From Shigella phage Sf25, in sequence record MF327009: a stretch of DNA of 64,000 bases; one strand, 5' to 3'. Both the position numbers and the translations under genes were made by a program. Shown in pieces: positions 1 through 64,000 of this stretch (positions within the stretch are counted from its first letter, which is position 1; each line of letters starts with the position of its first letter). The notes beneath the pieces were generated by a model. That model did no database searches. It was given only the letters and a program-made list of their open reading frames with translations, and was not told where the DNA came from.

Positions 1-25
1 TACCACATCCTTGTGGTAAAGTAAA

Positions 26-1846
26 CTACTGGCTCATCCATTCTTTACGAAGGTCAGCATTATCTCCCATGAGCATTTCAAAAAGCTCTTTCCAGTTCTC
101 AGGAAGTTTAACAACATCATATACTGGGTTTTGAATCATCTCACGATATTCAGATTTTTCCAAAGAGCCAAGTCCCTTAATATAACGGATGCTATGTTTA
201 GGTAGAGCATCTTTGGCACTCTCATATTCAGCAACTGTATAAAACCATTCTTGTTTTTTACCGACCTGAGCGATGATTACAGGAGTTTTGACGAAGCGAA
301 TTCTTCCTTGTTCAAACAGTTCTGGCCAATTACTAAAAAATCCGAGCAGAGAAGGATAAATGCTTCCTAGACCATCATGGTCAGCGTCAGTCATAATGGC
401 AATATTATGATAATTTAAGTTTTCAGCCTTTTCACCAAGAACTAATCCAGTGATTGCGCAAATATCAAACAGTTCTTTATTTTTAAGCATATCAGCATAT
501 GACATACCCCAACTGTTGAGAACTTTACCACGTAATGGATAACCACCATGAAGTTCTTTATCACGAACATCAATAAGATATCCGATAGCAGAATCACCCT
601 CAGTCAAGAAAAGAGTCGTGTCAGCATCTTTACCACAAAGATTCGCTTTAATATGTTTATGAACCTTAGCTTTAGAAGCCTTTTTAGCTGCTTTAGTTTC
701 TGCTGCTTTTTCTGCCGCCAATTTACGAGCCAAGGCAGCTTCAATAATTGGCATTAAAATTGCTTCATTATTTAAAATAGCACGTGAAATCTTTTTAGCA
801 TCAAGCTGAATATGACTACGGATTTCACCAAATGGAGAAGTCAGACGCTCTTTAGTTTGAGAATCAAATCGCATGTTTTTCATATCGCGAACAAACATAA
901 CGATAGTCAAACATTCTTTAACACGTGCTTTAGTTACGTCAATTTTAAATTTACGTTTGATTTGTGGAATAAGGTCTTCACAAATATCATCCATAACACA
1001 GTCAATATGATGACCACCATTCTTAGTATGAATGTTATTGACGTATGTTAATTGACGAAAACCATCCGGTGAACGACCAACCGCAATAGAACAATTTTCT
1101 TGTTCTTGAACAATAGCATGTTCATCATATTGGCGTGCATATTTCTTAAAATTGCCCTGAACCTTTTTACCATTAAAGGTAAATTGAATATCAGGATAAA
1201 CAACAGCAAGTGTCTGGAGACGATCTAATGTAATGTCAAGATAAACTTGGGACAGCTCATTAGTTTCAAATGACATAAAATCAGGAATGAAAGTAACACG
1301 AGTTCCTTTCCATTTTCCAGGAATATCTTCCCATGATTTATTTTCCATGCCATTTGAACAACGAACTACAATATTATTTTGACCGTCGCCAGTTTCACCG
1401 ACAAACATAACAGAAAAAATGTTAGTTAAACTAGAGCCAACACCGTTCATACCGCCAGTGACGCGTTCTTTATCATCGCCGAAGTTACCACCTGCTTTTG
1501 GAATAGTCCAGGCGGCAACAGGACCAGGAATTTCTTCACCAGTAGGTGTTTTAACCATCGCTTGTGGAATACCACGACCGTTATCTTCAACTGTTACTTG
1601 ATTGTTTTTAATAGTAACGTTAATTTTATTTGCGAATTTAAACTTAGTACGAATACCTTCATCTACTGAGTTATCGATAATTTCATCAATAAGCTTAACA
1701 AGACCAGGTACATACTGAACACTTTCCCATTTACCAAACAGAAAGCGCTCATGCATTTCATTAGCTGAAGAGCCAATGTACATGCCGCTACGCTTTTTGA
1801 TATGTTCAATATCGCTCAGAATTTTAATTTCATTCTTAATCATCAC
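26..1846 (-). CDS. 39: DNA topoisomerase II large subunit, continuous 39+60-type ORF (606 aa)
   Basis: GyrB/GHKL ATPase-like N-terminus (EDNGRGIP) and toprim-like C-terminal part in one uninterrupted ORF, as in T2/T6 rather than the split 39/60 of T4. Confidence 0.9.
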   Translation of the reverse strand: MMIKNEIKILSDIEHIKKRSGMYIGSSANEMHERFLFGKWESVQYVPGLVKLIDEIIDNSVDEGIRTKFKFANKINVTIKNNQVTVEDNGRGIPQAMVKTPTGEEIPGPVAAWTIPKAGGNFGDDKERVTGGMNGVGSSLTNIFSVMFVGETGDGQNNIVVRCSNGMENKSWEDIPGKWKGTRVTFIPDFMSFETNELSQVYLDITLDRLQTLAVVYPDIQFTFNGKKVQGNFKKYARQYDEHAIVQEQENCSIAVGRSPDGFRQLTYVNNIHTKNGGHHIDCVMDDICEDLIPQIKRKFKIDVTKARVKECLTIVMFVRDMKNMRFDSQTKERLTSPFGEIRSHIQLDAKKISRAILNNEAILMPIIEAALARKLAAEKAAETKAAKKASKAKVHKHIKANLCGKDADTTLFLTEGDSAIGYLIDVRDKELHGGYPLRGKVLNSWGMSYADMLKNKELFDICAITGLVLGEKAENLNYHNIAIMTDADHDGLGSIYPSLLGFFSNWPELFEQGRIRFVKTPVIIAQVGKKQEWFYTVAEYESAKDALPKHSIRYIKGLGSLEKSEYREMIQNPVYDVVKLPENWKELFEMLMGDNADLRKEWMSQ

Positions 1847-1912
1847 TTATCCTCGTTTGGTTTCGGGAATATTATACTCCGGTAATCATAAAGCTAAAGG
1901 CCCGAAGGCCTT

Positions 1913-2182
1913 TTATTTAAAACGAATAGTTGAATCCTTAAAGAACAGCCCAGAACATACTGTTCCTTCTACTTTCTGCCCGGTAGGTCCAATAGCACGA
2001 AATCCAGTGTGTTGGAAATCATTTTCAGAGCAACCGAACCAATTGTATCCAGTGATTTCAATATTAGTAAAACCACTTGATGATAAAATTTTAGTTGCAT
2101 TATCAGCATCAGTACATCCTACTAAAGATACTGCTAATACTAATGCTGCGATAGAACGATTAATATATTTCATAATTTTCAC
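1913..2182 (-). CDS. small secreted lipoprotein, function unknown
   Basis: N-terminal signal peptide with lipobox (LVGC); 89 aa. Confidence 0.5.
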   Translation of the reverse strand: MKIMKYINRSIAALVLAVSLVGCTDADNATKILSSSGFTNIEITGYNWFGCSENDFQHTGFRAIGPTGQKVEGTVCSGLFFKDSTIRFK

Positions 2183-2550
2183 TTAAATTTAATGGCTTGA
2201 AGAAGACTAATAATTCTCAAACGGCTTCTTTCATCTTTAACTGTAAAAGAAAGAGGGTCGCCAGATTTCATGGTAATAGTGCATTCAAAATCAAAATCTT
2301 CTGTGACTTCTTCGAAGAAGTCAAATTCTTCATCATAAATTAGAACACTACTTTGCAGACTGTGAAGAGTTTTTCCAGCATTTCCAGATGCTGTACCAAT
2401 CATTGTAACATTATGACCTTTCATATCTTCAACGATAAATTCACTAGTCAATATTACAGCATTAATAGAACTATTCCTATTACTAGCAGAAAGTAGAAAT
2501 TTCTGTTCTTCACCTTCGCGAATACGATATTTCTTACCCATTTTAAACAT
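2179..2550 (-). CDS. hypothetical protein
   Basis: ORF track; start/stop coupling with neighbours on minus strand; no recognisable motif. Confidence 0.4.
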   Translation of the reverse strand: MFKMGKKYRIREGEEQKFLLSASNRNSSINAVILTSEFIVEDMKGHNVTMIGTASGNAGKTLHSLQSSVLIYDEEFDFFEEVTEDFDFECTITMKSGDPLSFTVKDERSRLRIISLLQAIKFK

Positions 2551-2552
2551 AA

Positions 2553-2729
2553 TTATCCCTTAAGTAAGTCGTAAAATCCGCCATTCACATGCTTAGGAGC
2601 AGAAGGCCGACGAGTAGACAAACGATGACATTTAGGGCAAACATCATTTTCTCGTTCAGAAATCTTTTTAATTTTTTCATATTCATGCCCGCAATCTTCG
2701 GATTGGCATTTATAATCATACATCGGCAT
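2553..2729 (-). CDS. small zinc-ribbon protein (about 58 aa), below ORF-track cutoff
   Basis: Own translation: MPMYDYKCQSEDCGHEYEK...VCPKCHRL, two CxxC pairs; fills the gap between flanking ORFs. Confidence 0.35.
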   Translation of the reverse strand: MPMYDYKCQSEDCGHEYEKIKKISERENDVCPKCHRLSTRRPSAPKHVNGGFYDLLKG

Positions 2730-2731
2730 AA

Positions 2732-3145
2732 TTATTCCTTAAAATGTGCTTTCAGCATTTGATACAAGGACCATGCCTGTTCATTACTTTCAATAGTAAC
2801 TTTCATTATCGGGAATTCTGTAAAATCTTCTATCTGTTCCTGCTCTTCCTGCTCTTCGGCTGCCTGGTATGGATTTTCCACTTCATCAAAGAACTCAGCT
2901 TCGCTCGTTGAAAGCCAGATAAAATCTTCATCCAAAATATCTTTACCAGAAGATAATGCCAATTTTCCACTAGATGTCACAAGTTTAGTAGGACGACCAA
3001 GATAGTCAATATCTGTAACTCTAAAAGGTTCCATACCAAGACGTCGTGCATAAATTCCGTTTTCAGTATGGTCCTTGATAAAATCTTCTTGAGCTTGTTT
3101 ATTTTTAAATTGATACCATTTATTAACTTCAAATTTAATAGCCAT
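2732..3145 (-). CDS. hypothetical acidic protein
   Basis: ORF track; acidic EEQEEQEQ stretch; position between 39 and dexA. Confidence 0.45.
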
Positions 3146-3393
3146 TAATAAATTTCCTTCCAGTAAGTTGTACCGTCTTCAGTGATTTCGCGAAATACAC
3201 CGTAAATTGGTTGTTTATCACCGACTTTTTCATACACATAAACCGAAGTCAAGTGAGTGAACTTGTTGGTATGCTCTTTTTGAACTACTACCAAATTTGG
3301 GTCGAATAATACATCTTCAAATTCGTCATTAGTGCAATTCTGAACAATTTTACGTTTCATTACAATTTCCTCATTAATTGAACAGCGGAGCAA
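3145..3393 (-). CDS. hypothetical protein
   Basis: ORF track; overlapping start/stop with neighbour. Confidence 0.4.
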
Positions 3394-3700
3394 TACGTTT
3401 CAGAAGAGTAGCAGCACCTTTAGCGAATTTTACATCATGGAAAACGGTTTCTTCTTCTGTAACAACTCGAGCTTTAATATTTTCACAATCAAAGTGTTTG
3501 CGAACAATCTTCAAAAGCTGTAATAAATCTTTACATTCAGCAATATCAATAACATATCCACGGGAATCTTCCATTATCGCACGATAACCGTAAGCCATAC
3601 CATAATCGTTGAAAGATTGCTCGATGATAATTAAATTTTCCATTTTATTCTCCAAGTTTTTCTGTATCAGTAGTTGATATTGATATAGTACCATAATCAA
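3374..3700 (-). CDS. hypothetical protein
   Basis: ORF track; promoter-like AT-rich region just upstream (3700-3750). Confidence 0.4.
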   Translation of the reverse strand: MIMVLYQYQLLIQKNLENKMENLIIIEQSFNDYGMAYGYRAIMEDSRGYVIDIAECKDLLQLLKIVRKHFDCENIKARVVTEEETVFHDVKFAKGAATLLKRIAPLFN

Positions 3701-3747
3701 CTACTGATGTATATAGTTTTATGAAAAATTTTAAACTTTATGCAAAT

Positions 3748-4167
3748 TTATGCTAAAGCTGCTTCGCACCATTTTTTAATTTGGAATTCAGGAACTACCA
3801 TGAACTGGCCTGCAAAAACAATATTGTAGAGCTTGACACCATCTTCTACCCAACGGTCAGAAATAAAACCAGCGACTTGATTCGTTGTCCATGGAGTTCC
3901 ATCTGTTGCTGCCGCAATTGTGAATTTATGGTCTTTTACAACTAAAACTGAAGAACAAAGTTTCCATTTAAATGCGCTTTCTTCTGGCTCAATGAATTGG
4001 CTTGAGACGTAACCAATGTTACCATCGGCGTCACGAACTTTAACCTCGTTACGACCAAAAACTGGATCACTTACAGAAAGAACTTCAACCAGCTTTCCTG
4101 CAACTTTAGAACGAGAAGCAACGGATACATATACGTAATCACCAATAGAGAGATTTACAATATTCAT
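3748..4167 (-). CDS. hypothetical protein, member of a 3-gene paralogous family
   Basis: Shares C-terminal block (W.TDQWIEDG.KLYNIVF.G.F.VVPE) with ORFs 4177..4695 and 4723..5223. Confidence 0.5.
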   Translation of the reverse strand: MNIVNLSIGDYVYVSVASRSKVAGKLVEVLSVSDPVFGRNEVKVRDADGNIGYVSSQFIEPEESAFKWKLCSSVLVVKDHKFTIAAATDGTPWTTNQVAGFISDRWVEDGVKLYNIVFAGQFMVVPEFQIKKWCEAALA

Positions 4168-4176
4168 AATAATTCC

Positions 4177-4695
4177 TTAAGCTTTACGAGGAGAAACATA
4201 ACGAGTGATTTCAGATTCTTCAACAACTCGGAAGTCACCTAAAAATACAATATTGTATAGCTTTTTACCGTCTTCAATCCATTGGTCTGTGATGAAGCCA
4301 CACATCCTATCAGTTTTACTTGGACCAGCGAAATCATCAATATAATCAAATTCTTCATCAGTTACAAATTCAACGCCTTTACACAACGCCCATTTAAATT
4401 GTGCATTAGACTCAGTGGATTCAACTTCTTCAACAGAAGCAAAATGAGCGCTAACATGAGTTTCCAAAAATTTAGGACTTACGTAAGCGTACTGAGTTTC
4501 AGTTTTTCCAGAACTAGGAATGATTCGAACTTTAACTTCTTTAACACGACCAGTACCATTAGTACGAAGTCCTACCACTTCAACTAGACGACCTGCAGCT
4601 TTAGAACGAGATGCAGACGATACACGCTTAATTTCACCAATAGTAATCATAATTTTTCTCTCTTTGTTGTTAAGATTTATACTCCACAGGACCAT
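4177..4695 (-). CDS. hypothetical protein, paralogous family member
   Basis: Conserved motif FITDQWIEDGKKLYNIVFLGDFRVV shared with neighbours. Confidence 0.5.
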   Translation of the reverse strand: MVLWSINLNNKERKIMITIGEIKRVSSASRSKAAGRLVEVVGLRTNGTGRVKEVKVRIIPSSGKTETQYAYVSPKFLETHVSAHFASVEEVESTESNAQFKWALCKGVEFVTDEEFDYIDDFAGPSKTDRMCGFITDQWIEDGKKLYNIVFLGDFRVVEESEITRYVSPRKA

Positions 4696-4722
4696 TATAC
4701 TCTGGTCCCAAGAGTTTGTAAA

Positions 4723-5223
4723 CTAGTTTACATGAACATTAATCATTGCGCTGCGAGGAACTACGGAATACTCTCCAGCATGAACTACGTTCAGAAGTTC
4801 AACACCATTTTCAATCCATTGGTCAGTTACCCATCCATTTACTGGACCAGCGAATGGGCGTCGAATTGAAACATATTTACACAGCAGATCTGTAGGATCT
4901 GGAATTTTTTCAACTGGTGTTACATACATAGAAACTAAATCCATATCAATATGGGATTTTTCCTGTTCTTCTTTTTCAATTTCTGTCAATAAATTAAAAT
5001 CTTCTTCATAGATGATTAATGATGATACCTTTCCATAATAGTTTCTAATTTCCATGTACATCATACCAATGAGAATTCCATTATTAACACTAATAACAGT
5101 AAAAGGATATCCGCCAGTTGTACTAAGAAGTTCCCAAAACTTGCTATCAGTCGTATTCGACGTTGTCTGGAAATCAATTTCAGACGGTTTTTTCATTTGA
5201 TACGCAGCATTAATTTTAATCAT
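4723..5223 (-). CDS. hypothetical protein, paralogous family member
   Basis: Conserved motif WVTDQWIENGVELLNVVHAGEYSVVP shared with neighbours. Confidence 0.5.
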   Translation of the reverse strand: MIKINAAYQMKKPSEIDFQTTSNTTDSKFWELLSTTGGYPFTVISVNNGILIGMMYMEIRNYYGKVSSLIIYEEDFNLLTEIEKEEQEKSHIDMDLVSMYVTPVEKIPDPTDLLCKYVSIRRPFAGPVNGWVTDQWIENGVELLNVVHAGEYSVVPRSAMINVHVN

Positions 5224-5232
5224 ATTTTTCCC

Positions 5233-5775
5233 TTAATCTAAGGTAATAAAGCCTTTTAATTCGGCATGGGATTTACGGAACATTACTTGATGCCCACCAA
5301 TGATAACTTTATCTTCAGGAACTTCATATATAGCGAGATAAAATCCTTTAGAAGATAATTCTTCACGCTCTTCTCGTGTGAACCATCTCATCATATCATA
5401 TTCACTAGCAAAAGCAAAATGATAAAGAGCTATAAACCATCCTGGAATATAGTGATCTACGCCTACATATTCTTCTTTCTCAAAATTAGTATTAATTGCT
5501 ATATTAGCATTTTTAACTAATAATTTGTCTTCACGCGGAACAGGAATTCTTTTATTATCATTACTATGGTGCATAAAATTAGGCCTGTCATAACCTACAC
5601 GTAATAACCACTCTTCACTCCATGAATCTATTATACTCCTGTACGGAGTTATTTGAACACAAAGATCTCGACGTATTGTTATAGCATCTTCATAATTAAG
5701 AATACTAAATGATGATTCAACACGATAAATTTTCATTTTATTATCCTCAGTAGCTATGGTGTTATAATACCACAA
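5233..5775 (-). CDS. hypothetical protein (true start probably the internal Met near 5736)
   Basis: ORF track; early-promoter-like site at about 5762-5793 overlaps the annotated N-terminus, SD GAGGA before the internal ATG. Confidence 0.45.
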   Translation of the reverse strand: MWYYNTIATEDNKMKIYRVESSFSILNYEDAITIRRDLCVQITPYRSIIDSWSEEWLLRVGYDRPNFMHHSNDNKRIPVPREDKLLVKNANIAINTNFEKEEYVGVDHYIPGWFIALYHFAFASEYDMMRWFTREEREELSSKGFYLAIYEVPEDKVIIGGHQVMFRKSHAELKGFITLD

Positions 5776-5799
5776 CTAACCGAGGAAGTAAACAACTTT

Positions 5800-6483
5800 T
5801 TATCGTTTAGTTGGAAGAGATAGAGGATCGCATTCTTCCTCTGATGGAGCGTCTTCTAGACCCATAGCATAGCGCAAAGCATACTTCATCATCAGGATGT
5901 CTTTCGCACAGTCATGAATAGAATCATGTGCAACGAATCCATCTAAAGTTCCCTTTGGAAGAGGACACGTGGTCATATCACGAACAAGCAGAAGTGCTTC
6001 AATTCTAGTACGAATGTCGCGTTGATTCCAGAATTTACAAGGTTCTAACTTAAATGTATCAAGTTCATTTTCAGAAACACCGTTGAAGCGCTGAATATCA
6101 CGAATAAGATCAACTAAAATTGGAAAATCAAATGACATTCCACGACACCAACCCTGAGATTTCCAAGGATCGATATTATGTGCATTGATGTAATCATTGA
6201 ATTTTGCAATACCATCAACGGTGCTTACATCTTCATCTGATGGTGCAATATTTTTTCTAGCTTCAGGCGATTGATTTTTCCACCATTCAATAGTGCTTTT
6301 AGTAAAAAGACGGTGTCCTTTTTGACTTTTTAAGTCAAATTTAATTTTAATGCCACGTGAAACTAGTTCATCGAATGTTTCAACAACTTCCGGGTTAGGG
6401 TCAAAAGCAATTACAGCCAAATCAATAACAGCTGCTTTTTCACCACTTCCCATCGTTTCAAAATCTATAATAAAATCAAACAT
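5800..6483 (-). CDS. dexA: exonuclease A (DexA), 227 aa
   Basis: Length and N-terminus (MFDFIIDFETMG, DEDD-type exonuclease start) match T4 DexA; conserved position upstream of dda. Confidence 0.85.
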   Translation of the reverse strand: MFDFIIDFETMGSGEKAAVIDLAVIAFDPNPEVVETFDELVSRGIKIKFDLKSQKGHRLFTKSTIEWWKNQSPEARKNIAPSDEDVSTVDGIAKFNDYINAHNIDPWKSQGWCRGMSFDFPILVDLIRDIQRFNGVSENELDTFKLEPCKFWNQRDIRTRIEALLLVRDMTTCPLPKGTLDGFVAHDSIHDCAKDILMMKYALRYAMGLEDAPSEEECDPLSLPTKR

Positions 6484-6758
6484 TAAATTTTCCTCGCTAA
6501 ATCGCGAATTTGACCTACAGTATAATCTTGGATATAAACTTTATTAATAGGCTCATCAATAAATTTTGCCATAGATTCAATATCTTTTTGTATCTCTTCA
6601 AGACTGTATACTATCTTTGAAGCTTTTTCGCGAATAGTAACATTATCAGGTCCTGGATTTTCTTGAATGACAGCTTTAACATTTGCCATAAGAGATTTAA
6701 ATTGGTACAAACTTAATTCAATCATTAATAACCGCCTTATAAAGATGGCTAATTTCAC
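6483..6758 (-). CDS. hypothetical protein (dexA.1 position)
   Basis: ORF track; overlapping start/stop. Confidence 0.4.
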   Translation of the reverse strand: MKLAIFIRRLLMIELSLYQFKSLMANVKAVIQENPGPDNVTIREKASKIVYSLEEIQKDIESMAKFIDEPINKVYIQDYTVGQIRDLARKI

Positions 6759-6978
6759 CTAAAACATAATCACTGATTGTAACAGTTTTCACTTCGCCAC
6801 AAAAGAATTCTAACGCAATTAAATCTCGTTCAATTTCTTCTAATTGAAGCATTAACTTGCCTGATTCAATTTTCACGTTTTTGCGATTTTTACTATAAGC
6901 TAATTCATAAATTTCACTTACTTTATCTTGAAGAAGATAAAATTGATCTTTAGTTATTTCCACGAATAGCTTCCTCAA
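6718..6978 (-). CDS. hypothetical protein (dexA.2 position)
   Basis: ORF track. Confidence 0.4.
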   Translation of the reverse strand: MRKLFVEITKDQFYLLQDKVSEIYELAYSKNRKNVKIESGKLMLQLEEIERDLIALEFFCGEVKTVTISDYVLGEISHLYKAVIND

Positions 6979-7210
6979 ATTTGATTAGTAATTTACAGAT
7001 ACTTTCATCTAATGAAATCGACGTATCCGTATTACTATGATAAGACTGTTTTTCAATTCGTTTAATTGCAAGTATAGTATCACTTATAAGATTAAGCTTA
7101 TAAAGGAGCTCAGCTCCTGTTACCATAACATCGAGATTATCTTGCTTATCGGTGTGCATCTTTATACCATCGATTAAGCGATTTAAATATTTTAAATTGA
7201 TGTTAATCAT
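6950..7210 (-). CDS. hypothetical protein
   Basis: ORF track; immediately downstream of dda. Confidence 0.4.
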   Translation of the reverse strand: MININLKYLNRLIDGIKMHTDKQDNLDVMVTGAELLYKLNLISDTILAIKRIEKQSYHSNTDTSISLDESICKLLIKFEEAIRGNN

Positions 7211-7216
7211 ATATCC

Positions 7217-8536
7217 TCACACATAAAATACATCATAACGACCACGAGTTACACCAACATAAAGAAGCTGCTGAGCTAGTTCAGCGTCTGCATAATGAAT
7301 GCAAGGCGTATAAATGAAAGCACGATCTACAGACATACCCTGAGCTTTATGAAATGTTGATGCAGGAAGTGCTTTCACTTTACTAAACTGTGATTTAGCA
7401 TCCCAAAAATCGCTCCAAGGTGCTTTTCCGCCTTTGTTCCAATTTTTATAAGTTTCTGCTGTTTTACCTAAAAATAGGTTAAACTTATACAATTCTTCAT
7501 CAGATGAAATTATTTTAATCTTTTCACGATAATATTCATCATCACCATAAGTTTCTACTGTTAAATCCCAATGACGAATTAGATATTCTCCAGGAACACC
7601 ACGAGCTTTAACAAACGTTGATGTATACTCTGCTTCTATAATACGAACTAACTGTCCATTGTTAAAAATAATTTCTGATACCGGTTTTCCGTCAATTTTA
7701 TATGTTTTAATTAACGGTTCTTGCATTACAATAATTTCACCAACAATAAAATCTTTATCAGTTTCAAAAATCTTTTTACGAATAATGCTATTTAACTTGT
7801 CAACGGATTTATTCGTAAATGCCATTACGCGATTTTCAAACAAATCATCTAGTGATTTAACGATTGAAAAATAATTTACCATAAAATCACGTAAAGCGGT
7901 ATCACCTGTAAATCCGCGTACTCCATGACCATCAATGATTTTATCATAAATCCATTTGCCATTACGAACATCAGTAGCTACATCAATAATAGGAGCATTA
8001 CTACGTTTAACTTCAGTAAGTTCACATTGATAAAAATCTTTATGCGTAAAGAATGGACTGATATAAGCAGTATTTTCTCCTGGATCAACAGGCCTAATTT
8101 GCTTATTATCGCCTATTCCAATTATAGTACACCACGGTGGGATAGTTGAAAGCAAAATTTTGAAGAGCTTTCTATCATACATTGATACTTCGTCACAGAT
8201 TAAAACTCGACATTTAGCTAAATCTGGTACTTCTTTTTGTTCAAAAAGAACGTTTTCTTCATACGTAACTGGGTTAATTTTAAGAATACTGTGAATAGTA
8301 CTCGCTTCTTTCCCTGACAGTTTTGAAAGAATCTTTTTAGCTGCATGAGTAGGAGCTGCTAAAATAATACCAGTTTCGCCTGTAGATATTAAAGCTTCAA
8401 TGATGAATTTTGTAAGAGTAGTCTTACCAGTACCAGCAGGTCCATTAATAGTTACATGATGTTTCTTTTCTTTAATAGCCCTCATAACGATGTTAAAGGC
8501 ATTTTTCTGGCCTTCTGTCAAATCATCAAATGTCAT
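7217..8536 (-). CDS. dda: Dda DNA helicase (SF1B), 439 aa
   Basis: Walker A GPAGTGKTT, SF1 helicase motifs, exact T4 Dda length. Confidence 0.9.
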   Translation of the reverse strand: MTFDDLTEGQKNAFNIVMRAIKEKKHHVTINGPAGTGKTTLTKFIIEALISTGETGIILAAPTHAAKKILSKLSGKEASTIHSILKINPVTYEENVLFEQKEVPDLAKCRVLICDEVSMYDRKLFKILLSTIPPWCTIIGIGDNKQIRPVDPGENTAYISPFFTHKDFYQCELTEVKRSNAPIIDVATDVRNGKWIYDKIIDGHGVRGFTGDTALRDFMVNYFSIVKSLDDLFENRVMAFTNKSVDKLNSIIRKKIFETDKDFIVGEIIVMQEPLIKTYKIDGKPVSEIIFNNGQLVRIIEAEYTSTFVKARGVPGEYLIRHWDLTVETYGDDEYYREKIKIISSDEELYKFNLFLGKTAETYKNWNKGGKAPWSDFWDAKSQFSKVKALPASTFHKAQGMSVDRAFIYTPCIHYADAELAQQLLYVGVTRGRYDVFYV

Positions 8537-8844
8537 CGGAAAGTCCCTGCAATTGGAATACTAACAATACGCCCAGTATCTAAAATTCGCTGATATAATC
8601 TTTGTGTGTCTACGTCAGGCTTAACATGTTTAACTTCTATTTTATTAAACCAAAACTTGCGTGGAGTCTCAACTAGTCTTGGAATTCCCATACCTAAAGC
8701 TAGTTTATATTGGTCTTTGAGAGTAGTAAAAACTCTATCAGCAATCTCTCTTTCAAAAAACACAGCAGGACGATGTTCATCAAGTGGAACTGGCGCCGTA
8801 AATCCGTCTTTGTCTCGGTAAACTATCGCATATACATAAACCAT
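8533..8844 (-). CDS. hypothetical protein (dda.1 position)
   Basis: ORF track; start overlaps dda. Confidence 0.45.
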   Translation of the reverse strand: MVYVYAIVYRDKDGFTAPVPLDEHRPAVFFEREIADRVFTTLKDQYKLALGMGIPRLVETPRKFWFNKIEVKHVKPDVDTQRLYQRILDTGRIVSIPIAGTFR

Positions 8845-8845
8845 A

Positions 8846-9592
8846 TTATCCTCGGATAAGTTTAAAAATTGAACAATTTAGCGGGTATCCTCTTTTCAGT
8901 TTAAGTTTATCAATAAAAGACAAGTTTTGATACCGCTCTACACCTTGAATAATTTTATCACACATATCATATTGCATTTCTGCTTCTGACAACTTTTTCA
9001 CAATTTTCCAATCCGAGCCTTTAAGAAGAACGTTCAGTTTAACAACTTCTGCGCCTTCTGCTATGCGAGAACCATCAATACGAGCTTTAAGTGCTATAAT
9101 CCTTAGCTTAATGTCAGAGGTCTGTTTTGATTTAGAAAGCTGAGAAATGTGTTCAATTCGATTTTCACGCTTTTTCTGTATAGCTTTAATTTGATTATAA
9201 GTCTTTTTGATTTTAGCCCATTTCTTTTCATCTAAATTTAGTTTATGAACTTTTTTCGCAGATGAACGACCAATTCGCAAAGCAAATAAATCCCGTTTTT
9301 CAATCAACTCTTCTAAAGTATAATCAGAACGAAATGTATTATACTTTTTCTTAACAGGGATAACATTTCCTTTAATATATCCAATGTCATTATTAAAACG
9401 TTCTAATGATAATTTCTCTCCTTCAATACGATTATCAAAAGGTTCTCCTGAATAGGCACAAACTTTTTGATCTAAAATGTTCTTAATGTAATTGAAGTCT
9501 AAGTTAAAATCTTTAGAACGTCTTTTTGCAGATGCCTGAGTGTGCTCTAAACGACGTTTAATTTTACGAATTTGGTTATTAGACAGTTTCAT
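8846..9592 (-). CDS. basic Lys/Arg-rich protein at the srd position
   Basis: 248 aa, very basic; position between dda.1 and modA-like matches T4 srd; weak degenerate HNH-like CxY..G..N..N stretch, not convincing. Confidence 0.4.
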   Translation of the reverse strand: MKLSNNQIRKIKRRLEHTQASAKRRSKDFNLDFNYIKNILDQKVCAYSGEPFDNRIEGEKLSLERFNNDIGYIKGNVIPVKKKYNTFRSDYTLEELIEKRDLFALRIGRSSAKKVHKLNLDEKKWAKIKKTYNQIKAIQKKRENRIEHISQLSKSKQTSDIKLRIIALKARIDGSRIAEGAEVVKLNVLLKGSDWKIVKKLSEAEMQYDMCDKIIQGVERYQNLSFIDKLKLKRGYPLNCSIFKLIRG

Positions 9593-9716
9593 ATTTTTCT
9601 CACATCTTACGGACGATTTAATACTTTATTACTATAACATTTTTACTTCAGATTGTAAACAACTTTATGCAAAATGCTTTAAAACTTTCATGGTATAATG
9701 AATCTAAGTCCTTCCA

Positions 9717-10163
9717 TTATAGATTAAATCCTTCAAAATCAAGAGTATAGATAGTATATGTTGAATACTTTTTGTACTCATATCTATCTGCAATTCTAAA
9801 TACACTTCCAGCTGGTATCATTACTTCTTGTTCATCTGAAACTAATTCCATATTACGATAACGATGACTATCCGGAAACTTAAAGTTTGGATTGTATTCT
9901 TTACAGCGTAGAGCTTTTATAGCATACTCCTGGAAATTGAATACCATAGGAGCTTTGAATTCAAAAATAACTTGTGTGTTATACTCTAAAATTTCATTTA
10001 ACCAAGTATGGTCATCTGGTTTATTAGTAATACAATGAATTAAAAGTTCAATTTCAGATAAATTAAACCCTTCAGAAAGTAATTCTTCACGAATAGAAGC
10101 ACGCACCGATGCATCCATTGATTTTATTTTAAAATCTTTTAGTTGCATTACTGAGTATTTCAT
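9717..10163 (-). CDS. ModA-like protein, short (148 aa), ADP-ribosyltransferase-like C-terminal motif only
   Basis: SDEQEVMIPAG resembles the ExE region of the adjacent ModB-like ORF (REQEWMIPIG); R and STS motifs not found. Confidence 0.45.
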   Translation of the reverse strand: MKYSVMQLKDFKIKSMDASVRASIREELLSEGFNLSEIELLIHCITNKPDDHTWLNEILEYNTQVIFEFKAPMVFNFQEYAIKALRCKEYNPNFKFPDSHRYRNMELVSDEQEVMIPAGSVFRIADRYEYKKYSTYTIYTLDFEGFNL

Positions 10164-10783
10164 TCAACTACCTCAATATCATAAACTTTAAATGTTCCAA
10201 ATGAATCGTGTAATTTTTCTTTTGAAATAGAAGTTATTCTATACTTTCCAATTGGAATCATCCATTCTTGTTCACGCACAATCATCATTAAGTTATCAGT
10301 ACGCTCTGAATCTAGCCCATCAGTATCTTCATACGTGTACTTAAACTCAGTATTAGGAGAAGAAAGTATAATATCGCTGATATGGTCAGAATAATTAAAA
10401 GCTTTATCAGTTTTTAAGCGAAATATTATTTCAGTGAAATACTCAACATAAGAAAAACCACATGCTGTGTGCAAACTAGTAGTAAATGAATCTACCCTAT
10501 TCGTTGAAAACACTTCTCCAACTTGTAAATCTTTAATGAGTTCTTTTGTCGATTTTGATATACCACGATATAACTGATAAGGTGATTTAGTTAAATGCTT
10601 TTTAACGATTTTATTCAACTGCCGATGAAGAGCTTCATTCTTTTTAGCTTCCATACATTGCCAAAGAACAGACTGCTCAAAGTCAGTAAATTTTTCACAG
10701 ACTTTTTTATACATATCATATTGAAAATCGACACTTTCAGCTTTTATAGATAACTGTTCAACATCTGCAAGATTAATAATCAT
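10160..10783 (-). CDS. ModB-like ADP-ribosyltransferase (207 aa)
   Basis: R (LYRG), STS-like (FSTNRVDSFTTS) and ExE (REQEW) motifs in canonical order; length as T4 ModB. Confidence 0.5.
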   Translation of the reverse strand: MIINLADVEQLSIKAESVDFQYDMYKKVCEKFTDFEQSVLWQCMEAKKNEALHRQLNKIVKKHLTKSPYQLYRGISKSTKELIKDLQVGEVFSTNRVDSFTTSLHTACGFSYVEYFTEIIFRLKTDKAFNYSDHISDIILSSPNTEFKYTYEDTDGLDSERTDNLMMIVREQEWMIPIGKYRITSISKEKLHDSFGTFKVYDIEVVE

Positions 10784-10810
10784 GATAGCCTCCGTATACT
10801 TCAGAAGCTA

Positions 10811-11226
10811 TCATATCATCGTTAGAAAGGAAAGTAAACAACTTTTTGAATTATTTTGCCCAGGGAGCCCAAGGCGGAGGGTCAAGATGGTATGAAGCTA
10901 GTTCTTCTAGAAGAGCATCTGGGGCTTCAATTCCATAATTCTGTAATACTATACGGTACTCTTTCTTATAATCACTAGAATCATTCTGGTTATTCGTAGA
11001 ATGATTATCTTCTAACATTCATATCATCGTTAGAAAGGAAAGTAAACAACTTTTTGAATTATTTTGCCCAGGGAGCCCAAGGCGGAGGGTCAAGATGGTA
11101 TGAAGCTAGTTCTTCTAGAAGAGCATCTGGGGCTTCAATTCCATAATTCTGTAATACTATACGGTACTCTTTCTTATAATCACTAGAATCATTCTGGTTA
11201 TTCGTAGAATGATTATCTTCTAACAT
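10811..11226. repeat. exact tandem duplication, 2 x 208 bp
   Basis: Unit tcatatcatcgttagaaagg...gattatcttctaacat occurs twice head-to-tail with no mismatch; covers codons 6-60 and 3' flank of the small ORF 11059..11241. Confidence 0.85.
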
Positions 11227-11241
11227 CTCAAATAAATCCAT
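11059..11241 (-). CDS. small hypothetical protein (60 aa); partial second copy downstream
   Basis: ORF track; truncated duplicate (from internal Met) lies in repeat copy at about 10851-11018. Confidence 0.35.
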   Translation of the reverse strand: MDLFEMLEDNHSTNNQNDSSDYKKEYRIVLQNYGIEAPDALLEELASYHLDPPPWAPWAK

Positions 11242-11249
11242 ATTAATTC

Positions 11250-11732
11250 CTAGCGATAAAAACCAAATTGACGATTAGCTTCAATAATCTTTCTTTCTTC
11301 TTCGGACATTCTCCAGCGTAGTCCAACATCAAAATGAGCCCAGACCATCTTAACAAATGCATTTATATCTTTAATATCTTCAATAATGAATGTTTTACTT
11401 TTAGAAGGTTGACCTGCTAAATTAAGTGCTAATTTAACTTTATCGTCTTCAAACAGGGCAAAAAGACCATATTCATGAGCTCTTTTATAGCCTTTAATAG
11501 TTAAAGCTTCAGAAGAAGAAAACGGTGAATCAGTATTCTGTAAAATATCTTCAGTATGCTTTATAATTAGAATAACATTTTCTGGATATTTTCTTTCTTT
11601 TATATCTTTAATTAAAATATCCGGATTTTCTGCTAAAGGAATAATTAATGAGCACTTTTTATCAAGTGTATTTACCGATTTACCTTCTTTAGACATAAAT
11701 TCTATTGAATAATGTTTTGCTACTTCAATCAT
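11250..11732 (-). CDS. hypothetical protein
   Basis: ORF track, 160 aa. Confidence 0.45.
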
Positions 11733-11885
11733 GTGATTTCCTCTTGCCTACTAATGGGCCGTCAGGAATTTTGTTTTCCTGGATATATTTCTCATTTTCT
11801 TCCATCATTTTACTGCCAATTTTAAGAAGCAAATCCAATGCTTCATTTGCTTTAGCCTTGGCCTCTTCTAGCGTCATATCTCTGT

Positions 11886-12089
11886 TCACGATTTATCCCC
11901 ATAGATGTCTCTCATCAATTTAAGCGCTGAGCGTTCTAATTTCTTTTCTTTCTCAACGCTAATCATTGATTTCATCCATTCTTCTGATTCGTTCTGCATT
12001 TCTTTATTTGCTTGTTCAACCCAACCATCATCAATGTACATTGAGTTTGGTCTATTGAACCATTCAAACATTTTCTTCAGAACTTTCAT
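11886..12089 (-). CDS. hypothetical protein
   Basis: ORF track, 67 aa. Confidence 0.35.
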
Positions 12090-12582
12090 TTGTTTTACCT
12101 AAAACAACAGTAGGAGCATCATCAAATTCATGAATTTTTAGCAAATTTGGATGTAAACTATTCCATACAGAAGAAATAAAGTATGATAAAGCATCTTCAC
12201 TCACAATTATAAATTTATTTCCTTTATCTATTTTCCAACTATATACTGAATCATACGAATAGAAAGATAAAGGTTTATCATTATAATGTTCTGTGCTAAC
12301 ATTAATGTATTCAGATTTAGTAAATGCTTCAATTGCTCTAAACGGAATATTTGGTACAGTTTCAATAATACCAATCTTTTTAAGTTTTATTTCAGCATCT
12401 TCTGGAACTGGCATTGAAACAAAATTTTCTACGAGATACATTGGGTCACAATAACCCTTATCAATCATTACTGCTACGGTAATTGGAACGTCTTTAGCAA
12501 ACGACATGCTATTACTGCTAATATACATTTCAAACAAAATCGCTTCCATATTTTTCCTCAATCGCAAGATGTAGATGAACAA
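12064..12582 (-). CDS. hypothetical protein
   Basis: ORF track, 172 aa. Confidence 0.45.
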
Positions 12583-12899
12583 CTAGAATCGCAAGAACTT
12601 CCACACGAATCGCCCGTCCATACATGAACAGGAACATTAGTGTCATATGAATCAGAACTAGACTGTGTATTCTGCGTATTAGATGATGTAGTAGGTGTTG
12701 ACCAGCGCCAAGGATTTTTATAATATTCTTGGGCTTCTTCATAAGTCATAGTAACTGCTTCTACTGTTCCATCTCCCATATAAACATATTCAACTACAGT
12801 TAAAGGAAGGTAGTCATTTGAAATAGGAACTACACCTTCCCCAGGAGTCGTAGAGAAAAAATCCGTAAAGAAACTTTTAAACCAATTAAAGATAAACAT
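12558..12899 (-). CDS. hypothetical protein with Cys/Ser-rich C-terminal tail
   Basis: C-terminus [18 protein letters not shown]. Confidence 0.4.
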
Positions 12900-13105
12900 T
12901 ACAAAAAGCCTCTTTTGAATTCAACTTGTTTATCGCCATAATCATATCGAATCTCTGCATTAAATTCAACAGAACCATCTGCGTACATCATAAATGAATG
13001 CACAACAACTTCTGTGGACCATGGCTGTAGTTCATATTTCTTCATTACATGTCGTGAAATGATAATATCTAAATCTTCATTTGGTTTAATCCAGCGATTT
13101 AACAT
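12899..13105 (-). CDS. hypothetical protein
   Basis: ORF track, 68 aa. Confidence 0.35.
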   Translation of the reverse strand: MLNRWIKPNEDLDIIISRHVMKKYELQPWSTEVVVHSFMMYADGSVEFNAEIRYDYGDKQVEFKRGFL

Positions 13106-13171
13106 AGTGCTCTCCTCTATAAGATAATTCTATTATACCATACTCATTTTGGAAAGTAAACCATTTAAATG

Positions 13172-13197
13172 AAAAAAGGACTCCCGAAGGAGTCCTT
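13172..13197 (-). terminator. intrinsic terminator after soc
   Basis: Minus-strand hairpin GGACTCC-TTCG-GGAGTCC followed by TTTTTT. Confidence 0.7.
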
Positions 13198-13201
13198 GAA
13201 T

Positions 13202-13447
13202 TTATTCACCAGTTACTTTCCACAAATCTTCATTTGCAGCAATCCATTCAGTACGTTGATTTTCTTCATATACTGTAGAATATGCTGCTTTTTCTGAAGG
13301 GAATATCTGGTAATGAGCGCCAGAAATTTTATGAACGTCAGAATAAAGAGGGAAAGCTACAGAAATTTCCTTTCCTTCAATTTTCTTATTTCCATCTAAT
13401 TTTTGCTCAAATGTTTTAATATTAACATAACCGCGAGTACTAGCCAT
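13202..13447 (-). CDS. soc: small outer capsid protein Soc
   Basis: 81-codon ORF MASTRGYVNIKTFEQKLDGNKKIEG..., near-identical to T4 Soc as recalled. Confidence 0.9.
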   Translation of the reverse strand: MASTRGYVNIKTFEQKLDGNKKIEGKEISVAFPLYSDVHKISGAHYQIFPSEKAAYSTVYEENQRTEWIAANEDLWKVTGE

Positions 13448-13530
13448 GTAATTCTCCTTTTATTTAAATTACATGATTATTTATAATAAATTCTCGCGGC
13501 TTTTAAGTCGTCGTTTATTTAAATGAGCTA

Positions 13531-14308
13531 TTAATAGCCTCGATCTTGACGAGCGAAGTTTTCAGCATTTTTCAGATAATAAAGTTTAAAGATTTCCTCA
13601 GCTGACATTCCAAGAGCAATGAATTTATTCATGAAAAAGTGAAATTGGTCAATCAGTTCAAATTTAATTTCAAGCTGATCTTCAGGAGATAAGTCTTGAA
13701 TTTTCTTGGATTGCATTTCAGAATAACGTTTCTTCCAAGGTTTCCATACAGCAGAAGCTTCTTTTTCACCATTACTCATACCACCAAGAGAAGTATATAG
13801 CTCGCGAGTTTCATCTGCGATATAATCGTCTTGGTTTCGCAACCAAGCAAGAACTTCTCCTGCAGTTTCAAGTGAATCAGGATGACGATTTGTTTCTGGT
13901 TTATCATTAGCCAAACGAATCTGTAAATGCCGCTGCATGTCAAATTTTCTTGGATTGCATTTCAGAATAACGTTTCTTCCAAGGTTTCCATACAGCAGAA
14001 GCTTCTTTTTCACCATTACTCATACCACCAAGAGAAGTATATAGCTCGCGAGTTTCATCTGCGATATAATCGTCTTGGTTTCGCAACCAAGCAAGAACTT
14101 CTCCTGCAGTTTCAAGTGAATCAGGATGACGATTTGTTTCTGGTTTATCATTAGCCAAACGAATCTGTAAATGCCGCTGCATGTCAAGCATAACCTGCAA
14201 TGGGTCAATACTGTGCATAATATACTCAGCATATGCACGATTTGCTTTATCAACACCTTCGATCAAATGAGCACATTCATTAAAGTGAGCCATTATTTTT
14301 CCTTTCAA
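13531..14308 (-). pseudogene. 56: dCTP pyrophosphatase gene 56 (MazG-like) disrupted by a 244-bp tandem duplication
   Basis: Two overlapping ORFs (13940..14308 and 13531..14016) share an identical 81-aa block; removing one repeat unit restores one ORF of about 171 aa at the gene 56 position between soc and dam. Confidence 0.7.
13699..14186. repeat. exact tandem duplication, 2 x 244 bp, inside gene 56
   Basis: Head-to-tail identical copies; unit length not a multiple of 3. Confidence 0.85.
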
Positions 14309-14353
14309 TTCATTAATAAGTTAAATAATTATATCATTTGAGTATGTAAGCAA

Positions 14354-15693
<1,340 letters not shown>

Positions 15694-15714
15694 TATATCA
15701 TCCTCAGCAATTTG

Positions 15715-15748
15715 TTTTATAATACCATAACAAGCTGAGAAAGTAAAC
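15715..15748 (-). promoter_or_regulatory. early-promoter-like site (GTTTAC -35, TGGTATTATAA -10) for the nuclease-like gene
   Basis: Minus strand reads GTTTAC-N17-TGGTATTATAA. Confidence 0.45.
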
Positions 15749-15786
15749 AAATTTATGATAAATATTAATTTAAAGGAGGACGACGC

Positions 15787-15987
15787 ATGGTACAAAAATT
15801 AATGGCACTTGTTAATGCCATCAAAGGTAATAAAAAACGTATAGCTTTTACTATTTCTGCTATGGTAGGAATTTTACTCTGGAACTTTATTTTATCACCT
15901 GTTGCAATTGCACATGGTATTAATATTCCAGTAGTTACTCTTGATACATTCGTAGATTTAGCATTTGCTTTAGTTGGGTTAATTTAA
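15787..15987 (+). CDS. small hydrophobic (two predicted TM) protein on the opposite strand
   Basis: Strong SD AAAGGAGGA 6 nt before ATG; fills the otherwise empty 290-bp gap between gene 61 and the nuclease-like gene. Confidence 0.3.
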   Translation: MVQKLMALVNAIKGNKKRIAFTISAMVGILLWNFILSPVAIAHGINIPVVTLDTFVDLAFALVGLI

Positions 15988-17012
15988 ATCTTAGCATATT
16001 TAGATAACCTCATTTTAGCCATCAACCCCTGGGCAATATTATTTTTCATATATTCCATAATTTGTTCAGGGGTTGCACCTTCCTTTCTAATCATATCATT
16101 AACATCTTTTGATTTCCAGGGAGATTTATCCCAAAACATAACTCTTTCTCCTGCATCAACTAATTTAGTCATTCGTTTGATAGTGTCAGGGTGACGAGGT
16201 TCATTATCTAAAACCCACACTCGTCTATCTTTAAATGGAACAACTTCTAGGTCTAATTGACCACCCGTAATAGCTATACCATTTTCAATAAAAAGTGAAT
16301 CTATAGGTCCTTCTAGAACATATACATCACCATCTTTAACTCGTTCAACACCGTAAATTTTTGTTGCCTCAGGATAAGCTTTGATGGTGATATACTTTTG
16401 TGGAGCATCTTTCTTTAATGCACGACCTTGAAAAGACTCAGCTTTTCCGTTAGCATTATAAATTGGAATAACAAGACGAGGCTCAGAAATTTCCTTTTTG
16501 TATGTTCCCGGTGCTATGCTATTAACTAATTTAGGCCATTCGGTTGTAAACCAAAGATATTTCCATTTATCCTTTGGAATACAACGAGCTTTTACATATT
16601 TTATAATTGGATGGTCTTCCGCCAGTTTATCTAATCTAACGCATGACGGAAGAGATTTAATTATTTTCTTCTCAGGCTGTTTAGGAAGTTCTTTAGGTTT
16701 TTCTACTGGACGACTTTTACCTTTTTCTTTTCTTATTTCAAAGATATACTCACGATATAAATCAGGTTCAAACTCCTTTAAATATATTCCGATTGGTGCA
16801 TGATAGTTACAGTTATAACAATGAATATTTCCTTCATTATTATCACCATAATACCATCCACGGGCTTTATTTTGGTCGGTTTTTGAATCTCCACAAACAG
16901 GGCATCTAAACCGCAACTTAAAGGTTGAACTATTATTTACTTGTGTAAATTTAGGTAAATGAGCTAATGCACGGTATGCAAACTCATTATCAATCCAAGG
17001 TATTGATGACAT
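15984..17012 (-). CDS. 61: DNA primase gp61, 342 aa
   Basis: N-terminal zinc ribbon CPVCGDSKTD...CYNCNYH, toprim-type primase; T4 gp61 length. Confidence 0.9.
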   Translation of the reverse strand: MSSIPWIDNEFAYRALAHLPKFTQVNNSSTFKLRFRCPVCGDSKTDQNKARGWYYGDNNEGNIHCYNCNYHAPIGIYLKEFEPDLYREYIFEIRKEKGKSRPVEKPKELPKQPEKKIIKSLPSCVRLDKLAEDHPIIKYVKARCIPKDKWKYLWFTTEWPKLVNSIAPGTYKKEISEPRLVIPIYNANGKAESFQGRALKKDAPQKYITIKAYPEATKIYGVERVKDGDVYVLEGPIDSLFIENGIAITGGQLDLEVVPFKDRRVWVLDNEPRHPDTIKRMTKLVDAGERVMFWDKSPWKSKDVNDMIRKEGATPEQIMEYMKNNIAQGLMAKMRLSKYAKI

Positions 17013-17014
17013 TT

Positions 17015-17179
17015 TTACTCTTCTTTTTCTTTAGATTCCTCTTTCTTCTTTTTAGGAATCTGTTCAGGACCTTTATTTACTACAGCACCTGACGTTGTTC
17101 CAGTAGAGATATTTTCAGGATTACCACCTGAATCTCCAGCGACCATATCTTCTTTAATAAATTCTTTATATGTTTTCAT
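17015..17179 (-). CDS. small protein (54 aa) with capsid-targeting-sequence-like N-terminus, 61.1 position
   Basis: Own translation MKTYKEFIKEDMVAGDSGGNPENISTG...; resembles the MKTYQEFIAE leader of internal proteins. Confidence 0.4.
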   Translation of the reverse strand: MKTYKEFIKEDMVAGDSGGNPENISTGTTSGAVVNKGPEQIPKKKKEESKEKEE

Positions 17180-17180
17180 A

Positions 17181-17807
17181 TTAACCTCTATTCATAAAAG
17201 CATTAAAAATTTGGTCATCAATAGAAACATTTACTTTAGACTGTTTTTCTGATGGTAATTCATATCCACATATCACAATTTTATGATCAATATCAAAATA
17301 CACAGAAGCAATATGATTAATGATATTTTCAGTGAAGTCTAAATCGACATCAATATCTTTTTGACCAAAGCCCAAAGGATAAATAATGCGAGTAATTCGA
17401 TTATCTTTAACAAAGATTCCACCGACATACTCTGTACTGCGTTTAAAGTCTACACGCCGACGAAATGAAAAATATTCAGGCTCTTTATGAGCTCGGCTCA
17501 TAGGACACAACGAATAACTAGAATAAGAGATGTCAAATCCTACGCCTTCAATATGAGCCAAAGTGTCATGATTAAACCAATTATAATCGTACGCCAAATC
17601 CATTAGATTATAATATGTAAAAGGCACCGGATTAACATCATTAGTCACAAGCATGTAATTAGCAACTGCTATAATTTCATTGTTTTTAACGAATACAAAC
17701 CGTGATTGATGCGAATGACCTGGACCCGCGTTTTCACGATTAATGATATAACACTGGGCACCTTTATATTTGTATGTATCTTTGCACTTGTGCATTTGAT
17801 AGAGCAT
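17181..17807 (-). CDS. hypothetical protein, 61.2 position
   Basis: 208 aa ORF at the position of T4 61.2. Confidence 0.5.
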   Translation of the reverse strand: MLYQMHKCKDTYKYKGAQCYIINRENAGPGHSHQSRFVFVKNNEIIAVANYMLVTNDVNPVPFTYYNLMDLAYDYNWFNHDTLAHIEGVGFDISYSSYSLCPMSRAHKEPEYFSFRRRVDFKRSTEYVGGIFVKDNRITRIIYPLGFGQKDIDVDLDFTENIINHIASVYFDIDHKIVICGYELPSEKQSKVNVSIDDQIFNAFMNRG

Positions 17808-18100
17808 TATTCACCTACCACTTCAGCGATGATATTTTTGTTATTAAAGTTTTTATCGCAATACAGAACATAATTATACTGCATTACACCACCAGACTTA
17901 AGCTGTTTTTGCACTTCAGCTTTCATTTCAGGACGATCGCGCTCAACAATATTCATAATATCCGCTTCAATTTGAGTTTCAACCTCAGTCTGATCAGCAG
18001 TCATAGACCATTCGCACAAATCTTTATCATAACCTGCCATAGCAGGCTGAGCAGCACAAGAAGCTAAAGCAAAAATTGTAGCAAAGATAAATTTTTTCAT
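17807..18100 (-). CDS. sp: periplasmic protein, spackle (sp) position
   Basis: 97 aa with N-terminal signal peptide (MKKFIFATIFALASCAAQPAMA); size and position match T4 Sp. Confidence 0.6.
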   Translation of the reverse strand: MKKFIFATIFALASCAAQPAMAGYDKDLCEWSMTADQTEVETQIEADIMNIVERDRPEMKAEVQKQLKSGGVMQYNYVLYCDKNFNNKNIIAEVVGE

Positions 18101-18160
18101 GATAATCTCCTCAGTAGTTTATGTTTATATAGTATCTCAATTTCCAACAAAAGTAAACAG

Positions 18161-18460
18161 TTATTTTAAAACTTCTGTGTAATCACATGTTACAAACTGT
18201 TTCTCTAGCTTGACGATTTTACGAAAGTATCTTTTACATTGACGAATCTGTCGCTTAGTAGGGCGCACAGCAAACTTAATAAATTCCACTCGACCAAATG
18301 GAGGGCTTTCTTCTGATGGAATATCTAACACCAATTCCCATGTATCTGCAATAAGTGCTTTGAATTGAGTATTTTTCCTAACGTTATACGGAGTAGGTTT
18401 AAATAAAACAATATGCATATTATCCTCGGCAATCCACTTCACATACTTTCTTGTCATCAA
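18161..18460 (-). CDS. hypothetical protein, 61.4 region
   Basis: ORF track; N-terminal part overlaps dmd and may be shorter. Confidence 0.4.
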   Translation of the reverse strand: MMTRKYVKWIAEDNMHIVLFKPTPYNVRKNTQFKALIADTWELVLDIPSEESPPFGRVEFIKFAVRPTKRQIRQCKRYFRKIVKLEKQFVTCDYTEVLK

Positions 18461-18602
18461 TGAAAGCTTTAACTAATGCTTTATTAACTTCAGCATACTG
18501 AGTAGTAGCCCATTGAACGTCATCTTTCATCATTGTGGTTTCTTTAGTAAACATGCTTTCATTCTTAAACCACCCCATAAAAACTACCTTTACCAATTCC
18601 AT
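18420..18602 (-). CDS. dmd: Dmd antitoxin-like protein (60 aa)
   Basis: 60-aa ORF MELVKVVFMGWFKNESMF... immediately downstream of gene 41, as T4 dmd (61.5). Confidence 0.75.
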   Translation of the reverse strand: MELVKVVFMGWFKNESMFTKETTMMKDDVQWATTQYAEVNKALVKAFIDDKKVCEVDCRG

Positions 18603-18629
18603 AACAATCTCCTCATTTAACCAACAAGA

Positions 18630-18661
18630 TTACTATACCATAGTCTTGTCAGCTTGTAAAC
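18630..18661 (-). promoter_or_regulatory. early-promoter-like site upstream of dmd
   Basis: Minus strand reads GTTTAC-N17-GTATAGTAAT. Confidence 0.45.
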
Positions 18662-20088
18662 TAAAATTTTAATTCATTTGCCAAAGCATCTAACTGAGCT
18701 CGAGTAGATTCATTTCTTTGATAGCGATTCTGCTCAGCCTGAATCTGTTGTGAACCTGCTACTTCGTTCACTTCAGTTGGAGTAGAATCTTGTTCAATTT
18801 CTACCCATTTCTGATTTCCTTTTTGAACACCCATCAAAAACTTATTCCATTTATTCTTATCGCCATATCGTGATTTGATTTGCTTAATGAGTTGTTGTTC
18901 AGCAGCTGCTAGCTCCTCGGTTTCAATGACCGCAAGCATAAAATCAGCTGTTGCTGGAAGACCAGCAGATTCTGCAATATCGCTCATGTTAACATCGGAA
19001 GAGTCCCAAGCTTGTTTACCAACCTGCGCTGCGGTCCAAAGAACAGTTTCGGTTTCAACAGCAAGAGCACGCAATTCCTCTGCAATAGCTTTAACAGTTG
19101 TGTAACTATTTTCTGAATAAACTCTAATGCGGCAAGATTTACAAATACCTAGATAGTCGACAATAATGATTGTTGGAACAAAATTCTTCTTGAGCTTCAA
19201 TTCATTCAAGAGAGACCTGAATGTATTAGCGTCTGCTCCACCAGTAGGATATTGCTTAACGATTAAACGACCGAGAGTAGATTTCTCACGCCATTTTTCC
19301 ATTTTTCCTTTATATTCGGCGTAAGAAATATGTCCATCATCAATATCGTCAAGAGAAACATCGAGCATGTTAGCATCAATACGTTTAGCACAGACTTCTT
19401 CTGCCATTTCCATGGAGATATAAAGAACGTTATGACCAAGCTGCAAATAATCTGCTGCTAATGAGCAAAGTCCTAATGATTTACCAACGTTAACGCCAGC
19501 CATTAAAACGTTCAGTGTTCCTGTTTCAGCTCCGCCTTTTGTAATTTTATTCAAAATACGAAGTTTAAATGGAACCTTACGAGCTTTATTCATATAAGAT
19601 AGCCAGCGTGCTTCGTAGTCATCCATCCAATCATGACCAACGTAGCTATCAAATGAAATTGATAATGCTTGGCGCATGATGTCAGGAATAGCACCTACAT
19701 CTGGCATTTTCTTATTTCGTTTTTCCGGAGGAAGCTCAGCATTAGTTTGAATTTCGATTATTTTAGACGTAGCATTAAACATCGCCCTTTGCTGAACATA
19801 TTTTTCTGTTTCTTTTACTAACCAACTATGGTCTTCCGGAGAATCAGCTAGTTTTGAAATAAGTGTTTTTACACCAGAATATTCTGTTTCAGTAAATGAA
19901 CTATTTTCTAATGCAACATTTAACGCATTAATAGATGGAACGCTATGATACTCATTAACATGAGATTTAATTAATTTGAATGTATTTTTAGCTGGACCAC
20001 TTTCAAAATATTCTGAATCCATATATGGCCAAACTTTTGAAAAATAAGCTTGATCAAATATGAGATGAGAAAGAATAATTTCTACCAC
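18661..20088 (-). CDS. 41: replicative DNA helicase gp41 (DnaB-like), 475 aa
   Basis: RecA-like core with Walker A AGVNVGKS; T4 gp41 length and position. Confidence 0.9.
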   Translation of the reverse strand: MVEIILSHLIFDQAYFSKVWPYMDSEYFESGPAKNTFKLIKSHVNEYHSVPSINALNVALENSSFTETEYSGVKTLISKLADSPEDHSWLVKETEKYVQQRAMFNATSKIIEIQTNAELPPEKRNKKMPDVGAIPDIMRQALSISFDSYVGHDWMDDYEARWLSYMNKARKVPFKLRILNKITKGGAETGTLNVLMAGVNVGKSLGLCSLAADYLQLGHNVLYISMEMAEEVCAKRIDANMLDVSLDDIDDGHISYAEYKGKMEKWREKSTLGRLIVKQYPTGGADANTFRSLLNELKLKKNFVPTIIIVDYLGICKSCRIRVYSENSYTTVKAIAEELRALAVETETVLWTAAQVGKQAWDSSDVNMSDIAESAGLPATADFMLAVIETEELAAAEQQLIKQIKSRYGDKNKWNKFLMGVQKGNQKWVEIEQDSTPTEVNEVAGSQQIQAEQNRYQRNESTRAQLDALANELKF

Positions 20089-20097
20089 ACTTACTCC

Positions 20098-20454
20098 TTA
20101 AAAGAATTTAAATTTTTTCTTTGACCTTTTATTAAATGCATCTTGCAGTTGCATTGTAATACATTTTTCTACATGAGGAGCTAACTCAGCTTTTCTTTCT
20201 TGGTCAAGAACAGCAAAGTCCATTACAACCTTTCCATCAACCCAATCCAGTTTAGTTACATACACTATATGTGTAGAACCATCTTCTAGTTTAATGACAA
20301 TCTCCTGGATAACATTTTCCATAGCGGATTTAATTATCTTAAGAGACTCATTAAAAAGACGTTCTTTTCTTTCTTTTTCCCCCTCCGAAGAGGGGGATTC
20401 ATCGATAATTTCTAAATCTAAATCATCTTTACTCATTAAATTCTTCCATATCAC
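20098..20454 (-). CDS. 40: gp40-position protein
   Basis: Position between uvsX and 41; acidic N-terminus; contains a strong GC hairpin. Confidence 0.5.
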   Translation of the reverse strand: MIWKNLMSKDDLDLEIIDESPSSEGEKERKERLFNESLKIIKSAMENVIQEIVIKLEDGSTHIVYVTKLDWVDGKVVMDFAVLDQERKAELAPHVEKCITMQLQDAFNKRSKKKFKFF

Positions 20455-21610
20455 TTAACTGCTCGAGGTCAGTTTCTAAATCAGCTGCTGATTTACTTTT
20501 ACTTTCTGGAGATTTAAATTTTTCAACCTTTGAGTTAATCAATTCATCAACTTCAGCTTCAACAATTTCATTACTATCAATAGCACCTAACTGATAAGCA
20601 CGTTTAATAGCATCTCGGAATGGCTGATGCTTAAATAAAGGACCCCAGAATGTAGTGCAGTTGGTATCTTTTGCACGCCAAGATTTTTCTTCGCGAATCA
20701 TCTCACCGGTTTCTTCGTCAAGAAATTCACGAGCATACCAGCCATTTTTAGGTTTTACCACAAATCCTAATTCAAGAGCCATATCTAACAATCCAGAATA
20801 AGGATCGATGCCACCGTCAAATTTAACATCAATAAAGAATTTACTTTTTTCTTTAACGGTACGAGATTTTTCTACATTTAGAACAAATTGATACCCCTGA
20901 AGATCAGAACCATCTTTAATCTGGCGCTTACCGATAATGAATACAGTATCAGCCGAATACATTACGCCTGTACCACCTGTCATCACGGTTTTACTAAACA
21001 TTTCAATTGTTTCAATTGTATGGTTAACCGCAACACATGGAATATTTTTAATGCTAAAGTAAGGAGTAACAATACGGAATAATGACTTCAGTGATTTAGC
21101 ACGAGTCATATCTGCCACAGATTTTTCATTCAAGGCATCTTCAGTTTCTTTCTTAGAAGCCATATTACCGATTGAGTCGATGAATACAATAACTTTTTCA
21201 CCGCGCTCAATAGCTTCAAGCTGATTCACCATATCAATTTTTAGCTGTTCAACTGACTGAATCGGCGTATGAATTACTCGTTCTGGGTCAACCCCCATGG
21301 ATCGCAAATAAGCTGGAGTAATACCAAATTCGCTATCATAGAATAGACAAACCGCGTCAGGATATTTGTTCAAATATGCCGCAACCATAGTCAAAGACAT
21401 ATTTGATTTAAAGTGTTTAGAAGGCCCTGCGAAAATAGTTAAACCAGACTGCATACCGCCATCAATCGCACCAGAAATAGCAATATTAAGCATTGGAATT
21501 TTTGTACGAATTACATCCTTTTCATTAAAGAATTTAGATGTAGTCAGTTCAGCAGTCATTTTAGAAGTGGAAGCTTTAATCAAACGGGATTTTAAATCTG
21601 CAATAGACAT
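20429..21610 (-). CDS. uvsX: UvsX recombinase (RecA-like), 393 aa
   Basis: RecA fold with Walker A GPSKHFKS; T4 UvsX-like N-terminus MSIADLKSRLIKASTSKMTAELT. Confidence 0.9.
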   Translation of the reverse strand: MSIADLKSRLIKASTSKMTAELTTSKFFNEKDVIRTKIPMLNIAISGAIDGGMQSGLTIFAGPSKHFKSNMSLTMVAAYLNKYPDAVCLFYDSEFGITPAYLRSMGVDPERVIHTPIQSVEQLKIDMVNQLEAIERGEKVIVFIDSIGNMASKKETEDALNEKSVADMTRAKSLKSLFRIVTPYFSIKNIPCVAVNHTIETIEMFSKTVMTGGTGVMYSADTVFIIGKRQIKDGSDLQGYQFVLNVEKSRTVKEKSKFFIDVKFDGGIDPYSGLLDMALELGFVVKPKNGWYAREFLDEETGEMIREEKSWRAKDTNCTTFWGPLFKHQPFRDAIKRAYQLGAIDSNEIVEAEVDELINSKVEKFKSPESKSKSAADLETDLEQLSDMEEFNE

Positions 21611-21687
21611 TCATTTTTTCCATAGGCATCATTATATTTTCCTCACTGGTTAAAGATAGAGTAATTATAACACAATAAATTTAGGCA

Positions 21688-22536
21688 TTAATCAACTGCT
21701 ATTGGATGAATAGCATTAAACTTATGAAATGCTTCTGATTTTTCTTTACGTGAAACGCACATGCGAAGAACCTTTAATGGTTCGTCTTCTTCACCCAACG
21801 ATTTTCGTTTTTCAATATTAGAAGTTTTCCAACGAGCTTGCTCTGGAAACTCTCTATTGATTTGCTCAAGCGCTCTATTATGTTTAGAATTACTACGAAT
21901 TGAACTGCACCCGCCAGGAGCTTGTGCTTTTCCAGATACAACCAGATATTTGAACAAGGCCAAATGCGGATAACCTTGATTAATTAAATTGAGAAATGCA
22001 TACATATCTTCGCACAAATCAATTTTTCCATACCCAATTTGTTCTGTCGTAAGTTTTCCAAGGTCATACCATGTATTCGTGAATCCATATGAATTTTCAC
22101 GATAATTACCCCAAGATGAAGTAATTTTAAAAATTGGTAGGCGAGCATGACCATGATAATACCCGCAATCCATGGCATCCTCAACGTATTGAATCAATTC
22201 ATAGAACTGTTCACGGGTTAATTGATTGACTTTATCTACACAACGACGGTCATCTCTTTTTCGCATTGAACTCATACGAATAGTAGTATCATCGTCAATC
22301 ATCCAGATTCGTTGACCTGCATACATATCAGTAATTGCTTTACGAGTACCGGCAATTCCGTTTACATCATCAGGAATAGTTATAATTTTAGCTCTAGACC
22401 CATAAGCGTCATAATAAGCTTTTTCTTCATGTTCACGCACTACAATATGGGGTTCATAATCAGTCGGAAACATATCAAGGGCAGAAACTGCCCCGACACG
22501 CTGATAACTTGGAATTACGAATTGAATCATTTCCAC
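21688..22536 (-). CDS. GT-A type glycosyltransferase at the beta-gt locus (282 aa)
   Basis: IWMIDDDT motif typical of GT-A folds; replaces the 351-aa T4 beta-gt between uvsX and 42, consistent with T2/T6-type glucosylation. Confidence 0.55.
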   Translation of the reverse strand: MEMIQFVIPSYQRVGAVSALDMFPTDYEPHIVVREHEEKAYYDAYGSRAKIITIPDDVNGIAGTRKAITDMYAGQRIWMIDDDTTIRMSSMRKRDDRRCVDKVNQLTREQFYELIQYVEDAMDCGYYHGHARLPIFKITSSWGNYRENSYGFTNTWYDLGKLTTEQIGYGKIDLCEDMYAFLNLINQGYPHLALFKYLVVSGKAQAPGGCSSIRSNSKHNRALEQINREFPEQARWKTSNIEKRKSLGEEDEPLKVLRMCVSRKEKSEAFHKFNAIHPIAVD

Positions 22537-23381
22537 TCACCGTTATAATCTTTTTTCACAATATGAGTTTCGCCAGTATTCCACCAATGATCAACCAAGT
22601 AAAAATGACGAGAATATACATGAAGACTTCCAACATTCCATATAATAGAACCTGCTTTATACTGACGAGTTGAATCGCCGGCATTCAAATCAGATACTAA
22701 TTTATCTAATACGTATTTTTGCCATGCATAATCATTACGGAATCCGAAGACCACGTCATTTGAGCGCATGCTTACTACTGCATTGACTTTCTTATCACGA
22801 ATCAGGTACTGTACTGTATTAGTACACATGAAATCTGACATACCATCTTTATTGTAGTCAAATTGCATGGATGGACGAGTCATGCTTACTACTGCATTGA
22901 CTTTCTTATCACGAATCAGGTACTGTACTGTATTAGTACACATGAAATCTGACATACCATCTTTATTGTAGTCAAATTGCATGGATGGACGAGTATAAAT
23001 CATGATACCACGTCGAGAATCAGGATTTTGACCAAGTTCAGCTAAACACATATCATACTGGGCATAGTTATCTTCTGACCAAATAGCCCAACCATAATTC
23101 GAGTTAATTTCGCCTTTAGAAGATGCTACCTGCTGCCAAATCTTTGGTGTTTCGCCTGGAATATCTTTGACAAACAGACTTTGAGACTTGTACCATTCAA
23201 GTTCACGCTGAATGTATTCATCATTAAGAGCGCCAAAAATAAAGGGTTCATCTGCTACAAATGATGCGCCAATAATTTCAATAGTTTTAACACCGGTTTT
23301 ATCAACTACGAAATCTTTTTCTTTTAATGCAAGCCCCAAATGAAGACGGATTTCTTCAACTGTCATAAAGTCACTAATCAT
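22527..23381 (-). CDS. 42: dCMP hydroxymethylase gp42 carrying an in-frame 38-aa tandem duplication (284 aa)
   Basis: Thymidylate-synthase-like fold; peptide VNAVVSMTRPSMQFDYNKDGMSDFMCTNTVQYLIRDKK occurs twice. Confidence 0.85.
   Translation of the reverse strand: MISDFMTVEEIRLHLGLALKEKDFVVDKTGVKTIEIIGASFVADEPFIFGALNDEYIQRELEWYKSQSLFVKDIPGETPKIWQQVASSKGEINSNYGWAIWSEDNYAQYDMCLAELGQNPDSRRGIMIYTRPSMQFDYNKDGMSDFMCTNTVQYLIRDKKVNAVVSMTRPSMQFDYNKDGMSDFMCTNTVQYLIRDKKVNAVVSMRSNDVVFGFRNDYAWQKYVLDKLVSDLNAGDSTRQYKAGSIIWNVGSLHVYSRHFYLVDHWWNTGETHIVKKDYNGEWK
22767..22994. repeat. exact tandem duplication, 2 x 114 bp, inside gene 42
   Basis: Identical head-to-tail copies, in frame. Confidence 0.85.
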
Positions 23382-23534
23382 TTAAACCTCAATTGATACA
23401 TTCATATTTAACTTGTAACAGTAATAAGCTCCAACCTAAAATAATAGTCGGAATCATAAGAGGAACCGTTACACTATAGTATATACTTATTATAATCATC
23501 AAGATTAAAAGCAACACTGTTATAATTTTGCTTT

Positions 23535-23786
23535 TCATTCTTTCTCTCTGATGATAATTACCTGATTTGGCTGTGCAGACTTTTTAGTTTCACCAGCAAT
23601 TGACCAAATAAATGTAATAAACCAACCAATAATTGACCAGTTAAACAGTAAAGATGTGAAAAAGATTCCTACTGTCGATTTTGACCCACGCATCAAGGCG
23701 ATAAACCATGGAAGCATGTATATAATAATAGCCAACACACCTGAAACTAAAACCATAAAAATTGAACCTGCTACTAAAGTTTCCAT
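23535..23786 (-). CDS. imm: Imm superinfection-immunity membrane protein (83 aa)
   Basis: Two TM helices; size and position upstream of gene 42 as in T4. Confidence 0.7.
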   Translation of the reverse strand: METLVAGSIFMVLVSGVLAIIIYMLPWFIALMRGSKSTVGIFFTSLLFNWSIIGWFITFIWSIAGETKKSAQPNQVIIIREKE

Positions 23787-23793
23787 GTTTTCC

Positions 23794-24174
23794 TCACTTA
23801 GTCAAATTTTTTACGCATGAATTATAAGAATTCACTACATACTCCATCGGAGCATTTTTACCAGTACGCCATTGGTAATTATTAGCCCAATTAGCCCAAA
23901 GCTCGGCGCAGTAGTTTTCAATTTTTTCTTCGCGTGTAATTACATCAGAATTACGATATGCTTGAGCAGATTCATTTGGACGAATAGCTTCGTCAAAATT
24001 CGCCTGCATTTGTTCTACTGTTTGCTTTGGAGCTTCTTTATAACACTTGACATTAGGATTATAAAATTTGCTTGAACAGTTTACAATTTTTCCTACATCA
24101 GACTGATTTATTACCGGTCCTTGAGCTACACAACCAGTAAGACCTAATGCAATAACCAAAATAGCGATTTTCAT
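23794..24174 (-). CDS. secreted lipoprotein (imm.1 position)
   Basis: Signal peptide with lipobox LTGC. Confidence 0.5.
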   Translation of the reverse strand: MKIAILVIALGLTGCVAQGPVINQSDVGKIVNCSSKFYNPNVKCYKEAPKQTVEQMQANFDEAIRPNESAQAYRNSDVITREEKIENYCAELWANWANNYQWRTGKNAPMEYVVNSYNSCVKNLTK

Positions 24175-24184
24175 AATAATTTCC

Positions 24185-24433
24185 TCAAATGCAAGTAGTA
24201 ATTACTCCAGTAGTGCTTATGCAGGTATTACCCATTTGCACACCTAAAGATCCATTTGTATTCACATGAAGATTATCATCAATTTTAACTGATATTTTAC
24301 CATTAGTGTGAATAACGGTGCTAGATTCAATCACAGGTTGAGTATCATTTTCAACACTAACAAATGGAACTGCTGCTAATGCAACTAAACAAACTGCTAA
24401 GCATCCCATAACAATTTTCATTTTATTCTCCAA
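24185..24433 (-). CDS. small secreted protein
   Basis: N-terminal signal peptide (MKIVMGCLAVCLVALAAVPFVS). Confidence 0.4.
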   Translation of the reverse strand: MENKMKIVMGCLAVCLVALAAVPFVSVENDTQPVIESSTVIHTNGKISVKIDDNLHVNTNGSLGVQMGNTCISTTGVITTCI

Positions 24434-24565
24434 ATCCGTATTAGTTGATAGTTGTATAGTACCATGGAAGAACAGTCTTGTAAACAGTTTTGTGAAAATT
24501 TTTTAGGGAATTCTAAAGGTCCAGAATCATCTGTTTTTCATAAGTATAGATTTATATTACTTGTA

Positions 24566-24589
24566 TGAAAAAGGGACCCGGAGGTCCCT
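24566..24589 (-). terminator. intrinsic terminator after gene 43
   Basis: Minus-strand hairpin GGGACC-TCCG-GGTCCC followed by TTTTTC. Confidence 0.6.
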
Positions 24590-24601
24590 AGATTTATTCT
24601 A

Positions 24602-27445
24602 TCAGCCAAACAGGAAGTCTAACGAAGCTTTTTCTTCATAGTCCATACCAGCCGATTCACACATGCCTGCAAGCGGTTTAACAAACGATTTTTGGAACAA
24701 AGTTGAGTAGTCAATCCAAGACAGTACGTCAGAACGAATTTCTTTTGGAAGTTCTGTACCCGACGGCCAAGCAATGCATTTGTCACCAAATGGATTTCCT
24801 TCACGCAATGGAAGAACCATTACTTTATTTCCATCCAAAATTGGAGCTACACCTAAACCGCTAACAGCTCGACGATAAGTTAGCACACCACGAATATGGA
24901 ACGGACATTTAAATCCTGGCCAACCTTTATCATCATATTTCGCTATATCGTTCGCAGTTTTTACTTCAGCAATAACTTTATAGTCAAGTTGACGATATTC
25001 TTTCTCGAAGTTCTTGTAATATTCTTGGACAGACTCTTCACCTTCCTGAAGAATACGACGAATACTTTCTTCGAGAGCTTCTTGGACCGCTTTAGGCGTT
25101 GAACTCTGCTGAGTTTCCATACCCATGATTTTTAGATGCGGTTCAGCAAATCGCTTATCTTCCATATCATATACGTTCAGAGCATAACGCTTTTTCGCTT
25201 TCCAAAATCCGCCAACGCCCTTTGAACCAAGTGGAGGGCAAGAAATAGCTTCACGGTCCATATGCATCAGATGCTCGCGGTTATTCATATAATCACATAA
25301 CTCACGATATGCAACATCAATCATAGGTTCCATCTTTTTCTTACCGAACTGATTCATGAATTCAACTAAATCGTTCTGCTCTTTGAATCGGTCAAGACCA
25401 ACTTTTTCAATAACTTTATCTACACAAACATATACCGAATCAGTATCACCTGCTGCAATGAAATCTTCGCCATTAGTTCCGCATACTTTATTCAGATATT
25501 CATTAATTTTACGAGCAATCCACTGAATACCAACTTGGCCGAAAATTGTGATAGCAGTAGCATTTCGCAAATCATAGTAACGGAAATGAATATTACCAAG
25601 AGCACCATAAAGACTGTTAATAAGAATTTTACGGTTCAGCTGATTTGTGTTAGCAAGTGTAGCTGCTTTTTCACACTCTTCGATCAAACTATTAAGAACA
25701 GATTCGGTGTAATTCGATAGTTCATTTAAGAAATCATCACTGAACTTAACATATCGTTCAACTTCTGGTTTAGTTGAGCAAGACCCTGCGCCTTTCATAA
25801 TAATCTTTTTAATAGCTTCGGCATTCATTTCTTCAGCGAACATTTTCTTTTTCCAATCTTTACGCTGGAAAAATACTTTAGCGATTTCCTTTGGAATGAT
25901 ACCTTCTTGATGCTTATCATACATCCATCCATTCGGAGAACAAGAATATTCATCACTCGGTTTAGGAGCTGTTCCTGCGATATATTCATGAATTGGATGA
26001 ACTTTAAACTGACCACGAATAGTCTCAGGACTAATGTTAACCTGACGAATAATGCTCGGATACAGAGACGTCAAGTCAAAACTCATAATATATCGACGAG
26101 CAATTGGTTTAGGTTCAAACACAAATGCACCCGGAAAACTCTGTTTAACGTGCGAACCTTGTTGAGGAATAACCTTATGTTCACCTTTCAATGAGTTAAA
26201 AATAATAGCATCCCAAGTTTTAATAGGACTCATTACACCGGAAAAAGGCATTTTAGCGTAATAAGACATACTTAAAACTAGATCGATAAACCCGCGAATT
26301 TTATCAATTGCTTGAACTGATTCTACGTCAATGATGTTATAACTAATGTATCGTTGATGATTAGTCTCACGAAGTTTATTAATAGGACCGTCGTATGGTA
26401 ATTTACCTTTTTTGGTTTCATGTTGAGCAACTGATTCCAAAGAGAATGACGGCAAATTAGTAAAAGCGAATTTCTTGTACAAATCTAAATAATCAAGAAT
26501 AGATACGCCATCAATAGAATAAATTTCTTTGCTGCCGTACATATTTTGAATTAGTTTGGATTTTACCCGACCGATTGGAGAGAAACGTTTCATACTGCGT
26601 TCGCCTAGAATCATTTTAACACGATTCATGATATATGGAACGTCAAACCCCTCAATATTCCAACCGGTAAAAATAGCAGGTCGTTTCTGTTCCCAGAGAT
26701 TGATATATTCCATGAGCATATCACGCTCATTATCGAATGGCATATAAATTACTCGGTCAAGAATTTCTTGAGGAACTTCATCACCACCTTCACAGTCAAG
26801 CTTAGCAGCTAACTTTGCATCCCATTTTGATACTGAACCGTACATTGAATTCAAAAGGTCGAAAACATAAAAACGATCGTCAATTGAATCGTAATGAGTG
26901 ATAGCATCAATTTCATATTCAGCTTTCATTGGGTCAGGAAATTTATCACCAGTAACCTCAATGTCACAGTTAGCTACACGAACACCGTACATTGAATTCA
27001 AAAGGTCGAAAACATAAAAACGATCGTCAATTGAATCGTAATGAGTGATAGCATCAATTTCATATTCAGCTTTCATTGGGTCAGGAAATTTATCACCAGT
27101 AACCTCAATGTCACAGTTAGCTACACGAACAAATTTTCGGTCATAAACAATTTCTGAACCATATGTATCACTGATATAAGCGAGTTTAAAATCGTTCATA
27201 CCGAGAGCTTCGAGACCGATGTCTTCCATTCGCTTCATCCAATCTCGAGCATCTTTCATTGATGGAAATTTTTGAGGAGCGCAGTTTTTACCATAGATGT
27301 CTTTGTACTTTGACTCTTCCTTACAATGCCTAAACATAGTTGGAAGATATTCTACTTCACGAGTACGTTCCTTTCCATTTTCATCAATATAACGTTCAAC
27401 AATATTATTTCCGACTGTTTCAATAGAGATATAAAATTCTTTCAT
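24602..27445 (-). CDS. 43: DNA polymerase gp43 (family B) carrying an in-frame 49-aa tandem duplication (947 aa)
   Basis: Exo I (CDIEVTG), DTDS polymerase motif, KKRY; T4 gp43 is 898 aa; duplicated block RVANCDIEVTG...LLNSMYG. Confidence 0.95.
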   Translation of the reverse strand: MKEFYISIETVGNNIVERYIDENGKERTREVEYLPTMFRHCKEESKYKDIYGKNCAPQKFPSMKDARDWMKRMEDIGLEALGMNDFKLAYISDTYGSEIVYDRKFVRVANCDIEVTGDKFPDPMKAEYEIDAITHYDSIDDRFYVFDLLNSMYGVRVANCDIEVTGDKFPDPMKAEYEIDAITHYDSIDDRFYVFDLLNSMYGSVSKWDAKLAAKLDCEGGDEVPQEILDRVIYMPFDNERDMLMEYINLWEQKRPAIFTGWNIEGFDVPYIMNRVKMILGERSMKRFSPIGRVKSKLIQNMYGSKEIYSIDGVSILDYLDLYKKFAFTNLPSFSLESVAQHETKKGKLPYDGPINKLRETNHQRYISYNIIDVESVQAIDKIRGFIDLVLSMSYYAKMPFSGVMSPIKTWDAIIFNSLKGEHKVIPQQGSHVKQSFPGAFVFEPKPIARRYIMSFDLTSLYPSIIRQVNISPETIRGQFKVHPIHEYIAGTAPKPSDEYSCSPNGWMYDKHQEGIIPKEIAKVFFQRKDWKKKMFAEEMNAEAIKKIIMKGAGSCSTKPEVERYVKFSDDFLNELSNYTESVLNSLIEECEKAATLANTNQLNRKILINSLYGALGNIHFRYYDLRNATAITIFGQVGIQWIARKINEYLNKVCGTNGEDFIAAGDTDSVYVCVDKVIEKVGLDRFKEQNDLVEFMNQFGKKKMEPMIDVAYRELCDYMNNREHLMHMDREAISCPPLGSKGVGGFWKAKKRYALNVYDMEDKRFAEPHLKIMGMETQQSSTPKAVQEALEESIRRILQEGEESVQEYYKNFEKEYRQLDYKVIAEVKTANDIAKYDDKGWPGFKCPFHIRGVLTYRRAVSGLGVAPILDGNKVMVLPLREGNPFGDKCIAWPSGTELPKEIRSDVLSWIDYSTLFQKSFVKPLAGMCESAGMDYEEKASLDFLFG
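26837..27130. repeat. exact tandem duplication, 2 x 147 bp, inside gene 43
   Basis: Identical copies, in frame; includes the Exo I motif. Confidence 0.85.
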
Positions 27446-27502
27446 AGATATTCCTTAGTTTATAGCCCGAGTTATTAGGCTCTTGATATATTATACTCCA
27501 AA

Positions 27503-27520
27503 TAAGGGGCCGAAGCCCCT
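27503..27520 (-). promoter_or_regulatory. hairpin upstream of gene 43 start (terminator and/or translational operator)
   Basis: AGGGGC-TTCG-GCCCCT hairpin about 60 nt upstream of the gene 43 ATG. Confidence 0.4.
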
Positions 27521-27523
27521 TGC

Positions 27524-27787
27524 TTAAATTAGTACTATTTGTCGGTGAAAAATTGTCATTCCATCTGCATTAATTGACTTAACGACTGCAGTAAAGTGTT
27601 TTTGTTCTGGATGAATTAATTTTTGAAATTCTACCTGAAATTTTAGTTGAAGGTTTTCTGGTAAATCAAAAAGTGTTTCTGTTGCAGAAAGATTATATTT
27701 TTCTTTAAGAGACGTCATGTATTCTTGTGGAGTTATAGCAGTCATATTAATTACCAATCGTATATTTAGGAACGAGTTTCCATTCAT
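27524..27787 (-). CDS. small hypothetical protein between regA and 43
   Basis: ORF track; probable start at internal ATG just after regA stop. Confidence 0.3.
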   Translation of the reverse strand: MNGNSFLNIRLVINMTAITPQEYMTSLKEKYNLSATETLFDLPENLQLKFQVEFQKLIHPEQKHFTAVVKSINADGMTIFHRQIVLI

Positions 27788-28115
27788 GTTTTTGTTTAAA
27801 AGAAATAACTCGGAAGTTATTAGTTAAATCTTTCATAAAAGTTCTTTGACCAGGAACGATTTCAATCAATCCCCAATCTTCTAACAACCATGCAATCGAA
27901 TCACGACGAACTTCATCTTCTTCTGCCATTTCAACTTGACGACCATCCATACGAAGCATTTCTTTAAAATGAACGATATAGTATAGTCCTTTTTTCTGAA
28001 GAATATGACAGGACTGATACAGAACTTTATCTTTATTATTAGCAATTCCCATACGAGTCAAAGTTTCTTTTACTTTCAGAAAATCTTCAGGTTTTTTAAG
28101 AGTAATTTCAATCAT
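27747..28115 (-). CDS. regA: RegA translational repressor, 122 aa
   Basis: 122-aa ORF MIEITLKKPEDFLKVKETLTRMG... at conserved position upstream of 43. Confidence 0.8.
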   Translation of the reverse strand: MIEITLKKPEDFLKVKETLTRMGIANNKDKVLYQSCHILQKKGLYYIVHFKEMLRMDGRQVEMAEEDEVRRDSIAWLLEDWGLIEIVPGQRTFMKDLTNNFRVISFKQKHEWKLVPKYTIGN

Positions 28116-28540
28116 TTTACCATTCCAATGCTAGTTTTTTGAGTTGTTTCTGTTCTTTTACGTTCTTAGTCACTTCTTTCAAAAAATCATATCTTCGACC
28201 AGTTTTGCCCATTTACCATATCTTTTACCACGAGGAACTGCAGCCATCAGATAATTAAAATGAGCTTCATCACTTAAGCCTGATCCAATTAAATTCATAG
28301 CATATACAGCTGGCATGCACTCTGGAAATTGTGATAATGCATTTTCAACCATGAATTTTGAATAATCTTTTTGAGCAATAGAGCATTTAGTTTTATTATT
28401 AATAGCTCCAATTATTTCAAAAAATTCATTTTCAGCTTTTTCTTTAAAAGAATCAGCAGCAGATTGGACAGCTGTCCAATCTTTTGAATACCAAGCAACT
28501 TGATGCTCGTTTAATTGAATATCATCTTCAAATAAGCTCA
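28116..28540 (-). pseudogene. 62: clamp-loader small subunit gene 62, frameshifted/truncated
   Basis: ORF ends prematurely (KLVEDMIF-stop, about 120 aa); conserved C-terminal peptide [23 protein letters not shown] is in the +1 frame ending at the regA start; about 46 codons missing versus T4 gp62 (187 aa). Confidence 0.6.
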
Positions 28541-28542
28541 TA

Positions 28543-29517
28543 TCACTTCCACTGCATTTCACATGCTAATTGAATGAAAAGATAAGCTAAATGTAATTCA
28601 GTGTTAGCTGCAATACCATGATACTGATTATTTTCACCAACAATTTCGTACATACGAATAATACTTTGCGGAGTTACACGTGAATAGATTTCTTCGGCAA
28701 GTTTACCCACGAACCACGAATAATCAGCTGCATATTTTGGTGCTAAAGCTCTGAGTTGTTTAACATCTTTATTTTTGAGAGACTCAAGAACATCATCAAT
28801 AGCACCACGATCGTTAGTAACCAGTGATAAAATACCAGCATCCAAAACACCTTTAGATGAATAACTATCGAGCTCACCAATAGTTTTACGAAAATCAGGA
28901 AAATTCTTTTTAACCAAAGCTGCTACAACTTTCATATCAGCTATAGCAATTCCTTCATGCTTGCAGATTTCAGTCAATCGACGAATCATCTGCTTCATCA
29001 TTTCAATTTTATCTTCATCGGTCGGTTGACCGAATGTAATAACTCGGCAGCGTGACTGGAGAGGTTTAATAATACCATCAATATTGTTAGCAGTAATAAT
29101 AATACTACAGTTTGAACTATAAGCTTCCATAAAGGAACGAAGATGTCGCTGAGACTCTGCTAACCCTGAGCGGTCAAATTCATCAATAACGATTACTTTT
29201 TGACGACCATCAAATGAAGCGGCGCTGGCAAAATTAGTCAAAGGACCACGAACGAAATCAATTTTACAATCTGACCCATTCACAAACATCATATCAGCAT
29301 TTACATCATGACACAATGCTTTCGCTACAGTTGTTTTACCTGTTCCTGGAGAAGGAGAATGAAGAATAATATGTGGAATTTTACCTTTACTTGTAATAGA
29401 TTTAAAGGTTTCTTTATCAAAGGCGGGAAGAATACATTCATCGATAGTAGATGGACGATATTTCTGTTCAAGAATGTGTTCTTTTTCATTTACGGTAATC
29501 ATAATTTCCTCATACAA
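28543..29517 (-). CDS. 44: clamp-loader ATPase gp44 (AAA+)
   Basis: Walker A GTGKTT, Walker B DEFD, SRC motif. Confidence 0.9.
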
Positions 29518-29533
29518 GTTTTAGTGTAAATTA

Positions 29534-29550
29534 TAAAGGGCCGAAGCCCT
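29534..29550 (-). terminator. hairpin between genes 45 and 44
   Basis: AGGGC-TTCG-GCCCT hairpin in the 36-bp intergenic region. Confidence 0.45.
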
Positions 29551-29553
29551 CTA

Positions 29554-30240
29554 TTAAAAATCGTGGGTAGAATCAGCTTCAAGAGCTACTACATAATTCG
29601 CATGTTCACCTTCAAATTTAGCAGCGCCTTGTTTACCTTTTGCCCAAAGCAGAAGTTTATAATTTCCTGGTTGCATTTTCATATTTGCCATATTGATAAT
29701 GAAATTAAATGTATTTTCACCATCATAATCACCAAGAGTCAAAGAATATTTAACACGGGTAAGAGCAGAATCTTCTACTTTATTAAAACCGTTAATTACG
29801 ATTTTACCTTCTTTTACCGTGATAGCAATTGTATCAATTTGCAGACCACGAGATACACGCAACAGCTGTTGAAGGTCTTCAGCTTTAATTTCAGTAACAA
29901 CAGATGCTACCGGGAATGGAATTGGTTTATTAGGAGCAACTACTGTACTCGGATCGGCTGCTGGCCAAAAAATTGTTGAACGAGCATCAGCAATTTTAAT
30001 ATTTCCATCTTCTGACTGGGAAATTTCTGCATCATCATTAACTAGAGACAGAATACCGAGAAAACCGTTCAAATCGTAAATTGCTACATCAAAATCAATA
30101 ACGTCAGAAATATTTGCTTCCGCATAAGTTGTACCATTAACTGCGCGAGTCATAATAAATTGACCGGATTTAAGCATAATACCGGAGTTAATAGTAGCGA
30201 AATTTTTAAGCAGAGCAGTAGTATCTTTAGACAGTTTCAT
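29554..30240 (-). CDS. 45: sliding clamp gp45, 228 aa
   Basis: Exact T4 gp45 length; position upstream of 44. Confidence 0.85.
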   Translation of the reverse strand: MKLSKDTTALLKNFATINSGIMLKSGQFIMTRAVNGTTYAEANISDVIDFDVAIYDLNGFLGILSLVNDDAEISQSEDGNIKIADARSTIFWPAADPSTVVAPNKPIPFPVASVVTEIKAEDLQQLLRVSRGLQIDTIAITVKEGKIVINGFNKVEDSALTRVKYSLTLGDYDGENTFNFIINMANMKMQPGNYKLLLWAKGKQGAAKFEGEHANYVVALEADSTHDF

Positions 30241-30295
30241 GTAATTTCCTTCAATTCAAATGAGATTTAATTTTATAACTAATTTAATAAAGCAA

Positions 30296-30685
30296 TTAAC
30301 GATTAAAATCAGCCGCAATTGTTTCAGCAACAATTTGAGCAGCAACAATTAGGCGTTCATCTGCATTACCGCAATATTCATCTTCTAAACGTTCACCGCA
30401 TGAAGTCATAATAAATTTAGCACCGGCGTTTAGGGATTCTGCAGTATGTTTGCGCATTAGTTCAATCCATTTATTACTTACTTCACGATCGATAGCTTCA
30501 TAATACGCATGACGAGCAGGTGCAGATTTAATTTTGTTCTGAATAACTTCCATTGCGTTATCAGAAAGAGACAAAACCCATGCGCGACGAATTTTATTTT
30601 GGTTTTGCGGATTTGAGTCAGAACGCACGTGTTTTGGCTGAATATCTTTTACATCAACAGTATAATTCACAGTAATTTTAGTCAT
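30296..30685 (-). CDS. rpbA: RNA polymerase-binding protein RpbA-position ORF (129 aa)
   Basis: Size and position downstream of 46-47 and upstream of 45. Confidence 0.6.
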
Positions 30686-30694
30686 AATACACCT

Positions 30695-30883
30695 TTAGTC
30701 ATAATAATCAGTAACAGTCCAAGCTTCATTTCTATTGGACATTATTTTTGTATATTCTGCTTTAAATGCATTCCTAAGCATAGATTCAGTAACTATATGC
30801 TCTTCATTAGAAAAATTATTTCTCAGAATATATCGTTTTATTTCAGGAAAAGTTAATAGATGCTGTCCAGTTGAATATTCCAT
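30695..30883 (-). CDS. hypothetical protein
   Basis: ORF track, 62 aa. Confidence 0.35.
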   Translation of the reverse strand: MEYSTGQHLLTFPEIKRYILRNNFSNEEHIVTESMLRNAFKAEYTKIMSNRNEAWTVTDYYD

Positions 30884-30938
30884 GTTTTTCCTCCATAGAG
30901 ATTATACTCTAATAAATTAAAGCATAATCTCTTATAAA

Positions 30939-32621
30939 TTAAACCATTACAGTAAATCGACCAACTTTCTTCATTTGAAGATGCTGACCATATTCTTGCG
31001 GGTCATGGTCTTTATGCGAAATTATAAAAACATTAGTGTTTTTCATTGAATTTATAATATTAGCTACACCTTTAATACCTTCGGCATCAAATGACCCATC
31101 AAACACTTCATCGAGTATTAACGTACTAATACTAACACCAGATACAATAGAAGCAATATCACGCCAAGTAAATAAAAGAGCAATATCAATTCGTGCTTTT
31201 TCACCTTCACTAAATGAAGCATAACTAAAATCTTCACGACCACGGGATTTAATTGTCTCATTAAATTCTTCATCTAATGTAAACACATAATCCGCTTCCA
31301 TTATTTTAAGATAATGGTTAATCTGCTTATTAAATAATGGAACGTACTTTTTAATAATAGCACCTTTAATACCAGAATCTTTGAGCATATCAGTCAAAAT
31401 TCCTCGGTGGTATTTTTCCATTACTAAATTAGTTTTTGTCTTAACAATTTTATCAAGTTCTTCTTGAAGCAGTGCTATTTCATCAGCATGGTCAATAAAC
31501 TCAGAAGATGCTTTTTCTATAGCTGCTTTAACTTTTTTAGCTTTATCTACCGTCGTGATTAGAGATTGCTTTTTATTGCGAATATCATTTGCCAACGACT
31601 GCTGAGTTTTAATATTATCTCGGTATTCATCAACAAGAACTTTTAAATTATCACGGTGTGTTGAAAGCTGTTCAAACGAATGCGTACATTCAGAAACTTT
31701 ATCTTTAATTTTAGAAACAACTTTATCACCGGAACTTAATTGTGACAAACAGGTTGGACATAATCCACCTTCGTGATACATATTAATGACTTTATTATAC
31801 GAGTCAATTTTTGATTTAATTAAAACTGCTTCTTGACCGATTTTATTAAATGCATCAGTCGGGTCTTCATCCAAAACAATATTAACTAATCTTTCGTTAG
31901 CTTCTTCTATTTCCGATTTTAGCGTTCTAGCTTCTTTTGCCAAATCATCATACATATTTTGTAGACGTGTAAGGTTGTCACCCGTTAATTTTTTCTGGCG
32001 TTCAACGTTATCATTATATATTTTAATTTGTTGGATAATACTATCTTTTTTAACATCAAGCACTTGGTTCTGCGAATTTAATTCACGTATTAGTGCTTTA
32101 TTAAGCTTATCCATTTCAGCTAATGTTCCTACCTCAAGCAGGTCTTCCACAAGCTTTCTTCGCGCAGGGGTCGACAAACCCATGAAAGGGGTATACCCTG
32201 CTGTACCAAGGACAACAATCTGCTTGAAACTGGCATATGACATTCCGATAAGCTGTTCAAATTCTGCTTGGAAATCTTTACTGCTGGCAGATTCATTAAG
32301 ACGTGTACCGTTAACGGTGATTTCGAAAACGTTTGGTTTTTGTCCTCTTTTGATATAGTACTTTTTCTCATCATATTCCATCCACAGTTCAACTAAAAGT
32401 TCTTTCTTATTTGTGCTGTTTATTAATTGACCTTTCTTTACATCACGAAATGGCTTGCCAAAAAGCCCAAATGTGATGGCTTCTAACATAGTAGACTTAC
32501 CACCGCCATTTCGGCCAGTAATAAGAGTTTTTTGAACCTTATCTAATTGAATGTCAATAGGATTTCCACCTACTGACATTATATTTTGATACCTAACTCG
32601 GTTTAGTTTAAAATTCTTCAC
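30939..32621 (-). CDS. 46: recombination nuclease subunit gp46 (Rad50/SbcC-like ATPase), 560 aa
   Basis: Walker A GRNGGGKST, long coiled coil, CPTC zinc hook, C-terminal Walker B/signature. Confidence 0.9.
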   Translation of the reverse strand: MKNFKLNRVRYQNIMSVGGNPIDIQLDKVQKTLITGRNGGGKSTMLEAITFGLFGKPFRDVKKGQLINSTNKKELLVELWMEYDEKKYYIKRGQKPNVFEITVNGTRLNESASSKDFQAEFEQLIGMSYASFKQIVVLGTAGYTPFMGLSTPARRKLVEDLLEVGTLAEMDKLNKALIRELNSQNQVLDVKKDSIIQQIKIYNDNVERQKKLTGDNLTRLQNMYDDLAKEARTLKSEIEEANERLVNIVLDEDPTDAFNKIGQEAVLIKSKIDSYNKVINMYHEGGLCPTCLSQLSSGDKVVSKIKDKVSECTHSFEQLSTHRDNLKVLVDEYRDNIKTQQSLANDIRNKKQSLITTVDKAKKVKAAIEKASSEFIDHADEIALLQEELDKIVKTKTNLVMEKYHRGILTDMLKDSGIKGAIIKKYVPLFNKQINHYLKIMEADYVFTLDEEFNETIKSRGREDFSYASFSEGEKARIDIALLFTWRDIASIVSGVSISTLILDEVFDGSFDAEGIKGVANIINSMKNTNVFIISHKDHDPQEYGQHLQMKKVGRFTVMV

Positions 32622-32881
32622 AAAAGATTCCTTTTAATGTATCTTTTAGACCATTCTATCATATCATCATAATCTAAAAAGTATTCATCAAATTCAGCCA
32701 TGCAAACAACACCTTGTACTGTTTTTGATGTAATATAAATTATTCCAACATATCTGGAATCTTCTTCGGTGTAATCAATATTTGCTACGAATTCATCGTT
32801 AATGTCAAATGTCGAAAACTTCACAGTATGCATCCTTAATACAAGATACAGCCATATCTCGTAATGATTTAGGTGTGTCAT
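32618..32881 (-). CDS. hypothetical protein (46.1 position)
   Basis: ORF track. Confidence 0.4.
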   Translation of the reverse strand: MTHLNHYEIWLYLVLRMHTVKFSTFDINDEFVANIDYTEEDSRYVGIIYITSKTVQGVVCMAEFDEYFLDYDDMIEWSKRYIKRNLL

Positions 32882-33068
32882 TATCTAAAATGTTGAAGTT
32901 AAAAGATACAGCCCAGTCAGTGCAGACCGTAACCTTTTTAATACAATCATCTTCAACCTCTAGCGGTTCAAACCAATATTCAATAATTTCTTTATTCCCA
33001 ATATCATCTTTTACTTCGCATTCAAAATGCTGACTCATCATAACATTTTTAAATTCATCAAAAGTCAT
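32805..33068 (-). CDS. hypothetical protein (46.2 position)
   Basis: ORF track. Confidence 0.4.
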   Translation of the reverse strand: MTFDEFKNVMMSQHFECEVKDDIGNKEIIEYWFEPLEVEDDCIKKVTVCTDWAVSFNFNILDNDTPKSLRDMAVSCIKDAYCEVFDI

Positions 33069-34084
33069 TGTGTTGCCTCTACATATAACTGATTTGCATA
33101 TTGAATAAGTGCTTCGCGATCAGAATCAGTGATGTCTGGAATTGCATTAATGTATTCTTCCATCAACGTCTGAAGAGATTGAACTTCCACTTCTTCGCTA
33201 TCATCTGACTCAACAGAGTTATCAATCTTTGACACAACTCGTAATGAATGCACAACTTTTTCTAGTTCAGATTCGAACTTCGTTAAATTTTTGTCTACTT
33301 CAGTTACTATAACACGCACTGATAGATTTGTAAAATCTTTATAGTCAATTTTTCCCTTAAATGGATATTGAATTCGACGATGCCAGGTAGTGTTGTTTGG
33401 AATAAATTCCATTCGTTCTGTTTCTGTATCAAACATCCAGAACCCGCGAGGGTCATTCTCGTCACCTGCAGTTAGTGTCCATGGTGTCCCAATATATCTG
33501 ACGTTAGCAGCCTCAGAGATAGTATGGAAGTGACCAGACCACACTTCTTTATAAGTCTTAAGGAAATCAGGTTCAAGACCATGAGATTTCATTCCTTTAT
33601 AAAAATAAAATCCGTTCAGTTCCCAGTGACCAACGCAAAAAGAAGCAAATGAAGTTTTGATGTGTTCAAGAATTTCACCAGTATTTTCTTCGCACATCCA
33701 AGGAATTAAATCAATCAAACATCCGTCAAAATCTACTGTAGTAGGCTTATCATATACTTTAACATTAGAATATTTAGCCAAAAGCTCAGTAGAAGCATTT
33801 GGAGTTAAAGTATTTTTAAAGTGCATATCATGGTTTCCTACAACAGTATGTAGGGTAATACCAGCATCATCAAGCATTTGAACTATTTCACGGGCGAACT
33901 CCATAGTTTTATGTGTGATTGCTTTTCGCACATCAAAAATATCGCCGTATTGAATCCATGTAGTAATTCCATTTTTCTTAGAATATTCTATTGCTTGTTT
34001 AATTCCATCCAACTGAATGGATTGAACCCACTCATCATCGGCTTTAACACCTAAATGCCAATCACCTAAATTTAAAATTTTCAT
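33065..34084 (-). CDS. 47: recombination nuclease subunit gp47 (Mre11/SbcD-like phosphoesterase), 339 aa
   Basis: Calcineurin-like phosphoesterase motifs (LGDWH, GNHD). Confidence 0.9.
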   Translation of the reverse strand: MKILNLGDWHLGVKADDEWVQSIQLDGIKQAIEYSKKNGITTWIQYGDIFDVRKAITHKTMEFAREIVQMLDDAGITLHTVVGNHDMHFKNTLTPNASTELLAKYSNVKVYDKPTTVDFDGCLIDLIPWMCEENTGEILEHIKTSFASFCVGHWELNGFYFYKGMKSHGLEPDFLKTYKEVWSGHFHTISEAANVRYIGTPWTLTAGDENDPRGFWMFDTETERMEFIPNNTTWHRRIQYPFKGKIDYKDFTNLSVRVIVTEVDKNLTKFESELEKVVHSLRVVSKIDNSVESDDSEEVEVQSLQTLMEEYINAIPDITDSDREALIQYANQLYVEATQ

Positions 34085-34242
34085 ATATCAAGAACCGTCA
34101 TTGAAATGCAAAATAAAATTATTGAAATAAATCCATCTGGAGTGCTAAAGAACCCAATCCAACATGCTCTAGTGAATAGATAAAATGCGAGAAAAAGTAT
34201 CACATATCCAAGAAATATCATTATATCAAACTCCGTATAAAG

Positions 34243-34262
34243 CTAAAGGGCCGAAGCCCTTT
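34243..34262 (-). terminator. hairpin at alpha-gt 3' end
   Basis: AAGGGC-TTCG-GCCCTT hairpin overlapping the stop codon. Confidence 0.45.
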
Positions 34263-35463
34263 ATTTTGTAATAATGTCAAACTGTTCTTTAAAGCAGAAG
34301 CTTGAATCTTGATGCTGATACAAAAATTCATAAGCTTTTTCGCGTTCACGGTCATAAAGAGTTCGGTCAGATGACAGTTCTTTAATACGCTCAAATGTTG
34401 ATTCCATGTCATTTTCATCAAACCAAACGATACCGCTATCATGAGAAATTAACGGAGTATTATCAACACGGAATTTTAAATTTTCGCCAGTAGATTTCCA
34501 AAATACCGGAATTGTTCCACATGCACCAAGCTCGAGATGAGTATATTCTAAAGAACGTTGTAGATATTTTTTGTCCAACTTACTCAGCTGATAACCAAAT
34601 CCGGATTTACTCATGCGTTCAAGCATTTCGCTATTTACATAACGGTCAAGAATTTGCGTTGGCAAATTAGGAGCAATTTTAATTTGGTCTACTTGATGAA
34701 GACGATAATACTCGTATGGAATTCCTTTTTCTTTAATAGGAATGAACGCTGGAGAACGTTCCAGACCTTCCATAATAGTACTTAGTCCTGCAGGTTTAAG
34801 ATGTTTTTCATGAAAATCAAACATCTGATAAAAACCTTTCCATGTAGTCGTACGACCAATCCAACGGTTGATATTCATGTTAATTTCAGAAACATCTTTC
34901 CAGTAGGTTGACCGAACCTTCGCAATATCCATAGGAGGCTGAAAGTTATATACTGTCGGTGCTTCTTCAATATCATCAAACAGAGAAACTGTTTCAGGAT
35001 ACCATTCTTTCATCAGAACTTTATTAAAATCACCATTATCAGAATGGCTAAAAATAACATCAGCTCGACGAACAGTTTCTTCTAATCCCAAATTTCGGCG
35101 CAAAGAAAGAGAAGAATGGTCATGTTGATAAACTACAACACGAACAGAAGGTTTAATGTTATCAATAATTTTTTTATAGTTATTAATAGTGTCTTCTTCA
35201 ACCGAAGTAGCAGGAACTGAATTGATAATTAGAATATCACAATCATTTACCAGCTTAAGTGTTTTATCATATTCTTTTGCCAATAAAACCGGAATTGAAA
35301 ATGATTTATAATCATGCGCGCAATTACGAGTAAATGATTTATCTTTAGCATAAACCAAAGTTACTTCATGACCATTCTTAATAAACCAATCACGTTGCTC
35401 AAGAGAAAATTTAGTTACACCACAACCTTCAAGACCTCGAGCCATAAAAATACATACTTTCAT
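34261..35463 (-). CDS. a-gt: alpha-glucosyltransferase (400 aa)
   Basis: Exact T4 alpha-gt length; N-terminus MKVCIFMARGLEGCGVTKF. Confidence 0.8.
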   Translation of the reverse strand: MKVCIFMARGLEGCGVTKFSLEQRDWFIKNGHEVTLVYAKDKSFTRNCAHDYKSFSIPVLLAKEYDKTLKLVNDCDILIINSVPATSVEEDTINNYKKIIDNIKPSVRVVVYQHDHSSLSLRRNLGLEETVRRADVIFSHSDNGDFNKVLMKEWYPETVSLFDDIEEAPTVYNFQPPMDIAKVRSTYWKDVSEINMNINRWIGRTTTWKGFYQMFDFHEKHLKPAGLSTIMEGLERSPAFIPIKEKGIPYEYYRLHQVDQIKIAPNLPTQILDRYVNSEMLERMSKSGFGYQLSKLDKKYLQRSLEYTHLELGACGTIPVFWKSTGENLKFRVDNTPLISHDSGIVWFDENDMESTFERIKELSSDRTLYDREREKAYEFLYQHQDSSFCFKEQFDIITK

Positions 35464-35706
35464 TTAATATCCTCTTTGTTTTGGTTTATTTTACCAAAAA
35501 TTTATAAAGCAATATAGGAGCCGAAGCTCCTATCCACATAATACGCCATACAGAGGCTCATTAGAACTTTTAAATTTTATGCGCTTATATTTTATAGTTC
35601 CTTCTGCTTTAGCTTTATCATGAGACGCTTTAAAGAGTCTCATCATTTCCTCTTTAGAGGAACGAATTTTATTATAATCTATTTCAGAAGTCTGGGTGTT
35701 CATCTT

Positions 35707-35913
35707 TCATAACTGCCACCATTTTTTGACTTGATAAGAATCAACCCACACTTTCATATTAGGGTCTGCTCTTACAATAGGAGGATTAACTTCTTTAATT
35801 GAACTATCATGGTATTCTTTTTCAGAAATTTTCACACAAAGATGACCATTCAAAGATTCAGTAAATCCTGCATTAATTTTAAGACGCTTGAATTTTACGT
35901 GTGTAAGCATCAA
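35707..35913 (-). CDS. hypothetical protein
   Basis: ORF track. Confidence 0.35.
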   Translation of the reverse strand: MMLTHVKFKRLKINAGFTESLNGHLCVKISEKEYHDSSIKEVNPPIVRADPNMKVWVDSYQVKKWWQL

Positions 35914-36196
35914 TCATATCCTCAATTTGCGATCTAGTAGTCTTCCAAAGAATACTGATGAGTTCATCGTTATATGGCTGTTTTAGAATATCCCGACTTT
36001 TCTTGATAGCATATTCGTATTGAGCAAAATTATTATTTTCAGCTGCGATCTGAGCGTGCTTATAAAGACGATTCAGTTCGCGTTTGTTTTTAGACAATAA
36101 CTTATTTGCTTTTCTTTCTGCTTCAAGACGGTTCTTTTCTTCAATAGAAGAAATAAGCTTTTCCACTTCATCATTAATTTCGGGTTTATCAGTCAT
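35879..36196 (-). CDS. hypothetical coiled-coil protein
   Basis: ORF track. Confidence 0.4.
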   Translation of the reverse strand: MTDKPEINDEVEKLISSIEEKNRLEAERKANKLLSKNKRELNRLYKHAQIAAENNNFAQYEYAIKKSRDILKQPYNDELISILWKTTRSQIEDMIDAYTRKIQAS

Positions 36197-36197
36197 A

Positions 36198-36416
36198 TTA
36201 TTTCTCTAATATAAAATAAAAATCATCATCTGTTAAATGATACCGATAGTTTAATTCTACACCATTAGATTTAAAAGCGGTATCATACGGATTTTCTGGA
36301 TCAATATCAATGTCAAGAGCTAAAACTTCCCTGAGATACATTTTAAGTAAATAGGGAATAGCTTCAACTTCAGGTATTTCTTCCAAGAATCCGGAGAGGT
36401 TAATCGTTAGCCTCAT
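36198..36416 (-). CDS. hypothetical protein
   Basis: ORF track. Confidence 0.35.
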
Positions 36417-36963
36417 ATAAAAAATCCAAACTAGGAGAATCGTCTACAACACTTTTCTTTTCAGCCCCCGGTGTTCTATAGGTTGATTCTTCGTAATGCG
36501 TCATTTTATCATAGATGTCTTGAATAAAAGTTTCATCTACTAACGCAACCATATCGTCGTCACGACTGTCATAGACATTGTGAACGAAGTAACTATATTT
36601 CTTTGCAACTTCCTTACGTTCTTTTTTAATACGCTGGACGAATGCATTAAAACAAGCTTGAGTTATATACGCATGTGGGTTTTTATATTTCGTTTCATCA
36701 AAATTATGAAGCCCCTTAATAGAAGCTTCTATACCATCTGCAATCATTTCTTGTTTCCAAGACTGGGTGTATCCTGAAAAGTTGAAACGTTTAGATAAGC
36801 CTTCTGCAATAAGCATAATGGCTAATCCAATAGTATCATTTTGACGAACTACTTTATTTGGGTCTTTATTATTTGCTAATTCTGTTTTCCAATCAATAAT
36901 AGCTTGTAAAAGCTCTTTATTGTTTACGTAATTATATTTAGGCTTAGTTTCTGACATTTTCAC
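36400..36963 (-). CDS. 55: late-transcription sigma factor gp55
   Basis: 187 aa; position between alpha-gt and nrdH as in T4. Confidence 0.8.
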
Positions 36964-37035
36964 CTCTTAGCTCAATTCATAGATCTATTATATCATAATA
37001 TTTGAAGATCTATCTTAAAGCATAGAGGATATCAG

Positions 37036-37305
37036 TTATCTAAGTAAACAGTATGCTTGGAATACTTTTTCCATCATCTTTTTAAATTCATGAATATCTA
37101 TATAATGACTAGTTAAATCAGCATGATATAAAAAGTCTAAAAACTTTTCATGTGTACTAACATATTCGCTTTCATTTAATTCAGAAACATGGCTTTCCCA
37201 ATATCCAACACCAGTCTTATTTGGGAAAAATGAAATTTTCATGTATTGGTCAACATAGAAAATGCCATAATTTTCAATAGTAATAGAAATATTAATAAAT
37301 TTCAT
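37036..37305 (-). CDS. hypothetical protein
   Basis: ORF track. Confidence 0.35.
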   Translation of the reverse strand: MKFINISITIENYGIFYVDQYMKISFFPNKTGVGYWESHVSELNESEYVSTHEKFLDFLYHADLTSHYIDIHEFKKMMEKVFQAYCLLR

Positions 37306-37517
37306 ACATTCATCAACTTAGCCGCTTCAAGAGCTGCATCTAGTGAATCAAATTGGTCAACATATTCAATCAATTCGCCATAATTGGCATATAACCACCA
37401 TTGGCTAAATTCATACTCAAGGATGAATCCATTTCCTTCAATTTGAGTTAAACCATTGCCGTTTGTATTTACTTCATATCCGGCAAGACGCAAATCGTTA
37501 ATAAGAGCTTCGTTCAT
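37302..37517 (-). CDS. hypothetical protein
   Basis: ORF track. Confidence 0.35.
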   Translation of the reverse strand: MNEALINDLRLAGYEVNTNGNGLTQIEGNGFILEYEFSQWWLYANYGELIEYVDQFDSLDAALEAAKLMNV

Positions 37518-37519
37518 AA

Positions 37520-37846
37520 TTATACCTTAGTAATTTTCAGGTCTGCAAATTTTTTCTTGCGTTGATTTTTCATACGACGAATAGTTTTATCGGAAATTTC
37601 ATGTTTTTGATAAGCTTTAGATTCTACACCAAAAGCTTTAACATCAAATTCTGACAAGATATATTGAACCAACAATTCACGGACAGTATTTCGTCCAATC
37701 TTCTGATCATTCTGTTTCATCGTCTGATGAAGCTCTTTTTCCCATTTATCCAAAATTTGAGGAGTTACAATATCGCCTTTTTCTAGCAAAGAAACTACTT
37801 TATCATATGCGTAAGAATTGATGGCGTTTTTAATTTGAATAGTCAT
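37520..37846 (-). CDS. hypothetical protein
   Basis: ORF track. Confidence 0.4.
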   Translation of the reverse strand: MTIQIKNAINSYAYDKVVSLLEKGDIVTPQILDKWEKELHQTMKQNDQKIGRNTVRELLVQYILSEFDVKAFGVESKAYQKHEISDKTIRRMKNQRKKKFADLKITKV

Positions 37847-37881
37847 ACATTATCCTCAATTGCGTTAAAATTTTATTATCC

Positions 37882-37900
37882 AAAAAGGGCCGAAGCCCTT
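37882..37900 (-). terminator. hairpin terminator-like element
   Basis: AAGGGC-TTCG-GCCCTT hairpin in intergenic region. Confidence 0.45.
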
Positions 37901-38099
37901 AGCTAAACTTTTTGGCACCCTTCCAGCCTTCATACATCATTGCGGCTGATATTAATATTGCTCCTGAGCATTTTGAATATTTGGTATTCCAAAACCAGTT
38001 TAGAAAAACTTCGTCATCAATACCTTGGGCTATCATGTTTTCAAAGAACTGACGACGAGCTTCAGCAATTCGTTGTGATAATTTAGATTCAGGATTCAT
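37899..38099 (-). CDS. hypothetical protein
   Basis: ORF track. Confidence 0.35.
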   Translation of the reverse strand: MNPESKLSQRIAEARRQFFENMIAQGIDDEVFLNWFWNTKYSKCSGAILISAAMMYEGWKGAKKFS

Positions 38100-38237
38100 T
38101 TAAATTTTCCAGTTACCGTTTTCATCAATAAATTCAATCCAGTCATTTACTGACCACTTAGTTGTATCGCCTTTGGGGCAGAATTTAAAGTGTATAACCC
38201 CTGCTTAAAAAGCATTCGTTTGATATTCATATTTTCC

Positions 38238-38570
38238 TCAACTGTAACGATAACATTTGTTTGATTTACGTTTTGCAACACGATGAGAAGTATTGTAATC
38301 CAAATCATCCTCAACGTATACATCTTTTTTCAACTGACGAACTTCTTTACGCAGTTGACGATTCATCTCATTCTTGACTTCTGAATCAACGCCATAAAAA
38401 CGTTTCCATTTGTCCGAACGGAAGATATTTTTATTCAAAGTTTCTTCTGATACACCGTCAGGTGCTTTACGTCTAGCCATGCAATTAAAATCTTTAGAAG
38501 ACAATTCTTTACGACGATACGTTTTACCCATGGAGTTTAATTTCCTTAGCAACTGAACTAAATGCAGCAC
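38238..38570 (-). CDS. hypothetical basic protein
   Basis: ORF track. Confidence 0.4.
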   Translation of the reverse strand: MLHLVQLLRKLNSMGKTYRRKELSSKDFNCMARRKAPDGVSEETLNKNIFRSDKWKRFYGVDSEVKNEMNRQLRKEVRQLKKDVYVEDDLDYNTSHRVAKRKSNKCYRYS

Positions 38571-38706
38571 GATCGCAAATCATGCGTTTATGTAACTTGA
38601 GTATAATATAGCAAACTTCAAAACTATTTACATGAGTAACACGAACAGCATTACCATTAATGAGATAATACTGTCCCTTTTTAATTTCTTTATCAACCAC
38701 AACCAT
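38524..38706 (-). CDS. hypothetical protein
   Basis: ORF track. Confidence 0.3.
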   Translation of the reverse strand: MVVVDKEIKKGQYYLINGNAVRVTHVNSFEVCYIILKLHKRMICDRAAFSSVAKEIKLHG

Positions 38707-38864
38707 ATCAATTCCTCAAAGGTAATTCATATGTTAATAATACCACGGTTTGAACTTGTTGTAAACAACTTTGTGAAAAATATTTTAGGGAATGATAAGA
38801 AAGGAACGATAGCTTAGAATGGTAATATACAGAATGCGAGAAAGAAAGGCCCAGAGGGCCCGTC

Positions 38865-39173
38865 TTAATCTTCTATGATATCTCTATCATATCCAAGTGA
38901 AATGAGAGTTTCTTTGAAGTGTTTAATGTTCTTTTGTCTAGAATCATTAATGAAAATGACTGGATAACGAATGTTAAGAGATGTGAATCCAGCGCGTTTA
39001 GCAAGAGATACAATCAGTGGACGATCATACTCAATCTTACCGTTATTTGTAAGAACTTTATAGAAAGTAAAAGGAGCATTGAGCTCCTTTAGAAGTTTTG
39101 TAACTGATTGACATCCAGGACAACGACCTACTTCATCTGGAATTCCATAGACTTCAATCTTATTTTGTTTCAC
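38865..39173 (-). CDS. nrdH: glutaredoxin-like protein NrdH
   Basis: CPGC redox motif near N-terminus; position upstream of nrdG/nrdD. Confidence 0.6.
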   Translation of the reverse strand: MKQNKIEVYGIPDEVGRCPGCQSVTKLLKELNAPFTFYKVLTNNGKIEYDRPLIVSLAKRAGFTSLNIRYPVIFINDSRQKNIKHFKETLISLGYDRDIIED

Positions 39174-39175
39174 AA

Positions 39176-39412
39176 CTATTCCTTACTAAGAGCAGCATTC
39201 AGCTTGTTAGTAATTTTATCCAGACGCTCATTGAACTCACTAGAAGATAGTCCTTTTTCTGGAGAAATCAAACTAATCACGAAAAATATAGCAATAAAAG
39301 GAATAAGGAAAATAGCTCCAACTGCCATAAACAAAAAGAATGTTACAGTTGTAAGAAAATCAGCTAAACCTTTACGAAATTTATACATATTTACCCTTAA
39401 TTGATTAACCAA
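39176..39412 (-). CDS. small membrane protein
   Basis: Central hydrophobic helix. Confidence 0.4.
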   Translation of the reverse strand: MVNQLRVNMYKFRKGLADFLTTVTFFLFMAVGAIFLIPFIAIFFVISLISPEKGLSSSEFNERLDKITNKLNAALSKE

Positions 39413-39502
39413 GCATTGATAAGCACTAAACTATATTGCGAATAAAATTCTGGACCAAAATGAAAAATCATATCATTTATAGTGTCCATAATATAATTCA
39501 AT

Positions 39503-39973
39503 TTAATCATGTTTCCACACCCCATCGGTATTTGACCAAAGTCGCTGATTATCTGATCCTCGCCACAGCTTTTTGGTCGGAAGATTTTTCTCATACTTCC
39601 CATCAATAATAACATCAACATATTTAAGCATTTCTAGTTGTTTAATATCTTCAAATTTATATCCTGTCCACAACCAAATGCTTTTATTGGGATAAAGATT
39701 TTTTACTGTTTGAACAATGCAATGAACAACATCTCGGTTATCAGGATAGAGAGGGTCTCCTCCAGTTATAGTTAATCCTTCTATATAATCATTATTCAAA
39801 CATTCAATTAATTGTTCTAGTGTTTCACCAGTGAATGGAACACCGTTTCTAGCGTTCCATGTTGATTTATTATAACACCCTTCGCATTTATGCAAACAAC
39901 CTGTAACGAAAAGAACGACCCTGCAACCAGGGCCATTCACAAAATCACAAGGATAAAATCTATCATAATTCAT
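39503..39973 (-). CDS. nrdG: anaerobic ribonucleotide reductase activating protein NrdG (radical SAM), 156 aa
   Basis: CxxxCxxC cluster (CLHKCEGC); stop/start overlap with nrdD. Confidence 0.85.
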   Translation of the reverse strand: MNYDRFYPCDFVNGPGCRVVLFVTGCLHKCEGCYNKSTWNARNGVPFTGETLEQLIECLNNDYIEGLTITGGDPLYPDNRDVVHCIVQTVKNLYPNKSIWLWTGYKFEDIKQLEMLKYVDVIIDGKYEKNLPTKKLWRGSDNQRLWSNTDGVWKHD

Positions 39974-40227
39974 TGATGCTTAACCCTATGCATGATTTCT
40001 TTATTTTTACCGAGATTAAATCCGCGCTCGTTAGGATTTCCCAAATAACCAACACCCTTCGCATTTATGCAAACAACCTGTAACGAAAAGAACGACCCTG
40101 CAACCAGGGCCATTCACAAAATCACAAGGATAAAATCTATCATAATTCATTGATGCTTAACCCTATGCATGATTTCTTTATTTTTACCGAGATTAAATCC
40201 GCGCTCGTTAGGATTTCCCAAATAACC
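39874..40227. repeat. exact tandem duplication, 2 x 177 bp, at the nrdD/nrdG junction
   Basis: Identical copies; second copy carries an orphan duplicate of the nrdG start region and a duplicate nrdD 3' end. Confidence 0.8.
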
Positions 40228-41964
40228 GCATGTTCTTCTTATAGTATTCATCTTTTTGGGATCAGTTTCTCCACAAATAGAACAAACAAATCCGTTTTCA
40301 GTAGGAGTCATTTCATGGGTGCTTCCGCATGTAAAACATTTATCTACTGGCATATTAACACCAAAATAATCTAAATGTTGTGCAGCATAATCCCATACGG
40401 CCTCAAGACCTTTTAAGTTATTTTTCATATCAGGAAGTTCAACATAAGAAATGTGACCGCCTGTCGCAATGAAATGATATGGGGCTTCGCGAGAAATCTT
40501 TTCAAACGGAGTAATATTTTCTTCTACTGAAACATGGAAACTGTTAGTGTACCAACCTTTATCGGTAACATCTTTTACGCTTCCATATTTTTCTGTATCG
40601 AGTTTACAGAAGCGATAGCACAGGTTTTCAGCGGGAGTAGAATACAAGCTAAAAGCAAATCCAGTTCTTTCAGTCCACTGTTTAAGATGAGCATTCATTT
40701 TAGTTAAAATTTCTCGTCCAATATCACGACCGACAAGAATATTCAATTCGTGAATACCAATGTATCCTAAAGACACTGAACTTCTACCGTTTTTAAATAA
40801 CTCAATTATGTCGTCATCAGGTTTAAGACGAACCCCGAATGCACCTTCTTGGTAAAGAATAGGAGCAACAGTAGCTTTAACTCCTTTTAAGGAACTAATT
40901 CTACACATCAAAGCTTCAAAACATAAATCCATTCGTTCATTGAATAATTCAGCAAATTTCTGTTCATTGAACTGTGTTCCAATATAAGAATCTAACGCGA
41001 TGCGAGGAAGATTCAGTGTTACAACACCAAGATTATTACGTCCATCAAGAATTTCATTACCAGTCGAATCTTTCCATACGCTCAAGAAACTACGGCAACC
41101 CATTGGAGAAACAGGAACAGATGAACCAGTGATAGCTTTATTGTTCTTAGCTGAAATAATATCAGGATACATCCTTTTGCTTGCACACTCTAGAGCAAGC
41201 TGCTTAATATCATAGTTCGGATCGTCTTTGTAAAGATTAACGCCTTCTTCGACGAACATAACAAGCTTAGGAAAAATAGGAGTTATCCCATCACGACCGA
41301 GACCTTTAATACGATTTTTCAGAATTGCTTTCTGAATCATTCGTTCAGTCCAGTCAGTTCCCGTACCAAATGTAATTGTTACAAAAGGCGTTTGCCCGTT
41401 TGAACTAAAGAGAGTATTTACTTCATATTCATAAGCTTGAAATGCATCGTATACGTCTTTTTCTGTTTTAGATTGAGCATAATTCAACGCATCAGCGATT
41501 TGCCATTTTTCTGCATCCTCAATATGTTTTGCATAGGTGCGTTTAACATAAGGAGAAAGTACTTTATCTACATTCGCAAAAGTCGTTCCGCCGTATTGGT
41601 GAGAAGCAACCTGTGCAGTAATTTGTGCCATAATTGCAGTAGCAACGCCAATTGATTTAGGAGTTTCAATCTGTGCATTACCAAGCTTAAATCCGTTCTC
41701 AAGCATTCCTTTTAAATCTACTAAACAGCAATTAGTAAATGGAAGAGCAGGGGAATAATCAATATCGTGGAAATGGATAATTCCGCTTTCATGTGCTTTC
41801 ATAATAAAAGACGGGACCATATTTTTGGCAATGTGTTTAGACACAATACCAGCCATAAGGTCCCGTTGAGTTGGAAAAACACGAGAATCTTTATTAGCAT
41901 TCTCGTTTAAAAGGTCTTTATTAGTTTTATGAATCAATCCTTCAATTTCTTTTTCAATTGTCAT
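40147..41964 (-). CDS. nrdD: anaerobic ribonucleoside-triphosphate reductase NrdD, intronless (605 aa)
   Basis: C-terminal glycyl-radical and zinc-ribbon region (CFTCGSTHEM...CSICG); continuous ORF. Confidence 0.9.
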   Translation of the reverse strand: MTIEKEIEGLIHKTNKDLLNENANKDSRVFPTQRDLMAGIVSKHIAKNMVPSFIMKAHESGIIHFHDIDYSPALPFTNCCLVDLKGMLENGFKLGNAQIETPKSIGVATAIMAQITAQVASHQYGGTTFANVDKVLSPYVKRTYAKHIEDAEKWQIADALNYAQSKTEKDVYDAFQAYEYEVNTLFSSNGQTPFVTITFGTGTDWTERMIQKAILKNRIKGLGRDGITPIFPKLVMFVEEGVNLYKDDPNYDIKQLALECASKRMYPDIISAKNNKAITGSSVPVSPMGCRSFLSVWKDSTGNEILDGRNNLGVVTLNLPRIALDSYIGTQFNEQKFAELFNERMDLCFEALMCRISSLKGVKATVAPILYQEGAFGVRLKPDDDIIELFKNGRSSVSLGYIGIHELNILVGRDIGREILTKMNAHLKQWTERTGFAFSLYSTPAENLCYRFCKLDTEKYGSVKDVTDKGWYTNSFHVSVEENITPFEKISREAPYHFIATGGHISYVELPDMKNNLKGLEAVWDYAAQHLDYFGVNMPVDKCFTCGSTHEMTPTENGFVCSICGETDPKKMNTIRRTCGYLGNPNERGFNLGKNKEIMHRVKHQ

Positions 41965-42434
41965 TTTAAACTCTTTCTAAGCTGCTTCTTAAATGAAGCT
42001 ATTAACTGTGTTTTAGTGTCAGATTCATTATATTCAAATCCTCTTTGAAGCATCTCGGCCATCATTTCCTCTTTTCCTAAACGAGAAAATTCCTTTGATT
42101 TATCTCCAACAAAGTTAGGGTGAATATTATTTTGGGTGTAATCGGATTTTAAATAAGTAAGTAAATTTTCTAACCATTCAAGATAATCAACACCTTGTCC
42201 CTTTAAGCCAGAACGATTAAATTTGTGCTTCATTTGACCTTCTGTGGCATTGCAGAGATTACAAAGCAATCCACGTACTTTTCCTGCTTTTGGTCCATTT
42301 AATTCATGGTCATGGTCGAGGTGATTAGCTTGAACGTCAGGATTTAGTTCTCGTTGGCAAATTAAGCATTTACCGTTTTGTGCATCATAAAATTTCTGTT
42401 TTTCTTCTTTATATAATTTGCCAGTCAATAACAT
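41961..42434 (-). CDS. 49: endonuclease VII (Holliday junction resolvase gp49), 157 aa
   Basis: Zn-binding CLICQ...HLDHDH...CNLCN motif; T4 gp49 length. Confidence 0.85.
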   Translation of the reverse strand: MLLTGKLYKEEKQKFYDAQNGKCLICQRELNPDVQANHLDHDHELNGPKAGKVRGLLCNLCNATEGQMKHKFNRSGLKGQGVDYLEWLENLLTYLKSDYTQNNIHPNFVGDKSKEFSRLGKEEMMAEMLQRGFEYNESDTKTQLIASFKKQLRKSLK

Positions 42435-42476
42435 AATAAAACCCTTACCTTAAATAGATAAGGGTATTTATTATTT

Positions 42477-42980
42477 TCAAGTATTGTAAAACATTTGATT
42501 CAATCGCTTATATTGCCGAATCTTTTGGTCAGAAAAAGAAATTTGAGTTTCAAGCCATTCAATATATTCTGCCGCAGCTTGCATCAAATTTCCTTCATAG
42601 CCATCGTTATTTTCTTGTGCAGCTAATTTAGCTAATGCATATGAAATACGTTCACCTTGAAAATCGGCTTTAGGCTTCTGAACAACTTGATTAGTTCGCT
42701 CTACAACTTCTTCAATTTCGCCATTTTCGACTGATTCAGTATTCCACAAGCACCAATACGTAATTGGCTTATCGTAGATGTTAATAATCTTTCCATCAGA
42801 AAGTTCAATTTCAATAATTCCAGTGTCAGGCTCTATATCATCTTCACATTCTTTTGCAAGTTCACGAACTTTAAAGACAGTACCTGCACTAAGTTCCGGC
42901 CAGTAATTACACAGCCCTTTATCAGCACGATTAATTCTAAACCACTTATTTACTGCAATCATGTCCCATCTCCATATCAA
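42477..42980 (-). CDS. hypothetical protein (pin-region position)
   Basis: ORF track. Confidence 0.4.
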   Translation of the reverse strand: MIWRWDMIAVNKWFRINRADKGLCNYWPELSAGTVFKVRELAKECEDDIEPDTGIIEIELSDGKIINIYDKPITYWCLWNTESVENGEIEEVVERTNQVVQKPKADFQGERISYALAKLAAQENNDGYEGNLMQAAAEYIEWLETQISFSDQKIRQYKRLNQMFYNT

Positions 42981-43085
42981 TTAAGTCATTTATTGTTGGT
43001 TCATTATATACTGTTTCTTCATCAGTGTAAACCGGTTCTTCCGGCTCTGGCTCTACAGTTTCCCATCTAGCCGCCCACCAAGGTT

Positions 43086-43406
43086 TTATAGCGTAATCCA
43101 TTCTCGTACTGTCTGAGTTACTACACGTTCACGGGGCTCGACTAGTTCAACAGTCGGAACTGCATAATACCAGTCAGAATGATAAGAACCTGAGCGAGTT
43201 TCATTTACGGAAACATGTACATTGTGTTTTGGACTAAAATAAACACACTGACGATATTGGCATTTACCATCTTGCACCCAGTCTTCTATTTCGATAGGTT
43301 TAAGATAATCCGAAAAATCGAAATCATAATTTTCTGAAAATGCATCATGGTCTTCGATGATTTCACTCAGAACTGCATCAACATCTAATTTATTTTCAAT
43401 ATTCAT
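43086..43406 (-). CDS. hypothetical acidic protein
   Basis: ORF track. Confidence 0.4.
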   Translation of the reverse strand: MNIENKLDVDAVLSEIIEDHDAFSENYDFDFSDYLKPIEIEDWVQDGKCQYRQCVYFSPKHNVHVSVNETRSGSYHSDWYYAVPTVELVEPRERVVTQTVREWITL

Positions 43407-43416
43407 TTTTCACCAA

Positions 43417-43626
43417 TTAATTTCGCAATTTATTAAGTTCTTCATAATCAATCCATGATTCTAGTCCTGATGGCAAATCAGATTCAATTTCCCAAAGAAG
43501 TTCTTCAATTTTCTGAAGACGATCTAGTTCTTCAGCAGGAATAGTAACCATTGACGGAGTTCTTGATACGCTAATATCGTAAATCATATTTACCCCAGTT
43601 TGACCATACAATCGCCGTATTTCCAT
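43417..43626 (-). CDS. hypothetical protein
   Basis: ORF track. Confidence 0.35.
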   Translation of the reverse strand: MEIRRLYGQTGVNMIYDISVSRTPSMVTIPAEELDRLQKIEELLWEIESDLPSGLESWIDYEELNKLRN

Positions 43627-43805
43627 TTAGAAATAGACTTTTCACCATTAGAATAATAAACTTCGAGTTTAGCACGGTTATTTTTAATTTGAATAACTTT
43701 GGCTGTCATCAAAGTTCCATAACCATAGTAAACTGCGACTTCATCACCTACATATACCGCGCTTCCGCGGTAGTCATGGATATAATCAGTTCCTTCGAGC
43801 ATCAT
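43590..43805 (-). CDS. hypothetical protein
   Basis: ORF track. Confidence 0.35.
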   Translation of the reverse strand: MMLEGTDYIHDYRGSAVYVGDEVAVYYGYGTLMTAKVIQIKNNRAKLEVYYSNGEKSISKWKYGDCMVKLG

Positions 43806-44065
43806 TTAAAGTATTCCCGCAATTGGTCAAATCCACCAATATGACTTCCATCAGGAGCAAATACTTGTGGCATCGTCAAACCAATTTGAGTATCACGACC
43901 TAGTTTCGTCAGAAGCTCAGCAATTTTCTCATCATCAAAAACACCTTTTTCCGGCATAATGTTGATAAATTCAAACGGCTGTTTCTTTACAGTCAAAAGA
44001 CGTTTTGCATTATCGCAATACACACATTTATGGATGTTGCTATTATAACCATATACTTTAAACAT
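43802..44065 (-). CDS. nrdC: thioredoxin/glutaredoxin NrdC, 87 aa
   Basis: CVYC active site, 87 aa as T4 NrdC. Confidence 0.8.
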   Translation of the reverse strand: MFKVYGYNSNIHKCVYCDNAKRLLTVKKQPFEFINIMPEKGVFDDEKIAELLTKLGRDTQIGLTMPQVFAPDGSHIGGFDQLREYFK

Positions 44066-44066
44066 A

Positions 44067-44309
44067 TTATTCCTTAATTCCTAGTACTTGTTTAAAAGTC
44101 TCGTCGTAATCAAGACTTTGACCCGTTTGTTCTTTATGTTTGTATATAATATCACTTACTTCTGATAGCATATTTTTATATGAACGAGTTAAAGCAGATT
44201 TAAGCACGCTGTATCTATCAGGAAATTTACCATGTTCATTATAATAAGCTATTGCTAATTCACGGACTGCCTTTTCAGCAGCCTCCATATATTCTTTACG
44301 CTTGGTCAT
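44067..44309 (-). CDS. hypothetical protein
   Basis: ORF track. Confidence 0.4.
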
Positions 44310-44311
44310 TT

Positions 44312-44701
44312 TTAATCCAAAATATTATTAGGCATTGGTTGAACACTCACAAGTTCTTTAAAGAACTCAGTAGAGTCAGGCAATTTAACCATTTCCGGAG
44401 CATGCTTACTGAATTTATGTTTACATTGACGGCATTTATATTCAAGCTCTGGTTTACGCCAGTTAATCAATTGAACTTGTTCAGTACCGCATTCAGGGCA
44501 ATTAGGAACGTTTTTAGAAGCCCTTTCACGACGTTCAACCATAACCATAATAGCATCCCATGCTGGAGGTTTAAAATCTAAATCGTCGCAGCCGTGAATC
44601 TTTCCACGCATTTCCATATCATCTTCCTCACCAGCCATAATAATTTTAATTAAACTGGAATTACTTGAAGCTGCAATGTCTTCTAATAAACGCTTTTTCA
44701 T
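44312..44701 (-). CDS. zinc-ribbon containing hypothetical protein
   Basis: CPECG...CRQCKHKF. Confidence 0.45.
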
Positions 44702-45447
44702 TTCAATACCTCAATAGCATTACGTAAACCATTTGCTTTTGCATTAAGAGCTTTTAACAATTTGGTGTGTTCTGCAATTTGGGCTTCAACTTCAATCAAA
44801 CGGGCATTGAGATATTCACGTTCTTCACTCAGATTATCAACCTTTTCTACTTTAGGCTCTTTTACAACTGTCTTATATGTATTAGGGTTCTTCAGTTTAA
44901 TTAGAATGCGTGAACTGTATAACATTGAACCATTATCTTCGGTTTCGTCATACATTTCCACTACGTCCATAATTTTTAACATCATGCGGAGTTTATAAGA
45001 CAACGAACGAATAGTTTTGTTGTGCTTATTAATTTCTTTAGCTGTCATGGTGCCAAGATTACGTGAGTAATAATAAGGAACCTGGATATTAATTAATACT
45101 GATGAACCACCTGGCTTGTGTGTTACTTCATCAGCAATAACCCAGTCCTTAACATGAACTGTATTTGTACGGTCATCGCCCGCGGTAAATAGTTTGCGAG
45201 CATGCTTAAAAAGCATATTCACTTGGTCATTGAATTGACAAGCAAATTTATCAGCAAATTTAGTTTCAGGAATGGTAGAAAACCAATCAGCCAAATGAGT
45301 CTTTTTAACATCATTAACAATAGTAAATTCAACCAAATCGGTTATAGATGTCTCAGATTTAATGAAGCTCGGCTTCATAAAGTTTTTAATGTTCTCATGA
45401 GCTACAGTAGAAGATAACATACGAGAACGTTTAAACCATTCAAGCAA
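44698..45447 (-). CDS. hypothetical protein with C-terminal coiled coil
   Basis: C-terminal heptad-rich segment. Confidence 0.45.
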   Translation of the reverse strand: MLEWFKRSRMLSSTVAHENIKNFMKPSFIKSETSITDLVEFTIVNDVKKTHLADWFSTIPETKFADKFACQFNDQVNMLFKHARKLFTAGDDRTNTVHVKDWVIADEVTHKPGGSSVLINIQVPYYYSRNLGTMTAKEINKHNKTIRSLSYKLRMMLKIMDVVEMYDETEDNGSMLYSSRILIKLKNPNTYKTVVKEPKVEKVDNLSEEREYLNARLIEVEAQIAEHTKLLKALNAKANGLRNAIEVLK

Positions 45448-45632
45448 ATTGCCTAACGAATGAGAATAAGCGTTTTGAGTATCTTTACAGATATGATTTT
45501 CCTGACCAACATATTGAAGGAAATCACGAAGAATATTATTGATTACTGCTCTGTGTCCTATCTGATAATTACGATGTTTAGTAATAAGACTGTGGTTAAT
45601 GGTTTATACTCCGAGCCATACTTGGCTTTAAA

Positions 45633-46934
45633 TTACTTAATTAACTGTAAAGCTTGTTCAAGACGATCAAGACGATTAACGGATTCTTCCCAAATCTTTT
45701 TAGCACTTTCATATTCTTTTTCTGCTTTATTTTTAATTTCTAAAGCTTCTTTATAAGCTTTTTCTAGTGCAATAACTTCTGGACGAATTTCTATTGGCTC
45801 AGGAGAATCATCGAGCCAATCCATCAATTCTTCAAGTGTGGTTTCTTCTTTAGGAGCATTCACAATTTCTTCACATTTCTTCTGATGAATTTCTTTATCT
45901 GTTAGTGAATAAGCACATTTCACTTCACGAAGACTAATTACAATTTTATATCCTTCCCATCCGCATATATTCTTAAAAGGATATGTATGAATATTTTCTA
46001 CTGTTTCCATACAAAGTAATGCAGTCTCTAACTGACGAGTTATAGTGCTAGCAATTGAGAAAAATTTATTAATATTCTTTTGGTTAGCGTTTGGTGTAAA
46101 AAATCCATAATTCACAAAAATAGCTACTTTATTTTCATCAAGCTCATATTCTAGTGAATAAGCACATTTCACTTCACGAAGACTAATTACAATTTTATAT
46201 CCTTCCCATCCGCATATATTCTTAAAAGGATATGTATGAATATTTTCTACTGTTTCCATACAAAGTAATGCAGTCTCTAACTGACGAGTTATAGTGCTAG
46301 CAATTGAGAAAAATTTATTAATATTCTTTTGGTTAGCGTTTGGTGTAAAAAATCCATAATTCACAAAAATAGCTACTTTATTTTCATCAAGCTCATATTC
46401 TTTTACGATAATCATATCAGAAGCCAAAGGATGAATTTGACGATAATCGCCATAACATAATTTAGAAGCTGATTTTAGAATTTGTCCTTTGAAAAGTCTG
46501 AAATTACTAATCCAACGACGAGTAAAAATATTCTCAGGGTCTTCTTTATTATTAAGATGATAAGAATTAACATCACCGAACCAATTATATCCTACTACAT
46601 CTTTGGTTCGTTTAATTTCTTTCCCAAAATTACCAAGAATATCCCGATTAACCAAATATGAAAGAAGACGAGACTCTTTAAAGGTTTTCTTGATATTATC
46701 TTTATCTACACGGCTAGAAATTTTACGAATTTCATGAATAAATTTAGTAGAAGAAACAATACTTGCATCAACACTATTGAGCCATTGATTGATAATGGAA
46801 AGAACGATATTTTGACCAAACATCGGTATAGCTTTATCATCAATAACGCTATTGAATGATTTGATATATTCGTTACGAGTCATATTAATCTCCTCAGTAG
46901 AAAGTAAGAACATTATACCACATCCTTGTGGCAA
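45633..46934 (-). CDS. hypothetical protein with C-terminal coiled coil, carrying an in-frame 83-aa tandem duplication
   Basis: Block EYELDENKVAIFVNYGFF...REVKCAYSL repeated twice; shares FRLFKGQILKSASKL-like motif with next ORF. Confidence 0.5.
   Translation of the reverse strand: MPQGCGIMFLLSTEEINMTRNEYIKSFNSVIDDKAIPMFGQNIVLSIINQWLNSVDASIVSSTKFIHEIRKISSRVDKDNIKKTFKESRLLSYLVNRDILGNFGKEIKRTKDVVGYNWFGDVNSYHLNNKEDPENIFTRRWISNFRLFKGQILKSASKLCYGDYRQIHPLASDMIIVKEYELDENKVAIFVNYGFFTPNANQKNINKFFSIASTITRQLETALLCMETVENIHTYPFKNICGWEGYKIVISLREVKCAYSLEYELDENKVAIFVNYGFFTPNANQKNINKFFSIASTITRQLETALLCMETVENIHTYPFKNICGWEGYKIVISLREVKCAYSLTDKEIHQKKCEEIVNAPKEETTLEELMDWLDDSPEPIEIRPEVIALEKAYKEALEIKNKAEKEYESAKKIWEESVNRLDRLEQALQLIK
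45903..46400. repeat. exact tandem duplication, 2 x 249 bp
   Basis: Identical head-to-tail copies, in frame. Confidence 0.85.
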
Positions 46935-46941
46935 AGTAAAC
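46912..46941 (-). promoter_or_regulatory. early-promoter-like site
   Basis: Minus strand reads GTTTAC-N17-TGGTATAATG. Confidence 0.45.
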
Positions 46942-48215
46942 TAGTTCAGTGCATTTAGTGCATTGTTCAGTTTAGAACGTTGCTTCGTGAGATTTTTGAC
47001 TTTTTCTTGTGCTTTTTCTAGCATCTTTTCAGCTTCTAACACTTCATTGGTCGCTTTAACGAGTTCATCATCTACTGCCTTAAGGGACTTCTCAATCGCA
47101 TCCGCGTGCCATTTTTCAACAGGTTTAAGACTCGGATTTTCAATAGGAAGAAAATTCACTTTATTGAATTTCCATGCATCTTTATTACCTGAACTATACA
47201 TCCAAAATTTAGGATCGTTTGATGAGTAATTGGATAAATTTAAATTTAAGTTATCTTGCACTTCTTGCTTTTTCTCTTGCGTGACTTCGTCCTTTCTCAA
47301 AAAATCGTATTTAAATGAAACGATCATATCAAGTTCATATGTTGTTGTGTCTAATTTAAATCGTTCGAAATGCTGTGAAATCTTAGACTGAATAGGAAGA
47401 AAATTCACTTTATTGAATTTCCATGCATCTTTATTACCTGAACTATACATCCAAAATTTAGGATCGTTTGATGAGTAATTGGATAAATTTAAATTTAAGT
47501 TATCTTGCACTTCTTGCTTTTTCTCTTGCGTGACTTCGTCCTTTCTCAAAAAATCGTATTTAAATGAAACGATCATATCAAGTTCATATGTTGTTGTGTC
47601 TAATTTAAATCGTTCGAAATGCTGTGAAATCTTAGACTGAACAGCAGCAACAACATCCATATACTTAAATGCTTCTGTCAACTGTGATTTAAGACATTCG
47701 CAAATTGAAAGAGAATTTTTTGTATTAGGTTTAAAGCTAATTCGTGCAGTTCTATTATTTTCTTTTAATGGTCTTACTTCCATCTGAAGAGTATAACCAT
47801 CAAATTTCAGGTTCTTTAAGTTAATATCAGAACCTTTTAATCGACTCGCAGTTGATAAAATTTGCTTTAATTGTCTACGGAATAGAGCAATAAATCTCCA
47901 TTCAATACGATAATGATTTGGATTGAAAAATCCAGATGATAAATCGACCTTACTTTGACCAACGCCTTGAACAAATAGAGGATTTTTATAATCAATAGTT
48001 TTACAGAAATCGGTTAGCTGCTCACGAGCAGTCATTTGTGTAATATACCCCGCTTTACTAAAATGACGTAACCATTCACTGCTATTCATATATTTAAAGT
48101 GAATATCACGATTAACTTTATCAGGGTCTAAATTATTTTGGCACAAAAATGTCATAACATCACGAGTATAGCTGGCATTACGAATCATATCTTCAATTTG
48201 AGAACGAGTTTTCAT
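46941..48215 (-). CDS. hypothetical protein with C-terminal coiled coil, carrying an in-frame 83-aa tandem duplication
   Basis: Block QSKISQHFERFKLDTTTYEL...KVNFLPI repeated twice. Confidence 0.5.
   Translation of the reverse strand: MKTRSQIEDMIRNASYTRDVMTFLCQNNLDPDKVNRDIHFKYMNSSEWLRHFSKAGYITQMTAREQLTDFCKTIDYKNPLFVQGVGQSKVDLSSGFFNPNHYRIEWRFIALFRRQLKQILSTASRLKGSDINLKNLKFDGYTLQMEVRPLKENNRTARISFKPNTKNSLSICECLKSQLTEAFKYMDVVAAVQSKISQHFERFKLDTTTYELDMIVSFKYDFLRKDEVTQEKKQEVQDNLNLNLSNYSSNDPKFWMYSSGNKDAWKFNKVNFLPIQSKISQHFERFKLDTTTYELDMIVSFKYDFLRKDEVTQEKKQEVQDNLNLNLSNYSSNDPKFWMYSSGNKDAWKFNKVNFLPIENPSLKPVEKWHADAIEKSLKAVDDELVKATNEVLEAEKMLEKAQEKVKNLTKQRSKLNNALNALN
47142..47639. repeat. exact tandem duplication, 2 x 249 bp
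   Basis: Identical head-to-tail copies, in frame. Confidence 0.85.
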
Positions 48216-48223
48216 GGTGTTCC

Positions 48224-49381
48224 TTAAGATTTAAGTAAATCAACAATTTTAATTAACTTTTCACGCTCGGATTTAGCTTTACTACTCAGTCCAGATAGTC
48301 TGAAAATTTCATCATCATATTGTTGAATAGAAATATTCAGCTCTTCAATCTGTTTATTAAAATAATCAATTTGTTCAGAATGTTTTTCGTTACTACGAAC
48401 TGGTACAGGTTTTGTAGGCAATTTAGTTGAACTGGATTCATCCGGGCGATAAATTAAAATACAACTTGAACCAATAGGGCATTTTGCACCAGATGAATAT
48501 TCTAATGTTCCAGCTTCTTTTAAAACTTCAAAAGCTAAACAGAGATGATGCCCCATATTAACATAATCTGTAGAGTGAGCTCTGATCAGCTCTTCAATCT
48601 GTTTATTAAAATAATCAATTTGTTCAGAATGTTTTTCGTTACTACGAACTGGTACAGGTTTTGTAGGCAATTTAGTTGAACTGGATTCATCCGGGCGATA
48701 AATTAAAATACAACTTGAACCAATAGGGCATTTTGCACCAGATGAATATTCTAATGTTCCAGCTTCTTTTAAAACTTCAAAAGCTAAACAGAGATGATGC
48801 CCCATATTAACATAATCTGTAGAGTGAGCTCTGATGTAATAATCATCTCCACGAATACTAAATTTAAAGCATTTAAGGTCTTCTGTATTATTGGTCTTAA
48901 AAATCATTTGTTTATCTAGACCTTTAGCTAATCGAGCGCCTAATGCTAATAATCGTCGTTGATTTTCCCACAAATCCGCAATCATTTGATCGAATGATAA
49001 TTTCGGCATTAGTCGACCATAAAGGTCATATCCTTTATTATAATTGCGAAGGATTTCACTCGCATTAATACGAGACAACGCTCCAATTTTATTAAGGGCT
49101 TTCATGATGCGATTAGATAAACCCATTCCAGACCCGTTTGTTCGTTGTAAATGTTTATCTAATCCAAACCCAATATCAACTTTAAATTTATCTAAAATTT
49201 CAGCATGAACATCTCTGTCAATAACATTCAAATCCAAAGTTTGGTTAAATCTATGAAAAAATTTATCTGGCTCTCCACGACGAAGTACAGTCCATTCATT
49301 CAATTTTTTATTAACTAAAGATTTAATTACTGCATTGACATTATTAATTACTACTGACATATTTTCCTCACTCAATTTCAA
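48224..49381 (-). CDS. hypothetical protein with C-terminal coiled coil, carrying an in-frame 83-aa tandem duplication
   Basis: Block IRAHSTDYVNMGHHLCLAFEV...NKQIEEL repeated twice. Confidence 0.5.
   Translation of the reverse strand: MKLSEENMSVVINNVNAVIKSLVNKKLNEWTVLRRGEPDKFFHRFNQTLDLNVIDRDVHAEILDKFKVDIGFGLDKHLQRTNGSGMGLSNRIMKALNKIGALSRINASEILRNYNKGYDLYGRLMPKLSFDQMIADLWENQRRLLALGARLAKGLDKQMIFKTNNTEDLKCFKFSIRGDDYYIRAHSTDYVNMGHHLCLAFEVLKEAGTLEYSSGAKCPIGSSCILIYRPDESSSTKLPTKPVPVRSNEKHSEQIDYFNKQIEELIRAHSTDYVNMGHHLCLAFEVLKEAGTLEYSSGAKCPIGSSCILIYRPDESSSTKLPTKPVPVRSNEKHSEQIDYFNKQIEELNISIQQYDDEIFRLSGLSSKAKSEREKLIKIVDLLKS
48337..48834. repeat. exact tandem duplication, 2 x 249 bp
   Basis: Identical head-to-tail copies, in frame. 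Confidence 0.85.
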
Positions 49382-49775
49382 TTTTACTAAATATACAGAA
49401 TAAGATGGAACAGACTATATAAGCACCACACACAGATTGAACTAATACCATTCCAAAGAACCAAACAATATTATCAAACAATGTCTGTTTTACGTCGAAA
49501 GGACGTAAACTTACAGTAATATTATCGCCTTTTTCTATTGATGAATACATCTCTGGTGAAATATATTCGCTAAATCTATAACCGTCTTTGAGTTCATATA
49601 CGGCAATAAACGATAAACTAGACCCCTTTACTTGAGTTCCTGTAAGGGTATTAACTACAGTAACATCATAATCTTTATAATGCATATAATCATTAATTGC
49701 GTAATAACCATATGCAACTACTACACATAAACAACATATCAATAAATTCAATCTTTTAATTATCAACTGTTTCAT
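49368..49775 (-). CDS. membrane protein
   Basis: N- and C-terminal hydrophobic helices. Confidence 0.4.
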   Translation of the reverse strand: MKQLIIKRLNLLICCLCVVVAYGYYAINDYMHYKDYDVTVVNTLTGTQVKGSSLSFIAVYELKDGYRFSEYISPEMYSSIEKGDNITVSLRPFDVKQTLFDNIVWFFGMVLVQSVCGAYIVCSILFCIFSKIEIE

Positions 49776-49830
49776 AATAATCTCAGTTAAAAGGGCTTAG
49801 AACCATTATACCATCCTTGGTATAAAGCTG

Positions 49831-50358
49831 TTATGCGAGTACCGTCTTTAACCGTTCTTCAAACTTCCGAAGAGTATTCTGGCGTTCAGCTCTTTGCTTT
49901 TTATAAGTTTCAATACGCTCTGAAATGAGAGTGTATCGTTCATTTACTGATTCTTTCATAAAATCAGGAATTTCACGAGAAGCTTTAATCTCGTCAAATT
50001 TATCAATAACAGCTTGCTCTTCAGCAATTAAGTTATCATACATCAAAATATCTTTCTTGATGAACTCAATATCTTCTTGAGTTACACGAGATAATTTAGA
50101 TGCTTTATCCTTTTTGTACTGTTCGTTAGTATCACGAGACCAGTGTAATGTACGATTTTTATTCGTATTCTTGTAAATTTCTACAATACCAATCTCATCA
50201 ATAATAACGATCCAATTCCAACGTGATTTGTAAATTTGTCCTCCATCAACAGTGATTTCACCTCCGATTGAGATGTCGTTAAAGAACTTGCTTTGTGCTT
50301 CAGATTTAAATTTACCATCGTTGTAATTTACCAAGTTGAAAATATCTTTAGCGTTCAT
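49831..50358 (-). CDS. hypothetical protein with C-terminal coiled coil
   Basis: ORF track. Confidence 0.4.
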   Translation of the reverse strand: MNAKDIFNLVNYNDGKFKSEAQSKFFNDISIGGEITVDGGQIYKSRWNWIVIIDEIGIVEIYKNTNKNRTLHWSRDTNEQYKKDKASKLSRVTQEDIEFIKKDILMYDNLIAEEQAVIDKFDEIKASREIPDFMKESVNERYTLISERIETYKKQRAERQNTLRKFEERLKTVLA

Positions 50359-50418
50359 TTTCTGTTCCTCCGTAGTTGATAGTTGTATAGTACCACAGAG
50401 GAACAGTCTTGTAAACCA

Positions 50419-50733
50419 CTAAAAGAAACTTCTTTCACAATTTTTTCCACTGAACCATGCACTTACCGCTTTCTTAGTCTCAGGAGCAGTGTTATCCATA
50501 AACCATTCAAAGGCAGCCTTTTTATGATTCTGGAGGGCTTCTCGGGCTTTAATCTGCTCACGGTCTATTAACACTAACATATGAGCCTTTCTTGTCACCA
50601 TGGGCTTCTTATGATTTTTTGAATACTCCCAGTCATTTGTCCATCGCATTGTCGTTGCGAACTGAAATACTGCTTCTTTAATTTTAGTTTCGTAAATTTC
50701 ACGAGCCTTTGAGTATAACATCATTACCTCCAT
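50419..50733 (-). CDS. hypothetical protein
   Basis: ORF track. Confidence 0.4.
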   Translation of the reverse strand: MEVMMLYSKAREIYETKIKEAVFQFATTMRWTNDWEYSKNHKKPMVTRKAHMLVLIDREQIKAREALQNHKKAAFEWFMDNTAPETKKAVSAWFSGKNCERSFF

Positions 50734-50822
50734 TCACCGGTTTAATTCTAGTCATCTTTTTAATGGCAGTCCATATAATCTATTTCTGAACTGCCTTTTT
50801 GTCATAGAAGTCCTCTTATGAA

Positions 50823-51857
50823 TTATTTCAGAAGAGTAACCTCAGCAATTTCTTCCCAACCGTTTTTGTCGGTCATAATAAAGTCAGCAAGATAAAGAGC
50901 AGTACGCAGTGAAACATTGCGTAAACGATTAACATTAACTTTCATCCATGATAATGCTTTATAAGTTTCTTCATCAGAAAGACCGCGCTTTTGCATCATG
51001 TCAGTTGAAAGAATAACATCTTCAACCCTGACCATAATTTCTTCATTAGTGTGAACACCCAAATCTAAATAAACCGAGCGGGACACTAATGCTTGTAAAT
51101 GTGGAGCAAGTTTAGTACCACGGTCTAATTCGCGGTCAATGTCAACGTTTGTGATAAAAACAATCGTTCCTTTAAATTCAAACTCACGCTCAATGCCTTT
51201 TTCTTCTAAGTAAGAAGACGCAGTGCTCCAGCAGACTTTACGGGTCTCTCCAGTGTCCAGAGCGGCTTTTAGAAGATTAAGAATGTCCATATCAGAGAAA
51301 ACATCCACATCATCAATCAAAAGGACAGAATTCTCTTCACGATTATTCCAAAGCTGTTCATAAAGACCGATACCAGAGATTTTACCATTAATGCTTTTAT
51401 ATTCAATGTATCCAATATCATTTGCTTTATTTAAAGCTTTATCTAAAGAATACGTTTTACCAATACCTGCTGCACCAGAGATAATTAATGAACGAATGTT
51501 TCCGTTAATAATACCATTCGTCATCATTCCCATAACATTAAATCTTTTATTAATGCGGGTTTTCATATCTTCATACGATTCTTTAACTTCTTCAACTTTT
51601 ACACCATCATATGAAATGTCTGATTTGTAAACCCAAACACCGCGACGCTTACCGTCAATTTCAACAAAAACTTTACCATCTCCTTGCGCATCTACTGGAG
51701 CATTATCAGGGAACCACTCACCTAAGAGTTCAAAAGTTCCAGAGATTTCTTTGCCAAAGTAGATACCCTTATTGATAGTTACAGTTTTCATTTTATTCTC
51801 CAAATCCGCATCAGTTGATAGTTGTATAGTACCATAAAGCTTTATGCTTGTAAACAA
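50823..51857 (-). CDS. AAA+/P-loop ATPase
   Basis: Walker A GAAGIGKT, Walker B LLIDDVD. Confidence 0.55.
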   Translation of the reverse strand: MFTSIKLYGTIQLSTDADLENKMKTVTINKGIYFGKEISGTFELLGEWFPDNAPVDAQGDGKVFVEIDGKRRGVWVYKSDISYDGVKVEEVKESYEDMKTRINKRFNVMGMMTNGIINGNIRSLIISGAAGIGKTYSLDKALNKANDIGYIEYKSINGKISGIGLYEQLWNNREENSVLLIDDVDVFSDMDILNLLKAALDTGETRKVCWSTASSYLEEKGIEREFEFKGTIVFITNVDIDRELDRGTKLAPHLQALVSRSVYLDLGVHTNEEIMVRVEDVILSTDMMQKRGLSDEETYKALSWMKVNVNRLRNVSLRTALYLADFIMTDKNGWEEIAEVTLLK

Positions 51858-51879
51858 CTTTGTGAAAAAATTTTGAAAT

Positions 51880-51904
51880 AAAAAAGGGAGCCCGAAGGCT
51901 CCCT
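51880..51904 (-). terminator. strong intrinsic terminator
   Basis: Minus-strand hairpin GGGAGCC-TTCG-GGCTCCC followed by TTTTTTATTT. Confidence 0.7.
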
Positions 51905-51905
51905 A

Positions 51906-52919
51906 TCATTTATAATAACTTCGGTGGTTTTCAAGATAAACCCTCTCAAGGAAGTCATCCCAAAAACTCATGTCTACTTTTTGCTGCATACCGTTCTTAG
52001 AAGCTTCAGTAGATGCTGCTTCTACTTGATCGACCACATCTTCCAAAAACTCTTGAACTGTTTTAAATGGATGTTTACCCAACTTCACGTCGAGAATAAA
52101 TGGAGCATCTTGGAGTGGATAGACTAAGTCACCAGTTTTGTAAATTTCCAATAGTTGAAGTCCACCACGACAGGCATGGCTCAGAGCTTTCCAGTCAATG
52201 CCCTCATTCGCTTCAGCCTTACGAGCACGTTCGCCGTATTCAGCATCAAGTTTATTCAAAGACTGCTTAAGCTCAATAAGAGAAAGTGTTGTCTGATATT
52301 TACGACCCAACACAGTATAGAACGTTTGCGGCCCTGTTTTCTCATGATTATGGAATACCCATTCGCAGAATTCGTTTTCTGGAAGACGATGCTTAATATC
52401 TTCAACTTTAGTACGACGCTGCTTAATAGAACCATCTTCTTGGTAATCAATCCACTGCTCAGGAATTTGATTAACTACTTTCAATACATCACGTAATGCA
52501 GCCAAACGAGAACCCTTGACACCGTATTTAGAAGCTTGCTTGCGAACATATCCTAAATAGGATTTCATGTTAGTCGTATAAAAACGAGAACGGTTGTCTT
52601 GAATAAACTTCCACACATCAGGCAAATCAGATTTAACCACTAGTTCAGGTGGAGTGTGAAGCATATCCAACGCTACAGTTTCACCATCTGCTGCTAATTT
52701 AAAGAAATATTTAAGACTGTATAGTTCATGGTCAATATCATCTTTAGTGTTTTTAGATGATGTATTGTTGGTATTTTTACTCATATGCTCTTTAACATTT
52801 CCGATAAGAATATCACGAGCAGGAGGAACAAAGATTTCTTTAAAATCTACATCAGATTCTGGGGTAGAAGTTCCATAAAGATGACTACCAAAATAGCTTT
52901 TCATTACTGTTTTCATCAT
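51906..52919 (-). CDS. predicted pol-beta-superfamily nucleotidyltransferase
   Basis: N-terminal GS...YG...DxD motif (FGSHLYGTSTPESDVDF). Confidence 0.5.
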   Translation of the reverse strand: MMKTVMKSYFGSHLYGTSTPESDVDFKEIFVPPARDILIGNVKEHMSKNTNNTSSKNTKDDIDHELYSLKYFFKLAADGETVALDMLHTPPELVVKSDLPDVWKFIQDNRSRFYTTNMKSYLGYVRKQASKYGVKGSRLAALRDVLKVVNQIPEQWIDYQEDGSIKQRRTKVEDIKHRLPENEFCEWVFHNHEKTGPQTFYTVLGRKYQTTLSLIELKQSLNKLDAEYGERARKAEANEGIDWKALSHACRGGLQLLEIYKTGDLVYPLQDAPFILDVKLGKHPFKTVQEFLEDVVDQVEAASTEASKNGMQQKVDMSFWDDFLERVYLENHRSYYK

Positions 52920-53377
52920 TCAGCCTTATATTCAATAACAGGACATACTTTAGCTTTACGCGCTTTTAAAAATTCGACGATAATAGATTTCTTGGGTTGA
53001 ATAGGAGGTAAACCTTTATACGCTCTATCAATATTTTCTACATGTAAAGCATAATCCTTTTTCCATTTATAATCTTTATATTTTTCATGCAGTTGTGCAG
53101 GAATAACAAATGAACCAATAATAAGTAAAACAAGCAAAATGGCAAGTATAAATGCTGATGGAATAAGAGTCCATAAACTACCAAAAATAAGCCATTTCTG
53201 TATGATTTCTGCACAGATAATAGTTAGACCTGTGAGTATAGTACATCCGAAAAAAGAAACGAAAAATGTAGGGATAACAATAGACCAAAAGTATGCACAC
53301 AGTGTCTTAGGTCGTTTCCATTCATCATTAAACAGTTTGAATAATTTATAGTGCCAAGAGTTTTCATTAATAATCAT
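52916..53377 (-). CDS. membrane protein
   Basis: Multiple hydrophobic helices. Confidence 0.45.
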   Translation of the reverse strand: MIINENSWHYKLFKLFNDEWKRPKTLCAYFWSIVIPTFFVSFFGCTILTGLTIICAEIIQKWLIFGSLWTLIPSAFILAILLVLLIIGSFVIPAQLHEKYKDYKWKKDYALHVENIDRAYKGLPPIQPKKSIIVEFLKARKAKVCPVIEYKAE

Positions 53378-53379
53378 AA

Positions 53380-53901
53380 TTATCCTTTCATTGAAGGTGT
53401 AACAGTTGTTAAATACTTAATCATAGCTTCAGCTTCTGATTTTGATAATGAAATTTCTCCATTGTTTTGACGAATAGAAATAAAATCCGGATGACGGTCA
53501 CCACCAGCTTTTAAAACACACATATAAGTATCAGTTTCATCTTCAATATCTGAAATGATTGAAGCAGTTCCACATGAATGTGGTTTTTGATAAATCAATG
53601 CAGCTTTTCTTCCACCGTTTGACTGTTCATAAACTTTTAACACATCAAACAAATCGCTTCTTTTATCAATAGCTAAGATGTTGTTTTCATCTTCAATGTT
53701 AAATCCTTCGGATACTTCATAAAGTGTCACCCATAAATCACCTATATCGATAGTAGCATTTCCTTTTCCACGACTTTCAAGAATATGACAAATTTTCTTG
53801 ATTTCGTCATAACTCATTTTAATAATATCATCTCCTTGAATAAGGAAGATGTCATTTTTAAATTCAACACGAATTAAACCACTTCCACTTGAAATAAACA
53901 T
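53380..53901 (-). CDS. hypothetical protein, paralog of next ORF
   Basis: C-terminal block ISLSKSEAEAMIKYLTTVTPSM resembles TFTKDEAIALKTYLDSVIPTM of 53908..54465. Confidence 0.45.
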   Translation of the reverse strand: MFISSGSGLIRVEFKNDIFLIQGDDIIKMSYDEIKKICHILESRGKGNATIDIGDLWVTLYEVSEGFNIEDENNILAIDKRSDLFDVLKVYEQSNGGRKAALIYQKPHSCGTASIISDIEDETDTYMCVLKAGGDRHPDFISIRQNNGEISLSKSEAEAMIKYLTTVTPSMKG

Positions 53902-53907
53902 ATTTCC

Positions 53908-54465
53908 TCACTTTGAAATCATAGTTGGAATGACAGAATCAAGATAAGTCTTTAGCGCAATAGCTTCGTCTTTGGTAAATGTGACAATATGCGATCGAAA
54001 ATCATCAATTTGACGAATAGTTAAGACATCACCATCTTCATAGCATTTTGATACGTTTAAAACAGTTTCATCATTCTGATTGCAAGCGTTAGTAATAATA
54101 GCATTGCAATTTTTGAGCCATTTTAAACTATGTTTTCTTTCATTAGAATAATAAAAATATTTAATCTTATCTATAAAACTATCCCAATGGATAACTGATA
54201 AACACATTGACTCACTTTTAATATTAAATCCTGGGCATGAAGAATAAAAATGAATTTTGTGCTCATCATTGATGCTTACTATTTTATCAGTATAAGGATA
54301 TTCAATTTGGGTTAAATGAATGATTTCGCTAGGAGTAAAATATAGCATATCATCTTCTTGCGTCAAACGATACATATTATTTACTTTTTCTATAGCCAAT
54401 TCGCCAAAAAGCGGACTAACTTCTAATACTAATCGTTTCATATTGATTCTCTTCGACTCACTCAC
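53908..54465 (-). CDS. hypothetical protein, paralog of previous ORF
   Basis: Shared C-terminal block. Confidence 0.45.
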   Translation of the reverse strand: MSESKRINMKRLVLEVSPLFGELAIEKVNNMYRLTQEDDMLYFTPSEIIHLTQIEYPYTDKIVSINDEHKIHFYSSCPGFNIKSESMCLSVIHWDSFIDKIKYFYYSNERKHSLKWLKNCNAIITNACNQNDETVLNVSKCYEDGDVLTIRQIDDFRSHIVTFTKDEAIALKTYLDSVIPTMISK

Positions 54466-54795
54466 AATTACATACTCCTTTGAATAATATCAATAATGTT
54501 GTTCACCAAATTATACGTAAACATTGGGTAATTATATTGAATCATCACATACACAACAAACAAAACTTTCATTCTCTTCTCCTTAGCAGTTGACAAGATT
54601 ACTATACCATAACCTTGCCAACTTGTAAACCATTAAATGACGTTTTCAATAAAATTCTGAAGCTTTGTGTGAGCATCAACCATGATTTTCATTTCTTCCT
54701 TTGCGAAAGCTGTACCTCTTTCCCTAGCAGAATACTCATAATCAGAAACTGCATTAGCATATTCTTCAATTAGCTTCATTAAAAACATCTGCTTT

Positions 54796-54990
54796 TCAGT
54801 TTTCATTATTCCACCTAATCATTTCAAGATATTGAACTAACTTAGCTTTGGATTTATCCAAATCTCTTTTAGCTGCTTCTATACCATCGTATGAGTATCC
54901 TTCACAATGCTCAACTGCCAATTGGTATGAATCTATTTCAATATCACGTGCTAATTTAATGATTTTTTCAAACTGTTCGCGTGTTAACAT
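54796..54990 (-). CDS. hypothetical protein
   Basis: ORF track. Confidence 0.35.
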   Translation of the reverse strand: MLTREQFEKIIKLARDIEIDSYQLAVEHCEGYSYDGIEAAKRDLDKSKAKLVQYLEMIRWNNEN

Positions 54991-54992
54991 AC

Positions 54993-55211
54993 TTAAACTC
55001 TCGTATTATGATCGATAATTTCATCAAGAAACATATCTAAAGCTTCTAAAGCATTATCAACTTTAGCTTCAAATTCTTCAATACCTGATAAGGCAAAGTT
55101 AACGCGTTCCTCATCTGCTTTGCGAATTAAAGCTACCAATTCTTTAATTTTATCTGCTTGTTCGATACTAATCATTATTCCACCACATATGAAAGAGAGA
55201 ATATTGCACAC
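54993..55211 (-). CDS. hypothetical protein
   Basis: ORF track. Confidence 0.35.
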
Positions 55212-55363
55212 GCCATGTGAGTTGCAACTTCATCACACATATTATAACGTTTCTTAAGAAATTCTACAAGTTCTTCACTAGTAACTTCATCCATGTCGAC
55301 GAAAAAATCACCATTAATGATGACGTAGATATTTCCTTCTTGATTGAGTGCTTCAATTTTCAT
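55175..55363 (-). CDS. hypothetical protein
   Basis: ORF track. Confidence 0.3.
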
Positions 55364-55376
55364 GATGTTCTCCTCT

Positions 55377-55700
55377 TTATCCGATAGTTGTATAGTACCA
55401 CAGAATGCTGTTAGATTGGTCTAGTATGTGATCAATCATTTTAATTGTGTCGGTAGGAAGTTTACTGGCATCTGGAATTGAAGGCGTGTATTTTCTACCA
55501 GAATACCCCAAATATTGCTCACCAAATTTATCAATCAAATCTGGCAACTCGGAGAAAATAAAATCGTATGCTTTGTGTCTAGCATAACTTTTAGTTTCAA
55601 AATGCGCAGAATGAAAATAAGCTTGTGCAGCCATTAATAAACCTAAGTATTCATCTGCCTTTGAAGGTTTTCCACTTTGTGAAAAGTCGCTGAATTTCAT
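55377..55700 (-). CDS. hypothetical protein
   Basis: ORF track. Confidence 0.4.
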
Positions 55701-55990
55701 TCAGTCTCCAATTTAATGTTCATAATTCTAGCGTATGATTGTGCCATCTCCGCGCCTCGCTCTATACATTCAAAATCGGAAGAGCACGGGTCATTTTTAT
55801 AAGTCGTTCGCATAAAACTATAGAACTGTTCAGATGATTCTACGCTTTTATTTTCAAAAAGCATATAAACGTGTCTAATACCAGATTCCATAAATTTATC
55901 AAAATGAGGATCGACATTCGCTTCAATCGGTGGAGATAAAGCAAACGCTAATCCTAGCATGGCAAATAGTGCCGTTGCTTTTAAGGCCAT
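55697..55990 (-). CDS. rI: lysis-inhibition regulator RI (97 aa, secreted)
   Basis: Signal-anchor N-terminus MALKATALFAMLGLAFALSPPIEA, 97 aa, position upstream of tk. Confidence 0.75.
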   Translation of the reverse strand: MALKATALFAMLGLAFALSPPIEANVDPHFDKFMESGIRHVYMLFENKSVESSEQFYSFMRTTYKNDPCSSDFECIERGAEMAQSYARIMNIKLETE

Positions 55991-56002
55991 AAAGGCCTCC
56001 TA

Positions 56003-56215
56003 TCATTTTTGTCCTGTATTTACTTTATGCCGATGCACGGCCTTAACTTTATCAAGGTATTTTTCAAAATTTCGCAATCTAGTATAGTCTGCCGGAGATT
56101 GGTTGAGTGATACTTCTCGACGCAAAGCTGAAATGATATTTCCAACTTCCCTACGAATTTCATCTAATTGAAGAACAGTAAGATTGCGAAGTTGCTTTTC
56201 AGTTAATTGTAGCAT
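56003..56215 (-). CDS. hypothetical protein
   Basis: ORF track. Confidence 0.4.
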
Positions 56216-56257
56216 ATATACCCCTTTAGTTAGATAAACCTATTTATAACTTTTGCA

Positions 56258-56839
56258 CTAACCGAGCTTTTTAGTTAATTCATTCCAATGTTTTCTGCAC
56301 AAAGAAACATAAATTTCATCACCAATACAGATTTGATTACCTTCTTTAACTGGTGTTCCATCTTCCATTAATCGAGCTGTCATAATAGCTTTTTTACCAC
56401 AATGACAAACTGCTTTTAGTTCAATAAGTTTATCTGCAATCGCCAAAAGTTCTTTAGAACCTTCAAATAATTTTCCAGCGAAATCAGTCCTTAGTCCATA
56501 AGCCATAACAGGAACATTATATGTATCAACAATTCGGCTTAATTGATGCACCTGTTCAGTTTTTAAAAACTGAGCTTCATCTACAAATACACAATGAATA
56601 TCTTTTTGTGCTTCAGCCCATTTATAGAACTCAAAAATATCCATATCATCCGTAATAATATTCGCTTCCTGCTTAATTCCAATGCGAGAAACGACTTCAC
56701 AGACAGAATCGCGAGTATCAATAGCAGGTTTAAGAACTAATACACCCATTCCGCGTTCTTTATAATTATGCGCAGCAGTCAAAAGAGAAGCAGATTTTCC
56801 AGCATTCATTGCTGCATAAGTAAAAATTAAACTCGCCAT
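56258..56839 (-). CDS. tk: thymidine kinase, 193 aa
   Basis: Walker A NAGKSASL, C-terminal zinc ribbon CHCG...C..H; T4 Tk length. Confidence 0.9.
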   Translation of the reverse strand: MASLIFTYAAMNAGKSASLLTAAHNYKERGMGVLVLKPAIDTRDSVCEVVSRIGIKQEANIITDDMDIFEFYKWAEAQKDIHCVFVDEAQFLKTEQVHQLSRIVDTYNVPVMAYGLRTDFAGKLFEGSKELLAIADKLIELKAVCHCGKKAIMTARLMEDGTPVKEGNQICIGDEIYVSLCRKHWNELTKKLG

Positions 56840-56848
56840 ATCACCTTC

Positions 56849-57034
56849 TTAAAGCGTATTCACATAAGCTATTAATTCGTTTTCTTTCTTATCAAACCGG
56901 TCAGCAAATTCTTCTTGCTGTTCGGGAGATAGCGGGCCGTATTCATCATAAAAGGTGTTTGCTTCTGTATGCTCATCTAGAAGTTCATGGATAAGCTCAA
57001 ACAATTTATCTTTTTGTTCTTTGCTTAGGCTCAC
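56849..57034 (-). CDS. hypothetical acidic protein
   Basis: ORF track. Confidence 0.4.
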   Translation of the reverse strand: MSLSKEQKDKLFELIHELLDEHTEANTFYDEYGPLSPEQQEEFADRFDKKENELIAYVNTL

Positions 57035-57203
57035 AGTATGTCAATCCCCAAAAGTTTTAAAATGACTCGTTTCTGATTCATAACCGCTACGATTGAATGA
57101 CCGTTGGGGTCTTTTTGACCTGATCCAATTATAAATCCTTTTTGCGCAGAAAGTTTAATCAAAACATCAAGTTCACGTAATAATTGATATTTTAAATCAT
57201 CAT

Positions 57204-57431
57204 TCATTTTGGTTTACCTTCTTTAACGAAATCAGGATAAGGATAAAATCCTGAATAAAATCCTTCACCTTTATGATTGATGCATCCTTTATTAGAACAA
57301 TAGCACCAATAATCGAAATCACAAGCCATTTCATCGTTGCATAAAGCAAAAACAACCGGCCACTTACACTTTTCACAGTGGGCATTTTTAAGAATACTAG
57401 TTTGGCTCATAACCATGTAACCTTTAAGCAA
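57204..57431 (-). CDS. Cys-rich small protein (putative zinc binding)
   Basis: CEKCKW...CNDEMACDFDYWCYCSNKGC. Confidence 0.4.
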   Translation of the reverse strand: MLKGYMVMSQTSILKNAHCEKCKWPVVFALCNDEMACDFDYWCYCSNKGCINHKGEGFYSGFYPYPDFVKEGKPK

Positions 57432-57619
57432 TATTCTTCTACATGTTGTTTACGACCTTTCTTATCAATAAAGGTATATTCAACGAATGTTCCAATGTAG
57501 TCTTTATCTACATCATGTGGACTATTAATTGGACATTTAGTACGGCAAATGCGTTCCCATTGACGAATAATTACTGCTTTGTTTTTAGGATCAAACGGAT
57601 GTGGGTAATGCACTTTCAT
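57407..57619 (-). CDS. hypothetical protein
   Basis: ORF track. Confidence 0.35.
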   Translation of the reverse strand: MKVHYPHPFDPKNKAVIIRQWERICRTKCPINSPHDVDKDYIGTFVEYTFIDKKGRKQHVEEYCLKVTWL

Positions 57620-58070
57620 AATCCACCGCTATTAAATCAATATCAGGAGTAAACATGTCGATTAATTTAGAAACCTTATCCCAATCGCCGCCAGCAATAC
57701 CACAACCTATGCGTGGAATGTAAATTACCGGTTTAAACAAAAGGGTTTCTGCCTGTAGATTTAATTCTATCATGCAGTTTACTAAAGCACCATAATCAAG
57801 ATTAGGACCTGGTTCGTATTGCGTATACAGGTTATAGCATATACCAAATCCCGTAGGACTATGTTTAAAAACAATAGACATATCGCCTAATTTATCGCGA
57901 GAACCGTACTCAGTAGTGGTTTTATCTATTTCTAAAATTTTGGGATAGGCTCTGGCTAATTGACCCGCTACACCTGAACCCATAGTATGAAAACAATTGC
58001 ACCCGTGCGCAATAATATTACCTTGAAGAAATAGGGCGACAATATCGCCCTTGATATATTTTACAATCAT
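57591..58070 (-). CDS. macro-domain protein (ADP-ribose binding/processing fold)
   Basis: GDIV...IAHGCNCF...GSGVAGQL...IPRIGCGIAGGDW aligns with canonical macro-domain motifs (NAAN / GGGV / GxG). Confidence 0.6.
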   Translation of the reverse strand: MIVKYIKGDIVALFLQGNIIAHGCNCFHTMGSGVAGQLARAYPKILEIDKTTTEYGSRDKLGDMSIVFKHSPTGFGICYNLYTQYEPGPNLDYGALVNCMIELNLQAETLLFKPVIYIPRIGCGIAGGDWDKVSKLIDMFTPDIDLIAVDYESALPTSV

Positions 58071-58408
58071 CTAGTACTCAATCCTCGATTATAAGAATCT
58101 ACCAAACGGTCAACCATTGAATGACAAGCGGCTTTATCTTTTTCCTCCGCAACTGAACATTCTAAGGTATTCCACTTTTTAGCATATCGTTTTAACAATG
58201 TATCATTTTTGTATCTGCTTGATTTATCTCTTTCTCCGTCTTTATATGCATATATTAATTTCTGTGCAAATTCAGCTTGGCATGCTTTATTTTTCCCGCA
58301 ATAATCCGCTGCAGTACGGTTTACATACTCTCTAATTTCAGTATATGATGTATCTGCTAACGCAGAAAATGAAATTAATCCTATACATAAAACCAAAATT
58401 TTAGTCAT
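58067..58408 (-). CDS. small secreted protein
   Basis: N-terminal signal peptide MTKILVLCIGLISFSALA. Confidence 0.4.
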   Translation of the reverse strand: MTKILVLCIGLISFSALADTSYTEIREYVNRTAADYCGKNKACQAEFAQKLIYAYKDGERDKSSRYKNDTLLKRYAKKWNTLECSVAEEKDKAACHSMVDRLVDSYNRGLSTR

Positions 58409-58946
58409 TTACTATTTCCAAAAGTTTATTATTTTTAAGGTAATTAGCCTTTTCTAGGACTTCAGAAGCATATTTAGAACCAGCTTTAACATTCCATCCC
58501 GAATTATAAGAGGATATTGCTTTTCTTATATCGCCCTTATGTATATTTAACCAATAAGAAAGTTCAATGTACGCCCAGGAAGCTGAATTGGACCGTTTAT
58601 TCAACATTCTTTTTATTTCAGCATCGGTCATATTATAACCAAGTTCCTTAACTCTTGCTCGCATAGTAGGCAAATAATTTTGGAACATTCCATAAGCGTG
58701 ATGCTTTGGTTTAGATTTTAAATTAACTCCGCCAGAGCTTTCTTGCCATAAAATAGCAGCCATTATATGACCTAATCCGCTCTTGTGGATATTTTTGTGT
58801 GTTTTATATTTTCCATCCTTAGAAAATTGTTCCCCGAATTGATACGCGTAACGCATGTTATCGAGTTGGACATTACTGAAAGTATGCTCGGAGCTATGTG
58901 CCATCATTGAAATGGCCAATAGACCAGCGAGTAGTGCTTTTCTCAT
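58401..58946 (-). CDS. periplasmic lytic transglycosylase-like protein
   Basis: Signal peptide plus SLT family-1 motifs (ILWQESSGG, YGMFQ, SYNSG). Confidence 0.6.
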   Translation of the reverse strand: MRKALLAGLLAISMMAHSSEHTFSNVQLDNMRYAYQFGEQFSKDGKYKTHKNIHKSGLGHIMAAILWQESSGGVNLKSKPKHHAYGMFQNYLPTMRARVKELGYNMTDAEIKRMLNKRSNSASWAYIELSYWLNIHKGDIRKAISSYNSGWNVKAGSKYASEVLEKANYLKNNKLLEIVND

Positions 58947-58953
58947 GCTTACC

Positions 58954-59415
58954 TCATTGAGTTTTAATTACTGCTTTAGAAGCCTTTCCTGGTAAACGAC
59001 GACTGTTGATAATTGCCATCCTGCATTGAAGTGACGGGTTTTTAAACTTCTCATTAGGCTTACAAACTGTAAATCCAAGCCAAAGATTTCCATCTGTGAT
59101 TTCTAAACGTCCAGGACGATATTCAACCCCATCAATAAAATCCTCGTCAATGTCAGGACGCGGAGGCATACTCAGGAATTCATTAACTTCTAAAACATGG
59201 TCTTTTATTTTATGGAATAATTCAAAAACATATGTCTCATCAATCTCCCGTTGAATTGCACGATCAAGAAGATGCTGAGAATATTTTAGATGAAACGATG
59301 AGACCCCTGCTGCTTTTGATGCCTCACGAATCTCATTGTTAATTTGACGAAACTCCGACTCAAAATGACGACGAAGCTTATTTCGACGGATAAAAACTTC
59401 TGTATTGATAGTCAT
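58954..59415 (-). CDS. regB: RegB site-specific endoribonuclease, 153 aa
   Basis: 153-aa ORF MTINTEVFIRRNKLRRHFESEF... matching T4 RegB length and N-terminus as recalled. Confidence 0.8.
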   Translation of the reverse strand: MTINTEVFIRRNKLRRHFESEFRQINNEIREASKAAGVSSFHLKYSQHLLDRAIQREIDETYVFELFHKIKDHVLEVNEFLSMPPRPDIDEDFIDGVEYRPGRLEITDGNLWLGFTVCKPNEKFKNPSLQCRMAIINSRRLPGKASKAVIKTQ

Positions 59416-59442
59416 GTTATTCTCCTCTTAACTGATAGAAAA

Positions 59443-59471
59443 ATTATACCACAGTCAAGAGGAAAAGTAAA
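59443..59471 (-). promoter_or_regulatory. early-promoter-like site upstream of regB
   Basis: Minus strand reads GTTTAC-N-TGTGGTATAAT. Confidence 0.45.
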
Positions 59472-59474
59472 CAG

Positions 59475-59795
59475 TTATTCTTTAAATCTAATCAATTTAT
59501 TCATAGACTTTGAAACTTCTGCACGAACCTCATGCAAGTTTTTAAGCTGTTCAAGACGCTGTTCATAGTAAGCAATTTCATCTTCTTCGAGACAGTCCTG
59601 TGAATCTTCTTTAAGATAATGTGCATAGTCCTGAAAAGCTTTACGGACTACTTCCTGGAAGTCATCAAGACTTTGAATTTTCTTAGGAGCGGCAGATACA
59701 CGACGAGGTGCAGTATAATACTCATAACCAAACCCTGCACTTAATTGAGCCATTAGTATTTTTCCTCTGGTTGGAACACTGCACGACAAGCCCAC
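59475..59795 (-). CDS. hypothetical protein (vs.3 position)
   Basis: ORF track. Confidence 0.35.
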
Positions 59796-60055
59796 ATACT
59801 GGCTTCTTTGAGTTTCGTTTTAGCAATAGTTAACTGATCGAGGCTTTCAGCATAATTCTTCGCGAGTTCATCGTCTTCACAGCTATCAAATGCTTCCCAA
59901 AATTCATCGTATAAAGCATCAAAGATAAGTCCTAAACGAACTTCAGCGTCTTTAATAGCATTTACTTTACCGATTTTTTCGTCGGTATGTGGCTTATAAC
60001 CTTTAATATCTTCAATCATATTTGACTTCCTCGCCAGTACATAAATCGTATTCAA
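59753..60055 (-). CDS. hypothetical protein (vs.4 position)
   Basis: ORF track; position-based only. Confidence 0.4.
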
Positions 60056-60233
60056 CTAAACGAATAGGTTCATGAATGCCATATCCTTGAACAGAAATTT
60101 CTGTCGTAGGATAAATTCCATCAATATCACCCATATTCCAGGCTTCATTAAATTGCTGTTCGCCTGAATTACTAAACCACTCGGCGAAAGCATTTAGCAC
60201 ATCTTTAGAACCTTCAATAATTATCTTTGCCAT
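60012..60233 (-). CDS. hypothetical protein
   Basis: ORF track. Confidence 0.35.
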   Translation of the reverse strand: MAKIIIEGSKDVLNAFAEWFSNSGEQQFNEAWNMGDIDGIYPTTEISVQGYGIHEPIRLVEYDLCTGEEVKYD

Positions 60234-60595
60234 TACAAACTCTCAGTAAAGGTACGAGCGATAACGTCGCGCTGCTGTTCCGGAGTCAGAGAGTTAAAGC
60301 GAACTGCATAACCAGATACACGGATGGTCAGCTGCGGATATTTTTCCGGATGCTTAACTGCATCTTCCAGAGTTTCACGACGCAGAACGTTAACGTTCAG
60401 GTGTTGACCACCTTCAATTTTAACTGTAGGTTGTGTTTCAATTTCAATTTCACGGGCATGCAAACCATAGAAAATTTCTGGGTCTACAAAGGAGTCTTCT
60501 TTAAAAGTTTTAGAGACAATAATTCGTGCTTGAATACCATCTTCAAAATAAATAGTACCTTTGTGTGTGCCTTCAAGAATTTGATATGCTTTCAT
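60233..60595 (-). CDS. autonomous glycyl-radical cofactor (GrcA/YfiD-like), 120 aa
   Basis: C-terminal glycyl-radical signature RVSGYAVRF, YfiD-like length. Confidence 0.7.
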
Positions 60596-60602
60596 ATAAA
60601 CC

Positions 60603-60983
60603 TCAATTAGAAAATAAATTTATCCAAGATTGTTCTTTAATTAAAAACGGCTCAGAATCATATGCCATTAAACTCTGTGTGATTAGTCCTTTAAAAGGCC
60701 CATCAATAAATTCCATGGTAAAATATGGAATTTTATTCATTAATCTTGCATTAGGAGCAGTGCACAAAACTCTGCATCCTTCGAATACGCCTTTTTGTAA
60801 TTTGTATTGCTTAGGATAAAATTCGCTCAAGACGTTGTTATTTGCCAAAATTTCAAAATGATTCACCAATTTATTTTTAATAGTTTTTGGCGAAAAATAA
60901 AGATATTCGAAAAGTTGCGTGTCTGTCATCATTGCATTCCGATTATGAAAAACTGTGGACGAGTAATACCACCAATGCAACAT
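60603..60983 (-). CDS. hypothetical protein
   Basis: ORF track. Confidence 0.4.
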
Positions 60984-61468
60984 TTACTATTGCAGCAGTG
61001 TTGCACAGTTTCAATATGAATATCGTAAATTTTATCCATATCAGGAGATTTAACAGGCTCATCGATTATATACAAAATCCGTGAAAGCGATAAACCTCTG
61101 AACTTGCTTCCTTTATTACCGATAAAACTACGGACAGAATCGGTAAATAAACGGAATCGAATATCATCGCTAGAATAACGAGAAAATTCTTTTTTAATGT
61201 GGCCTGCAGAAATTTTAGCGTAAGCTGAAGTATTAGAAAGAACAATAACTGTTCCACCATCATACAGCCAATTAGCAGCAAAGTTAGTCACAGCAGTTGA
61301 TTTACCGGATTGTCTGCCACCATCTAATCGAAGTGTGCAATACTGCTTGAGTAAGTCTTCAAATGGTGGGATATAATCGTTTTTACAAATTTCTTCTACT
61401 CTAGCATCAGAATGGTGTGTAAAAGCATTCATCAGGGATAGATAAGGACCAGTTAAAAATGTTCTCAT
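60929..61468 (-). CDS. small P-loop NTPase-like protein
   Basis: Walker A GGRQSGKST, Walker B-like ILYIIDEP. Confidence 0.45.
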   Translation of the reverse strand: MRTFLTGPYLSLMNAFTHHSDARVEEICKNDYIPPFEDLLKQYCTLRLDGGRQSGKSTAVTNFAANWLYDGGTVIVLSNTSAYAKISAGHIKKEFSRYSSDDIRFRLFTDSVRSFIGNKGSKFRGLSLSRILYIIDEPVKSPDMDKIYDIHIETVQHCCNSKCCIGGITRPQFFIIGMQ

Positions 61469-61608
61469 TTCTTCTCTCTAAGTTTGGGCCATTCCATGGC
61501 GCATGAATTGTCCATTTCTGTATTTACCCATTACCGCACTTGGGCTCGACCTTATTACAGGTTGGCGGGAATCCCTCATAGAATCATGAGGTCCAGTTTG
61601 TTCCCATA

Positions 61609-62082
61609 TTATTTGAACGATTTAACGTACTGAATAGAACCTTTACTATTTACAAAGGCAATTTTACCATTTTTATTATACATTGTAGCAGTACGTTGAT
61701 AGCCATAAGTTTGTTTACCAGATTGATAACCAACTAATGCAAAATTATCTTCACCCATTTTATTCTGTTTAGCGCGAATGCGTTCATGACCATGTGCCAT
61801 AAGAACCTTAGCATCACCAGTTGCAATGGATCGACGAGTTTTTTCATCTTCAACTGTATTAACAAAGTCGTCAAATGAATCAAATTTAGCATGAGATTTA
61901 TTATACAATTTTCCATCTACTGCATAATTATATCCCTGTACATCCATCTCAACTTCTGTACCATCATCCAATACAGCAGTAATTTTCTGTCCTTTTTTAA
62001 ATTTCAAAAGATCAGTAAAAGATTCAGCAATAATTTGAGAATTAATAGCTGCTTCAGTGATAAATTCTTGATATGTTTTCAT
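61609..62082 (-). CDS. internal protein (capsid-targeted), 157 aa
   Basis: N-terminal capsid targeting sequence MKTYQEFITEA; adjacent to e as T4 ipII/ipIII. Confidence 0.55.
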   Translation of the reverse strand: MKTYQEFITEAAINSQIIAESFTDLLKFKKGQKITAVLDDGTEVEMDVQGYNYAVDGKLYNKSHAKFDSFDDFVNTVEDEKTRRSIATGDAKVLMAHGHERIRAKQNKMGEDNFALVGYQSGKQTYGYQRTATMYNKNGKIAFVNSKGSIQYVKSFK

Positions 62083-62098
62083 GTGTATCCTTTAATTT

Positions 62099-62416
62099 TT
62101 ATTCTTTAGGGAAGTTTTTAGAATATGCATCATAAAGCTTATTTCCAATACGGCGGAAAACTCTAGCCGCAAAACGATTTTCTGGGTTTTTAATCATGAT
62201 TTGCATCATATAAGTACCCGCGTCAGAAAGAGCTTCTTCATAGTACCCGTTAATTTCTTTAAGAGTCCTACGTTTACCGCCAGGACCATCAACAGTGATT
62301 TTCCATTTACCTGTAGAAGTGCGACTTGGCGGCTCAACTTGTTCAATCCAGATATAACCGCCTTCTACACGTTGTCCTGCAGCAGATTCTGCAATAAATT
62401 CTTGATAGGTTTTCAT
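62099..62416 (-). CDS. internal protein (capsid-targeted), 105 aa
   Basis: N-terminal capsid targeting sequence MKTYQEFIAES. Confidence 0.55.
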   Translation of the reverse strand: MKTYQEFIAESAAGQRVEGGYIWIEQVEPPSRTSTGKWKITVDGPGGKRRTLKEINGYYEEALSDAGTYMMQIMIKNPENRFAARVFRRIGNKLYDAYSKNFPKE

Positions 62417-62470
62417 GTGTTTCCTTTAAATATTTTAATTAGTAATTTGTCTCTTCAAGCAACTGTGAAT

Positions 62471-62500
62471 ATACTATCACAATTCTAGGAGAAAGTAAAC
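62471..62500 (-). promoter_or_regulatory. early-promoter-like site upstream of internal-protein genes
   Basis: Minus strand reads GTTTAC-N-TGATAGTAT. Confidence 0.4.
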
Positions 62501-62504
62501 AACT

Positions 62505-63035
<531 letters not shown>

Positions 63036-63491
63036 TTAAAAGAGGCTGTTCATTATTCGGTAAAGTGAAGGACCCATCACATATTGCCACTGAGTACGAG
63101 GAATAAGAGCAAAAGCATCCATCTCTGGAATCATAACGCCATCTTTATTTTCAAAATAAGACTCACAACGGCAATTTCTGAACATCTCATGCTCTACTGG
63201 AATCGTATAATAAAATAACTGTAAGTCTTTATTACTAGAATATTTAAATACACCTAGGTCTTCTAGAAGGTCTGGATTATAATTGTTAAAACCAGTCTCT
63301 TCTGAGCATTCTCTTCGTGCTGCATCTAATGCGCTTAAATCAGAATTTTCTACACGCCCCTTTGGAATATCCCAGCGATGTGCCATCATTCCAGGCTTAC
63401 GAGAACCAGTAACTCGTCCCATAAATAAATCTTTATCTTCTGTCATAAAGATAATACCAGCTGATAATGTTTTCATTTTAATTTCCTGCAT
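63036..63491 (-). CDS. nudE: Nudix hydrolase
   Basis: Nudix box region (RRECSEETG); 151 aa, position next to e. Confidence 0.8.
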   Translation of the reverse strand: MQEIKMKTLSAGIIFMTEDKDLFMGRVTGSRKPGMMAHRWDIPKGRVENSDLSALDAARRECSEETGFNNYNPDLLEDLGVFKYSSNKDLQLFYYTIPVEHEMFRNCRCESYFENKDGVMIPEMDAFALIPRTQWQYVMGPSLYRIMNSLF

Positions 63492-63961
63492 TCAGTGATA
63501 AAATTATTTAAATTTTGAGTATATTTCTTTTCATCAAAAATCTTTTGCTGCCTACGTAACCGCCATGGCATTTCAATGAACACGCACCATATTCCTGATA
63601 GTACTGCTGCTGTAAAAATATTAACAAGTATAATTAAAAGAATCCAATCTTCCGTTCTGCCTACTGGACTTTCTCCAAAGAAGCAAAATACAAATGATGT
63701 CACAGGAAAACTAATAATATACCACAGAATAACCTTCTTATCTGTGAACCAATCAGCGTTCGTTAACTTAGCACGACCATTTTGAATACACACGAATTTA
63801 TCATCTGTTACAGTAGATGGCTTAACTGCTTGATATCCCATTCTAAACTCCCTAATTAATCGTTTCTTTGTATCTTCAGAACAGCCGCTCCAGTCAACTC
63901 TATCGACTGAAATGCCATCGTCCCCATCATCTAAATCATACCAGCGAGTTTTTAAAATCAT
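63473..63961 (-). CDS. membrane protein (e.2 position)
   Basis: Two central hydrophobic helices. Confidence 0.45.
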   Translation of the reverse strand: MILKTRWYDLDDGDDGISVDRVDWSGCSEDTKKRLIREFRMGYQAVKPSTVTDDKFVCIQNGRAKLTNADWFTDKKVILWYIISFPVTSFVFCFFGESPVGRTEDWILLIILVNIFTAAVLSGIWCVFIEMPWRLRRQQKIFDEKKYTQNLNNFITECRKLK

Positions 63962-64000
63962 TTGATTTTCCTACAATCATTCACGAATTCTTTCATTGAT

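Follow-up and report, generated by a model that had tools for sequence, protein, structure and literature searches.

Does the open reading frame at positions 48224..49381 of the Shigella phage Sf25 sequence (record MF327009) contain a segment that was duplicated in the phage, or did the second copy arise while the genome was being put together? The stretch of this record that was analysed, 64,000 nucleotides in length, is called the window here. The first-pass annotation had described a perfect in-frame tandem duplication of 249 bp in a coiled-coil reading frame and had pointed out that this was the third consecutive gene with a duplication of identical length. As a description of the deposited letters this was accurate. 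TRF, a repeat search, and direct comparison all gave 100% identity over 249 nt between two copies lying head to tail. The repeat is in frame, and the 83-amino-acid block IRAHSTDY...NKQIEEL is present twice in the product. Perfect 249-nt repeats were also found in the two adjacent orthologues of nrdC.4 and nrdC.5. The position of the junction between the copies (48585/48586) is ambiguous by 1 nt at most, and the junction is thus without microhomology. An exact adjacent repeat of 249 nt is not explicable by chance. The features of the locus are as follows.

48224..49360, minus strand: host gene, orthologue of T4 nrdC.6 (Sf25_gp220, AUV63500.1); phrog_2257, with PF26899 in the precomputed annotation; function unknown
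48337..48585, minus strand: copy 1 of the repeat, 100% identical to copy 2 and to the single copy in Sf24 and G50
48586..48834, minus strand: copy 2 of the repeat, 100% identical to copy 1
48835: first base to the right of the junction that differs from Sf24; base 250 of the right-hand piece, directly after copy 2

The window is a Tequatrovirus (T4-like) segment which runs from gene 39 to beyond nrdC.11 with the genes on the minus strand, and Sf25 falls within the species Tequatrovirus sf24 according to the NCBI taxonomy. The probable real start of the nrdC.6 orthologue is the ATG at 49360; the listed reading frame extends to a TTG at 49381. The product has 378 amino acids as deposited and 295 after the removal of one copy, and it matched phrog_2257 with an E-value of 8.8e-153 over residues 1–295. 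No match was obtained with a local copy of Pfam. The gene keeps its place between nrdC.5 and nrdC.7, in synteny with T4, Sf24, Sf21, and G50. In its one-copy form it resembles the T4 NrdC.6 family, conserved in Tevenvirinae, over the full length (295 aa, 93–99% identity) and in its position within the conserved nrdC.3–nrdC.11 gene order. The difference is the 83-aa insert, which occurs in the deposited Sf25 version only; nothing else sets this protein apart.

The repeated unit corresponds to residues 176–258 of the single-copy protein. Its structural setting was examined on the AlphaFold model (mean pLDDT 76) of a single-copy NrdC.6 homologue with 98% identity; no significant PDB fold matched this model, the best Foldseek E-value being 0.028, to designed proteins. 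The unit starts in a predicted strand (173–178), continues across a linker of low confidence, and stops midway through a predicted helix (242–271); on this model it is no structural or functional module. The earlier description of the reading frame as a coiled coil agrees in part with the model, in which long C-terminal helices (242–271 and 277–294) are predicted.

The products of nrdC.4, nrdC.5, and nrdC.6 are assigned to three separate PHROGs, none with a known function. We considered whether the three genes might be paralogues duplicated at a homologous domain, and rejected this: they have no detectable mutual similarity and belong to different PHROGs. The orthologues of nrdC.4–nrdC.6 (45633–49360) are named “thioredoxin” in many database entries. 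Pfam showed no thioredoxin domain in their products, two of which had no match, the nrdC.5 orthologue being assigned to DUF7235. The name looks like a spill-over from the neighbouring nrdC gene.

The nrdC.6 repeat is part of the public record, and so are others in the window. The Sf25 entry AUV63500.1 matches the 378-aa product at 100% identity from end to end, and exact Sf25 entries also exist for the nrdC.5 product of 424 aa (AUV63499.1) and for a DNA polymerase of 947 aa (AUV63457.1). Outside Sf25 the picture was different. Among 103 protein homologues of the nrdC.6 product, the Sf25 entry alone carried the insert, the other 102 being 207–298 aa long; the Sf25 entry is alone in its protein cluster at 90%. 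In the best 30 of 497 phage records covering the region, its length is about 1552 nt vs. 1801 nt in Sf25. The units of nrdC.4–nrdC.6 are single-copy in T4, in G50, and in four IMG/VR contigs, and in the sister phage Sf24 each of the eight repeat units of the window, listed below, occurs once. In the DNA polymerase cluster (436 members), all other full-length members listed have 898 aa. Neither the 32-mer and the 24-mer across the junction nor a strain-specific 32-mer from the flank occurred in the viral, metagenome, or genome contigs searched. No comparable repeats were detected in 50 kb each of Sf24 and Sf21, phages from the same laboratory.

TRF detected eight perfect tandem repeats of 2.0 copies in the 64 kb, all with 100% identical copies and without indels. 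In addition to the nrdC.6 repeat, these were the following.

10811..11226, minus strand: 2 x 208 nt in the modA.2 orthologue and intergenic DNA; most of a 60-aa ORF repeated
13699..14186, minus strand: 2 x 244 nt in gene 56 (dCTPase); not a multiple of 3, reading frame broken
22767..22994, minus strand: 2 x 114 nt in gene 42 (dCMP hydroxymethylase); residues 130–167 repeated
26837..27130, minus strand: 2 x 147 nt in gene 43 (DNA polymerase); residues 106–154 repeated
39874..40227, minus strand: 2 x 177 nt, 3' end of nrdD and 5' end of nrdG; gene boundary repeated, length in frame
45903..46400, minus strand: 2 x 249 nt in the nrdC.4 orthologue; 83 aa repeated, roughly 416 aa deposited
47142..47639, minus strand: 2 x 249 nt in the nrdC.5 orthologue (Sf25_gp219); 83 aa repeated, 424 aa deposited vs. 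341 aa

The unit lengths were thus 114, 147, 177, 208, 244, 249, 249, and 249 nt, and none exceeded 249. Junction ambiguity was 0–2 nt at all eight repeats, as chance gives, which leaves no microhomology. Six of the eight lengths were multiples of 3, and ends at codon boundaries were compatible with seven of the repeats. The latter had suggested an artificial edit of the sequence, a possibility rejected since repeat-bearing proteins are in GenBank and wobble-position SNPs account for the codon phase.

Some of these repeats affect genes of known function. Gene 56 (dCTPase/dUTPase; 13531–14293) is split by its 244-nt repeat into overlapping ORFs at 13531–14016 and 13940–14293; the removal of one copy gives an intact gene 56 protein of 172 aa. 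In the DNA polymerase (24602–27445), which has 947 aa as deposited vs. 898 aa, the Exo I residues D112 and E114 occur twice, 49 residues apart. In the dCMP hydroxymethylase (22527–23381), deposited with 284 aa, the active-site segment with the catalytic Cys148 is repeated.

The decisive result came from dividing the window at its eight junctions and aligning the nine resulting pieces (0–8) to Sf24. Pieces 1, 3, 4, and 8 each had a mismatch, their first or nearly so, at a distance of exactly 250 nt from the piece start, and pieces 0, 1, 2, 3, and 5 had one 249–250 nt from the piece end. In piece 6 the corresponding distance from the end was 247 nt, the junction there being ambiguous by 2 nt. 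A mismatch at 249/250 nt was therefore present at 9 of the 16 piece ends, with the deposited Sf24 serving as an imperfect proxy for a second haplotype, and none of 200,000 random placements reached nine; under the permutation null the mode was 0 and the mean about 0.7. Besides 48835, the mismatches at this distance were located at 10770, 11268, 13693, 22632, 23130, 26735, 27233, and 45903. Strictly counted, six of the eight junctions were covered (P = 2.5e-5), and seven were covered if 2 nt of junction ambiguity was allowed. An offset scan limited the signal to 249 on left pieces and 250 on right pieces. Sf21 was a poor fit as the second haplotype, with mismatches scattered throughout, whereas Sf24 fitted.

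Wherever the SNPs on both sides of a junction were seen, the unit length was equal to 498 minus their spacing, with a maximum of 249. At the 10811 repeat and at the gene 42 repeat the Sf24 mismatches were 249 nt away on the left side of the junction and 250 nt away on the right (498 − 290 = 208 and 498 − 384 = 114, respectively), and the gene 43 repeat showed the same two distances. At the gene 56 repeat a mismatch was found exactly 250 nt ahead of the junction, and at the nrdC.4 repeat mismatches lay 248/249 nt from it. The 39874 repeat (junction 5) was the sole one without a mismatch at 249/250 nt, the nearest being at 236 and 268. For nrdC.6, the right-hand piece, starting at 48586, differed from Sf24 at 250, 263, and 266 nt and nowhere in its first 249 nt. 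The left-hand piece (47391–48585) is a block of 1195 nt almost identical to Sf24, without a mismatch within 320 nt of the junction. All eight units are inside mismatch-free intervals of at least 250 nt; a few Sf24 mismatches do fall inside units or closer than 249 nt. No repeat is present in eighteen further mismatch-free intervals of this minimum length.

Judging from this sequence pattern, the nrdC.6 repeat is very probably an assembly artefact, made of contig overlaps that were retained when reads of about 250 nt from two haplotypes were assembled. The repeats, their absence from relatives, and their distances to Sf24 mismatches are directly seen; we infer how long the reads were, that the read set was mixed, and that contigs were concatenated, and we take the figure of 250 nt from the sequence pattern. 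The read set would have contained two close haplotypes, Sf25 and an Sf24-like sequence, the latter plausibly originating from a mixed lysate or from cross-contamination with a sister isolate among phages isolated and sequenced together. Where differences between the haplotypes were spaced beyond one read, no read would link them, and the contig would break. Beyond its last distinguishing base, a haplotype-specific contig would then continue for at most 249 nt, and the next one would start up to 249 nt before its first. Neighbouring contigs would share an identical overlap of 249 nt if a “shared” contig lay between them, and otherwise of about 498 minus the SNP distance. If the contigs were ordered and concatenated without collapsing the overlaps, each join would become a perfect two-copy tandem repeat. 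This geometry would be that of overlap or string-graph contigs built with reads of about 250 nt from a two-haplotype read set.

At the nrdC.6 locus, copy 1 would be the last 249 nt of the left-hand contig (47391–48585), and copy 2 the first 249 nt of the right-hand contig, which starts 249 nt before the difference at 48835; this site would have set the contig boundary. The one-base asymmetry between left pieces (249) and right pieces (250) is without explanation under the artefact model. Other features of the repeats agree with it: the copies are identical, adjacent, and two only, their length stays at or below a technical constant, polymorphic sites lie at a distance of one putative read length from 9 of the 16 piece ends, and the repeats are absent from the independent assemblies of the relatives checked. 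The occurrence of one 249-nt length in three unrelated genes is the limit of read length minus 1 and reflects no shared biological event. The idea of a biological in-frame duplication of a coiled-coil protein thus found no support, all relatives checked having one copy and 249 nt being a technical limit. The true nrdC.6 gene is an ordinary single-copy orthologue encoding 295 aa.

The prevalence of in-frame lengths also follows from the artefact model. The SNPs flanking the repeats of genes 42 and 43 all occupy third codon positions, so that in each case the SNP spacing is a multiple of 3. Together with offsets of 249/250 nt (83 codons), this spacing places the units in frame with ends at codon boundaries. 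For the three 249-nt repeats the frame is kept simply by their length, 249 = 3 x 83. The in-frame bias is accounted for in five of the six in-frame repeats, two by wobble-position SNPs and three by the divisibility of 249. The 177-nt repeat, also in frame, stands outside these five, since its flanking SNPs were not identified.

That the nrdC.6 repeat is an artefact of some kind, and no real biological feature, seems to us practically certain. An artefact might also have arisen with no second haplotype, if the joins had been made, for example, by software for gap closing or scaffolding, by hand, or by ordering contigs of clonal reads along a reference. Repeats that are perfect, free of microhomology, and never above 249 nt would suit such an origin, and the eighteen mismatch-free intervals without a repeat speak for it as well, the two-haplotype model failing to predict the exact join sites. 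However, a route without Sf24-like reads gives no reason why Sf24 mismatches should lie 249–250 nt from more than half of the piece ends or why the unit length should equal 498 minus the SNP spacing, and we consider this origin improbable. Even less credit can be given to genuine tandem duplications, which co-infecting T4-like phages might, for instance, have produced by recombining at mosaic boundaries and which might be tolerated as they are mostly in frame. Heavy recombination is typical of T4-type phages, and T4 has known tandem duplications; the proportion of lengths divisible by 3 and the location of several units at sharp borders between Sf24-identical and divergent sequence would agree with this. 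Gene 56, however, is essential according to established T4 genetics, and in Sf25 it is frameshifted, while catalytic regions of both gp43 and gp42 are duplicated. The copies have not diverged, the junctions lack microhomology, and none of the repeats was found in any other phage or metagenome sequence searched. Neither the ceiling of 249 nt nor the distance of 249/250 nt to SNPs has a biological rationale. An excess of about 1.6 kb per 64 kb, if present genome-wide, would probably consume most of the terminal redundancy of a T4-type phage.

Genuine in-frame internal tandem duplications do exist, such as those of the T4 rII region and FLT3-ITD. Real tandem duplications are usually single, often have microhomology or filler bases at the junction, and are under selection. 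The Sf25 repeats resemble the T4 rII and FLT3-ITD type in being head-to-tail, in-frame repeats which lengthen the coded protein. Unlike them, they are tied to a read length and to SNPs of a sister genome and number eight in 64 kb, essential genes included. Neither compatibility with viability and function, nor correspondence to a protein module, nor a second genome with the repeat or divergence between the copies was found. It is in our opinion very improbable that all eight repeats are physically present in Sf25 virions, left at the borders of exchanged segments. If they were, T4-like phages would possess a recombination-coupled process making short, exact, microhomology-free tandem duplications, and such duplications would be tolerated even within polymerase and nucleotide-metabolism genes.

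The preferred reading, retained overlaps between contigs of two haplotypes, has a counterpart in the literature on false duplications from unresolved haplotypes, for which “heterotype” and “homotype” classes were described (Ko et al., 2022; PMC9516828); haplotypic duplication is also addressed by purge_dups (PMC7203741). The likeness consists in the presence of two haplotypes in one read set combined with assembler or joining behaviour, in the adjacent position of the duplicated sequence, and in false gene models which spread into protein databases. In Sf25 these would be proteins longer by 38–83 aa and one broken gene. The cases in the literature usually concern diverged alleles of kilobases, often separated by gaps, in diploid eukaryotes, whereas the Sf25 repeats are an identical shared flank beside a heterozygous site, are not longer than read length minus 1, contain no gap, and occur in a phage genome.

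Identity to Sf24 alternates along the window between blocks with near-zero difference, e.g., 13.7–21.5 kb, 27.5–38 kb, and 41–43.5 kb (coordinates after deduplication), and blocks that are 3–6% divergent. As far as the sequence comparison goes, deposited Sf25 may be in part a chimera of the two putative haplotypes, or a natural mosaic. At about 45585–45640, where the 5' end of nrdC.3 meets the 3' end of nrdC.4, approximately 43 nt of Sf24 (L009, 45152–45194) are missing in Sf25. They include the start codon of nrdC.3 and its first 34 nt, and the ORF has 249 aa from a TTG vs. 309 aa in relatives; this loss could be a real deletion or another mis-join. The 3' end of nrdC.4 to the left of the 45903 repeat (about 45691–45890) is about 15% divergent from all seven relatives compared, far more than the surrounding sequence. 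The nrdD gene (40147–41964) runs uninterrupted over 605 codons, and it is continuous in Sf24 and Sf21 too; the T4 gene is split by a group I intron carrying I-TevII. The window also contains dispersed direct repeats of 40–63 nt (families D6–D8, D12, and D13), all upstream of minus-strand genes:

3652..3733, 5763..5802, 15718..15764, 24411..24504, and 38723..38785: dispersed repeats upstream of minus-strand genes
50342..50435, 51781..51874, 55359..55404, and 62470..62516: further dispersed repeats upstream of minus-strand genes

On the minus strand these show GTTTAC followed, after 17–18 nt, by a TAnnAT-like motif. We take these motifs to resemble T4 early promoters, for which they are candidates.

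The deposited Sf25 genome contains at least eight apparent false duplications in a stretch of 64 kb, which makes a case for database correction. Wrong models are present in GenBank, nr, and UniRef: a DNA polymerase of 947 aa, NrdC.4–NrdC.6 products of roughly 416, of 424, and of 378 aa, respectively, a broken dCTPase, and a hydroxymethylase of 284 aa. Such entries can mislead work on domain duplication, gene-length variation, and pseudogenes. The approach used here offers a cheap diagnostic which needs no reads: the sequence is cut at the junctions, the pieces are aligned to a sister genome, and mismatches are sought one read length away. For the biology of the phage the repeat carries no weight: the true locus is a single-copy nrdC.6 orthologue of the ordinary kind, in a T4-like phage.

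What the first reader, a model, noticed from the sequence alone, without database searches (positions are those of the whole stretch)
57591..58070. Macro-domain protein in the tk-regB accessory cluster
The 159-aa ORF has the hallmark macro-domain motifs (GDI, HGCNCF in place of NAAN, GSGVAGQL, IGCGIAGGDW). Macro domains bind or hydrolyse ADP-ribose conjugates. In a phage that carries its own ADP-ribosyltransferase-like genes and meets ADP-ribosylating host defences, this could be a reversal or counter-defence enzyme.
Basis: partly seen in the sequence, partly recalled or inferred. Interest (0 to 1): 0.55.

Follow-up and report, generated by a model that had tools for sequence, protein, structure and literature searches.

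The report
T4 Tk.4/AdfM macrodomain, divergent allele
This gene is a T4-like phage's copy of tk.4 (adfM), a small macrodomain enzyme already reported to protect phage T4 from the bacterial DarTG2 defence that tags DNA with ADP-ribose, so the finding is correct but already known.

Summary
A 159-aa ORF lies at 57591..58070 (-) with all four quoted motifs. It passes Pfam Macro (32 bits, cut-off 22). Its AlphaFold model (pLDDT 93.8) matches TARG1, Poa1p, DarG and BT1257.

The window is a Tequatrovirus. The ORF sits in the T4 tk.4 slot, between vs and tk.3, and is 58% identical to T4 Tk.4.

A 2025 preprint showed that a T4 tk.4 knockout becomes sensitive to DarTG2, and renamed the gene adfM. The target is host DarT2 marks on DNA thymidine, not the phage's own Alt/Mod marks.

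This analysis adds three points:
- **Active-site type.** The family has an invariant Gln84 where DarG and TARG1 carry their catalytic lysine. It also has His22, Asn25 and a PRIGCGIAGGDW loop. This is the signature of Streptomyces SCO6735, a proven thymidine-ADP-ribose DNA hydrolase. PhiKZ "AdfM" is a different, lysine-type lineage.
- **Bacterial relatives.** They are stand-alone genes; no darT was detected next to any of them.
- **Allele cassette.** The gene is sharply bounded in DNA otherwise about 97-100% identical to T4. The window-type allele occurs in about 312 phage records and the T4 type in about 224.

No biochemistry exists for either allele.

The parts
57591..58070 (-). tk.4 / adfM orthologue: a 159-aa single-domain macrodomain protein (17.4 kDa, pI 5.0)
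57993..58007 (-). His22-Gly-Cys-Asn25-Cys, the first active-site motif (the position of NAAN in MacroD-type domains)
   Evidence: H22, G23, N25 and C26 are invariant in 71 phage/metagenome homologues and 51 bacterial homologues. The motif aligns with SCO6735 H24-V25-C-N27, Poa1p H23-S-C-N, and with N23 of PhiKZ AdfM, whose N23A mutant has reduced activity.
57966..57980 (-). Gly31-Ser-Gly33-Val-Ala35, phosphate-binding loop 1
   Evidence: G33 and A35 are invariant; G31 is invariant across all 13 ALC1-class sequences aligned.
57819..57833 (-). Asn80-Leu-Tyr-Thr-Gln84; Gln84 occupies the position of the catalytic Lys of DarG (K80) and TARG1 (K84) and of SCO6735 Gln85
   Evidence: hhalign to Taq DarG. 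hmmsearch alignment to TARG1 and BT1257. MAFFT of 13 sequences. N80, Y82 and Q84 are invariant in 71 plus 51 homologues. SCO6735 Q85A is inactive (PMC9411070).
57681..57716 (-). Pro119-Arg-Ile-Gly-Cys-Gly-Ile-Ala-Gly-Gly-Asp-Trp130, phosphate/distal-ribose loop 2
   Evidence: Near-identical to SCO6735 PRIGCGLAGGTW and BT1257 PRIGCGLAGGKW. TARG1 has its catalytic D125 where Ala126 sits here. The T4 allele deviates (GAGIGKGNW).
58033..58051 (-). GC-rich 8-bp hairpin followed by a U-rich tail, inside codons 7-13 of the gene; a possible attenuator, role unproven
   Evidence: Terminator-like scan hit. Forms in the MFE fold, but the region's z-score is only -1.7. Identical in T4. Annotated as a rho-independent terminator in OL631480.

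Best explanation
The ORF is this Tequatrovirus's allele of T4 tk.4 (adfM). It encodes a stand-alone ALC1/TARG1-class macrodomain hydrolase that is probably made early in infection. The proposed mechanism is as follows. Host DarT2 attaches ADP-ribose to thymidine in TNTC motifs of single-stranded phage DNA and blocks replication. This protein binds the ADP-ribose between its two glycine-rich loops and cleaves the thymidine-ribose bond, releasing ADP-ribose and restoring the base. The chemistry is probably the lysine-independent kind described for Streptomyces SCO6735. In that enzyme a Gln (Gln84 here) positions the distal ribose, and a backbone-held water near the His-x-x-Asn motif (His22 and Asn25 here) starts the reaction. 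Shown here: domain identity, fold, orthology, active-site signature and distribution. Shown elsewhere, for the T4 allele only: the DarTG2-specific requirement. Inferred: that this 58%-identical allele does the same job, and that it acts by hydrolysis of thymidine-ADP-ribose.
Against: No enzymology exists for any Tk.4-family protein; the T4 authors themselves only say removal of ADP-ribose 'seems likely'. The window allele is only 58% identical to the tested one and has never been tested. It lacks the longer Lys-bearing mobile loop credited with SCO6735's DNA binding and processivity. Overall identity to SCO6735 is only 26%. The N-terminal motif HxCNC is equally Poa1p-like, and Poa1p acts on small ADP-ribose derivatives. 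Catalytically dead SCO6735 and DarG can still inhibit DarT by binding, so protection need not be purely enzymatic.
Confidence: 0.7

Rival explanations
1. The protein is a small-molecule ADP-ribose-derivative hydrolase. It would act as an ADP-ribose-1''-phosphate phosphatase or O-acetyl-ADP-ribose deacetylase like yeast Poa1p, or it would degrade ADP-ribose-derived immune signals or toxic metabolites. Its main substrate would not be DNA.
Against: The only phenotype known for the orthologue is specific to DarTG2, a DNA-modifying system. Poa1p has Ser, not Gln, at position 84, Phe152 where Ala126 sits, and a roughly 22-residue insertion absent here. The loop-2 and Gln signature matches the DNA hydrolase SCO6735 instead.
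Confidence: 0.12
2. The protein protects mainly by binding and blocking the DarT2 toxin, as an antitoxin mimic. Catalysis would be dispensable.
For: Catalytically dead SCO6735 Q85A, DarG K80A and TARG1 K84A all inhibit DarT in vitro, SCO6735 most strongly (PMC9411070). Other phage anti-DarT factors are described as toxin-directed: the mBio title calls the ICP1 factor an 'antitoxin mimic', and the Nat Commun authors suggest T4 AdfA neutralises another DarT homologue. Sharp allelic diversification of the gene would fit co-evolution with a protein partner.
Against: Every active-site residue is invariant across phage and bacterial homologues, which argues for selection on catalysis. The protein has no equivalent of DarG's C-terminal DarT-binding domain, being a 159-aa single domain. 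No darT neighbour was found among the bacterial homologues.
Confidence: 0.08
3. The protein erases marks made by the phage's own ADP-ribosyltransferases (Alt, ModA, ModB): protein Arg-ADP-ribose or RNAylation. This would tune or time host takeover.
Against: No T4 phenotype of tk.4 was reported without DarTG2. Characterised ALC1-class macrodomains act on Asp/Glu esters and thymidine; from general knowledge, Arg-ADP-ribose is reversed by ARH/DraG-type enzymes. modA in this window carries a 52-codon in-frame deletion, yet tk.4 is intact.
Confidence: 0.04
4. The protein is a hydrolase for Asp/Glu-linked protein ADP-ribosylation, or for RNA ADP-ribosylation, installed by some other host defence ART. 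The DarTG2 effect would be a side activity.
For: SCO6735 and TARG1 also de-modify Glu/Asp-linked PARP1. ADP-ribosylating defences other than DarT exist.
Against: No genetic evidence exists; HIDEN-SEQ reported tk.4 only for DarTG2 among the systems screened.
Confidence: 0.05

Closest known systems
Phage T4 Tk.4 = AdfM (anti-DarT factor Macrodomain), NP_049723 (bioRxiv 10.1101/2025.11.20.689424)
   Same: Same genomic slot (vs | tk.4 | tk.3), same length class and 58% identity at E=4e-70. All 14 family-invariant residues are shared, including H22, N25 and Q84.
   Different: The interior of the gene is a different allele cassette, 40-72% nt identical inside DNA that is otherwise about 97-100% identical. 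Loop 2 here is the family consensus GCGIAGGDW, whereas T4 has the atypical GAGIGKGNW. A 13-nt deletion gives a different C-terminal tail of 4 extra residues that overlaps tk.3. Only the T4 allele has been tested genetically.
Streptomyces coelicolor SCO6735 (PDB 5E3B) and Bacteroides BT1257 (2AFC/2FG1)
   Different: Only 26% identity. The phage protein lacks the extended Lys-bearing mobile loop and is acidic (pI 5.0, against 9.7 for SCO6735 and 8.7 for BT1257). The local motifs differ: NxYTQ against NMIGQHG, and HGCNC against HxCND.
DarG antitoxin macrodomain (T. aquaticus 5M31, M. tuberculosis 5M3I) and PhiKZ gp104 'AdfM'
   Different: DarG and PhiKZ gp104 have the FPTK catalytic lysine, an N/T-x-V-N first motif and a PPLG-x-x-NGGL loop. 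PhiKZ gp104 matches Mtb DarG at E=9e-25, but matches the window protein only at E=0.001 over 33 residues. The NCBIfam DarG equivalog scores 27 bits against a cut-off of 250. There is no C-terminal DarT-binding domain and no adjacent toxin.
Human TARG1/OARD1 (4J5S)
   Same: Best Foldseek hit (E=1.7e-10, TM 0.74-0.84). It shares the His and the PRIGCG start of loop 2, and it also cleaves thymidine-ADP-ribose.
   Different: TARG1's catalytic pair K84/D125 is replaced by Q84/A126 here.
Yeast Poa1p (6LFQ), ADP-ribose-1''-phosphate phosphatase
   Different: Poa1p has Ser at position 84, PQINSGIFGVPW in loop 2 and a roughly 22-residue insertion. Its known substrates are small molecules.

Membership tests
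Macro domain superfamily (Pfam PF01661) | Profile score above the curated gathering threshold | tested here: met
   32 bits against a cut-off of 22, E=1.3e-7, profile positions 2-117 of 118.
Macro domain superfamily (Pfam PF01661) | Three-layer alpha/beta/alpha macro fold with a central mixed sheet | tested here: met
Macro domain superfamily (Pfam PF01661) | Binds ADP-ribose | not testable with these tools
   Only the two Gly-rich loops that contact the diphosphate in homologues are seen to be conserved.
ALC1-like / TARG1 / Poa1p-like macrodomain class | Nearest structural neighbours are members of this class, clearly separated from MacroD-, PARG- and macroH2A-type domains | tested here: met
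T4 Tk.4 / AdfM orthologous group | Encoded between vs and tk.3 in a Tevenvirinae genome | tested here: met
T4 Tk.4 / AdfM orthologous group | Full-length sequence homology to T4 Tk.4 | tested here: met
   58% identity over 155 aa with no gaps, E=4e-70.
T4 Tk.4 / AdfM orthologous group | Required for growth on DarTG2-expressing hosts | not testable with these tools
   Shown only for the T4 allele.
DarG antitoxin (NCBIfam NF048014 equivalog) | Score above the equivalog cut-off | tested here: not met
   27 bits against a cut-off of 250; only the macro part of the 338-position profile matches.
DarG antitoxin (NCBIfam NF048014 equivalog) | Catalytic lysine (Taq K80) in the FPTK motif | tested here: not met
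   Gln84 occupies that column and is invariant in 122 homologues.
DarG antitoxin (NCBIfam NF048014 equivalog) | C-terminal DarT-binding domain and an adjacent darT gene | tested here: not met
   The protein is a 159-aa single domain and its neighbours are vs and tk.3. No DarT2 hit at E<0.1 was found near the 80 bacterial homologue loci. Pfam was run on the immediate neighbours in 51 of those loci, and DarT is not among the 25 families listed of 147 found.
SCO6735-type (Gln-type) thymidine-ADP-ribose DNA hydrolases | Gln at the position of the DarG/TARG1 catalytic Lys | tested here: met
   Q84 aligns with SCO6735 Q85 and the BT1257 Gln.
SCO6735-type (Gln-type) thymidine-ADP-ribose DNA hydrolases | His-x-x-Asn first motif (H24, V25, N27) and the PRIGCGLAGGxW loop | tested here: met
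   H22-G-C-N25 and PRIGCGIAGGDW.
SCO6735-type (Gln-type) thymidine-ADP-ribose DNA hydrolases | Mobile loop about 5 residues longer than in DarG/TARG1, carrying Lys89 and Lys94 | tested here: not met
   The loop after Q84 is as short as in DarG/TARG1 and carries no Lys (YEPGPN).
SCO6735-type (Gln-type) thymidine-ADP-ribose DNA hydrolases | Hydrolyses thymidine-linked ADP-ribose on ssDNA | not testable with these tools
   Needs an enzyme assay.
Poa1p ADP-ribose-1''-phosphate phosphatase | Residues probed in the Poa1p structures: H23, S30, F152 | tested here: inconclusive
   H22 is conserved, T29 replaces S30, and Ala126 replaces F152. Poa1p has Ser where Q84 sits, plus a roughly 22-residue insertion absent here.
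MacroD-type macrodomains | NAAN-type first motif and closest structural similarity to MacroD, Af1521 or viral X domains | tested here: not met

The most novel reading that the evidence does not exclude
T-even 'AdfM' may not be a captured DarG antitoxin. It would instead be a separate, lysine-independent Gln-type macrodomain lineage (SCO6735/BT1257-like), taken from stand-alone bacterial genes and convergent with the lysine-type DarG-like AdfM of chimalliviruses. In addition, the sharply bounded allele cassettes at this locus (window type, T4 type and at least two others) may differ in substrate or in DarT-variant specificity. That would mark an arms-race hot spot rather than neutral mosaicism.
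Probability: 0.2. Interest if true: 0.45.

Novelty: already known. Interest (0 to 1): 0.2.

Why it matters
The gene matters as one layer of T-even phages' defence against DarTG systems; AdfA and AdfN counter DarTG1, and Tk.4/AdfM counters DarTG2. That role is already published for T4, so the finding adds no new kind of system.

The useful increments are practical. First, the common 'phosphatase' label on this gene in hundreds of phage genomes is probably misleading. Second, mechanism studies should mutate Gln84, His22 and Asn25 rather than look for a DarG-like lysine. Third, two unrelated macrodomain lineages now share the name AdfM. Fourth, the most frequent Tequatrovirus allele, the one in this window, is not the one that was tested.

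Tried and rejected
- **DarG equivalog membership: rejected.** NCBIfam gives 27 bits against a cut-off of 250, the catalytic Lys is absent, and there is no second domain.
- **Identity with PhiKZ AdfM: rejected.** Similarity is only marginal, E=0.001 over 33 residues, while PhiKZ gp104 matches Mtb DarG at E=9e-25.
- **Toxin linkage in bacteria: none found.** tblastn with a P. aeruginosa DarT2 against 80 bacterial loci found nothing below E=0.69. A Pfam census of 98 flanking ORFs from 51 of those loci showed only heterogeneous housekeeping neighbours among the 25 families listed of 147 found. Both searches have limited sensitivity.
- **Direct SCO6735 alignment from the window sequence: partly failed.** Querying the PDB with the C-terminal 120 residues aligned only loop 2. 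The full SCO6735 sequence was recovered through BT1257 instead.
- **Promoter scan: uninformative.** It found 13 sites against 16.4 expected by chance.
- **The hairpin inside the 5' end of the gene: not significant.** The fold z-score is -1.7.
- **LeRoux 2022 (PMC9250638): not read.** The paper is not held in the library.
- **Overlapping genes: none.** No long ORF lies on the opposite strand.

Full report
**1. The observation**

The minus-strand ORF 57591..58070 encodes 159 aa starting with ATG. Its start codon overlaps the stop of the upstream gene (ATGA), and its last 29 nt overlap the start of the next gene.

The protein passes Pfam's curated threshold for the Macro domain: 32 bits against 22, E=1.3e-7, almost the whole profile. 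It also matches PHROG 335 at E=1.4e-70. No long competing ORF lies on the other strand.

**2. Where the window comes from and which gene this is**

The 2.5 kb around the ORF is 99.3% identical to Escherichia phage vB_EcoM_Kelasse and 99.2% identical to Yersinia phage phiD1. It matches 726 phage records, mostly Escherichia and Shigella T4-like phages. The window is therefore a Tequatrovirus.

In T4 itself the gene order is tk, tk.1, tk.2, tk.3, tk.4, vs, vs.1, regB. In the window:
- tk lies at 56258..56839.
- vs lies at 58067..58408.
- vs.1 lies at 58401..58946.
- regB lies at 58954..59415.

The ORF sits exactly in the tk.4 slot. It is 58% identical to T4 Tk.4 over 155 residues without gaps (E=4e-70), so it is the tk.4 orthologue.

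**3. What is already published**

- tk.4 orthologues were reported to match the A1pp/macro domain in 2006 (PMC1524935). The T4 RefSeq record calls the gene 'phosphatase; contains A1pp phosphatase motif'.
- T4 lacking the two known anti-DarT factors AdfA and AdfN stays resistant to DarTG2, so a further factor was predicted (PMC11825919).
- A transposon screen of T4 (HIDEN-SEQ, bioRxiv 10.1101/2025.11.20.689424) found tk.4 as the single gene depleted on a DarTG2 host. A clean deletion was sensitised. The authors renamed the gene adfM and proposed, without enzymology, that it removes ADP-ribose from DNA.
- T2 carries a Tk.4 100% identical to T4's, and that protein was detected in the T2 infected-cell proteome.

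**4. Fold**

An AlphaFold2 model built on 71 homologues is confident, with pLDDT 93.8 and pTM 0.89; only the last three residues are disordered.
- **Foldseek against the PDB.** The top hits are TARG1, Poa1p, T. aquaticus and M. tuberculosis DarG, and BT1257, all at probability 1.00.

The protein belongs to the ALC1/TARG1/Poa1p-like class.

**5. Active site: a Gln-type enzyme, not a DarG copy**

Across 71 phage and metagenome homologues the invariant residues are H22, G23, N25, C26, G33, A35, D49, N80, Y82, Q84, P119, G122, G124 and W130. The same residues, plus A126, G127 and G128, are invariant in 51 bacterial homologues.

Position 84 is the key column:
- Profile-profile alignment puts Gln84 on T. 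aquaticus DarG Lys80, in the motif FPT-K80-K-H-W83.
- hmmsearch puts Gln84 on TARG1 Lys84 and on the Gln of BT1257.
- A 13-sequence MAFFT alignment places window and T4 NLYTQ, SCO6735 and BT1257 NMIGQ, Poa1p LFTSS, TARG1 LITK, and DarG and PhiKZ FPTK in one column.

The SCO6735 residue numbering was checked against the mutants named in its paper (H24, N27, K34, Q85, K89), using the chain sequence recovered.

The literature on that enzyme is direct. SCO6735 hydrolyses thymidine-linked ADP-ribose on DNA. Gln85 sits at the position of the DarG/TARG1 catalytic lysine. Q85A is completely inactive. The proposed mechanism uses a water held by the backbone of Val25, the residue after His24 (PMC9411070; PMC9967889). 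An independent study confirmed its activity on synthetic substrates (PMC12879935).

The window protein also shares two other features with SCO6735:
- His-x-Cys-Asn: H22-G-C-N25 here, H24-V-C-N27 there.
- An almost identical second loop: PRIGCGIAGGDW here, PRIGCGLAGGTW there.

Asn25 also aligns with N23 of PhiKZ AdfM, whose N23A mutant is impaired.

There are differences from SCO6735. Overall identity is 26%. The extended Lys-bearing mobile loop is missing. The pI is acidic, 5.0 against 9.7. The acidic PhiKZ enzyme (pI 5.05) is nevertheless active on ADP-ribosylated ssDNA.

**6. Two different lineages share the name 'AdfM'**

PhiKZ gp104, named AdfM in Cell Rep 2026 (PMC13309987), matches Mtb DarG at E=9e-25 and keeps FPTK. 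It resembles the window protein only marginally, at E=0.001 over 33 residues.

The window protein's own profile ranks BT1257 (1.5e-18), TARG1 (2.2e-16), SCO6735 (1.7e-15) and Poa1p (2e-14) ahead of DarG (2.8e-11 and 3.3e-10). It reaches only 27 of the 250 bits needed for NCBIfam's DarG equivalog.

**7. Bacterial relatives**

At least 501 bacterial genome stretches encode relatives. No DarT2 homologue lies within 4 kb in the 80 best loci: the best tblastn E-value is 0.69. The immediate neighbours were examined in 51 of those loci (98 ORFs). They are heterogeneous and include rpoC, EamA transporters and, in three cases, NAMPT/NAPRTase.

The family therefore consists of stand-alone genes, like SCO6735, rather than antitoxins. 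Both searches have limited sensitivity.

**8. The allele**

Against T4, the DNA from rI through tk, and from tk.3, vs, vs.1 and regB, is about 97-100% identical. The tk.4 interior (about 57,620-58,030) drops to 40-72% identity. A second island (about 56,800-57,440) replaces tk.1/tk.2. The first ~70 nt of tk.4 are identical in both phages.

tblastn counts among phage records are as follows:

| Allele group | Records |
|---|---|
| 90% or more identical to the window protein | 312 |
| 60-80% identical to the window protein | 92 |
| 90% or more identical to T4 Tk.4 | 224 |
| 80-90% identical to T4 Tk.4 | 159 |

The window type is thus the commonest Tequatrovirus allele and is untested. Its loop 2 is the family consensus, whereas T4's GAGIGKGNW is the outlier.

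**9. Mechanism and confidence**

The most likely function is removal of DarT2-installed ADP-ribose from thymidine in single-stranded phage DNA by a lysine-independent, Gln84-dependent hydrolysis. I put this at 0.7.
- **Shown here:** domain, fold, orthology, active-site signature and distribution.
- **Shown elsewhere:** the DarTG2-specific requirement for the T4 allele, and the chemistry for SCO6735.
- **Inferred:** transfer of both to this allele.

The rivals are:
- Small-molecule ADP-ribose processing, Poa1p-like (0.12).
- Toxin binding without catalysis (0.08). Dead SCO6735 and DarG do inhibit DarT.
- Other macromolecular substrates (0.05).
- Erasing the phage's own Alt/Mod marks (0.04).

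Early expression is assumed from general knowledge of the T4 tk-regB region. The promoter scan here was uninformative.

**10. Verdict**

The feature is real and correctly read, but already known. The added value lies in the Gln-type classification, the distinction from DarG-like AdfM, the allele-cassette structure and a set of specific mutants to test. Interest is 0.2.

Noticed in passing
window 9717..10163 (-): The modA-like ADP-ribosyltransferase ORF is only 148 aa. It has an in-frame 52-codon internal deletion relative to phiD1 g020 (200 aa) and is otherwise nearly identical to it (143 of 148 aligned residues). The deletion removes the LWRG...SAS stretch. From memory, that stretch holds the Arg and Ser-x-Ser of the R-S-E ART motif, so ModA is probably inactive here. 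The adjacent modB-like ORF at 10160..10783 (-) is intact.
   Followed up: partly
window 58033..58051 (-), inside codons 7-13 of tk.4: A GC-rich 8-bp hairpin (AGGGCGAU-AUU-GUCGCCCU) followed by a U-rich tail. It is identical in T4 and is annotated as a rho-independent terminator in phage ECML-123-2. It lies in the ~70-nt 5' stretch of tk.4 that stays identical between alleles. The fold z-score is only -1.7, so it may be chance or an attenuator.
   Followed up: partly
window ~56,800..57,440 (-): A second divergence island relative to T4: the tk.1/tk.2 region is replaced. It includes an extra Cys-rich 75-aa ORF at 57204..57431 (PHROG 2306, unknown function) between tk.2 and tk.3 that T4 lacks.
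   Followed up: partly
window 57591..57619: A 13-nt deletion relative to T4, just before the tk.3 start, shifts the end of tk.4. Its last 9 codons plus the stop overlap tk.3 by 29 nt, against a 4-nt ATGA overlap in T4. The resulting tail (ALPTSV) is partly disordered in the model.
   Followed up: yes
window 17181..17807 (-): A 208-aa ORF, 98.7% nt-identical to phiD1 g038 (PHROG 3781, unknown function). By position and length it looks like the T4 61.2/AdfA orthologue, another anti-DarT factor. That assignment is from memory and was not tested.
   Followed up: no
loci L002-L081 (bacterial homologues): Bacterial members of the Tk.4 family have no conserved partner gene. Three sit next to NAMPT/NAPRTase (NAD salvage) genes and four next to rpoC. 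No DarT was detected.
   Followed up: partly
literature: T2 tk.4 transcript: A 2026 preprint reports that the T2 tk.4 mRNA pairs with the host sRNA ArcZ in RIL-seq, with no change in Tk.4 protein level in a delta-arcZ host. That paper mislabels tk.4 as a putative thymidine kinase.
   Followed up: no

Follow-up and report, generated by a model that had tools for sequence, protein, structure and literature searches.

ip10 and ip4, two known internal head protein genes at the T4 ipIII/ipII position in Shigella phage Sf25

Phage internal proteins arrive before any phage gene expression and hence act as a first line of counter-defence. Shigella phage Sf25 encodes two adjacent ORFs, both on the minus strand and both located as in the initial annotation (62099..62416 and 61609..62082), that join the N-terminal leader of T4 internal proteins to bodies unlike those of T4 IPII and IPIII. 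This raises the question of whether they are variant alleles, and hence candidates for new host-defence inhibitors, as that annotation proposed, or members of families already described, and what their products are likely to do. We addressed the question within a window of 64,000 nucleotides, the whole stretch of DNA analyzed (sequence record MF327009). The two genes are as follows:

62099..62416, minus strand: ip10, internal head protein precursor of 105 aa (ORF; starts MKTYQEFIAESAAG / MKTYQEFIAESAAGQRVEGG)
61609..62082, minus strand: ip4 (ipIV), internal head protein precursor of 157 aa (ORF; starts MKTYQEFITEAAIN / MKTYQEFITEAAINSQIIAES)

Database comparisons placed both products in described families. 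Ip4 matched Pfam family DUF7412 (PF24183) along its entire length (residues 1–157 on profile positions 1–158; E = 5.7e-96; 319.4 bits against a cut-off of 27), as well as PHROG 3155, "internal virion protein" (E = 6e-102). All 157 residues are identical (100%) to the proteins of T2, RB3, RB18, RB33, and PP01, and tblastn recovered Ip4 from 470 phage records, 290 of them at an identity of at least 99%. Homologs in Klebsiella, Salmonella, and Serratia phages share 61%–71% identity, such that the family spans 61%–100% identity across T4-like phages of Escherichia, Shigella, Klebsiella, Salmonella, and Serratia. Ip10 was assigned to PHROG 3966 (E = 2.7e-34) and occurs in 189 records. Its 105 residues are 100% identical to PP01 Ip10 and to the proteins of SH7 and slur02, and more distant matches include RB69 ORF124c (95%), the "Ip10" of SP18 (71%), and homologs in Enterobacter and Cronobacter phages (~52%). 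The PP01 record names the same two genes ipIV and ip10, and Ip4 (IpIV) is the depositors' name for the 157-aa protein; many records label Ip10 as "hypothetical protein" or, wrongly, as "IpII" or "internal head protein III." Judged by these matches, both genes are catalogued internal head protein genes of T2-like phages, with alleles identical to database entries. The proposal that they represent new or variant alleles therefore does not hold, as Ip4 is the T2 protein, with a Pfam family of its own, and Ip10 is the PP01 protein. Gene families, names, leader, locus polymorphism, and the anti-defence hypothesis were all known already.

The relationship to the T4 proteins is a separate matter. Full-length BLASTP alignments with T4 IPII and IPIII stop at residue 13–14. 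Once the 10-residue leader was removed, BLASTP found no match between either mature sequence and T4 IPI, IPII, or IPIII (E >7), nor with T6 Ip5 and Ip6 or the other leader-bearing ORFs of RB69 (E >0.9), and the same queries returned 100% identity to Ip4 of T2 and PP01 and to Ip10 of PP01. The divergence of the bodies from IPII and IPIII, as first described, was thus borne out, and by sequence comparison, Ip4 and Ip10 are not orthologues of IPII/IPIII. The contrary possibility raised alongside it, that these are ordinary T2/T6 alleles of IPII/IPIII, is correct in substance for T2 and PP01, but the alleles concerned are ip4 and ip10 rather than IPII/IPIII orthologues, and T6 carries no internal-protein gene at this position.

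Each precursor opens with a capsid-targeting leader, which ends at residues 8–10 in the L/I-X-E motif of the prohead protease gp21 (predicted sites):

62387..62416, minus strand: Ip10 capsid-targeting leader MKTYQEFIAE, with I-A-E as the predicted gp21 site; identical to the T4 IPII/IPIII leader
62053..62082, minus strand: Ip4 capsid-targeting leader MKTYQEFITE, with I-T-E as the predicted gp21 site; Thr9 falls on the unconstrained X of L/I-X-E

The initial annotation had recognized both as the leader that directs T4 internal proteins into the prohead; they match the leader of T4 IPII/IPIII at 10/10 and 9/10 residues, respectively. Mutational work on T4 IPIII attributed targeting to Tyr4 and Phe7, and processing to Ile8 and Glu10 (PMC9026906). 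All four residues (Y4, F7, I8, and E10) are retained in both leaders. A six-frame regular-expression scan across all 64 kb (MK[TSQ][YF].[ED]F[ILM].E) produced only three matches, namely ip10, ip4, and gene 61.1; the chance expectation is in the order of 1e-4 matches per window (a rough estimate, not a computed value), and the leader pair is not a chance match. After cleavage at Glu10, the predicted mature form of Ip10 comprises 95 aa (10.8 kDa, pI 9.6). That of Ip4 comprises either 147 aa, if cleaved after Glu10 (16.5 kDa, pI 9.1), or 137 aa, if cleaved after Glu20 (15.5 kDa, pI 9.3). Hence, both predicted mature proteins are small and basic. The longer propeptide of Ip4 is suggested by a further motif:

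62023..62052, minus strand: Ip4 residues 11–20 (AAINSQIIAE), with a second [I/L/M]-x-E; candidate second gp21 site, based on family conservation

In the Ip4 family alignment, E20 is invariant (14/14 members) and position 18 is I, L, or M, while residues 10–18 of the Ip4 model have a pLDDT below 50 and are predicted to be flexible. T4 IPI sheds a 19-residue propeptide that ends in I-T-E (PMC9026906). Considering the invariant glutamate and the flexible segment together with the IPI precedent, it is reasonable to suppose that Ip4 possibly carries an IPI-like propeptide of 20 residues, or one that is removed in two steps. An internal L-K-E in Ip10 (residues 52–54) was rejected as a second gp21 site, as the model places it in a beta strand and the family does not conserve its Glu. 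The gene 21/22 head cluster is located outside the window; the nearest relatives (SH7, PP01, and T2) are classified with T4 in the genus Tequatrovirus.

Leader-like N-termini were also observed in other ORFs. Gene 61.1 (17015..17179, minus strand), situated directly upstream of primase gene 61, encodes a 54-aa early-region protein (MKTYKEFIKEDMVAGDSGGNPENISTGTTSGAVVNKGPEQIPKKKKEESKEKEE). The first residues conform to the capsid-targeting leader (with Y4, F7, I8, and E10 all present), and the remainder is of low complexity. The K5 variant of its leader is also present in the RB69 homolog of Ip10 (MKTYKEFIAE). RB69 itself has four leader-bearing ORFs around denV in segment 1417..3171 (127c, 125c, 124c, and 123c). 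Of these, 123c starts MKTYQEFIAAVTLS, with Ala at the position of the cleavage residue Glu10, and 127c has a degenerate leader (MKTYMNFYQN). These two proteins may be packaged without cleavage, or may be unpackaged.

The reading of both ORFs as internal-protein genes with a capsid-targeting leader is supported, and gene order places them at the T4 ipIII/ipII locus. Along the direction of transcription, nudE (63036..63491) is followed by the lysozyme gene e (62505..62999), ip10, ip4, and vs.8 (60929..61468). T-even phages have two variable internal-protein loci, and the interval between e and vs.8, the position of ipIII and ipII in T4, is one of them. Its content in other phages is as follows:

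T4: ipIII, ipII, and denV
T2: ip4 only
T6: nothing; e adjoins regB
RB69: four leader-bearing ORFs and denV
PP01, SH7, and BASEL phage Bas40: ip10 and ip4, as in the window

The surrounding genes point to a Tequatrovirus of the T2/PP01/SH7 type, and over the 1.1-kb stretch, identity amounts to 98.1% with Shigella phage SH7 and to 97.6% with PP01. Two elements bear on expression:

62417..62504, minus strand: e–ip10 intergenic region, with a weak sigma-70-like element (TTTACT, 17 nt, TAGTAT) and the ribosome-binding site AAAGGA
63013..63033, minus strand: two TATAAATA late-promoter motifs upstream of e, identified by motif match

The intergenic region and its ribosome-binding site reproduce, nearly base for base, the T4 region between e and ipIII. 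The TTTACT/TAGTAT element scored 8/12 in a manual count, below the scan threshold of 9/12, and is a candidate promoter only; the consensus promoter scan made no call immediately 5' of ip10. No terminator-like site was detected on the minus strand from e to the ip4 stop, and late transcripts starting at the motifs upstream of e could continue through e into ip10 and ip4. On this evidence, late co-transcription of e, ip10, and ip4 is plausible.

Comparisons with T4 and T2 indicate how the locus may have been assembled. Relative to T4, nucleotide identity is high from the e end through the intergenic region and leader codons 1–10, collapses at approximately 62386, and returns at approximately 61601, just past the ip4 stop. 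Relative to T2, the window is longer by exactly one segment of ~334 nt. A repeat search revealed two copies of a 54-nt direct repeat (83% identity, no strand assigned), and the far side of the pair is bounded by a conserved border:

62381..62434: upstream copy of the repeat, before ip10, covering the Shine-Dalgarno region and leader codons 1–12
62047..62100: downstream copy of the repeat, before ip4, at a spacing of 334 nt
61469..61608, minus strand: conserved right-hand cassette border of 140 nt, from the ip4 stop to the vs.8 ATG, where similarity to T4 resumes (93% identical)

The spacing of the repeat equals the length of the segment absent from T2. As read from the sequence, recombination within the repeated ribosome-binding-site and leader DNA, and within the conserved flanks, would be expected to leave such a pattern. 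The best explanation for the locus is that ip10 and ip4 are two interchangeable internal-protein cassettes of T-even phages, in line with the published view that the leader allows T4-like phages to package varied proteins (PMC9026906; PMC3012670).

The border region showed further peculiarities. In T4, the corresponding stretch comes after denV and has been assigned to vs.8 (219 aa) as its first 40 codons. A TAG closes the frame of this extension in the window, and likewise in PP01 and SH7, and therefore vs.8 in the window starts at the inner ATG (61468, 179 aa); T4 has TAT and a 9-bp duplication, with CTTATAGAG present twice. The N-terminal extension of T4 vs.8 is either an annotation artefact or a conserved stretch with another role. 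The GC-rich 140 nt 3' of ip4 were considered as a structured RNA, a candidate that was discarded based on the lack of an Rfam match and a folding z-score of 0.22. In addition, denV (endonuclease V, a pyrimidine-dimer glycosylase; 64939..65355 in T4) is missing between vs.8 and the ip genes, as it is in T2, PP01, and SH7, and is present at the locus in T4, JK38, slur02, and others. The absence of denV is consistent with the classical UV sensitivity of T2-type phages.

Neither sequence nor structure yielded a function for Ip4 or Ip10. AlphaFold2 models of the two proteins were of moderate confidence (pLDDT 77.9 and 78.9, pTM 0.72) and indicated compact folded domains. Comparison of these models with known folds yielded no match, and a search of BFVD returned only a member of the Ip10 family. 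Sequence searches for function against Pfam, NCBIfam, and PDB gave sub-threshold noise only (for example, CsgH, filamin, and a curli inhibitor). An exhaustive phmmer search of mature Ip10 against 1.84 billion representatives recovered one true family member (P0017) and five giant repeat proteins. The latter contain FG-GAP, RTX, filamin, Calx-beta, and SdrD-B domains according to Pfam; as these are mutually unrelated, the five matches were treated as compositional or repeat artefacts and rejected as Ip10 relatives. Literature searches using the names Ip4 and Ip10 retrieved unrelated papers only, and found no virion proteomics or injection data.

The DNA with which these proteins would be packaged is of a modified kind. 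A beta-alpha-glucosyltransferase (21691..22530) and a dCMP hydroxymethylase are also encoded in the window, so that the phage makes glucosylated hydroxymethylcytosine DNA of the T2/T6 kind, a substrate of Type IV enzymes. As a separate observation on the hydroxymethylase gene (gene 42; 22530..23381, minus strand), its product aligned to that of PP01 at 83.8%, over 284 alignment columns for a 246-aa query, which suggests an insertion, a divergent segment, or an upstream in-frame extension in an otherwise highly conserved enzyme.

What is established for other internal proteins offers a guide to the role of Ip4 and Ip10. According to the published consensus for the class, the varied internal proteins are injected and act against restriction (PMC3012670, PMC12373910). 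Ip1, Ip2, and Ip3 of T4 each inhibit a distinct GmrSD Type IV enzyme, without cross-protection (PMC12373910), and bas37_0260, a leader-bearing protein of phage Bas37, inhibits McrBC (bioRxiv 10.1101/2025.11.20.689424). Thus, all four leader-bearing internal proteins characterized so far are inhibitors of Type IV enzymes. For ip4-10, a screen against active members of a 15-group GmrSD panel yielded no reproducible inhibition (PMC12373910, section 10, Suppl. Fig. 9). Extrapolating from experiments on T4 IPIII, the leader would bind each protein into the prohead scaffolding core, and gp21 would cut C-terminal to Glu10 and, in the case of Ip4, probably to Glu20 as well. The mature proteins, which are basic (pI 9.1–9.6), would then remain with the packaged DNA and be injected together with it. 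By analogy with the characterized inhibitors, each would bind and block, once in the cell, one specific host Type IV enzyme that attacks glucosyl-hydroxymethylcytosine DNA, of a subtype outside the tested panel. We have moderate confidence in this chain as a whole, from leader-directed packaging and gp21 cleavage to injection and Type IV enzyme inhibition. Within this chain, the packaging steps stand on much firmer ground than the target, and given the parallel with T4, both Ip4 and Ip10 probably enter the head and are later injected alongside the DNA. Points against the Type IV step are the negative GmrSD screen and the conservation of Ip4 (at least 99% identity in 290 records, and 61%–71% across genera), the latter being unlike the fast divergence of an arms race. 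It is conceivable, if somewhat short of an even prospect, that Ip4, Ip10, or both could inhibit a modification-dependent nuclease or another defence system outside those tested so far, via a fold without a known relative. If true, the set of internal-protein inhibitors would grow beyond the four known pairs.

Other roles have to be weighed against this proposal. Ip4, and perhaps Ip10, could be mainly a basic core or DNA-associated protein that aids prohead assembly or DNA charge neutralization and has no specific host target. Such a role would fit the status of Ip4 as the sole internal protein at the T2 locus, its high conservation across genera, the basic character of both mature proteins, and the negative GmrSD screen of ip4-10. 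It would also have a precedent in T4 IPIII, mutants of which assemble heads more slowly, give ~40% of the normal burst, and form more polyheads (PMC9026906). We nonetheless consider it unlikely. T6 has no internal-protein gene at the locus and T4 has neither ip4 nor ip10, and so neither gene is needed for head assembly in the genus. Moreover, the precedent itself, T4 IPIII, inhibits GmrSD, and both proteins are modeled as compact folded domains rather than disordered polycations. Quite improbable, in our assessment, is an injected effector with a target other than a Type IV enzyme, whether another defence system, a host takeover target, or a competing phage. Here, too, the negative GmrSD panel would fit, and Alt, which is likewise packaged and injected, is an ADP-ribosyltransferase that counters Mokosh type I; Ip4 also has an invariant core with conserved H64, H99, E111, and D112. 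Finally, there is very little prospect that the leaders are relics and the ORFs expressed but unpackaged, or unexpressed, since, although the promoter scan called nothing directly upstream of ip10, both reading frames are undisrupted and have been conserved across hundreds of genomes, every functionally critical leader residue is retained, and the expressed T4 ipIII has nearly the same upstream region and ribosome-binding site.

Packaging through the leader, followed by injection and inhibition of a Type IV enzyme, is therefore the reading that we prefer for both proteins. Four internal proteins now have identified Type IV restriction targets, and T-even phages of the therapeutic type commonly carry Ip4 (470 records) and Ip10 (189 records); naming their targets would help to explain host range. 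The window adds no new allele or arrangement, and the same pair is present in PP01, SH7, and BASEL phage Bas40, all of which are available for experiments.

Among known systems, the closest counterpart is the Ip4 (IpIV) of T2, RB3, RB18, RB33, PP01, and ime09, which is the same protein, likewise encoded between e and vs.8, immediately upstream of the latter. In T2, ip4 directly follows e, whereas in the window, ip10 lies between them. The Ip10 proteins of PP01, SH7, SP18, VR20/VR25, and RB69 (ORF124c) belong to the same family (PHROG 3966), and the Ip10 encoded here does not differ from those of PP01 and SH7. T4 IPII and IPIII share with the pair the locus, the upstream region, the ribosome-binding site, the 10-residue leader, and a small basic product. 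However, these injected inhibitors of GmrSD-ECOR21 and GmrSD-ECOR17 have bodies without detectable similarity to Ip4 or Ip10. T4 IPI* (an inhibitor of GmrSD-CT596) and Bas37_0260 (an inhibitor of McrBC) are likewise leader-bearing, packaged proteins with unrelated bodies, and their genes are situated at the other internal-protein locus, near 57B, outside the window. The 19-residue propeptide of T4 IPI parallels the possible 20-residue propeptide of Ip4, although the two proteins share no sequence similarity.
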